Source of the DNA: a virus
Lineage: Duplodnaviria > Heunggongvirae > Uroviricota > Caudoviricetes
Length of the DNA stretch: 9,898 bases
IMG/VR virus record: IMGVR_UViG_2698536372_000014
Direction: 5' to 3' (one strand)
The notes beneath the pieces are model-generated. The model had not been told where the DNA came from. It was given only the letters and a program-made list of their open reading frames with translations, and ran no database searches. The translations under genes were made by a program, and so were the position numbers. This document shows positions 1-9,898 of the stretch, one piece after another (the first letter of the stretch is position 1; every line of letters starts with the position of its first letter).

Positions 1-335
1 CCCAGCCGCCCACCAGGAACGAGCTGACCGCGCACAATATTGATTTCATCAAACTGCTCGTCGTCTATGAGAAGTCCGGCATGCGTCAGCACATCCAGTG
101 GTGCTTTCAGGATATTGTCCAGGTCACGACGGCGCTTATCCGGTGGCTCTGCAATAATCTTTATCACCAGCCTTCCGGACAGGTTTAATTTCAGCCGCTG
201 CTGGCGAACAATTAGCGCCACATCACGGCGATAACGCTTTCCGGCTTCCGAGATGAAATACGTATTGCCATGACGTCGCCAGTAGGTATTCACCGTCGGC
301 GGGTAAGGCAAAACAAATTCTATCCGTTCAGTCAT
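1..335 (-). CDS. rusA: RusA-family Holliday junction resolvase; start codon at 335..333, 3' end runs off the window edge
   Basis: Manual minus-strand translation from ATG 335..333 gives MTERIEFVLPYPPTVNTYWRRHGNTYF...PDKRRRDLDNILKAPLDVLTHAGLLIDDEQF...GGRL, matching the RusA signature as I recall it (LPxPPS.N, RRRDLDN, DD.Q, GGRL). The ATG directly follows the TGA of the upstream gene (TGAATG). Not in the ORF track because no stop lies within the window. Confidence 0.75.
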   Translation of the reverse strand, partial: MTERIEFVLPYPPTVNTYWRRHGNTYFISEAGKRYRRDVALIVRQQRLKLNLSGRLVIKIIAEPPDKRRRDLDNILKAPLDVLTHAGLLIDDEQFDEINIVRGQLVPGGRL

Positions 336-1577
336 TCATGCTTTCCACTTCAGGACACCCGAATTTCTCGCGTGCATTAAAAAACGAATCAGCAACAACA
401 GCTGGCTGCCGTGTTTTTCTTCAAAATCTTTTACCCCAGCGTGCAGTTCGTTATGACATTTACGGCACAGCGGAATAACAAACAAATCATCAGCCTTTGT
501 TCCCATCCCTCCCAGTCCATGACCAATGATGTGATGCGGATCATCTGAATTTCTCGCGTGCATTAAAAAACGAATCAGCAACAACAGCTGGCTGCCGTGT
601 TTTTCTTCAAAATCTTTTACCCCGGCGTGTAGTTCGCTATGGCATTTACGGCACAGCGGAATAACAAACAAATCATCAGCCTTTGTTCCCATCCCTCCCA
701 GTCCATGACCAATGATGTGATGCGGATCATCTGCCTGATTACCGCACGTCATGCATTTCTGCGTTTTTACCCAGCGCGTGTATACAGGCATCTCTTCCCG
801 TTGTGGTTTCTGGCGCTGGAGATACTGAGCCGGTGACTCCGGATCAACGGCAATGCTGACCACCGTCTTTTCCTGTGGCGGGTTTTGCTGGTGGGCGTGA
901 GGCAGCGGCGCAAGATTTTTTGTGCGCTGCTTCAGTATGATGGTGGCGGTCTGCTCTCCCGGTACGATGTCGCTTTCACGGTACATTGAGCGGATTTTTT
1001 CCGCACGCAACCCCAGCGAACGACGTAATACCGCTTCCGGTAGCGCGTCCGCCACCTGATTGCGGACCGCCCACCAGGATAATTCAGCCAGAGATAATTC
1101 ACGCTCCTGCGTACCGCTTATTGCGTGACCGATGACGTCAATCATCCATGCTGACAGGTTTTGATGAGCAAGTTGCTCGAGTGATTCGGATGTCTGGTCA
1201 CGCAGCTGGTTGTCGCAGTGCCAGCACAACACCATTGCGCCGGTACCGTAACGGTGAATGACGGTTTCACTGTGATGATAGTCACCATGAGGCCACTGGC
1301 AGGATTTGACATGACGCAACAGCCAGTCAGACAGTGCACCAGCGCCACCAACAGCACGAATCACACGCTCATTGCTGAAAAACGGCAGTAATGATTTATC
1401 CTCCGCCAGCGGCTGGCGAACGGCAGGGACGATGCCGGACGGCAGACCGCGCATGCTTTTCGGTTCCGGCTCCACAAGCACTCGAGGGTTATGGAATACC
1501 TGCATGGATTCACGGCCTGGTTTAAGGACCACCAACCCAAGTTCCGGTACCGGAACAGGTCGAAGTAATACCCGCAC
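336..1577 (-). CDS. DUF968 / Ref-like HNH (beta-beta-alpha-Me) nuclease-family prophage protein, YdfU-like, with an internal in-frame tandem duplication
   Basis: 413-aa ORF with GTG start at 1577 preceded by GGAGG 5 nt upstream. The C-terminus holds a 62-aa segment (HHIIGHGLGGMGTKADDLFVIPLCRKCH[S/N]ELHAGVKDFEEKHG...) present twice in tandem; His/Cys spacing resembles HNH-type metal sites. Position between hok/rem and rusA matches the nin-region DUF968 gene of Qin-like prophages. Family assignment is from memory, not a search. Confidence 0.7.
   Translation of the reverse strand: MRVLLRPVPVPELGLVVLKPGRESMQVFHNPRVLVEPEPKSMRGLPSGIVPAVRQPLAEDKSLLPFFSNERVIRAVGGAGALSDWLLRHVKSCQWPHGDYHHSETVIHRYGTGAMVLCWHCDNQLRDQTSESLEQLAHQNLSAWMIDVIGHAISGTQERELSLAELSWWAVRNQVADALPEAVLRRSLGLRAEKIRSMYRESDIVPGEQTATIILKQRTKNLAPLPHAHQQNPPQEKTVVSIAVDPESPAQYLQRQKPQREEMPVYTRWVKTQKCMTCGNQADDPHHIIGHGLGGMGTKADDLFVIPLCRKCHSELHAGVKDFEEKHGSQLLLLIRFLMHARNSDDPHHIIGHGLGGMGTKADDLFVIPLCRKCHNELHAGVKDFEEKHGSQLLLLIRFLMHARNSGVLKWKA
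361..732. repeat. Direct tandem duplication, 2 x 186 bp (361-546 and 547-732), inside the DUF968 gene
   Basis: The two units are identical except for 4 substitutions clustered within 19 bp (copy-1 positions 438, 444, 451, 456). Unit length is a multiple of 3, so the frame is preserved; 3 of the 4 differences are synonymous and 1 gives Asn/Ser. Confidence 0.9.
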
Positions 1578-1578
1578 G

Positions 1579-1857
1579 TTACCTCCAGATGCGTTGCTGG
1601 AATGTGCGGGACGGACGCGGTGGGCGCTCGGAGTACGGCAGCCTGACGTAGATTATCCAGTGACGATAATCGAGGCTGAGGGCTTTCCTAAACTCATACC
1701 CACGTCTGCGGTAGTTCTGAATCAGCCATTCGGCCTGTTCTTCAGTGCATGGGGCGTGCCGGAACCAGTCAGATTTGAATGCATGAGAACGCCGCCCGTG
1801 CCTGCTGGCAAAGACGGCTGAATTATCAGAATTGTGTAGTCTGGAATTTTGCGCCAT
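1579..1857 (-). CDS. Hypothetical small basic prophage protein (92 aa)
   Basis: ATG at 1857 with GGAGA about 7 nt upstream; its stop (1581..1579) sits at the RBS/start of the downstream DUF968 gene, suggesting translational coupling. No family recognised. Confidence 0.5.
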   Translation of the reverse strand: MAQNSRLHNSDNSAVFASRHGRRSHAFKSDWFRHAPCTEEQAEWLIQNYRRRGYEFRKALSLDYRHWIIYVRLPYSERPPRPSRTFQQRIWR

Positions 1858-1926
1858 CGGCTTTCTCCGGTGGCACAGTGTTACTCAACAGGGGTTCAGC
1901 CCTGCGCTGAATTGTAGATGAATTCA

Positions 1927-2184
1927 CTAATCTTCAAAAGCAGAAAAACCAGCCTTAATCCCAGCTTCTTTCAGAGACGGCAACGATGTGACAAATTCAT
2001 TTGCACGCAAAATAAAACCATCCGTCACAAGCCCATCCACAAAATGAATTAACGCAGCTCCACTCTTCCTTTGTTGAGACTGTAAACATTTAATACGGCA
2101 GTGGCTGACAATAGCGCCCTTCTCAACGCGCACAGTATAGAGGCCATCTTCACTAAAAATTTCACGTAATTCTTCGATTCTCAT
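1927..2184 (-). CDS. Hypothetical protein, Rem-like by position and size (about 85 aa)
   Basis: ORF with ATG at 2184 (the track starts it at a TTG one codon earlier, 2187) and GGAAGGA about 10 nt upstream. It lies between hok and the DUF968 gene, as rem does in Qin; the naming is by context only. Confidence 0.5.
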   Translation of the reverse strand: MRIEELREIFSEDGLYTVRVEKGAIVSHCRIKCLQSQQRKSGAALIHFVDGLVTDGFILRANEFVTSLPSLKEAGIKAGFSAFED

Positions 2185-2302
2185 CAACAGAATCCTTCCA
2201 GATAAATAGCACTCCCCTGTTCGGGGTCCATCCCTCTTCTCCCTGCGCGCTACTTAAGTATTTTTGATTCTATTCCGGCGCCGTCCGGAACTTCAAACGC
2301 GT

Positions 2303-2336
2303 TGAAAATAAAAACAAAAACCCGCCGAAGCGGGTT
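2303..2336 (-). terminator. Rho-independent terminator downstream of hok (minus strand)
   Basis: Minus-strand RNA reads AACCCGC-UUCG-GCGGGUU followed by UUUUGUUUUUAUUUU: a 7-bp GC-rich stem with UUCG tetraloop and U-tract, about 70 nt past the hok stop. Confidence 0.7.
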
Positions 2337-2404
2337 AAGTGCGGGTGCGTTGAGGATGCCTGACACATCAGAGGTGGCGAGGGATTTCTCCCCCGCCTGG
2401 TCTC

Positions 2405-2560
2405 TTACTCCTCAGGTTCGTAAGCTGTGAAGACAGCGACCTCCGTCTGGCCGGTTCGGATTCGTACCTCGCAGAGGTCTTTCCTCGTTACCAGTGCCGT
2501 CACTATGACGGTTAAACAGATGACGATCAGGGCGATTAACATCGCCTTTTGCTGCTTCAT
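2405..2560 (-). CDS. hokD: Hok-family type I toxin (51 aa small membrane peptide)
   Basis: Translation MKQQKAMLIALIVICLTVIVTALVTRKDLCEVRIRTGQTEVAVFTAYEPEE matches the Hok/Gef family and, from memory, HokD/RelF closely: single transmembrane helix and the conserved RKDLCEV.IRTGQTEVAVF motif. Confidence 0.85.
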   Translation of the reverse strand: MKQQKAMLIALIVICLTVIVTALVTRKDLCEVRIRTGQTEVAVFTAYEPEE

Positions 2561-2617
2561 AGCCTGCTTCTCCTTGACCTTTCGGTCCGTAAGAGGCAAT
2601 CTATATGTGACGAGCAT
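2405..2617 (-). CDS. Mok-like in-frame N-terminal extension of hok (70-aa frame)
   Basis: The ORF extends hok upstream in the same frame (MLVTYRLPLTDRKVKEKQA-MKQQ...), resembling MokC as I recall it; GTGAGG lies about 8 nt upstream of ATG 2617. Confidence 0.5.
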   Translation of the reverse strand: MLVTYRLPLTDRKVKEKQAMKQQKAMLIALIVICLTVIVTALVTRKDLCEVRIRTGQTEVAVFTAYEPEE

Positions 2618-2660
2618 ATAGGGGCCTCACTTCGATTTATAGTCGGGTGGGGCTTTTATC
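2605..2660 (+). ncRNA. Putative Sok-like antisense RNA covering the mok translation-initiation region (boundaries approximate)
   Basis: Hok loci are normally controlled by an antisense RNA across the mok SD/start. The plus strand here has a possible -35 TTGACC at 2574-2579 and a hairpin (CCUCAC...GUGGGG) followed by CUUUUAUCU at about 2625-2660. Inferred from locus architecture; ends not determinable by eye. Confidence 0.3.
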
Positions 2661-2752
2661 TATCTGCCGTTGGTGTTCATGCCCGAGGCAGATAGCCTCA
2701 AGCACCCGCAGCAATCCTACTTAACTCTGCCGTTACAGCAAACCGTTTTCGC

Positions 2753-2776
2753 CCGATATGGGAATTCCCATATCGG
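2753..2776. repeat. Perfect 24-bp palindrome CCGATATGGGAATTCCCATATCGG
   Basis: 10-bp arms around a central AATT; lies between the SBP gene stop and the hok locus. Possible protein-binding site or hairpin. Confidence 0.6.
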
Positions 2777-2895
2777 AATGAATTCAGTTCACCTGGCGAG
2801 GCTTAGCGTACAATTTTTTCCGTTTTGTGAGCTGCCCCTACATGCCGCTGGCGCGGCATCCGGAAAAAGAATCCACGTCCTGAAGGACGAGGATG

Positions 2896-3654
2896 TCAAG
2901 TGCCTTTCCTGGTCCAGCCATATTTTTTGAATGCAGGCGCCGCTTCATCGGTTTGTAGCCATTCTGCAAATCGACGGGTTTCATCATTTGCATCCTGACG
3001 TACTGTAATGTTCATATCACGCCATATCACGTAGTCTGGCGCTATTTCCACGACATCACCAATTTCTGGATTACTGGCTGCCCAGTCAGCCCAGGTTATC
3101 CAGACATCTGCTCCAGGCTGATTCTCAAGAGCCTTACGTGCAGTTCCGCTATTGGGCGCATATAAAATAATATTTTTTCGGATTGCGGCGACAGTTTCTA
3201 TATTCCCTTTACGTCCGGCAATATCTTCCCAGACGCCAGTGCCTGATGTATTACTGGTACCACCACCATCATTAACAATTACGCCAATCCCAGGTCTGGT
3301 CAGGTCGTCAATACTCCGGATATTTTTAGGATTACCTTTCTTTACCAGTAAAATACTTTTTCGCAGATAAAGAGGCTGAATATCTTTTTCACTGAAGCTG
3401 TCTTTATGGTCCCGAATGATAGCCAGAGCAGATTGTTCTGATGCGCCAAACAAGATATCTGCATTTTTTTTGGCATCTTCATTCCATTTGTTCTGTGGGC
3501 CGTAATGAACGTTCACTATAATACCTGTTTTTTCGGCATAAAGTTTGGCTGCATCAAGCAAGGCTGTATGCGGGCCACCAGGACCATACAGATTGATATC
3601 AGCATAAGCAGCAGAAGACAGGAATATTAAAAAACCTGCCATTATGTTCCTCAT
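2896..3654 (-). CDS. Periplasmic substrate-binding protein, ModA/AcfC-like, with signal peptide; orphan (no permease or ATPase partner in window)
   Basis: 252-aa ORF with ATG at 3654 and AAGGAG 7 nt upstream. N-terminal signal peptide MRNIMAGFLIFLSSAAYA; the C-terminal AFKKYGW resembles the ModA-type ending. AT-rich codon usage and an AT-rich upstream region (3655-3900) suggest foreign origin. Confidence 0.7.
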   Translation of the reverse strand: MRNIMAGFLIFLSSAAYADINLYGPGGPHTALLDAAKLYAEKTGIIVNVHYGPQNKWNEDAKKNADILFGASEQSALAIIRDHKDSFSEKDIQPLYLRKSILLVKKGNPKNIRSIDDLTRPGIGVIVNDGGGTSNTSGTGVWEDIAGRKGNIETVAAIRKNIILYAPNSGTARKALENQPGADVWITWADWAASNPEIGDVVEIAPDYVIWRDMNITVRQDANDETRRFAEWLQTDEAAPAFKKYGWTRKGT

Positions 3655-3818
3655 AAAAAACTCCTTTTATTGGTTATCATGAAATAAAGTTATAAACACT
3701 ACAAATAATATATATTACATCCAGATAAACTTATCCGACTTTACCTCGTGCATAGCTTGTTATTTAAAGTCAACAAAATAAGGAAAATTATACGCATATT
3801 GAAGAGTATAAACCTTAC

Positions 3819-3846
3819 ATGTTGATTACATTTTTGTAATCAACAT
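3819..3846. promoter_or_regulatory. Inverted repeat ATGTTGATTAC-N6-GTAATCAACAT in the AT-rich region upstream of the SBP gene
   Basis: 11-bp perfect arms with a 6-bp AT spacer, about 170 bp upstream of the SBP start; candidate operator. Function is inferred. Confidence 0.3.
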
Positions 3847-3905
3847 CCTGTTTGGAATAGCCAGCCTTTAATGGATAACTATTTCTGACAATGCAATGAG
3901 TATAA

Positions 3906-4598
3906 TCAAGTCCATCTTCCACTGAGAATTAGAGGCGGCATGCTTTTTCCGGCTCTTGCCGGATATCCGTAATTGTCCATAATCTGCAGATTTATACCTT
4001 CTGCATGACCTGTCAGCGAAAATTTGTCCGGTGTTTCTACGGGAATGACATCAAAAGTTACACGCACTCGCGTTACCGTGTAGACCTACTTTCCTGCACT
4101 TGCAAGATCACAGTGGTGTAACCGTAACAGGAATTTATTCTCTGGACCGGCAGTAAATCCCTGAGTGGCGTGGTTCCCATATCAATTTCCCGCCAGGCAG
4201 CCTCCATTGCCAGCGTACAGGCTGGAGCCATGACCTGCCCTTTAAATCTGGCCCGACCATCCCACCGGACGTGTTCTTCTCCCCTGAACTTAGGTACAGT
4301 CATCTCCAGTGGCACAAAAGTGTCAGCGCCATAATTTTTGACCGTTATCGCGCTACGGATATTTTGTTGACTGGTGAAAATCACCCCGCAGAATCAGGCT
4401 TATTCCCTTAACCTGGGCTTTCATCCTGACCGCCGCCTCACTACGACCAATCAGACTGCCGATGCATTTTACCTTCATTGTTAGTATCATGATTTCAGGC
4501 CTGCACCATCCGCTCATTGCCCGGACTTCCGACAAATCCCGGCAACCATATCCCGGTGCTTGTTCAGCTCCCGCAGCGCGGCGCAGACTCGCTCCCAC
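3906..4598 (-). pseudogene. Degraded gene remnant(s): three adjacent minus-strand ORF fragments in alternating frames
   Basis: Fragments at 4598-4353 (only the part below 4514 is free of the upstream gene), 4384-4073 (103 aa, GTG start) and 4085-3906 (about 50 aa, FSLTGHAEGINLQIMDNYGYPARAG..., no usable start). None has a convincing start/SD. Identity unknown; only a weak, uncertain resemblance to a MOSC-like beta-barrel fold. Confidence 0.3.
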
Positions 4599-4659
4599 TT
4601 CTGGACATGATTCTTCGCCCTACGCAGTTCGCGATTTGCCATATGCAGCGATGGCAAAA

Positions 4660-5247
4660 TCAAATCATCTTCTCGCGTTGCAGTAAACGATGGCAGCGAC
4701 TGCACAATGTCCGCCACAGTTTCTGTTTTAATATCTTCCTGTGTTGCATCTTTCTGTACCGGTAACGAACACCGGCTGGCTGAGGAAAGGCTTTACCATC
4801 GGTTTCCGCTACCGATTCAACTTTCGGCTCTGCTGGTAAATTATCACCTGGTATGCAGTAACGAATTTTACCGTTCTGGTTTACGCGAATCAGACGACCT
4901 TTGCTGATTGCCATTGCCAGCGTTGAAGCAACTTTGCGGGATGTTGTACCGAACAGCGTAGCCAGTTCATCCGCCGTTTGTGGTCCGCGTTGTTCAATCG
5001 TCGCGGTTAAATCGCACTCTGAGATTTTCGCTTCTGTTGCCGTGGTGGTTTCTTCTGGCGCTGGCTGTTCCTGCTGAACGTTGTTATCAGCCACACGCCA
5101 GGTGTATACGCTTTTATCAACGAAGCCAGCCTTTTTCAGTTCCCACAGCTCGTTCAGTACTTCTTCACGACTGATATCAAGTCGCGCAGCCAGCTCTACC
5201 GACGTGGCTTTTCCCATCGCTTTCAGTGCGTCAAAAACAGTCTCCAT
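4660..5247 (-). CDS. Phage early-region protein with N-terminal winged-helix-like domain (DUF1627-like, tentative); appears frameshifted near 4765-4795
   Basis: The 195-aa ORF starts [43 protein letters not shown], but its last ~40 residues are unnatural ([18 protein letters not shown]...). A different frame is open from 4792 to 4514 with a natural-looking sequence ([37 protein letters not shown]...). A single frameshift would join them into one protein of about 245 aa ending at 4514. Confidence 0.55.
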
Positions 5248-5280
5248 AAATTTCCTCCCGGTAAAAAATCACTTCTCAAC

Positions 5281-5946
5281 TCAAACAAAACCAGCCGCTT
5301 TCCGGCGTTCATATTCCTGTTTCAGCAACTCAATTGGCGTTGGCCCCGACGGGCGTTTGGGGGCCGCCAGTTGTCGCCGGACTGGCGGAACGCTCAGGCC
5401 GTTACTAACATGCTTTGCCCATTTCGTCAGTTGCCGTTCTGCAAGCCGTTTTAATTCCCCTTCGGTCATCTGGCGCTCAATCCCCTTTGAACGCATCTCG
5501 AGGCAAATGTGATACAGCACAGGCTGAGACCACGGGTACTTATCACTTCCGTCGTATCGCCAGGACTCATTGCGCCAGCGGCGGTACTCCTCCATCACAG
5601 CATCCACCGTCAGACCGAATGGATTGGCTCCGCTTTTCGAAATCAGTGCCACAAACTCAGCCAGGTCCGGAGGCCATGTTTCACCCGCCCGGCAGCGGTC
5701 CATGCACTGGCGGCAGACCTGCCGGATTTGCTGCTCAGTCATCGCGCCAATCTGTGCAATCCAGAGCTTCGAAGGTGCGGCCCCGTTCTTCTGGATCCAG
5801 CGGTTCGAATAAACCACCCCCATGAGTTCCCACAGCTTCCAGGCCGTTTCCGTCGCTGATAAATCCGTTTTCACGTTCCCACTGCTCACGTGCTGCCCGA
5901 ATTTCCTGAACTGCCCGTGATGCGGTGCCACCTGGTGCTGCTGCAT
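5281..5946 (-). CDS. Lambda P-like replication protein (DnaB helicase loader)
   Basis: 221 aa; ATG at 5946 with AAAGGGG about 7 nt upstream. The centre and C-terminus align by eye with lambda P as I recall it (AMTEQQIRQV vs ITTMEQVNAG; SDKYPWSQPVLYHICLEM vs AESYPWKSNAHYWLVTNL; TEGELKRLAERQL vs TDAELRRKAADEL). Confidence 0.7.
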   Translation of the reverse strand: MQQHQVAPHHGQFRKFGQHVSSGNVKTDLSATETAWKLWELMGVVYSNRWIQKNGAAPSKLWIAQIGAMTEQQIRQVCRQCMDRCRAGETWPPDLAEFVALISKSGANPFGLTVDAVMEEYRRWRNESWRYDGSDKYPWSQPVLYHICLEMRSKGIERQMTEGELKRLAERQLTKWAKHVSNGLSVPPVRRQLAAPKRPSGPTPIELLKQEYERRKAAGFV

Positions 5947-6775
5947 GGTTTACCCCTTTGCTGACTGGTTTAACCTGCGCCCTGACGTGATTTACGTGAC
6001 GGGCGAATTTCTGCTCCCACTGAATCTGCGTAAACACTTTCCCCTCCGCTGCCCAGTAGTCCCGGAAGGCGGCAAGTTCAGCAGGTGTAAATTCTGTCTC
6101 CGGCAAAGCCATCCCCCACAACGCAGCCCGTCGTCGAAAATCCCGTGACGGATACCAGCTATCGCTCATCGGGAATTTTCCGATGGGTTCGCTCAGGCCA
6201 TACAGGAATACAGGGGGGGCTGCCTGTAACGACAAAACTTCCTGCTCACTGGTCGGAGCACTCTCGCGTGCGTTATGTGTGGGGTTTAGATCTTTGGGTT
6301 CCTTTGGGTTCCGTGATCCGTTTTTGGGTGTCTTTGATGGAAAATTTGGGTGTCTTTGGTTATTTTCCATGCAGCTAAGAGTTCTGTTTTTGGGTCTGTT
6401 TTGTGCTGAAACATAACCATTTTCGGTACTGTTTTTATTAACAGCACCAATTTTACCCACCTTTAAAGACTCCCGTTTTTGGGTGTATTCAGGCTCGGCA
6501 ACACTTTCTTCTACACCGATAAGTCGGTACACCACAATTTGCTTTGTTCTGCCTTTTCTCTCACCGGTATCAACAATTAACCCAATCTCCATCAGGTGTC
6601 GTAAGCTGTCCTGCACAGTCTTTTTGTTCAGTTCCGTTACTTCTGCCAGTGCAGATACAGACGGGTATGCACACAAATCGGCACCGCACATATCAGCAAG
6701 CCAGGTCAATACTGACTTACTGGATGAACTGCCGGTTTTCACCTTTTTAGCCCATCGTAGTGCATCGATACTCAT
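5735..6775 (-). CDS. O-like replication initiator (N-terminal HTH DNA-binding domain, central linker containing ori, C-terminal domain)
   Basis: Best start is ATG 6775 (MSIDALRWAKKVKTG...) with AGGGG 5-6 nt upstream; the track's upstream start at 6850 has no SD. The low-complexity linker coincides with the iteron array; the gene sits immediately upstream of the P-like gene. Confidence 0.65.
   Translation of the reverse strand: MSIDALRWAKKVKTGSSSSKSVLTWLADMCGADLCAYPSVSALAEVTELNKKTVQDSLRHLMEIGLIVDTGERKGRTKQIVVYRLIGVEESVAEPEYTQKRESLKVGKIGAVNKNSTENGYVSAQNRPKNRTLSCMENNQRHPNFPSKTPKNGSRNPKEPKDLNPTHNARESAPTSEQEVLSLQAAPPVFLYGLSEPIGKFPMSDSWYPSRDFRRRAALWGMALPETEFTPAELAAFRDYWAAEGKVFTQIQWEQKFARHVNHVRAQVKPVSKGVNHAAAPGGTASRAVQEIRAAREQWERENGFISDGNGLEAVGTHGGGLFEPLDPEERGRTFEALDCTDWRDD
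6290..6485. repeat. Putative origin of replication: iteron array (TTTGGGT-type direct repeats) plus adjacent AT-rich segment, inside the O-like gene
   Basis: TCTTTGGGTTCC twice (6292-6312), TTTGGGTGTCTTTG twice (6323-6336 and 6345-6358, 22 bp apart), TTTTGGGTCTG (6387) and TTTTGGGTGTAT (6476), flanking an AT-rich stretch at about 6361-6460. Analogous to ori-lambda within O. Confidence 0.55.
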
Positions 6776-7298
6776 ACGAACCCCTGGCAGACATTTGTTT
6801 ATCTGCAAAGTAATATTGGTATTGCTGACGATACGCGTGCTTGAAAGCAATAGCTTTTTCTATAAGCTCGTCAGTCTCACGTTCCACAACAACTGGATCC
6901 GCAAAAAGCAGCCCGGACTCCACCACATCGCCATATTCTTTGTTTAACCCGGCGATCATGTACGTAATGCTTTTTCCGTCAGTAATTTCACAATACAATC
7001 TGAAATCGCTGATCCGGATAGCCTCCATAATTGCCGGAATCAGCGCCGTGAATTTGTCACGCTTATCTCTGGTGTCGATAGCTTTCCAGCGTTCGAATAT
7101 CTTCACCCGGTTAACGCCCAGCGCCCGTTGATCAACCTCGCCATCATTAAACGTGACGCGTTGAACATCGATGTTCGGGCGTTCTTTCAGAGCCCAGAAT
7201 GCTTCCGTGATTAATATCGTCGCCTGCTCCTGTGTCATTCCTGGTCGGCATACCCAGGTATCCAGAGCCTCACAAACCTGTTCAGTGGTGATTTTCAT
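6747..7298 (-). CDS. Hypothetical protein at the cII position, possibly YdaT-like
   Basis: 183-aa ORF immediately downstream of the Cro-like gene, overlapping its 3' end by 17 nt; the TALIPAIMEAI segment resembles a motif I associate with YdaT-family proteins. Tentative. Confidence 0.5.
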   Translation of the reverse strand: MKITTEQVCEALDTWVCRPGMTQEQATILITEAFWALKERPNIDVQRVTFNDGEVDQRALGVNRVKIFERWKAIDTRDKRDKFTALIPAIMEAIRISDFRLYCEITDGKSITYMIAGLNKEYGDVVESGLLFADPVVVERETDELIEKAIAFKHAYRQQYQYYFADKQMSARGSYEYRCTTMG

Positions 7299-7509
7299 TG
7301 TTCAACCGCCCCGCCCGCTTTGCCTTACGATATTCGTCATAAACTTTGGGGTCGTACTGAAGTTCCCCGCCGGATGCCTCTTGCAGGCGCATCGCGCGAC
7401 CTTCAGGAACCAGTTCCCCCCATGCAGCAACGCTTGCCAGCCTAACTCCTGCGACATTGGCAAGCTTTGTTTTGCTGCCAAAAAACGCTATAGCATCAAT
7501 TTTCAACAT
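7282..7509 (-). CDS. dicC: Cro-like DNA-binding protein DicC (YdaS family)
   Basis: 75 aa, MLKIDAIAFFGSKTKLA...VPEGRAMRLQEASGGELQYDPKVYDEYRK.KRAGRLNNENH, very close to K-12 DicC as I recall it; AAGGGG 5 nt upstream of ATG 7509; divergent from dicA. Confidence 0.8.
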   Translation of the reverse strand: MLKIDAIAFFGSKTKLANVAGVRLASVAAWGELVPEGRAMRLQEASGGELQYDPKVYDEYRKAKRAGRLNNENHH

Positions 7510-7585
7510 ATCGAACCCCTTAGATTTTCCTAAGGAAACTAGATCGTAGAGAAACCTAAGTCAAGAAAAATTAGAATTACCTAAT
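7510..7585. promoter_or_regulatory. Divergent dicC/dicA promoter-operator region
   Basis: 76-bp AT-rich intergenic region between divergent repressor genes, containing CCTTAG (7518-7523), CCTAAG (7529-7534, within the palindrome TTCCTAAGGAA) and CCTAAG (7555-7560). Confidence 0.55.
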
Positions 7586-7993
7586 ATGAAAAACGAAACC
7601 TTCGGTGCTCGCCTCTTATACAGGCGAAAAAAATTAAAACTGTCTCAGGCCGCATTAGGTAAGCTGGTCAAAGTGGCTCACGTAACAATTTCTCAATGGG
7701 AAAGAGATGAAACACAGCCAGCGGGGAAGAGATTATTCGCACTGAGCCAGGCGCTTCAGTGCTCGCCGACTTGGCTTCTTTTTGGAGATGAAGATAAGCA
7801 ACCAGGCGAACCGATCCCAGATAATCAGCCAGTCAATCTGACAGAAGATCAAAAAGAGTTGCTTCAACTGTTCGACGCACTGCCTGAGTCAGAGCAAAAG
7901 GCTCTGTTGTCAGAGATGCGTGCTCGAGTTGAGAATTTCAACAAACTTTTTGAAGAACTACTCAAAGCTCGCAAAAGAAGCGCAAATAAATAA
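7586..7993 (+). CDS. dicA: XRE-family HTH repressor DicA (cI functional analogue)
   Basis: 135 aa; the HTH region (LSQAALGKLVKVAHVTISQWERDETQP) and the strongly conserved FALSQALQCSPTWLLFGDEDKQP plus the C-terminal ALPESEQ...EMRARVENFNKLFEELLKAR match DicA as I recall it. Confidence 0.85.
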   Translation: MKNETFGARLLYRRKKLKLSQAALGKLVKVAHVTISQWERDETQPAGKRLFALSQALQCSPTWLLFGDEDKQPGEPIPDNQPVNLTEDQKELLQLFDALPESEQKALLSEMRARVENFNKLFEELLKARKRSANK

Positions 7994-8059
7994 CCCCCCT
8001 TTTTTTCGCAACTCTCTGTAATAAAAAGCACAAACTTTCAAATACTTGTGTTTTTTACA

Positions 8060-8125
8060 TCAAGAAGCTTAGGTTTTTCTACACAAAAAGCTTGACCATA
8101 ACTCTTAGGCTATTCTAAATTCTAC
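8060..8125 (+). promoter_or_regulatory. Putative promoter of the rightward dicB-type operon with flanking CTTAGG repeats
   Basis: -35 TTGACC (8092-8097), 17-bp spacer, -10 CTAAAT (8115-8120); CTTAGG at 8068-8073 and 8104-8109 brackets the -35. A GAGGA-type RBS and GTG 8201 follow about 80 nt downstream. Confidence 0.45.
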
Positions 8126-8200
8126 TCATCAAGACACCGCACGGTGTTCTCAGCAAACAGTTCCGCTACCCGGCGTTAAGGGGAAGCAGAGGATTTCTCA

Positions 8201-8557
8201 GTGGGCGAAGTCAAACATCAGAATGGAAGGCGTCCAGGGATCAGCAAAGAAACAGCGATGGCGCTTTATATTGATATCAGCGCCATTGCCGGACAGGTAA
8301 GAGTTATCAGAGCGGTAACTAAGCGGTATGCGCCTTTACTTCAGAAAGTCTCTGGTGAGTGCACCGAAGATATTGTCAACGATTTCGTCATCGAACTGCG
8401 AGGACTCATCTTCAGTTACAAGGTGACCACAATTTTTGCAGATGGCTCCCGCGAAACTGTCAGAGCCCTGCGGCTTAAAGGATGTGTCAAAGACTTAGCC
8501 ACCACATTCTGGGCAAGAAAACTTGATTGTATTCATAACCAATTTCCTCTCGAGTAA
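8201..8557 (+). CDS. Hypothetical protein, first ORF of the DicA-controlled operon (118 aa from GTG 8201; alternative ATG at 8258)
   Basis: Open frame with AGAGGA about 6 nt upstream of GTG 8201, immediately downstream of the predicted promoter; no recognisable family. Confidence 0.45.
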   Translation: MGEVKHQNGRRPGISKETAMALYIDISAIAGQVRVIRAVTKRYAPLLQKVSGECTEDIVNDFVIELRGLIFSYKVTTIFADGSRETVRALRLKGCVKDLATTFWARKLDCIHNQFPLE

Positions 8558-8629
8558 CAGACCCCTCAGAGGATACCACCTCGCCTGACGTGGTTAAAAA
8601 GCAGGCAACGCTAACCACAAGGAGCCGAC

Positions 8630-8848
8630 ATGCAGAAACGAGACCCCGTCATCATCGCGCCAGACTATACCGATGATGAACTTTATGAGTGGATGCACCA
8701 GAAAATTAAGGCGGTGCAGGACCTGAAATGGGCCAATGAAGCCAGGGCTAAGCAGGCTGAAAATCTGTCCGCTCTGGAGCAGGATATCACCAATCTGGAA
8801 AAAGCAGCGGCATTAAGCATTGCCAGAATGATTACATACCCACGTTAA
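8630..8848 (+). CDS. Hypothetical small protein (72 aa), YdfC-like by size and position
   Basis: ATG 8630 with strong AAGGAG 5 nt upstream; same length as K-12 YdfC, which sits upstream of dicF in Qin. Sequence identity to YdfC is not verified. Confidence 0.6.
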   Translation: MQKRDPVIIAPDYTDDELYEWMHQKIKAVQDLKWANEARAKQAENLSALEQDITNLEKAAALSIARMITYPR

Positions 8849-8870
8849 TAGCTAACCAACGAGGCTAATA

Positions 8871-9278
8871 ATGGAATTTAAAGATTTACCAACGCCATTA
8901 CAGGAAATGGCATCGAATATAGTTCGTTCACAACTGGCTACTCTTGACCTTAGTACCGCAGAAAAAGAAACCATCGATAATATGGTTCGTAATGTGCGCA
9001 ATGCTTTTTCTGGGCTATATGGTTCTGATAATCAAAAGCAGGAAAGCGATGTTAATAAACGGGTAATTTCTGTTTGCGTGAATGGCCATGTTCTTTCATC
9101 AATCAAAACAGAAACGGCGACAGTCTTCGATTGCCTTTGCATTGTACAGAGCCTTGTTGATGCCCTGTTTCGTTCAGTGAATTTAGAAAATGATGCAAAT
9201 CTGCGAGGGCGCATAATAGCACATCCATATGCACATACTTTAGGCTCTGTGGATATCAAAGATCCCACAAATCTTTAA
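8871..9278 (+). CDS. Hypothetical protein (135 aa) in the AT-rich cargo segment
   Basis: ATG 8871 with GAGG 6 nt upstream; AT-rich codon usage distinct from flanking genes; a long ORF despite AT-richness argues it is real. No recognisable family. Confidence 0.55.
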   Translation: MEFKDLPTPLQEMASNIVRSQLATLDLSTAEKETIDNMVRNVRNAFSGLYGSDNQKQESDVNKRVISVCVNGHVLSSIKTETATVFDCLCIVQSLVDALFRSVNLENDANLRGRIIAHPYAHTLGSVDIKDPTNL

Positions 9279-9489
9279 TGAAATAGTTAACGCGAATTGT
9301 ACTTGCTCTTTCGGTTGCTTTCAGAATACGCGTTGAAACTGCTGGCGGTAATTTGGTATTCCATTTATTAAAATCATGCCCGGGAAAGTACTCTTCGAAA
9401 ATACTTTTAACTGCAGACTCGCCTATTGAAATGCTGCTTACCATGCGATTTTGATAAAGGCATTTAGCAATAAGAGTTGATTTTAACAT
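9256..9489 (-). CDS. Hypothetical small protein (77 aa), convergent with and overlapping the 3' end of the 135-aa gene
   Basis: ATG 9489 preceded by a near-consensus AGGAGGG 4-5 nt upstream; AT-rich; antisense to the DicF precursor transcript. No recognisable family. Confidence 0.5.
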   Translation of the reverse strand: MLKSTLIAKCLYQNRMVSSISIGESAVKSIFEEYFPGHDFNKWNTKLPPAVSTRILKATERASTIRVNYFIKDLWDL

Positions 9490-9822
9490 TCACCCTCCTG
9501 AGGGTTGGTAATTAAGGAGTTCTCCACGGGTGAAGTGGAGTGCGTGCGCCGGACACGGGTGAACATCCGGCACTGACAGTTTACTGAAAGGATATTTCTC
9601 TGAAAAGTCAGACCATAACGCGAAAGCGCACGGCGAGGTAGCTGGTTCATAGATAGCCTGTCGTTAAATTTTCGTCGACCGTGCGCTTCCGGTTGTGGCA
9701 ATCCGCGAAATGGCGCGGCGGTAAGTATGGAGGGGTTATTCCTTCCCCGTTGAGGACACCGGGTTGTCAGGTTGACCATACGCTTAAGTGACAACCCCGC
9801 TGCAACGCCCTCTGTTATCAAT
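9490..9822. other. GC-rich, highly structured non-coding segment between the cargo genes and DicF
   Basis: No convincing ORF on either strand (the minus ORF 9483-9821 has a TTG start and arginine-rich junk composition). Multiple stems: GCCGGA/TCCGGC (9548-9570), AGCGCACGG/CCGTGCGCT (9625-9687), CCGCG/CGCGG (9702-9717), GGGTTGTCA/TGACAACCC (9761-9797), plus a CGC-GAAA-GCG tetraloop hairpin. Confidence 0.35.
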
Positions 9823-9875
9823 TTTCTGGTGACGTTTGGCGGTATCAGTTTTACTCCGTGACTGCTCTGCCGCCC
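9823..9875 (+). ncRNA. dicF: DicF small regulatory RNA (antisense inhibitor of ftsZ translation) with its 3' terminator
   Basis: TTTCTGGTGACGTTTGGCGGTATCAGTTTTACTCCGTGACTGCTCTGCCGCCC followed by TTTTT matches the 53-nt DicF sequence as I recall it, including the terminal GC stem and U-tract. Confidence 0.8.
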
Positions 9876-9898
9876 TTTTTAAAGTGAATTTTGTGATG

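Follow-up and report, generated by a model that had tools for sequence, protein, structure and literature searches.

The prophage gene ydfU encodes a DUF968 / HNH endonuclease. In the stretch of DNA analysed here, a window of 9,898 nucleotides, the 3' end of this gene consists of two adjacent and almost identical copies of the same segment, both of which carry His and Cys codons of the nuclease motif. This arrangement raises two questions: is the repeat a genuine duplication in the organism or a product of assembly, and, if genuine, does it provide the enzyme with a second active site? The original prediction, made from the letters of the sequence alone, had proposed a real duplication with both copies translated and a protein with two tandem catalytic motifs.

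Anatomy of the repeat

The gene corresponds to a minus-strand open reading frame that encodes 413 aa (336..1577, with GTG as start codon at 1575-1577 and the stop codon at 336-338, from the ORF list and its translation). Its stop codon abuts the start codon of rusA (TGA then ATG, without any gap), an abutment that an in-frame event keeps. Direct alignment delimits two tandem units within ydfU, unit 1 at 361-546 and unit 2 at 547-732, identical at 182 of their 186 positions. Tandem Repeats Finder, run on the window, delivers the same repeat (361-733, period 186, 2.0 copies, 97% matches, no indels, score 718). The unit, which amounts to 62 codons, is in frame with the ORF, and a 186-bp repeat at 98% identity cannot have arisen by chance. 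As ydfU is on the minus strand, unit 2 is the N-proximal copy and unit 1 the C-proximal one. The N-proximal copy encodes approximately residues 283-344 (DDPHH...CRKCHSELH...ARNS), directly after C275-x2-C278, whereas the additional C-proximal copy encodes approximately residues 345-406 (DDPHH...CRKCHNELH...ARNS) and is preceded by ...LMHARNS.

The four mismatches occupy unit positions 78, 84, 91 and 96 and therefore all fall within 19 bp, a patch located at 438..456 in unit 1 and at 624..642 in unit 2. Read as unit 1/unit 2, they are A438/G624, C444/T630, T451/C637 and A456/G642, so that the patch is A-C-T-A in unit 1 and G-T-C-G in unit 2. All are transitions and three of the four are synonymous (C374/C312, L378/L316 and A380/A318), the sole nonsynonymous one opposing N376 of the C-proximal copy to S314 of the N-proximal copy. 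The predicted in-frame 186-bp tandem duplication at 361-732 is thus confirmed by the repeat search, the alignment and the translation, and its four substitutions in 19 bp, three of them synonymous, by the comparison of the units and of their codons.

The novel junction, placed at 542..551 from the sequence and the phase of the repeat, joins CATCT to GAATT. Exact microhomology at the borders is restricted to 1 bp (G). An imperfect motif, CAyCyG, recurs at the junction and at both borders (CACCCG at 356-361 on the left, CATCTG at 728-733 on the right); beyond this motif, neither inverted repeats nor longer microhomology were found at the borders of the duplication.

The prophage and its closest relatives

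The window corresponds to the early (nin-like) region of a lambdoid prophage of PPompW type from an EHEC/EPEC-like E. coli. It carries the 3' part of rusA, which encodes a Holliday-junction resolvase and is cut by the window start (1..335, minus strand; identified from the annotation of near-identical loci), followed by ydfU, a small ORF, hokD/sok, paa, replication genes, a ydaT-like gene, genes of Cro/CI-type regulators, ydfC and DicF. The sok antitoxin RNA (2558-2707, minus strand; Rfam, 103.9 bits) adjoins hokD, and the DicF sRNA (9824-9875, plus strand; Rfam, 76.7 bits) stops 23 nt short of the window's right end. Another tandem repeat, of 23 bp (8050-8093, 1.9 copies, 86% matches), is intergenic and lies downstream of the dicA-like repressor gene (7586-7993).

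All the PPompW prophages examined in a previous study are reported to be defective and to have undergone replacement of segments by recombination (PMC8112680), and the prophage that harbours the window is probably defective too. In the near-identical O103/O26 loci, RefSeq annotates the equivalent of about 3815-5250 (transferred from positions 3629-5061 of locus L004) as containing a pseudogene of a fimbrial protein and a DUF1627 gene with a frameshift, which fits the reported defectiveness of these prophages (PMC8112680).

Every close relative has a span shorter by 186 nt, a single unit and a 351-aa protein, the length that had been expected of single-copy homologues. When unit 1 is removed, all but 2 of 9712 nt of the window match the prophage of the O103 strain RM8385; when unit 2 is removed instead, its first 3105 nt match EPSSH018 with a single exception. 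Besides the extra unit, the sole differences from the RM8385 prophage are at positions 1248 and 1260, 12 bp apart and both synonymous (Y110 and V106 of YdfU). The presence of G at both positions in this context was found in no complete E. coli genome, EPSSH018 having G1260 only. A simple conversion of these two sites from a known paralogue was rejected, because the paralogues that carry both G also differ at 1254 and 1257.

Both units are circulating alleles

The patches of the two units are found separately in single-copy ydfU genes. The patch of unit 1, A-C-T-A (CHNELH), is found exactly in 102 complete E. coli records; it is the allele of the PPompW prophages of O145:H28, O55:H7 and O111:H8 and also that of EPSSH018. 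The patch of unit 2, G-T-C-G (CHSELH), is found exactly in 732 complete E. coli records and is the allele of the O26/O103/O111:H11 prophages, PPompW-like in O26/O103, and of other prophages. Within the first 3869 nt, the four patch sites are the only positions that distinguish A-type from G-type PPompW-like prophages. Furthermore, both alleles can be carried by different prophages of one genome, as in the O111:H8 strains 95NR1, 95JB1 and 7-55 62A: in 95NR1, the A allele belongs to the PPompW-like prophage and the G allele to a prophage adjoining potC, while 95JB1 and 7-55 62A appear in the match lists of both alleles. A third haplotype, G-C-T-A, is present in about 890 records. The 19-bp patch thus exists in E. 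coli in three or more haplotypes (ACTA, GCTA and GTCG), a footprint, at the level of the population, of short gene conversion among prophage copies of ydfU.

As both versions of the patch are standing single-copy alleles, two templates contributed to the repeat, which excludes a divergence of the copies after duplication. Point mutations that would have accumulated since an older duplication could account for differences that are all transitions and mostly synonymous. However, at none of the four sites does either unit depart from an existing haplotype, the remaining 182 positions are identical and no related genome carries the duplication in any form; this scenario, which is scarcely credible, was therefore rejected. 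The short gene-conversion tract evoked in the original prediction fares better, as a recombinational origin of the patch itself is plausible, but the patch is not a divergence acquired by the duplicated copies.

Two arguments drawn from the patch do not survive this result. First, because the alleles pre-exist, the synonymous bias is inherited from the population, does not result from selection on the duplicate and says nothing about translation; the clustered synonymous changes thus cease to indicate a real duplication with both copies translated. Second, it had been argued that identical copies would point to an assembly artefact and a clustered, mostly synonymous patch instead to a real duplication, but an assembly path through a collapsed paralogue also generates two adjacent alleles.

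Consequences for the protein

The YdfU protein of the window matches the Pfam family DUF968 (PF06147) with 301 bits (E value 3.6e-90; gathering threshold 27.8 bits), the best stretch covering residues 160-341 and a second stretch the duplicated part. It also matches the HNHc_6 profile above threshold (43.2 bits) and, over residues 1-343, PHROG 96, 'HNH endonuclease'. In an alignment of 26 homologues, no variation is seen at C275, H286, H287, G297, K299, D302, P307, C309, H313, H317, G328 and Q330, and almost none at C278. The codons of the first zinc knuckle, C275-M-T-C278, map to 744..755 (minus strand; from the correspondence between residues and coordinates), just outside the duplicated unit. 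Since the unit begins at D283, this knuckle has not been duplicated and belongs to the N-proximal copy only. The statement that the duplicated segment carries the His/Cys metal-binding core holds in part: the His-His pair, the CxxC-H motif and the following His are repeated, but the first knuckle is not.

The N-proximal copy, taken with its knuckle (residues 275-344), displays all the features of an HNH / His-Me finger, i.e. the CxxC knuckle, H286-H287, C309xxC312-H313, H317 and a beta-beta-alpha fold. The C-proximal copy (345-406) keeps H348/H349, C371xxC374-H375 and H379 but falls short of a full HNH motif, having two of the four zinc ligands and lacking the first CxxC knuckle. Structure prediction of the 413-aa protein by AlphaFold2 (mean pLDDT 77) separates the two copies in the same way. 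The N-proximal one is modelled with strands at 284-287 and 305-308 and a helix at 310-318 (pLDDT about 87-94); the C-proximal one has no beta-hairpin and pLDDT values of 33-67 (33-38 for residues 351-370), a low confidence that is partly an effect of the alignment, in which all the homologue rows are aligned to the N-proximal copy. The two tandem catalytic motifs of the original prediction are thus not borne out. The C-proximal copy probably does not form an independently folded active site, and we infer that it lacks function.

Selection might nevertheless have kept a real duplication, were both copies translated and active in a single chain that bears two catalytic HNH motifs. HNH enzymes often require two active sites for cutting both strands, the event is in frame, and the C-proximal copy has the catalytic His-His pair, the C-x2-C-H motif and the equivalent of H317. 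However, this copy lacks an invariant zinc knuckle and does not form its hairpin in the model, the synonymous bias comes from older alleles, the variant is unique to the sequence of the window and one module is the norm of the family. Moreover, selection on an early lytic gene is doubtful in a prophage type described as defective (PMC8112680). Altogether, a selected two-motif nuclease appears very unlikely.

YdfU also possesses, at residues 93-121 (1215-1301, minus strand), a Cys/His pattern of its own, consisting of C93, H101-H102 and C118-W-H-C121, of which C93, C118 and W119 are nearly invariant in YdfU homologues. AlphaFold2 models there a beta-hairpin (105-110 and 113-118) followed by a helix (119-125), with a pLDDT of about 90. 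This region may be a second, degenerate element of His-Me or treble-clef-like type. BLASTP detected no similarity between this N-terminal pattern and the C-terminal HNH of YdfU.

A single module is the norm and the junction is unique

Among the best 150 representatives of the DUF968 family (clustered at 50%), 147 have one HNH stretch, the three exceptions being two short fragments and one weak match in the N-terminal region. Nearly all the close relatives of YdfU have 351-352 aa, and one module is present in all 25 aligned homologues. An ancestral two-copy architecture, under which the claim of a duplication would fail, was rejected on these grounds.

The junction itself was sought with the 38-mer GATGTGATGCGGATCATCTGAATTTCTCGCGTGCATTA and with longer queries. 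It is absent from the 5,426 complete E. coli genomes searched. Indeed, a 200-nt query that crosses the junction matches 1,760 of the genomes, and in all of them just as two pieces spanning 187 nt, so that none of them contains it. The 38-mer is also absent from the GTDB representative genomes, IMG/VR and the JGI metagenomes, and the phage records searched for the two-unit form have one unit each and no junction. The same holds at the protein level: exact look-up of the 413-aa protein, with V or M as first residue or from an internal start, found no entry in a collection of about 15 billion proteins, and no protein covers more than 63% of a 62-aa peptide that spans the protein junction. The de-duplicated protein of 351 aa is an exact database entry, found on about 1,000 contigs.

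Three homologues of ydfU carry other internal duplications. P0017 (BDLA01000090.1; L009 2003-2601) has a perfect in-frame tandem duplication of 300 bp in the middle of the gene, with 100% identical copies; P0016 has an in-frame tandem duplication of about 84 aa at its N-terminus; P0148 has one of 22 aa around the CxxC knuckle. As in the window, these are sporadic, single-source, in-frame tandem duplications that affect the same gene family; all three lie on short draft contigs. Unlike in the window, other segments are duplicated, and the units of the window are the sole heteroallelic case. Such events therefore occur, or get assembled, sporadically in ydfU.

Duplication or assembly artefact

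An alternative is that the duplication arose during assembly or polishing, two copies of the 3' part of rusA-ydfU with different alleles having been falsely placed in tandem. Candidate non-graph steps are scaffolding, gap closing, local reassembly during polishing, or an overlap-layout join defeated by the four mismatches. This hypothesis directly accounts for units that are exactly the two alleles of the population, for a junction found in none of the collections searched and for the near absence of microhomology at its borders.

The location of the repeat points in the same direction. Position 1 of the window falls within 1 bp of a mosaic boundary in rusA that is major and widespread among lambdoid prophages. 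When a 600-nt query centred on the window start (L001:2701-3300) is searched, about 1,900 of the 3,144 matching E. coli records align just from query position 300/301 rightwards, and the two rusA-ydfU paralogues of 95NR1 diverge strongly at window position 1. An arbitrary slice would hit this boundary with a chance of about 1 in 5,000. The start of the window therefore resembles a contig end, placed at the boundary of a prophage repeat. The duplication is just 360 nt from this apparent end, in a segment that related genomes carry repeatedly: the rusA piece can occupy as many as 8 places per genome and the repeat unit as many as 4. This proximity to an apparent contig end in a multi-copy segment makes the phasing of the patch alleles unreliable and would also permit a false duplication if a non-graph join (scaffolding, gap closing or polishing) had been used. 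At the right end of the window, however, no such mosaic boundary was found.

The nature of the assembler also matters. If the contig came from a de Bruijn graph, an origin suggested by its left end, this would favour a real junction, as a pure de Bruijn assembler should not be able to emit a junction whose k-mers have no support in the reads. Exactly 77 nt separate the start of the repeat unit from its first variant site, a distance equal to a k that assemblers commonly use, which gives at most a faint hint of an artefact. However, the unit ends 90 nt after the last variant site, and the arm of a bubble at k=77 would be 173 nt long, not 186; this k-mer signature is inconsistent and was dropped as evidence. 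Finally, the perfect in-frame internal duplication of another ydfU homologue makes real events plausible. An artefact is thus a serious possibility, which we nevertheless regard as somewhat unlikely.

Possible origin and significance of the repeat

The reading towards which we lean, if modestly, is that of a recent, strain-private tandem duplication of 186 bp, in frame, which affects the 3' end of ydfU and carries two standing patch haplotypes. The junction would thus be real in the organism, a claim that we hold with slightly better than even confidence, whereas the presence of the two alleles side by side in the cell is less likely than the junction itself. Several routes could lead to this structure. 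An illegitimate and nearly homology-free unequal exchange between two ydfU alleles of the cell could have produced both the junction and its heteroallelic units. Alternatively, a perfect duplication might have been converted afterwards by a co-resident paralogue. In a third route, the assembler would have routed one of the units via the allele of another, collapsed prophage copy.

Further points weigh against a strain-private duplication. An exact microhomology of 1 bp at the borders is atypical of slippage-type duplications. Furthermore, the heteroallelic units require an extra event if the duplication is real, but come free with a false duplication or a mis-phased path through a collapsed paralogue. 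The closest backbones checked (O26 RM10386 and O103 RM8385) have one copy of the unit, with the G allele; as they hold this allele only, a co-resident donor of the A allele is undocumented for that background.

Under the favoured duplication, the resulting protein would consist of an intact HNH (His-Me finger) module with an appended partial repeat of 62 residues. The consequence is most likely neutral or mildly harmful, with no indication of a new function. The defective and recombining nature of PPompW prophages (PMC8112680) fits such a neutral change of structure, in an early gene that is not under selection. As it stands, the repeat amounts at most to an isolated structural variant of a prophage nuclease gene that is itself uncharacterised, and has little biological weight. 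If the junction is real, it would provide a small and clean example of an exchange between prophages that makes variation at the level of a domain, and a convenient natural construct for assessing how far the HNH module of YdfU tolerates a C-terminal extension.

A more ambitious outcome would be that the duplication is real and expressed and that the C-proximal repeat folds against the first module or swaps with it, generating a Ref-like nuclease whose two catalytic His-Me sites lie on one chain. Such an enzyme could cut both DNA strands without dimerising, and the locus would be a snapshot of a tandem-nuclease architecture arising by recombination between prophage alleles; we consider this outcome highly improbable. 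More generally, the locus calls for caution in genomes rich in lambdoid prophages, where 'diverged' tandem copies can be two circulating alleles adjoined by recombination or by an assembler; as this is so, a patch rich in synonymous changes is no evidence for selection or translation.

Comparison with known families

The gene of the window is the same gene as single-copy ydfU, whose 351-aa product is known as WP_001265290.1 in O26/O103, as WP_001265289.1 in O145/O111:H8 and as YdfU of the Qin prophage in E. coli K-12, and it occupies the same place, between the small upstream ORF and rusA. The DNA of the window is identical to that of its single-copy relative save for the extra unit and the two synonymous sites. 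The protein of the window differs from single-copy YdfU by 62 extra residues, which include a second DDPHH...CRKCH...H without preceding CxxC, a feature found in no other member.

DUF968 (YdfU) and DUF1364 (YbcO, PDB 3G27) together constitute group 7 of the His-Me finger superfamily (PMC5714182). DUF968 proteins have been described as carrying a C-terminal zinc-finger HNH motif, and an N-terminal domain similar to Lambda Orf/NinB has been proposed for those of Gram-positive bacteria (PMC4118853). A Foldseek search returned nothing significant. A phmmer search against all PDB sequences gave no match to P1 Ref (PDB 3PLW) at E<=1, and a weak match to YbcO (E 0.34).

The label 'Ref-like' given to the protein in the original prediction is fair for the fold of the HNH core, which YdfU shares, but the phmmer result does not support membership of the Ref family. 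P1 Ref is a RecA-dependent HNH endonuclease, whose cleavage targets D-loops, with, according to literature cited in PMC5714182, a short basic N-terminal segment; YdfU differs from it by an N-terminal region of about 270 residues that AlphaFold2 folds with confidence. YbcO, from the DLP12 prophage, is for its part a stand-alone domain of 96 aa that has neither this N-terminal region nor a duplication.

Follow-up and report, generated by a model that had tools for sequence, protein, structure and literature searches.

The Locus and Its Genes

The stretch of DNA considered here, referred to as the window, comprises 9,898 nucleotides of a virus, and its genes, read along the coding strand, come in the order immunity (dicA/dicC-like), replication, DUF1627, a small ORF, a decayed fimbrial gene, paa, hok/sok, rem and DUF968/ydfU. 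The paa gene, also called adfO, occupies positions 2896–3654 of the minus strand and runs from an ATG start for 252 amino acids; its annotation as a periplasmic binding protein of the AcfC/PEB3 family draws on the ORF, Pfam, PDB matches and the RefSeq and PPompW annotations. A ribosome-binding site, AAGGAG (3661–3666, minus strand), can be read 6 nt before the ATG, and a sequence-only reading of the stretch had rightly called it strong; the motif AAAAGGA at this site shows no variation in three plasmid alleles of the gene. The same reading had the gene sitting alone, which is true with respect to transporter genes but not otherwise, as paa is flanked by a fimbrial pseudogene on one side and hok/sok on the other.

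The identity of the gene was settled by database comparison. A 1.4 kb query around paa gave 100% DNA identity to E. coli records in which RefSeq names the gene “paa: AcfC family adhesin Paa”. There were 563 E. coli records that matched this query at 99% or more, and at least 80% of the query was covered in 577 of 5,426 complete genomes, with O157:H7, O26, O103 and O111 included among the serogroups of the matching genomes. Over its full length the window shares 99.9% identity with the PPompW prophages, in which the gene is annotated as [quoted passage not shown], and a review equates adfO with z2053 of OI-57 and with Paa. Judged by sequence identity, the gene is thus paa/adfO, or z2053, of O-island 57/prophage CP-933O of EHEC, and it does not differ from the gene for Paa/AdfO of attaching-and-effacing E. 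coli. The neighbours in the PPompW and RefSeq loci, namely hokD/ckf, the fimbrial pseudogene, DUF1627 and the replication genes, are likewise those of the window.

As a whole, the locus is best explained, with a probability of roughly 0.9, as carrying the known moron paa/adfO, cargo of a lambdoid prophage for which ompW serves as the integration site in EHEC and in E. coli related to it. This is an already known and well-documented virulence-associated gene, and there is nothing new in its identity. The suggestion from sequence alone that it may be a lysogenic-conversion gene accordingly stands as the published view of paa/adfO, but not as a new idea. The gene is a recognised marker in the risk profiling of Shiga-toxin-producing E. 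coli and a textbook-style case of a prophage-borne colonisation factor, a picture to which confirmation adds nothing new.

A Variable Slot in a Lambdoid Prophage

Homology to the lambdoid phage backbone ends at about position 2755 and returns at about 4545, with the backbone resuming at hok/sok directly downstream of paa. At the same site in vB_EcoS-813R8, mEp460_ev081 and Rac-SA53, unrelated ORFs lie between hok and the replication genes. Together, the break in the backbone and the unrelated ORFs in relatives put paa in a cargo slot of variable content, immediately upstream of hok/sok. The comparison shows this slot to extend from about 2756 to 4544, in the early region of the lambdoid prophage between the replication/DUF1627 genes and hok/sok. 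Conserved flanks enclosing other cargo in relatives are what is looked for in a moron, and the proposal that paa is a prophage moron was thereby borne out by the comparison of the site across related prophages. Coverage of the 9.9 kb window reached 80% or more in 554 genomes, compared with 577 for the paa region, and paa is therefore tightly linked to this prophage and almost always found in the same context.

Directly downstream of paa, the minus strand carries the hok/mok toxin gene (published as ckf, z2054) and the sok antisense region (2405–2707), identified from the ORF, Rfam and the hokD annotation. The sok match itself spans 2558–2707 and scores 103.9 bits (E 2.7e-23) with Rfam. The review describes ckf (z2054) as a constant companion of adfO. 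A separate observation is that a perfect 24-bp palindrome, CCGATATGGGAATTCCCATATCGG, lies at 2753–2776, exactly where the lambdoid backbone homology ends and just upstream of the hok/sok leader.

On the other side of paa is a degraded PixH-like fimbrial subunit gene (3860–4348, minus strand) with frameshifts and internal stops, recognised from a RefSeq pseudogene record, translation and tblastn. RefSeq labels it “fimbrial protein, frameshifted; internal stop”, and in a three-frame translation it is spread over two reading frames. A tblastn search of plasmids matched it to PixH of the ETEC B7A plasmid pEB2 with 74.5% amino acid identity over residues 8–164 of 178, and a Pfam search with the reconstructed product returned no match. 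PixH is a subunit of the plasmid-borne Pix fimbriae. The similarity to PixH ends some 14 codons short of the end of the frame, and this 3′ cut-off is precisely where the paa cassette described below begins. The idea that paa was part of an ancestral Pix-type operon was considered and rejected, as in intact operons it is the usher gene, and not paa, that comes after pixH; the arrangement in the prophage is therefore a mosaic and not the remnant of a fimbrial operon. The decayed gene indicates that fimbrial plasmids and this prophage have exchanged DNA in the past.

A Compact Cassette Common to Prophages and Plasmids

The base composition of the region sets paa apart from its surroundings. The window has a GC content of 48.5%, while the paa ORF has 43.9% (40.8% in its 5′ half, 47.0% in its 3′ half and 34.8% at third codon positions) and the region upstream of it, at 3655–3900, has only 28.5%, a value that puts it in the bottom 0.7% of 246-bp windows. 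The description of the gene and its upstream region as strongly AT-rich is therefore accurate for the upstream region, but the gene shows only a moderate AT bias. The paa cassette as a whole has 41.6% GC compared with 49.4% in the remainder of the window, the kind of compositional difference that is looked for in a moron. From this AT-richness, silencing of paa by H-NS is plausible. A literature search on H-NS or other regulators of paa turned up no paper on paa and H-NS, the sole finding being that Fur does not control paa.

The extent of the cassette emerged from its occurrence outside the prophage. A segment of about 1.02 kb (2836–3858, minus strand), made up of the upstream region, the gene and its hairpins, is found with 86–89% identity on ETEC and STEC plasmids; the part common to prophage and plasmids runs in the window from 2836 to a point between 3848 and 3858, that is, from the inverted repeat through two hairpins at the 3′ end. 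Those two hairpins lie just past the stop codon (2835–2897, minus strand), and the first, which is followed by UUCUUUUU, is terminator-like according to a terminator scan. They have a fold energy of −29.7 kcal/mol (z-score −2.85) and are kept in the plasmid alleles, and the placement of a hairpin and U-tract directly after the stop codon predicts that paa has a terminator of its own.

There were 41 plasmid records with a paa allele of 80–90% identity, the majority from conjugative IncF plasmids of porcine, bovine and human origin. The ETEC/STEC plasmid alleles have the same cassette of about 1.02 kb, with the core of the palindrome, the ribosome-binding site, the 252-amino acid ORF and the two 3′ hairpins, but differ by 11–14% DNA divergence, by imperfect palindrome arms and by flanks of plasmid replication genes, toxin–antitoxin genes and IS elements. 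These alleles, on IncF plasmids and near STa, are annotated as “substrate-binding domain-containing protein”. Some adjoin a heat-stable enterotoxin gene and IS elements, and paa is thus a gene that also travels with enterotoxin genes. On plasmid pCFS3246-1 (L004 8746–8961), for example, a paa allele lies about 2 kb from sta1, which is itself located between copies of IS1. What moves is a compact cassette of around 1 kb that is common to prophages and enterotoxin plasmids.

The Upstream Palindrome and a Candidate Promoter

At the upstream edge of the cassette is a perfect inverted repeat, ATGTTGATTACA-AAAA-TGTAATCAACAT (3819–3846, unstranded), characterised by repeat search, shuffles and folding. 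Its perfect 12-nt arms (3819–3830 and 3835–3846) are separated by a 4-nt spacer, so that the repeat with 11-bp arms noted upstream of the gene from the sequence alone is indeed present and slightly longer than had been thought. When the window was shuffled with its dinucleotides preserved, a perfect repeat with 11-nt arms turned up anywhere in just 3% of the shuffles, and the z-score of the hairpin energy is −6.3. The core of the repeat, ATTACAAAAATGTAATCAA (6–7 bp), is invariant in three diverged plasmid alleles, with variation at the outer positions of the arms. No compensatory changes were seen in the repeat among the plasmid alleles, and a role as an RNA hairpin is therefore unsupported; what the pattern mildly suggests is a site recognised as DNA. 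A further possibility, that the repeat is there only as coding sequence for the last residues of the fimbrial frame (…DVDYKNVINM, then stop), was rejected because similarity to PixH gives out at residue 164 of 178, ahead of the repeat, and because plasmid cassettes without the fimbrial gene keep the repeat.

Among the fetched loci (about 1 Mb), the 14-mer TTACAAAAATGTAA was found only upstream of paa genes, and one of these occurrences is independent, in Providencia alcalifaciens. There, TTACAAAAATGTAAT-N5-TGTAA lies 126 bp upstream of the start codon of the homologue (L010 5875–5905), with the same layout as in the window. The P. alcalifaciens homologue (L010 4475–5620) also adjoins an ORF that reads as a tyrosine integrase-like gene, which suggests, from the sequence reading, that it resides on a genomic island.

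A scan for sigma-70 consensus sites gave none inside the paa cassette, the sole match lying outside it (3928–3899), and the window as a whole had no more promoter-like sites than shuffled sequences. When the scan was relaxed, the only addition within the cassette was a candidate −10 hexamer, TATAAT (3787–3792, minus strand), with no recognisable −35 sequence. This hexamer, unchanged in each of the four alleles aligned, lies 27 bp downstream of the inverted repeat, the centre of which would be near −52 of a putative start site. Speculatively, transcription of paa probably starts from a promoter internal to the cassette, and a TATAAT lacking a −35 sequence, with a palindrome near −52, would fit activator dependence and/or silencing of AT-rich DNA. 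It could also be imagined, though with rather low confidence, that the palindrome TTACA-AAAA-TGTAAT, with a further TGTAA one helical turn on, is the operator of a transcription factor; it may loosely resemble OmpR-type sites. If so, the cassette of about 1 kb would carry a host-signal-responsive switch along with it into a prophage, plasmid or genomic island. The conserved palindrome at the upstream edge of the cassette is in any case a concrete candidate for the regulation of paa.

The Paa Protein

The sequence-only reading had described the product as a ModA/AcfC-like binding protein. The AcfC half of this description was confirmed, as Paa matches the Pfam family SBP_bac_11 (PF13531) at 5.5e-34 with 118 bits (cut-off 25), and aligns in the PDB, over residues 11–248, with PEB3 of Campylobacter jejuni (2hxw, 3fir, 3fjg; E 1.2e-81) and AcfC of Vibrio cholerae (VC_0841, 4jb7; E 3.5e-81). 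This near-full-length similarity and the SBP_bac_11 fold place Paa in a PEB3/AcfC/Paa clade, and show the 252-amino acid precursor to have the predicted type-II periplasmic binding-protein fold of that clade. The ModA half was imprecise. Paa has in common with Sbp, CysP and ModA a fold at the level of the Pfam clan and weak local similarity near the anion-binding loop, but the NCBIfam models for sulfate, thiosulfate and molybdate binding proteins score only 17.7–22.6 bits on Paa, against cut-offs of 62.5–470, and paa has neither a permease nor an ATPase gene next to it. The combination of an Sbp/CysP/ModA-type score, a permease and an ATPase that marks a canonical binding protein of an ABC importer is thus not found for Paa.

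Codons 1–18 (3601–3654, minus strand) encode a predicted Sec signal peptide, MRNIMAGFLIFLSSAAYA, with cleavage expected before D19, based on sequence features and the alignment with PEB3. The N-terminus, MRNIMAGFLIFLSSAAYA|DINLYG, can be read as a charged n-region, a hydrophobic core and an A-x-A site, and has no lipobox cysteine, so that a cleavable Sec signal of the non-lipoprotein kind is predicted. The crystallised mature chains of PEB3 start exactly at the residue that aligns with D19 of Paa, the first one after the predicted 18-residue signal peptide.

The ligand loop of PEB3 can be traced in Paa by alignment to S134–D144 (codons at 3231–3263, minus strand), where the sequence SNTSGTGVWED is identical in the two proteins and T136/S137 of Paa align with T138/S139 of PEB3. 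The latter two residues are reportedly involved in ligand binding. Across 34 clade members, four of the 11 loop residues (G140, W142, E143 and D144) are matched in at least 90%, a further six (N135–T139 and V141) in 75–90%, and S134 in less than 75%. The alignment shows a predicted anion-binding loop of the PEB3 type that is intact in Paa. There are differences, too. Residue K135 of PEB3 is said to matter for the stabilisation of the ligand, and it is consistent with such a role that position 135 is E or K depending on the PDB entry; its counterpart in Paa is T133, which counts against a small-anion mechanism for Paa. Similarly, “DFNVS” of PEB3 aligns with “DSFSEKD” of Paa, which does not have the asparagine of that motif, presumably the N-glycosylated residue of PEB3. 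The gene for PEB3, an orphan like paa, is chromosomal, while paa is carried on prophages and plasmids.

How Paa May Promote Colonisation

A contribution of paa/adfO to adherence and colonisation goes back to Batisson 2003 and Ho 2008, as these studies are summarised in later papers, and the review describes an adfO mutant with reduced adherence that also released fewer of several proteins. The gene is reported to be induced in the contents of the bovine rumen and rectum, and to be expressed in EDL933. For AcfC, 47% identity to Paa has been reported, and the protein was shown experimentally to be periplasmic (PMC5976639). [quoted passage not shown] Like Paa, AcfC is associated with colonisation and encoded on a horizontally acquired element, although this is the Vibrio pathogenicity island and not a lambdoid prophage, and its phenotype is one of chemotaxis to mucin and hyperinfectivity rather than of adhesion to cells. 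PEB3 is likewise periplasmic according to the literature, and its listed ligands are phosphoenolpyruvate (PEP) and 3-phosphoglycerate.

From these likenesses we infer, as an account that on balance seems somewhat probable, that exported Paa has a small anion, phosphorylated or sulfated, as its ligand and promotes colonisation indirectly, and not as a surface adhesin. Paa would leave the cytoplasm by Sec export, its small phosphorylated or sulfated ligand would be held in the cleft between the two lobes of the protein, and an indirect effect on colonisation would follow through sensing, chemotaxis or a membrane partner encoded elsewhere.

The original interpretation, which lies behind the names of the gene, holds Paa to be a genuine adhesin, either at the surface or secreted, with a host receptor as its direct target. 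The RefSeq name “AcfC family adhesin Paa” still reflects this, paa and adfO mutants are described in the literature as adhering less well, and PEB3 and Paa are regarded there as adhesins. Counting against such a role is a soluble periplasmic binding-protein fold that has a conserved small-anion loop, and Paa has neither an anchor nor a lipobox, and no autotransporter domain. AcfC, its homologue, is recovered from the periplasmic fraction and had no role in adhesion, and the loss from the adfO mutant of the release of several unrelated proteins suggests that the effect on adherence is indirect. Direct adhesion by Paa is accordingly considered rather unlikely, and an indirect effect of a periplasmic, anion-binding Paa is preferred.

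A binding protein may also simply serve uptake, and Paa might feed an unlinked chromosomal ABC transporter, for example for 3-phosphoglycerate, PEP or sulfate, and so provide a nutritional advantage in the gut. The fold, the weak similarity to sulfate- and molybdate-binding proteins and the listing of PEP and 3-phosphoglycerate as ligands of PEB3 agree with this, and a growth benefit of 3-phosphoglycerate reportedly depends on PEB3, which also counts for uptake. As the sequence-only reading had noted, however, there are no transporter partners at the locus: no ORF with a Walker A motif plus LSGGQ was found in the 9.9 kb window, and no transporter gene is annotated within 9 kb on either side of paa in an identical genome. 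The question was extended to 80 loci, one genome per species, in which ORFs within 6 kb were searched for a Walker A motif with an LSGGQ-type signature after it. The clade set, with species of E. albertii, Citrobacter, Edwardsiella, Providencia, Aeromonas, Francisella and Vibrio among its sources, consisted of the 34 loci whose product had 34% or more identity to Paa, and the remaining 46 encoded more distant binding proteins. An ABC ATPase ORF was present at just one of the 34 clade loci, where it was 5 kb off, as opposed to 25 of the 46 distant loci, where it was usually about 2 kb downstream on the same strand. The V. cholerae acfC locus (L018) was among those with no ABC ATPase gene within 6 kb. 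Being encoded without a cognate ABC permease or ATPase is therefore not peculiar to the prophage copy but holds for the clade, and this clade-wide lack argues for a role other than feeding an adjacent importer. With paa moving as a solitary cassette between plasmids and prophages, and the curated sulfate and molybdate models scoring far under their cut-offs, a function in uptake seems quite improbable next to the sensing, chemotaxis or unlinked-partner role favoured for Paa above.

It is very improbable indeed that paa is a silent passenger, foreign, AT-rich DNA that H-NS holds silent and that does nothing for the lysogen, since the very AT-rich upstream region, the failure to find a consensus promoter and the decay of the neighbouring fimbrial gene have to be set against an ORF that is intact and matched at 99% or more across several EHEC serogroups, its reported induction in bovine digestive contents, the reported mutant phenotypes and the persistence of diverged yet intact alleles on plasmids and in other genera.

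Other Features of the Window

The sole difference between the window and the PPompW and RefSeq references is an in-frame 186-bp tandem duplication in the DUF968/ydfU ORF (336–1577, minus strand). The duplicated segment spans 361–732, with copies at 361–546 and 547–732 that are 97% identical, and it repeats the C-terminal Cys/His-rich block, so that the product has 413 amino acids compared with 351 in the PPompW record. The best-matching phage and genome records listed are all without it and align as 9,712 bp in two pieces; the duplication could be strain-specific or an assembly artefact.

An Rfam scan of the whole window, with E values up to 0.1, gave two real matches, sok and the small RNA DicF. 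Nothing was matched in the upstream region of paa, and isrK and snoRNA matches in the window fell below their gathering scores. DicF (9824–9875, plus strand) matches the full Rfam model with 76.7 bits and marks the prophage as one of the Qin/dicB type.

Follow-up and report, generated by a model that had tools for sequence, protein, structure and literature searches.

We consider it fairly probable that, in the ompW-site prophage of Escherichia coli O157:H7, a two-strand coding cassette replaces ydfA-ydfB at the head of the early-left (dicB) operon. A plus-strand ORF and a minus-strand gene form a probable antisense overlapping gene pair, and substitution patterns among related phages suggest that proteins are encoded on both strands. 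The plus strand would encode a conserved protein with a core of approximately 95-99 residues (118 if an upstream GTG is used), and the minus strand a 66-residue zinc-ribbon protein that would lie wholly inside the plus-strand ORF and point at the repressor gene. An earlier note, made from the DNA alone, had described only the plus-strand ORF; its suggestion of a distinct, first-in-operon gene held, whereas the minus-strand gene had been overlooked, the connection with kil functions found no support, and the start codon is uncertain.

Prophage and gene order

The window, that is, the whole stretch of 9,898 nucleotides that was analyzed, was 100% identical to E. coli O157:H7 chromosomes and to the records of 'PPompW', the ompW-site prophage of E. 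coli O157:H7. The prophage is defective, carrying IS1203 and a truncated replication gene. The genes around the cassette were arranged as follows.

6747-7298, minus strand: ydaT-like gene
7282-7509, minus strand: cro/dicC-like gene
7586-7993, plus strand: dicA-like repressor gene
8201-8557, plus strand: 118-codon ORF, GTG start, TAA stop at 8555-8557 (ORF listing)
8630-8848, plus strand: ydfC, downstream of the 118-codon ORF
Between ydfC and DicF: a 135-aa ORF, then a 77-aa minus-strand ORF
9824-9875: DicF, then dicB, with its start codon at the end of the window

The ORF listing confirmed the 118-aa ORF of the earlier note, with a GTG start, and this was the first ORF past the dicA-like repressor gene and a promoter-like site. 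In the search against Rfam, the region 8000-8700 contained no RNA family, and the only matches of the whole window, sok and DicF, were both outside this region.

Presumed early promoter and operator-like repeats

Upstream of the 118-codon ORF, the promoter scan and the repeat search identified three elements.

8068-8082: operator-like element CTTAGGTTTTTCTAC, just 5' of the early-promoter -35 (repeat search)
8092-8121, plus strand: sigma-70 promoter-like site TTGACC-18-TAAATT (promoter scan, 9/12 match)
8105-8121: second operator-like element, overlapping the -10 region of the 8092-8121 site

The repeat search paired 8068-8082 with 7546-7560 (15 nt, 93% complementary) and 8105-8121 with 7568-7584 (17 nt, 82% complementary) as reverse complements, the partner elements lying between cro and the repressor gene. 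These inverted copies around the promoter-like site resemble an OL/OR arrangement, a layout that by inference supports repressor control of the operon. The 8092-8121 site is presumed from its sequence and position to be the repressor-controlled early-left (dicB-operon) promoter. The earlier claim that the ORF is the first gene behind a repressor-controlled promoter agreed with this promoter-like site and with the operator-like repeats downstream of the repressor gene. Transcription of the plus-strand gene from the early promoter would begin only once the DicA-like repressor is lifted, and the layout suggests that its product would be an induction-specific early accessory protein.

Relation to ydfA-ydfB of K-12 Qin

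In a K-12-type strain, the same slot contained ydfA (51 aa) and ydfB (42 aa). The slot in K-12 Qin was alike in extending from the leader after dicA to ydfC, 5' of DicF and dicB; whereas Qin has two short, unrelated ORFs there, the window has one long ORF and an antisense gene.

8128-8186, plus strand: conserved 5' leader, common to the upstream region of K-12 Qin ydfA (three-way DNA alignment)

The leader, which contains the palindrome ACACCG-CA-CGGTGT, was shared in the DNA alignment as far as GTTAAGGGGAA, where total divergence set in, and homology came back at the ydfC ribosome-binding site. Both this alignment and the upstream sequences of other E. coli-clade loci placed the cassette boundary directly 3' of GTTAAGGGGAA. 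No match of DUF1391 or YdfB to the plus-strand ORF was obtained in Pfam and NCBIfam. The lack of these matches, together with the diverged DNA, indicated that the plus-strand ORF belongs to a different cassette and is not a long ydfA or ydfB. The earlier note had suggested that it might be a distinct gene, as it appeared longer than ydfA and ydfB; alignment and family searches bore this out and revealed none of the ydfA/ydfB identity that would speak against it.

Start, family, and predicted fold of the plus-strand protein

Two forms of the plus-strand protein have been annotated, the 357-nt form of the GenBank phage records and a shorter one, which is the only form called by RefSeq.

8189-8194, plus strand: Shine-Dalgarno AGAGGA, 7 nt 5' of GTG 8201
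8258-8557, plus strand: alternative 99-aa form, ATG start (RefSeq call, WP_001240336.1, hypothetical protein)

From the sequence, the start of the 118-aa form is uncertain between GTG 8201 and ATG 8258. GTG 8201 follows a good Shine-Dalgarno sequence; the GTG of codon 1 was ATG in one E. coli-clade lineage (L010), with AGAGGA conserved. Codons 1-19 had no coding periodicity and looked unconstrained (12/8/10 by codon position), and the other clades had their starts near codon 18-20. ATG 8258 was aligned with these starts, yet was preceded by a poor Shine-Dalgarno sequence. The 99-aa form corresponded to the core that is conserved in the plus-frame family, and the starts of the other clades fell only a few codons away from ATG 8258. 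The sole family match of the plus-strand protein was phrog_21318, a PHROG without annotation (E = 8.6e-67), in which residues 20-118 were aligned with profile positions 1-99 of 99. Relatives of the plus frame reached down to 33% identity. A profile search of species-representative genome contigs with the plus-frame alignment gave no match, presumably because these genomes lack the cassette.

Pfam, NCBIfam, PADLOC, and the PDB contained no relatives of the plus-strand protein, and the fold search returned nothing past generic helical bundles. The AlphaFold2 model, built from only 16 sequences, showed a helix-helix-hairpin-helix arrangement with a pLDDT of 74.6; the predicted fold is thus helix-helix-beta-hairpin-helix. 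The protein had neither sequence nor fold similarity to Lambda_Kil (PF06301) or DicB (PF05358), and in operons carrying the plus-strand ORF separate kil and dicB genes sit further downstream. The placement of the gene by the earlier note in a slot for kil, exclusion, or anti-host functions therefore gained nothing from these searches, as no Pfam, NCBIfam, PADLOC, or fold match linked the protein with such functions. By a rough estimate, random DNA of 9.9 kb, read in all six frames, would contain approximately three ORFs of this size. The length of the plus-strand ORF alone was within chance, so that the case for its significance rests on comparative evidence.

Zinc-ribbon gene on the minus strand

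Inside the plus-strand ORF, the opposite strand carried a gene with its own upstream signals.

8336-8536, minus strand: zinc-ribbon gene of 66 codons plus stop (ATG 8536-8534, stop 8338-8336), a pseudogene in the window
8545-8551, minus strand: Shine-Dalgarno GAGAGGA, 8 nt before the ATG
8570-8597, minus strand: candidate promoter TTAACC-16 nt-TATCCT (read from upstream sequences)

Plus codons 46-112 were the exact antisense mirror of this gene: its ATG faced plus codon 112 (CAT) and its stop faced codon 46 (TTA), each as the reverse complement. The codon register was exact, with position 1 facing position 3 and position 2 facing position 2. OLGenie nomenclature (PMC7531306) terms such a register sas13; another name for it is -1. 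Since the minus-strand gene is antisense to the plus-strand ORF, much of the conservation of the latter is a mirror of the former.

The minus-strand ORF of the window was an orthologue of the ECs_2282 family (NF047912), with TAA at codon 14 in the window copy. In strain 64EVA, where the region was 96% identical, RefSeq calls a minus-strand 'ECs_2282 family putative zinc-binding protein' and no plus-strand ORF; the 64EVA minus-strand ORF differed from that of the window essentially by the stop. A full HMMER search of 1.84 billion representatives, clustered at 50% identity, yielded 62 clusters of the ECs_2282 family, nearly all of 63-75 aa and matched along their length. The family motif was CPxCG...GAxCxxCGH..TEDD, and the four Cys were invariant in an alignment of 27 members. 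The minus-strand protein had the ligands CPxCG...GAxCxxCGH, with an acidic C-terminal helix, and in its AlphaFold2 model, of modest confidence (pLDDT 61.7), a beta-rich N-terminal part was followed by a helix at the C terminus. Sites variable within the E. coli clade were distributed 24/5/10 by plus codon position, so that variation was concentrated at minus third positions, and the minus frame gave a pN/pS of 0.16 and an OLGenie-like ratio of 0.12. The minus-strand family is almost certainly genuine.

A strong Shine-Dalgarno sequence was present at the position of the minus-strand gene in every clade, as seen in 14 clade representatives; the 15th (L107) ended at the contig end. A -10-like hexamer, TATC(C/T)T, lay 33-37 nt 5' of the minus ATG in all clades, and the candidate promoter of the window had a TG one base 5' of the -10 (TGgTATCCT). 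This candidate matched the consensus at only 8/12 positions and consequently went unreported by the promoter scan; the argument for it is conservation and not score. With its own ribosome-binding site and promoter-like element, the minus-strand gene would be convergent with the early promoter.

Other zinc ribbons gave no more than sub-threshold matches to the minus-strand protein. TIGR03655 (Lar-type) scored 15.6 bits (E = 0.015), below the cut-off of 39.6, and phrog_6422 (Lar-type) gave a weak profile match (E = 0.008). Lar-type zinc ribbons are alike in being small prophage proteins with CxxC...CxxC, encoded in the early-left region; with scores so far below the cut-off, the likeness is a lead only. 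PADLOC gave one weak match, PDC-M14A (E = 0.0014). In the literature library searched, no paper on the ECs2282 family or locus was retrieved.

These results bear on a simpler explanation, in which the plus-strand ORF is a stand-alone early gene for a kil-, exclusion-, or anti-host-type protein and the minus-strand ORF is a meaningless shadow. Such a gene would fittingly be the first in a derepressed operon, and the evidence for plus-frame coding given below applies to it equally. However, the family of the minus-strand ORF is broad and its proteins are uniform in length, its Cys ligands are invariant, and its distant members occur in same-direction operons of unrelated context; the minus frame is also under the stronger purifying selection of the two, and the plus-strand protein is unlike Lambda_Kil, DicB, or any defence model. 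We therefore regard the single-gene explanation as very improbable.

Nonsense codon in the O157-type allele

Comparison with relatives located the interruption of the minus-strand gene.

8495-8497, minus strand: nonsense codon TAA, where relatives have GAA (Glu14)

The minus-strand ORF of the window reads MNTIKFSCPECGG*VFDTS... and is cut after 13 residues, whereas in relatives both ORFs are intact, with a Shine-Dalgarno sequence and a start on each strand. The 52 residues after the stop, which are the longest unbroken part of the window copy, scored 31.7 bits against NF047912, below the cut-off of 37, and the intact 64EVA orthologue scored 57.2 bits; this indicated that the window copy is a pseudogene of a family member. 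All four Cys codons were present in the window DNA, but the stop at codon 14 falls between the two CxxC pairs, and no full-length minus-strand product is possible there. The base change that created the TAA also turned Phe99 of the plus frame, a residue almost invariant among plus-frame relatives, into Leu. In the window, the minus-strand gene is dead (Glu14 to stop), and only the plus-strand product, with the coupled Phe99Leu, would be possible.

The minus stop was found in 20 loci fetched from IMG/VR and RefSeq, all of the O157-type allele, and all O157-type copies fetched carried it, as did all 11 PPompW phage records with 100% identity. The zinc-ribbon gene is a fixed pseudogene in the O157:H7 ompW-site prophage. 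The same codon governs the annotation: RefSeq calls the plus-strand ORF only where the minus-strand gene is broken, and only the minus-strand gene where it is intact. A single nonsense mutation consequently decides which strand RefSeq names, which is an annotation artefact. In GenBank, one Citrobacter and one Klebsiella genome were annotated with both ORFs at once.

Coding evidence in the plus frame

We collected 54 distinct DNA versions of the cassette in six clades from phages of Escherichia, Klebsiella, Citrobacter, and Enterobacter. The clades were E. coli (33 versions), Klebsiella/Citrobacter, Enterobacter-like (12 versions), and three singleton lineages. The plus frame was open in 54/54 versions, including 33/33 of the E. 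coli clade, where approximately eight stop-creating single changes were expected at the average rate; most loci had been collected by plus-frame queries, and the sample was thus biased to open plus frames. The plus frame was also open in a locus reached via the minus-strand protein only (P0032) and in Klebsiella and Citrobacter loci whose minus-strand proteins were found independently. The minus frame was broken in at least three lineages. The reading frame was therefore kept across homologous prophages, a point on which the earlier note had proposed that its gene be judged.

As long as a sense gene is free of TTA, CTA, and TCA codons, the antisense frame in register with it has no stop.

The minus-strand gene inside the plus-strand ORF contained no TTA, CTA, or TCA codons, and in the neighbouring genes these types made up 24-26% of Leu and Ser codons. 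At the local codon usage, the probability that the minus-strand gene avoids all antisense-stop codons was 0.04-0.18 per lineage. Three distant members of the zinc-ribbon family likewise had an open in-register antisense frame, clearly without a plus-family protein; these open shadows indicated that an open frame alone proves little.

Evidence that is free of the minus-strand gene came from the part of the plus-strand ORF outside the overlap.

8258-8335, plus strand: non-overlap part, codons 20-45 (26 codons), with plus-frame third-position periodicity across clades

The parsimony changes in codons 20-45 were 56/43/88 by codon position (chi-square p ~2e-4), counted on an approximate neighbour-joining tree of mosaic, probably recombining sequences. 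The sole indel in these codons was 3 nt. The clean signal came from the clades other than E. coli, in which the changes were 27/26/53 and the OLGenie-like ratio was 0.45 for the plus frame, compared with 0.95 when the empty antisense frame was scored. No clear periodicity was seen in the same codons of the E. coli clade (10/6/11 and 11/8/12).

Within the overlap, we compared the plus-frame effect of changes that were synonymous in the minus frame. The mean BLOSUM62 score in the plus frame was 0.99 for minus-synonymous transitions, against an expected 0.31 (P = 0.001), and -0.31 for transversions, against an expected -1.72 (P = 0.004). This bias to conservative replacements was significant in each group, with P = 0.003 in the E. 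coli clade and P = 0.014 and 0.005 in the other clades. When permutation was done at the level of sites, so that recurrent changes do not affect the outcome, the test gave P = 0.002, 0.025, and 0.0002, the value for the E. coli clade being 0.002. No such bias was found when the conservative-replacement test was applied to the empty antisense frame outside the overlap (P = 0.08 and 0.95) or to five flanking genes (P = 0.18-0.97).

Two other measures were set aside. The Nei-Gojobori pN/pS of the plus frame in the overlap was 0.99 in the E. coli clade, and we rejected its reading as plus-frame neutrality: plus-synonymous sites are minus first positions, so that the value is confounded by the minus-strand gene and uninformative. 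The OLGenie-like plus ratio of 0.47-0.51 was not used as evidence, as an antisense frame free of genes gave 0.30-0.58; the empty antisense frame of the E. coli clade gave a false positive of 0.30 (P = 0.007), which means that this ratio cannot separate the hypotheses in the overlap frame.

The signals for translation and the orientation within the operon were also conserved. Every clade had a start codon and a purine-rich Shine-Dalgarno sequence just 5' of the conserved TLxVDxSA block. In every context seen, the plus-strand ORF was co-directional with the early operon: it came first behind a dicA-like or cI-like repressor gene, followed PaaA2/ParE, lay 3' of a HigB module of opposite orientation, preceded kil, or came directly after cro.

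The principal alternative to an overlapping pair is that the locus has, or once had, a single gene, the zinc-ribbon gene of the minus strand, the plus-strand ORF being its untranslated antisense shadow, which pipelines call here only because the real gene has the O157:H7 stop. The switch of the RefSeq calls between strands according to the state of the minus-strand gene agrees with this, as do the pN/pS values in the E. coli-clade overlap (minus 0.16, plus 0.99), although the plus value is confounded as described above. The most conserved motif of the plus frame, VTT..ADGS, is a forced mirror of GA.C..CGH; distant family members have open antisense frames with no plus-family protein; the sample favors open plus frames; and the plus-strand product matches no family of known function. 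A mere shadow, however, would not account for periodicity and conservative replacements in the 26 codons outside the minus-strand gene, or for variation at minus-synonymous sites that follows its plus-frame effect while the control frames are null. A start codon and Shine-Dalgarno sequence in all six clades, an only indel that is a multiple of three, and an orientation matching the surrounding operon in every context also argue against it. We consider the shadow explanation unlikely, while giving it appreciable weight. Purifying selection was found on each frame beyond what the other frame explains, subject to the sampling bias, to the parsimony on mosaic sequences, and to a modest number of sites, and the substitution pattern makes it likely that the plus frame genuinely codes for a protein.

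The difference between the clades raises another alternative, in which the plus-strand gene works in active phages of the Klebsiella, Citrobacter, and Enterobacter types and decays in defective E. coli prophages, both cassette genes of the window being non-functional leftovers. The clean non-overlap signal indeed comes from the clades other than E. coli (27/26/53 and 0.45 versus 0.95, against 10/6/11 in E. coli), the window prophage is defective, and the nonsense mutation also alters the nearly invariant Phe99 of the plus frame. Nevertheless, the conservative-replacement tests were still significant in the E. coli clade (P = 0.003; P = 0.002), the plus frame was open in every one of its distinct versions, and the cassette was also present in Evi and vB_EcoS-813R8, two phages with deposited genomes. 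Decay to a relic is thus quite improbable.

Discussion

Both ORFs of the cassette are already in databases, as hypothetical proteins and an NCBIfam family. The pair is notable for its exact register, the full embedding of one gene in the other, and the fact that both frames are conserved in phages belonging to several genera. In the arrangement that we favor, a two-strand coding cassette, only the minus-strand gene would be expressible in the lysogen. Upon derepression, early transcripts would cross the minus-strand gene in antisense, and the two products would alternate. Because each gene is the exact antisense of the other, expression of one should exclude expression of its partner.

Antisense embedded overlapping genes have been described in E. 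coli O157:H7, for example ano/ECs2385, pop/ompA, asa, and laoB (PMC5960689, PMC7103648, PMC6294744, PMC5810103). The present pair is like them in consisting of long ORFs on opposite strands, one of which is fully embedded, with evidence of purifying selection. Unlike in those cases, both frames are kept here in phages from several genera of enterobacteria, with protein identities of 33-70%; furthermore, the embedded gene is the better-established one, and the evidence for the pair is comparative. The genes ano, pop, asa, and laoB are reportedly mostly young and taxonomically restricted, and are said to have RNA-seq and Ribo-seq support.

Antisense or convergent transcription occurs at several phage switches, such as lambda oop against cII, P22 sar against ant, and pR/pL of phage 186. 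The cassette resembles these systems in having a promoter, in our case a candidate, that faces into the early operon right beside the immunity region. In Klebsiella- and Citrobacter-type phages it lies immediately after cro, the slot that in lambda is occupied by cII and oop. The lambda oop, P22 sar, and 186 systems act through a small antisense RNA or through interference between promoters, whereas the antisense unit of the cassette encodes a conserved protein.

A further step would be a functionally coupled pair across enterobacterial temperate phages, with the zinc-ribbon protein made in the lysogen, the helix-hairpin protein made on induction, and mutual suppression of the two; we regard this as a rather doubtful extension. 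Suppression might then proceed by convergent transcription or RNA pairing, and the cassette might represent a protein-coding antisense switch or an antidote/effector pair beside the immunity region. Under such coupling, the loss of the zinc-ribbon partner in O157:H7 would have either unlocked or disabled the cassette.

Most reported pairs are young, lineage-restricted overprints; here, a gene of approximately 99 codons contains, in register, the whole of a 66-codon gene. If both frames are translated, the evolutionary evidence for this long antisense overlapping pair would rank among the better examples from bacteria or phages. A convergent protein-coding unit at the start of the early operon could also affect the tightness with which kil, dicB, and DicF are silenced in lysogens.

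Putative control region and 5' leader upstream of the cassette

Inverted copies of two operator-like elements, which lie in the cro/repressor intergenic region (7546-7584), were found at 8068-8121, around the early-left promoter-like site, and the layout of these two elements in the window, 7546-7584 versus 8068-8121, resembles OL/OR. Between this site and the plus ORF, the first open reading frame after the repressor gene, the following features were located:

8128-8186, 5' leader, conserved with the region upstream of ydfA in K-12 Qin
8137-8150, perfect palindrome ACACCG-CA-CGGTGT, within the 5' leader

The 3' part of the leader, GTTCCGCTACCCGGCGTTAAGGGGAA, was the sole part kept in other contexts of the cassette, which consists of the plus ORF and the zinc-ribbon gene on the minus strand.

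The minus gene has a candidate promoter of its own, which is overlapped by a further repeat:

8575-8596, minus strand, hairpin-like inverted repeat ACCAC-N9-GGTGGT

This repeat was conserved at the same place in three of the fetched loci (L106, L108, and L022). Pairing appears to be kept although the stem sequence varies among clades.

Ends and clade-specific forms of the plus ORF

In the Klebsiella/Citrobacter clade (L004-L009 and L021), codon 2 of the minus gene was TCA, the complement of which, TGA, is the stop codon of the plus ORF; therefore, the plus ORF ends one codon ahead of the minus-gene start codon. Its end in several other clades was at, or one codon past, the histidine codon (CAT) mirroring the ATG of the minus gene.

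The plus ORF of the Enterobacter-like clade (L108-L126, for example L108 1390-1785, and proteins P0097-P0099) had an N-terminal extension of approximately 35 residues containing one CxxC motif (CKSCG or CPHCG). Here a repressor gene of the cI type, encoding an S24 peptidase domain, was followed directly by a near-consensus promoter, TTGACT-17-TAATAT, and then by the plus ORF.

Neighboring genes and state of the prophage

Elsewhere in the window, the following ORFs and small RNAs were identified:

2558-2707, minus strand, sok antitoxin RNA belonging to a hok/sok module (Rfam RF01794, 103.9 bits)
8871-9278, plus strand, 135-aa ORF, phrog_1363
9256-9489, minus strand, 77-aa ORF, phrog_10348, convergent with the 135-aa ORF
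9824-9875, plus strand, DicF small RNA (Rfam RF00039, 76.7 bits), followed, right where the window ends, by the start codon of dicB

The 3' ends of the two convergent ORFs overlap by 23 nt. In L106 and L107, the gene immediately 5' of the plus ORF was a homologue of the 135-aa gene.

According to the RefSeq annotation (L001), in the region at approximately 5700-6850 and upstream, the replication gene with a DnaT-like domain is truncated and adjoined by a frameshifted IS1203; judging from these annotated lesions, the prophage in the window is defective.

In some E. coli prophages (L012-L016), the repressor gene was separated from the cassette by toxin-antitoxin modules inserted on the upstream side of the plus ORF, either PaaA2/ParE or HigB together with an HTH partner, indicating that this position is a hot spot for accessory genes.

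Follow-up and report, generated by a model that had tools for sequence, protein, structure and literature searches.

The window, i.e., the whole stretch of 9,898 nucleotides that was analysed, belongs to a lambdoid prophage of the DicA/Qin type and is 100% identical to the prophage located beside ompW in the bovine E. coli strain E2865. An earlier note, made from the letters of this stretch, had described two convergent ORFs with overlapping 3' ends between a YdfC-like ORF and DicF; when we recomputed the ORFs from the window, their coordinates, sizes and strands and the 23-nt 3' overlap were as it had described them. We refer to the plus-strand gene as A and to the minus-strand gene as B. The features of this region are:

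7586-7993, plus strand: DicA-like repressor
8258-8557, plus strand: 99-aa ORF (phrog_21318, E 8.6e-67)
8630-8848, plus strand: ydfC homolog, 72 aa (annotated as ydfC in the identical E2865 record; phrog_1744, E 9e-39)
8869-9501: AT-rich segment of 633 bp with gene A, gene B and the ribosome-binding site of B (bounds from alignment/BLASTN against ET12567)
8871-9278, plus strand: gene A, 135 aa, ATG start
8871-9035, plus strand: N-terminal domain of A, ~55 aa, a predicted helical hairpin
9039-9278, plus strand: A domain (residues 57-135), homologous to stand-alone early-left proteins of 77-80 aa
9256-9278, both strands: 23-nt overlap of the 3' ends of A and B, TCAAAGATCCCACAAATCTTTAA
9256-9489, minus strand: gene B, 77 aa, ATG start
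9490-9501, minus strand: ribosome-binding platform of the minus-strand gene, CAGGAGGGTGAA ahead of the ATG
9502-9823, plus strand: DicF precursor leader (~320 nt), common to K-12 (97.7% identity)
9824-9875, plus strand: DicF sRNA (Rfam RF00039, full length, 76.7 bits, E 5.6e-16)

The ribosome-binding sites reported earlier for both genes were found as well, GAGG for A (8861-8864, 6 nt ahead of its start codon) and AGGAGGGTGA for B (the reverse complement of 9490-9499, immediately before its start codon). The DicF score lies above the gathering threshold of the RF00039 covariance model (48 bits), and B, which lies inside the early operon, is indeed antisense to the transcript that gives DicF, as had been claimed for the minus-strand gene; further downstream in the full record are dicB, a DUF1482 gene, an exonuclease gene, xis and int. 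The ydfC homolog is 95% identical to that of K-12 and belongs to the conserved left flank of a variable site. The 99-aa ORF stands where K-12 has ydfA/ydfB, and in a metagenomic phage locus (L104, 4962-5513) that has no B its homolog forms an in-frame fusion with the C-terminal end of an A-domain protein. In the DicF leader, two neighbouring hairpins on the plus strand at 9520-9570 (CTCCAC..GTGGAG and GCCGGA..TCCGGC) have the identical loop ACGGGTGAA, and TTCACCCGTG is a minus-strand direct repeat within the same interval; the segment between these repeats has been lost in E. coli loci L143 and L151, and K-12 also has the region. Elsewhere in the window are a hokD/sok type I toxin-antitoxin locus (2405-2707, minus strand; Rfam sok, 103.9 bits at 2558-2707), whose hokD is annotated in the E2865 record, and the virulence cargo paa, encoding an AcfC-family adhesin (2896-3654, minus strand). 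The most AT-rich DNA of the window (~3450-4050, GC 0.30-0.37) adjoins paa and itself borders on a frameshifted fimbrial pseudogene.

Our searches upheld the earlier description of both genes as uncharacterised. Neither A nor B had a hit at or near threshold in Pfam, NCBIfam or PADLOC or a sequence match in the PDB, Pfam scans of all 29 and 48 family members gave nothing consistent, and for none of A, B, YdfC and the neighbouring 99-aa protein did PADLOC-DB v2.0.0 return a family at E-values up to 1. The models of A and B matched no known or solved fold, and neither protein is mentioned in any paper of the library that was searched; a comparative survey of the dicBF locus leaves its non-conserved genes unnamed (PMC5069750). 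Both proteins do, however, match PHROGs of unknown function: A matches phrog_1363 (E 4.8e-47 over residues 1-130 of 135) and B matches phrog_10348 (E 1.1e-47 over all of its 77 residues). Based on these matches, on homologs in other genera and on dN/dS values below 1, we conclude that A and B are real genes under purifying selection rather than chance ORFs; the median pairwise dN/dS was 0.48 for the A domain and 0.27 for B, values that are rough as dS is near saturation.

The 135-aa product of A has a composite structure. Homologs sharing its N-terminal domain were limited to Escherichia and Salmonella, and these were conserved over residues 1-52 and divergent thereafter; further PHROG matches of A were confined to residues 1-63, with a separate match to phrog_23433 on residues 55-128. 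Residues 57-135 are 35-44% identical to partners of B in Serratia, Klebsiella and Dickeya (BlastP E-values of 1e-14 to 1e-19), and stand-alone proteins of 77-80 aa consisting of this A domain occur in prophages of Serratia, Klebsiella, Dickeya, Hafnia, Citrobacter, Enterobacter, Leclercia and Yersinia; a profile search with the A domain retrieved 76 proteins. The AlphaFold model of A (mean pLDDT 67) agrees with a two-domain protein, with helices at residues 8-23 and 32-50, a low-confidence linker at 49-60 and then a beta hairpin plus helices. Judged by these homologies, the 135-aa protein is a fusion and not a single domain. In Citrobacter (P0180 and P0209-P0211) a ClpX-type C4 zinc finger (PF06689) lies in frame ahead of the A domain; this would be either another type of N-terminal fusion or an overextended start, and we did not retain it as informative, as it may only reflect an upstream in-frame start.

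B belongs to a much tighter family, with its length fixed at 77 aa and identities of 55-72%. Homologs were found in Klebsiella, Raoultella, Serratia, Dickeya, Xenorhabdus, Yersinia, Morganella and Salmonella, and also in Proteus, Photorhabdus, Hafnia and Citrobacter, so that B occurs in lambdoid prophages of at least 10 enterobacterial genera besides Escherichia; an exhaustive profile search gave 163 cluster representatives, nearly all stand-alone proteins of 74-80 aa. The protein is soluble and its model (pLDDT 96) consists of five helices. B showed neither of the features expected of SieB-type proteins, with no Pfam SieB match and no hydrophobic or membrane segment (highest 19-residue Kyte-Doolittle mean, 0.59). 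A distant homolog (43% identity) lies on a Psychrosphaera chromosome (L020, 4989-5228) with no detectable A and no obvious phage neighbours, a short unrelated ORF occupying the partner position; apart from truncated or frameshifted copies, this was the sole B found without an A partner.

The two genes are inherited together, and B faced an A-domain gene in each informative locus outside Escherichia. Among 180 fetched loci, which include many redundant copies from E. coli, a convergent A-domain partner was present for 165 of 171 B hits; five of the six unpaired hits were truncated or frameshifted and had no convergent ORF, and the sixth was that of Psychrosphaera. The overlap of the paired genes was 23 nt in 155 cases, 26 nt in six and 51-53 nt in the four most diverged, and the 23-nt sequence of the window contains an inverted repeat (AAAGAT/ATCTTT), with both proteins terminating in IKDxxxL. 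B was present as well in Hafnia and Citrobacter loci that we reached through A and that a word-based search had missed. For 38 distinct pairs the identity matrices of the A domain and B were strongly correlated (r 0.89, Mantel p 5e-4) with no discordant pair, while A diverges faster than B (mean identity 50% vs. 68%). We therefore have high confidence in the anatomy and evolutionary coupling of the pair as read from these comparisons; A and B are probably a functional pair inherited as a unit, and their spread marks them as an old, widely conserved module of enterobacterial lambdoid prophages. Decay of the module is one-sided: A or the A domain is intact and B is lost, replaced or frameshifted in loci L013-16, L124, L104, L105 and L100/L136/L148. 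The A201 variant (the 201-aa protein described below) keeps the A domain in the absence of B, and the A domain is thus not strictly dependent on B; likewise, A11 is present without B91 in locus L011.

In complete E. coli genomes the pair is patchily distributed, with B found in 650 and the A domain in 652 of 5426 genomes. The carriers are mostly STEC of serotypes O157:H7 (including strain 86-24), O26, O103, O111, O121 and O145, and the pair is also found in PPompW prophages. Most E. coli copies (611/650) are at least 99% identical; however, a diverged E. coli lineage also has an intact pair, with 92% DNA identity and 70% identity of the A protein. As the pair is present in only about 650 of the 5426 genomes, it is not core to Qin-like prophages, and its GC content differs from that of its flanks; the objection that the two ORFs might be conserved core genes with the composition of their neighbours thus does not apply. 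Alignment with the K-12 derivative ET12567, the kind of comparison with a Qin-type prophage that the earlier note had proposed, showed that 8869-9501 is missing from the K-12 Qin prophage as a single clean 633-bp indel with flanks 95-98% identical and junctions that contain no repeats. This segment corresponds to the AT-rich stretch previously put at ~640 bp and has a GC content of 0.390 vs. 0.480 in the left and 0.516 in the right flank; the ydfC-dicF gap of K-12 is about 340 nt, close to the ~300 bp given in that note. What stands is a variable, AT-rich two-gene unit within a DicA-type early operon, having the moron-like traits of a base composition unlike that of its neighbours and of presence or absence among related prophages. 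The claim that it is acquired cargo is only partly apt: the module is old and widely conserved, its site is a cassette hotspot of which K-12 shows the empty state, and the junctions are compatible with loss of the unit by K-12 as well as with its gain by other prophages. We also considered that a retained B promoter element would show K-12 to be a deletion, and rejected this, as a profile of the element from outside E. coli had no match upstream of B in E. coli or in K-12.

At least five alternative cassettes, each composed of a variable C-terminus and a convergent small gene, share the left flank of this site. Besides the A/B pair of the window, we list six further states between ydfC and dicF:

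empty state, as in K-12 (L002)
124-aa protein alone (L011)
106-aa truncation of the 124-aa protein with an unrelated convergent 91-aa gene, 23-nt overlap (L010, 2041-2063)
201-aa protein with an unrelated convergent 63-aa gene, 23-nt overlap (L013-16, with the overlap of L013 at 4584-4606; also in Salmonella)
133-aa type with minus-strand ORFs of 27 and 64 aa (L185/186; L186 2862-2902)
208-aa type abutting a minus-strand 69-aa gene (L187, 3127/3128)

The 201-aa protein corresponds to the A of the window up to about residue 130, to which a 66-aa extension is added, and overall the N-terminal domain of A is joined to at least five unrelated C-termini at this site. Where ydfC exists, the homology on the left covers ydfC and the N-terminal domain; in the 133-aa type, which has no ydfC match, it starts at the start of A. 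On the right, four cassette types become homologous again precisely where the start codon of the minus-strand gene lies (window position 9489), such that the CAGGAGGGTGAA platform is common to four unrelated minus-strand cargo genes. Based on where the left and right homologies end, we infer that the exchanged unit is the variable plus-strand C-terminus together with the convergent small gene, and such units have the look that would be expected of cognate pairs. No known defence gene was seen among the cargoes at the site. The 23-nt overlap recurs in two unrelated cassettes whose minus-strand genes (91 and 63 aa) are not homologs of B; we had considered B63 and B91 as remote relatives of B and discarded this (hmmsearch E-values of 0.2-0.7).

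Gene A belongs to the early-left operon, whose promoter is pL or, in phages of the Qin type, PdicB. In other genera the A-domain gene is usually the first after the repressor and OL-pL region. The clearest case is a Klebsiella locus (L006), in which OR contains the CI operator ACAG-N7-CTGT, a further occurrence of it lies in the stretch from the 3' end of cI to A, and cI has its own terminator. As operators directly precede A and cI is separately terminated, A evidently heads the pL transcript here, in the place occupied by N in lambda, and, as it directly follows the OL operators, it is repressed in the lysogen and made at once upon induction or infection. Elsewhere A appears from gene order to be first after the repressor: the order repressor, A and convergent B was found in Hafnia, Citrobacter, Dickeya and most Serratia loci. 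In 19 diverse loci outside E. coli an invariant TGnTAnnnT (an extended -10 motif) lies ~30 nt upstream of the B start codon, preceded by an inverted repeat that can form a hairpin and shows a compensatory change (GCCTG/CAGGC vs. GCCGGG/CCCGGC); outside E. coli, B is thus very likely transcribed from a promoter of its own that opposes the pL transcript. In E. coli a minus-strand promoter of B would have to lie in the DicF leader (9502-9823), and an nhmmer profile of the conserved element found no copy upstream of B; nor did the minus strand of 9490-9898 contain a sigma-70 match of 9/12 or better, and no terminator was found. As the conserved element is missing and no good sigma-70 match is present, expression of B in this window is uncertain. 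Downstream of the pair, the Klebsiella locus has a full-length DicF-like match (L006 5874-5922, minus strand; 29.9 bits, E 2.7e-4, below threshold) together with a terminator-like hairpin ~80 nt past the start of B, in the same order of A, antisense B and DicF as in E. coli. We considered whether an A/B pair followed by a DicF-like RNA was a general arrangement and rejected this, as 13 loci (including L006) had no match at the gathering score and DicF was not found at E-values up to 0.1 in L003, L009, L181, L183, L017 and L113. In a Hafnia prophage (L181) a tRNA match (4644-4724, plus strand; 45.6 bits) lies just past B in the early-left operon.

Taken together, these comparisons describe a convergent gene pair that is conserved, a fusion of domains in A, and a hotspot whose cassettes share an expression platform; the unit is best seen as a prophage accessory or hotspot cassette that possibly provides defence with self-immunity. 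We tentatively propose, at less than even confidence, that B is an exclusion or abortive-infection effector made by the lysogen and that A is its cognate early neutraliser. B would be made in the lysogen, would be harmless alone to the host and would interfere with phage development, while A, as a specific neutraliser of B, would allow the escape of the induced prophage or of an infecting phage that has the same cassette. The convergent overlap would bring about reciprocal expression, as strong pL transcription would run antisense through B, with B produced during lysogeny and A as soon as lytic growth begins, and exchange of whole cassettes at ydfC-dicF would generate specificity groups among E. 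coli prophages. We assign the roles in this way because decay is one-sided, because A evolves faster and is less ordered, and because the C-terminus of A co-varies with the minus-strand gene. Antidotes often evolve faster and are less ordered, and an intact A in the absence of B is the pattern expected of orphan antidotes, the independent events here being few; one-sided decay could instead reflect A being harmless because it is repressed, and that neither protein matches a known defence, toxin, antitoxin or immunity family speaks against the effector/neutraliser reading, as do the missing promoter element of B in E. coli and the partners' net charges, which do not co-vary. Prophage defence located next to the repressor and with cognate self-immunity has been shown experimentally in BTP1 (BstA/aba; PMC8585504), antisense-encoded exclusion has precedents in sas/sieB and STnc6030 (PMC7067206), and the dicB operon is reported to have a phage-protective role (PMC6832061). 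A bolder form of the proposal, which we regard as somewhat unlikely, is that ydfC-dicF and the first pL position host an unrecognised class of two-protein effector/neutraliser cassettes and that B is a new small anti-phage effector fold; cassettes of this class would be exchanged whole between the shared N-terminal domain and the shared ribosome-binding platform, and their exchange would create exclusion and self-immunity specificity groups among co-resident STEC prophages.

The polarity of the pair could also be reversed, which we think unlikely, with A being a toxic or host-takeover early protein like Kil, DicB or YdfD and B a constitutive antidote that would protect the lysogen from leaky pL/PdicB expression or stabilise the prophage. 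Polymorphic toxins likewise combine a conserved N-terminus with a variable C-terminus that co-varies with an adjacent small immunity gene, and it suits this polarity that A appears to be repressor-controlled and B to have its own promoter in other genera, that B is compact, helical and of the size of known immunity proteins, and that neighbouring products of the operon are known to be toxic (PMC5069750). However, it is B that is lost, replaced or frameshifted with A intact in several lineages, the reverse not having been seen; stand-alone A is only 77-80 aa and matches no toxin family, and its faster evolution and lower fold confidence suit an antidote better. We find it improbable that the role of the pair is mainly regulatory and exerted at the RNA level, with transcription of B interfering in antisense with both the early-left operon and the DicF precursor, in the manner of oop on cII and of STnc6030 on BTP1, and with the B protein secondary, or that A and B are themselves lysis-lysogeny regulators. 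That B is wholly antisense to the DicF-yielding operon transcript, that the convergent overlap is conserved and that a promoter-like element with a covarying hairpin precedes B elsewhere, with extra copies before other minus-strand ORFs, would all fit, and precedents are published (PMC7067206). Selection on B as a protein argues otherwise (77 aa fixed, dN/dS 0.27, pLDDT 96 and 163 remote relatives of the same size), as does the like selection on A; antisense control needs no strict co-variation of two proteins, and neither model has a recognisable DNA-binding fold. Similarly doubtful to us is that A and B ride along inertly in this E. coli window as a recombination product with B unexpressed, which linkage alone has kept in recently spread STEC prophages. 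The B promoter element is missing in E. coli with no sigma-70 match in its stead, frameshifted B variants exist, and with 611/650 E. coli copies at least 99% identical there was little time for decay; however, the strong AGGAGG is kept and is common to the four minus-strand cargo genes, suggesting a maintained expression platform, and the diverged E. coli lineage (92% DNA and 70% A protein identity) has kept the pair intact. The weight left over from these readings falls to something that we have not thought of.

The pair proposed here, with B as effector and A as neutraliser, can be set beside several known systems. BstA/aba of the Salmonella prophage BTP1 (PMC8585504) resembles it in being an accessory function beside the repressor that is expressed in the lysogen and has variant-specific self-immunity, with escape of the induced prophage; however, that system combines a large protein of two domains (BstA) with a DNA element of 63 bp in the same locus (aba), whereas A and B are two small proteins on opposite strands with no sequence or fold similarity to that system, the likeness being one of proposed logic. 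The sieB/esc/sas system of P22 and lambda, as cited in PMC7067206, likewise combines an early-left exclusion gene expressed from the prophage with an early escape factor and an antisense RNA. SieB is a membrane protein, unlike B. Esc is an internal translation product of sieB, whereas A is a separate convergent gene. Type II toxin-antitoxin systems also consist of small, co-occurring and co-evolving proteins of which one evolves faster and is less ordered, and the E. coli A has an antitoxin-like layout of a conserved N-terminal module and a partner-specific C-terminal one. Strict co-occurrence and co-inheritance, as expected of type II systems, were found (165/171; r 0.89); however, their co-directional operon was not, the genes being convergent with a 3' overlap here and convergent in other genera, and no toxin or antitoxin family was matched. 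We had also considered the acidic A (pI 5.3) and basic B (pI 9.5) to be a toxin-antitoxin-like signature, which held in E. coli but not in general; among 16 representative pairs the net charges of the partners were uncorrelated (rho -0.09). In pore-forming colicin operons, which the layout would resemble if the polarity were reversed, the immunity gene is on the opposite strand, downstream of the SOS-repressed toxin gene, and there is a likeness in that a repressor-controlled gene with a variable C-terminus is followed by a small opposite-strand gene with a promoter of its own; unlike colicins, A and B are much smaller proteins that lack translocation and receptor domains; no lysis gene accompanies them, and their place is in a phage operon. 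Finally, like morons and the P2/P4-type hotspots (PMC9122126), the site has AT-rich DNA that is present or absent in near-identical prophages, conserved flanks and several cargoes, but here the cargo is swapped together with the C-terminal part of a resident gene and the minus-strand genes share a ribosome-binding platform.

The pair is carried by about one in eight complete E. coli genomes, mostly of Shiga-toxin producers, and the operon that contains it gives rise to DicF and DicB, which both influence phage resistance and the physiology of EHEC. Should A and B serve for defence and self-immunity, they would represent a new small-protein system and a clear example of specificity among competing prophages being set by cassette exchange, a matter relevant to how Stx phages are induced and spread; otherwise, a gene that runs antisense to the precursor of DicF might still change how much DicF pathogens make in comparison with K-12. 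In addition, the promoter-like hairpin element found before antisense genes is a separate lead for phage regulation. It resembles a portable antisense promoter or regulatory element belonging to early-left operons. The window itself has one copy on the minus strand at 8570-8607, between the 99-aa ORF and ydfC, consisting of a hairpin (TGCCTG...CAGGC) and then the extended -10-like GGTGGTATCCT (nhmmer 27.9 bits, E 3.6e-8). This copy is followed on the minus strand by a 13-codon remnant (MNTIKFSCPECGG, ending in a stop) that matches the start of a 66-aa CxxC...CxxC protein of locus L104, and L104 and L119 have two copies of the element each, every copy lying ahead of a minus-strand ORF.

Follow-up and report, generated by a model that had tools for sequence, protein, structure and literature searches.

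The structured leader RNA preceding DicF in a PPompW-type prophage and the pseudoknotted domain predicted in its 3′ half

What is the GC-rich, multi-hairpin element that directly precedes the small RNA DicF in a lambdoid prophage, and does any part of it act on its own? The question arises from positions 9490–9822 of the 9,898-nt stretch of phage DNA that was analysed as a whole (hereafter the window). A preliminary description of this region had offered three readings, namely, a structured 5′ precursor from which RNase III and RNase E release DicF, the 5′ leader of a 77-aa gene on the minus strand, and an independent structured RNA. In this study, the region was investigated by covariance-model searches, comparison with related loci and tests of base pairing. 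The segment is very probably the untranslated leader of an early operon of the dicBF type in a lambdoid prophage of the PPompW type, known from O26, O145 and O103 strains, and hence the precursor of DicF. As such the leader is a known element and not new, being a further copy of the DicF precursor leader. The reading as an independent structured RNA may hold for the 3′ half of the leader alone, which is called module B here.

Locus, composition and relatives of the leader

DicF was located by an Rfam covariance-model search at 9824–9875 on the plus strand (RF00039, 76.7 bits, E = 5.6e-16), and alignment with the annotated 53-nt dicF of K-12 extended it by one base to 9823. The adjacency claimed in the preliminary description is therefore exact, since the region ends one base short of 9823 at the very 5′ end of DicF; the small RNA sits outside the region yet belongs to the same RNA. 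Within 9490–9822 itself, no Rfam family matched at the gathering threshold, and none at E <= 10 on either strand. The contrast in composition was also borne out, with a G+C content of 0.535 in the region against 0.388 in the approximately 620 bp immediately upstream (8871–9489), where two ORFs lie. These ORFs are convergent and overlapping, and their function is unassigned; the 77-aa ORF on the minus strand is antisense to the operon transcript, and a promoter-like site for it was not found.

The plus strand of 9490–9880 was predicted to fold at −146.5 kcal/mol, compared with −128.6 ± 5.8 kcal/mol for dinucleotide shuffles (z = −3.07; 0 of 100 shuffles equally good). The two halves of the leader, folded separately, gave z = −2.46 and −2.52, and the minus strand gave z = −2.69. 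The five or more stems described earlier were recovered as predicted helices H1, H2, H3 and H4, together with P1, P2 and P3 of the 3′ domain (Table 1). The limits first proposed for the element stand at the 3′ end and from about 9503 onwards, where alignment with the ydfC–dicF region of K-12 Qin and with phage Tritos shows 97–98% identity (9503–9898); the first 13 bases lie outside the conserved element. Because this similarity begins near 9503, bases 9490–9502 are assigned to the insertion that carries the two ORFs. They hold the GGAGGG Shine–Dalgarno sequence of the 77-aa minus-strand ORF, whose start is at 9489.

A stretch of 699 bp (9200–9898) is shared at 100% identity with O26, O145 and O103 E. 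coli prophages and with phage records named 'PPompW'. In RefSeq, the identical O26:H11 locus reads in the order of a Cro-like gene on the minus strand, an HTH repressor, a hypothetical protein, ydfC, the 135-aa ORF, the 77-aa minus-strand ORF, the leader, DicF, dicB, a DUF1482 gene and an exonuclease. The leader is thereby placed as in dicBF-type early operons, 3′ of a DicA-like repressor and ydfC and 5′ of dicB. In K-12 Qin and phage Tritos the leader follows ydfC directly without the two ORFs, which are therefore regarded as an insertion of 650 bp. The K-12 Qin region thus agrees with the present locus in strand, in place relative to DicF and dicB and in its predicted RNase III duplex, and differs by lacking the inserted phrog_1363 and phrog_10348 genes between ydfC and the leader. 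The host elements differ as well, with an intact-looking PPompW-type prophage here and a defective one in Qin. Three of the four neighbouring ORFs tested matched PHROG families at E <= 1e-38, with ORF 8201–8557 covered over residues 20–118 only.

The 320-nt leader was matched in 4314 of the 5426 complete E. coli genomes, at up to 8 places per genome, and nearly every record among the matches listed has no gene annotated over it by PGAP. Elsewhere in the window, a full-length match to the sok antitoxin RNA lies on the minus strand at 2558–2707 (RF01794, 103.9 bits, E = 2.7e-23), overlapped by a 70-aa minus-strand ORF (2405–2617), so the prophage also carries a hok/sok-type toxin–antitoxin module. 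ARAGORN reported no tRNA or tmRNA gene within the window.

Table 1 Coordinates of the DicF leader, its predicted helices and neighbouring features in the window
Feature	Position	Strand	Basis or remark
ydfC	8630–8848		annotation of the identical O26:H11 locus
135-aa ORF, phrog_1363	8871–9278	+	PHROG match
77-aa ORF, phrog_10348	9256–9489	−	PHROG match
Junction outside the conserved leader	9490–9502	.	similarity to K-12 Qin and Tritos begins ~9503
Module A, 5′ half of the leader	9503–9691	+	MFE fold; consensus fold of 20 diverged copies
H1	9519–9527/9535–9543	+	MFE fold
H2	9548–9553/9566–9571	+	MFE fold
H3	9573–9589/9595–9611	+	MFE fold
H4, long interrupted duplex with variable apex	9613–9638/9673–9698	+	MFE fold and alignment consensus
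Probable RNase III site, approximate	9685–9686	+	estimated from length
Module B, four-helix junction with pseudoknot	9692–9806 (~115 nt)	+	covariation; covariance model R1
P0, closing helix	9692–9699/9799–9806	+	
P1	9703–9707/9714–9718	+	
P2a, closes P2	9720–9722/9758–9760	+	
P2, CU-rich loop	9732–9735/9745–9748	+	
P3	9761–9772/9782–9797	+	
Pseudoknot, P1–P2 linker with P3 loop	9725–9730 (GUAUGG)/9776–9781 (CCAUAC)	+	
Linker, single-stranded, A/U-rich	9807–9822	+	RNase E processing site 9822/9823
DicF sRNA	9823–9875 (53 nt); terminator hairpin and U-tract to 9880	+	RF00039

Probable processing of the leader into DicF

In K-12, a 190-nt and a 53-nt DicF species both accumulate in stationary phase (Ragunathan et al. 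2023, PMC10448788). The 190-nt species is lost without RNase III and increased upon inactivation of RNase E, the 53-nt species requires RNase E, and no additional promoter lies within the dicBF operon (PMC10448788). The DicF 5′ end is generated by RNase E (PMC5069750), and an interval upstream of K-12 dicF is enriched with Hfq (PMC4152368). The first of the three original readings, a precursor that RNase III and RNase E mature, has thus been demonstrated for a K-12 sequence that is 97–98% identical (PMC10448788, PMC5069750), and the anatomy predicted for the present prophage fits it.

The RNase III site was estimated from the published 190-nt length and primer-extension result, by measuring that length upstream from the 3′ end of DicF (9875); the end made by RNase III may reach ~9691 if the U-tail is counted within the 190 nt. 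A cut near 9686 would lie midway along the 3′ arm of H4, approximately 11–12 pairs from either end of the duplex, and this duplex of 23 predicted pairs is positioned exactly at the expected start of the 190-nt species. The 5′ arm and apex of H4 lie inside module A, and among 20 diverged copies its arms are near-invariant and its apex variable. H4 is thus the putative substrate of RNase III. Because the 5′ arm of P0 overlaps the 3′ arm of H4 at 9692–9697, H4 and P0 are mutually exclusive. At the other end of the 190-nt species, the K-12 annotation and the alignment set the DicF 5′ end at the edge of the linker, which ends in GUUAUCAAU before the cut and is followed by UUUCUGG. The bases around this site are identical in K-12. 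RNase E prefers RN before and WUU after the cut, and the site at 9822/9823 fits this preference.

The maturation pathway that we propose runs as follows. Transcription would start at a promoter under repressor control, 3′ of the gene for the DicA-like repressor, and proceed through the small upstream ORFs and the leader, with a partial stop at the DicF terminator, as both steps do in K-12. RNase III, on which processing depends in K-12, would then cut H4 near 9686 and leave a stable RNA of ~190 nt that comprises module B, the linker and DicF. With the partner of its 5′ arm released by this cut, P0 could close and module B could adopt its junction fold, so that the single-stranded linker and, at the 5′ end, a short monophosphorylated tail would remain. 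Cleavage by RNase E at 9822/9823, a step known from K-12, would finally release the 53-nt DicF, which represses ftsZ and other mRNAs. Module B would most likely contribute to this pathway as a folded 5′ part of the 190-nt intermediate, lending it stability and offering the linker to RNase E.

Several points weigh against this precursor-leader pathway. Two extra ORFs, one of them on the opposite strand, precede the leader in this prophage, and read-through from the operon promoter is an assumption. The RNase III site is placed here by length arithmetic alone. Conservation of H4 is so strong that covariation is nearly lacking, with one compensatory pair. A passive role also gives no reason for the retention of module B's loops and pseudoknot in phage P1 and in several genera. 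Moreover, the RNase III step is not universal, since the copies in P1 and in cdtI-type phages have no module A.

The pathway also has counterparts among sRNAs that derive from 3′ UTRs or lie within operons, such as CpxQ, SroC and SdhX, in which RNase E frees the 3′, terminator-proximal piece as it does for DicF (review, PMC9438474). DicF differs from these sRNAs in its extra RNase III step and in its large, conserved and folded 5′ domain. To our knowledge, no such folded 5′ domain has been described for sRNAs of the CpxQ, SroC or SdhX type.

Database searches revealed that the leader is modular and that modules A and B occur separately. Copies of module A with no module B, at 80–82% identity, are present in phiSTEC1589-Stx1c and PhiR5_2, and in phiSTEC1589-Stx1c and related contigs module A is joined directly to a different DicF-like sRNA. 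Within module A, an alternative small hairpin, YCUG-AAAAGU-CAGR (9599–9612), is conserved, with a U-A to C-G covariation across copies. This hairpin reads CCCUGAAAAGUCAGGG in many copies, and the 5′ half of that sequence resembles lambda nutR boxB. An N-like antiterminator protein was considered and rejected, as the two small upstream ORFs have no arginine-rich motif. AT-rich gene insertions at hairpin boundaries were found in other copies. In other prophages, either a minus-strand gene starts right at the 5′ border of module A or AT-rich DNA is inserted directly behind H2 (loci L008 (2470–2500), L040, L056, L066 and L174). The boundaries of the leader hairpins look like recurrent points of insertion or recombination.

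Fold, spread and possible role of module B

Module B makes up the 5′ part of the 190-nt DicF species. Its fold was evaluated for covariation in two alignments. Among 26 representatives, 95.7% of cells were paired and 9 pairs had changes on both sides; among 44 distinct sequences, fitted to a covariance model (R1) built from the nested helices, 95.8% of cells were paired and compensatory changes were observed in 15 of the 38 pairs. Slid partners left only 33–55% of cells paired. None of 500 shuffles reached the observed values, and all five measures beat every shuffle for the 44-sequence set. The compensatory base changes for which the preliminary description had advised searching were thus found in P0, P2, P3 and the pseudoknot of module B. 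In P3, GGGUUGUCA/UGACAACCC here is replaced by GGGUAACCA/UGGUUACCC in Izhakiella. In P2, GGGG/CCCC here corresponds to CAGGG/CCCUG or CUGGG/CCCAG elsewhere, and in the pseudoknot GUAUGG/CCAUAC here corresponds to GCAUGG/CCAUGC in phage P1. The nested pairing that RNAalifold proposed for the linker between helices P1 and P2 was discarded, as it produces a C-C mismatch in P1-type sequences, in which the pseudoknot partner covaries instead.

The strand of this RNA can be read from the pairs themselves. G-U pairs make up 152 of 1671 cells, and 95.8% of cells are paired on the plus strand against 88.3% on the minus strand; the conserved pairs of module B thus include G-U pairs that exist on the plus strand only, which points to a plus-strand RNA. 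Model R1 detected one copy, and no more, in every one of 51 loci, and each lay on the DicF strand. For the 190-nt RNA, the fold with the covariation-supported helices enforced was calculated at −63.0 kcal/mol, with the pseudoknot uncounted, against −70.4 kcal/mol for the unconstrained MFE fold; the two would be comparable by our estimate after the six pseudoknot pairs are added.

Copies of module B were collected by a pattern scan of one genome per species, and were found in Escherichia, Shigella, Citrobacter, Trabulsiella, Serratia symbiotica, Erwinia tracheiphila and Izhakiella. Unrelated matches were excluded (L010, L025, L069, L071, L099, L132, L134, L136, L141, L150, L155, L158, L162 and L196). 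The search patterns fixed parts of the P1–P2 linker and of the P3 loop, so the invariance of these loops is in part imposed by the search; when the scan was anchored outside them, they came back nearly unchanged, but only among close relatives. Copies of module B that lack module A are found in phage cdtI, Stx2c phages, a record named Actinobacillus phage, P1 and P7. Where module B is absent, the junction falls between GGUUGUG and CAAC, the arms of P0. A hairpin followed by a T-run lies within 40–100 nt after module B in 183 of 184 copies, and the sRNA seed between module B and the terminator differs by lineage. Module B has no Rfam family, and a full-text literature search for its loop sequences returned no searchable text containing them; within the literature searched, the pseudoknotted domain is without a description.

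A further comparison is with phages P1 and P7, whose 'dicF-like region' lies downstream of the C1-controlled ban promoter and contains, as here, module B followed by a seed and an intrinsic terminator. Relative to the present sequence, compensatory changes occur in P2, P3 and the pseudoknot. In contrast to the present locus, the P1 and P7 copies are without module A and H4, and their seed and terminator sequences are different. The annotation of the 'dicF-like region' in P1 spans the 3′ part of module B, from helix P3 onward, and the terminator. This region lies ~45 nt downstream of the −10 box of the annotated promoter, and given this proximity a similar RNA in P1 could be a primary transcript.

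A separate reading gives module B a function beyond that of precursor material. Such a further function would be compatible with the precursor-leader explanation, and could take the form of cis control of read-through at the DicF terminator into dicB and the recombination genes, of an antitermination or riboswitch-like kind, or of an RNA that binds a host factor; we consider such a function possible but doubtful. It is favoured by the compensatory changes that P0, P2, P3 and the pseudoknot show across lambdoid prophages of several Enterobacterales genera and P1, by the place of module B directly before an intrinsic terminator in nearly all copies while the intervening seed varies, and by the P1 copy just past the C1-controlled ban promoter, where genes beyond the terminator need read-through. 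The Hfq-enriched interval upstream of K-12 dicF agrees with it as well (PMC4152368). However, no alternative pairing of module B with the terminator was found to be conserved, the spacing between the two ranges from ~12 to >40 nt, DicF-like sRNAs with module A alone exist, and the loop conservation is in part a product of the search patterns.

Two particular mechanisms were considered. A riboswitch-type switch, with which the place of a conserved folded domain right before an intrinsic terminator agrees, was judged doubtful, as no conserved antiterminator pairing was found. The 5′ arm of the DicF terminator (9840–9846) recurs as GGCGGUA at 9717–9723 in the P1–P2 linker of module B, and the unconstrained fold of the 190-nt RNA, calculated for this single sequence, pairs the linker copy with the 3′ arm of the terminator; the repeat is missing from the P1-type terminator, and the pairing is impossible in P1-type copies. 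The second mechanism was antitermination of the kind exerted by the put RNA of phage HK022, which resembles module B in being a structured nascent RNA of a lambdoid early operon upstream of terminators that need read-through. The put RNA has ~70 nt and two stem-loops, and occurs as a putL/putR pair beside both early promoters (PMC9378689). Module B differs from put in architecture, having ~115 nt, four helices and a pseudoknot, and a single copy per locus. A put-like antiterminator was set aside because architecture and copy number do not fit and because R1 gave no second, weaker copy at E <= 1.

The broader proposal is that module B is an undescribed structured RNA domain with an activity of its own, a conserved pseudoknotted 'chassis', common to P1 and to lambdoid prophages of several Enterobacterales genera, for lineage-specific sRNAs composed of a seed and a terminator, among them DicF and its relatives; we advance this tentatively, as the less probable view. 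Its activity could lie in the control of read-through at the DicF terminator, in licensing release by RNase E, or in an RNA that binds a factor after cleavage. Contributions to stability, to presentation of the cleavage site or to Hfq binding could be added to these.

Further features were observed next to module B in other copies. Those without module A carry GUGCUCU(C/U)U directly before P0 (L006 (2488–2500), L144, L147, L149 and L151). This motif resembles the boxA (NusB/NusE) consensus GCUCUUU, and the corresponding bases here, GUGCGCUUCC (9681–9690), lie in the 3′ arm of H4. A much longer terminator hairpin follows module B in Serratia, Trabulsiella, Erwinia, Izhakiella and some E. coli phage copies (L137, L147, L149, L151 and L058). 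The loop of this long hairpin holds a Shine–Dalgarno-like AGGAG and then AUG (GUG in L058), which could be the start of a small ORF held inside the hairpin. In the record of Actinobacillus phage vB_Apl-pPE4 (L007, 2602–2790), the 3′ arm of P0, the sRNA and the terminator are duplicated in tandem. The early region of that record is 84.8% identical to the leader of the window; its annotation lists YdaT-, DicA- and Kil-type genes, an unexpected finding for a Pasteurellaceae host.

Less probable readings of the region and significance of the leader

A structure selected mainly against the loading of Rho on more than 300 nt of untranslated RNA within the operon, and without any sequence-specific role, is an unlikely explanation. 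Rho loading needs unstructured RNA; the region is a long untranslated stretch inside an operon whose distal genes need expression, and it is G+C-rich and folds better than its shuffles, all of which agree with selection of this kind. Such selection, however, would not keep particular loops, a pseudoknot and an RNase III duplex at 97–98% identity across phages with differing flanks.

The second of the original readings, by which the region serves the minus-strand 77-aa gene (9256–9489) as its 5′ leader or promoter region, is very unlikely. The start codon and ribosome-binding sequence of this gene adjoin the region, and a minus-strand gene start adjoins the 5′ edge of module A also in L008, L152 and L172. 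The reading nevertheless failed, as K-12 Qin and Tritos have the leader without the gene and the conserved pairs favour the plus strand; in addition, a search of the minus strand of 9490–9898 gave no promoter-like site.

That the region codes for protein, either as a 112-aa minus-strand ORF (9483–9821) or as a decayed gene, is scarcely credible. The preliminary description had stated that no plausible coding frame exists. The region is indeed judged non-coding, although taken literally the statement does not hold, as this ORF, which starts with TTG, spans the whole region in a stop-free frame that is open in 31 of 69 distinct full-length copies. However, in 35 loci a common 1-nt length polymorphism (322 versus 323 nt) reduces the frame to 89 codons instead of 107, and 57–95 codons remain in other length classes; the ORF had no Pfam or PHROG match. 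The ORF was rejected as a gene because its frame is broken by 1-nt indels and it matches no family. A retron msr/msd RNA, suggested by just the general look of a multi-hairpin non-coding element, can be dismissed almost entirely, in line with the preliminary description, which rejected it as a firm call, since dicB, a DUF1482 gene and an exonuclease, and no reverse transcriptase, lie downstream, the Rfam search was negative as given above, and DicF processing already accounts for the region.

The processing of the leader into DicF has been studied since 1990, and a further copy adds little to it. The specialist interest of the locus lies in the 5′ body of the 190-nt species, whose covariation-supported fold is kept from P1 to the prophages of Erwinia and Izhakiella while the seed changes. 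If it is true that module B sets the yield of DicF or the read-through into dicB, a toxic cell-division module carried by about 80% of E. coli genomes would have in it a control point that has gone unrecognised.
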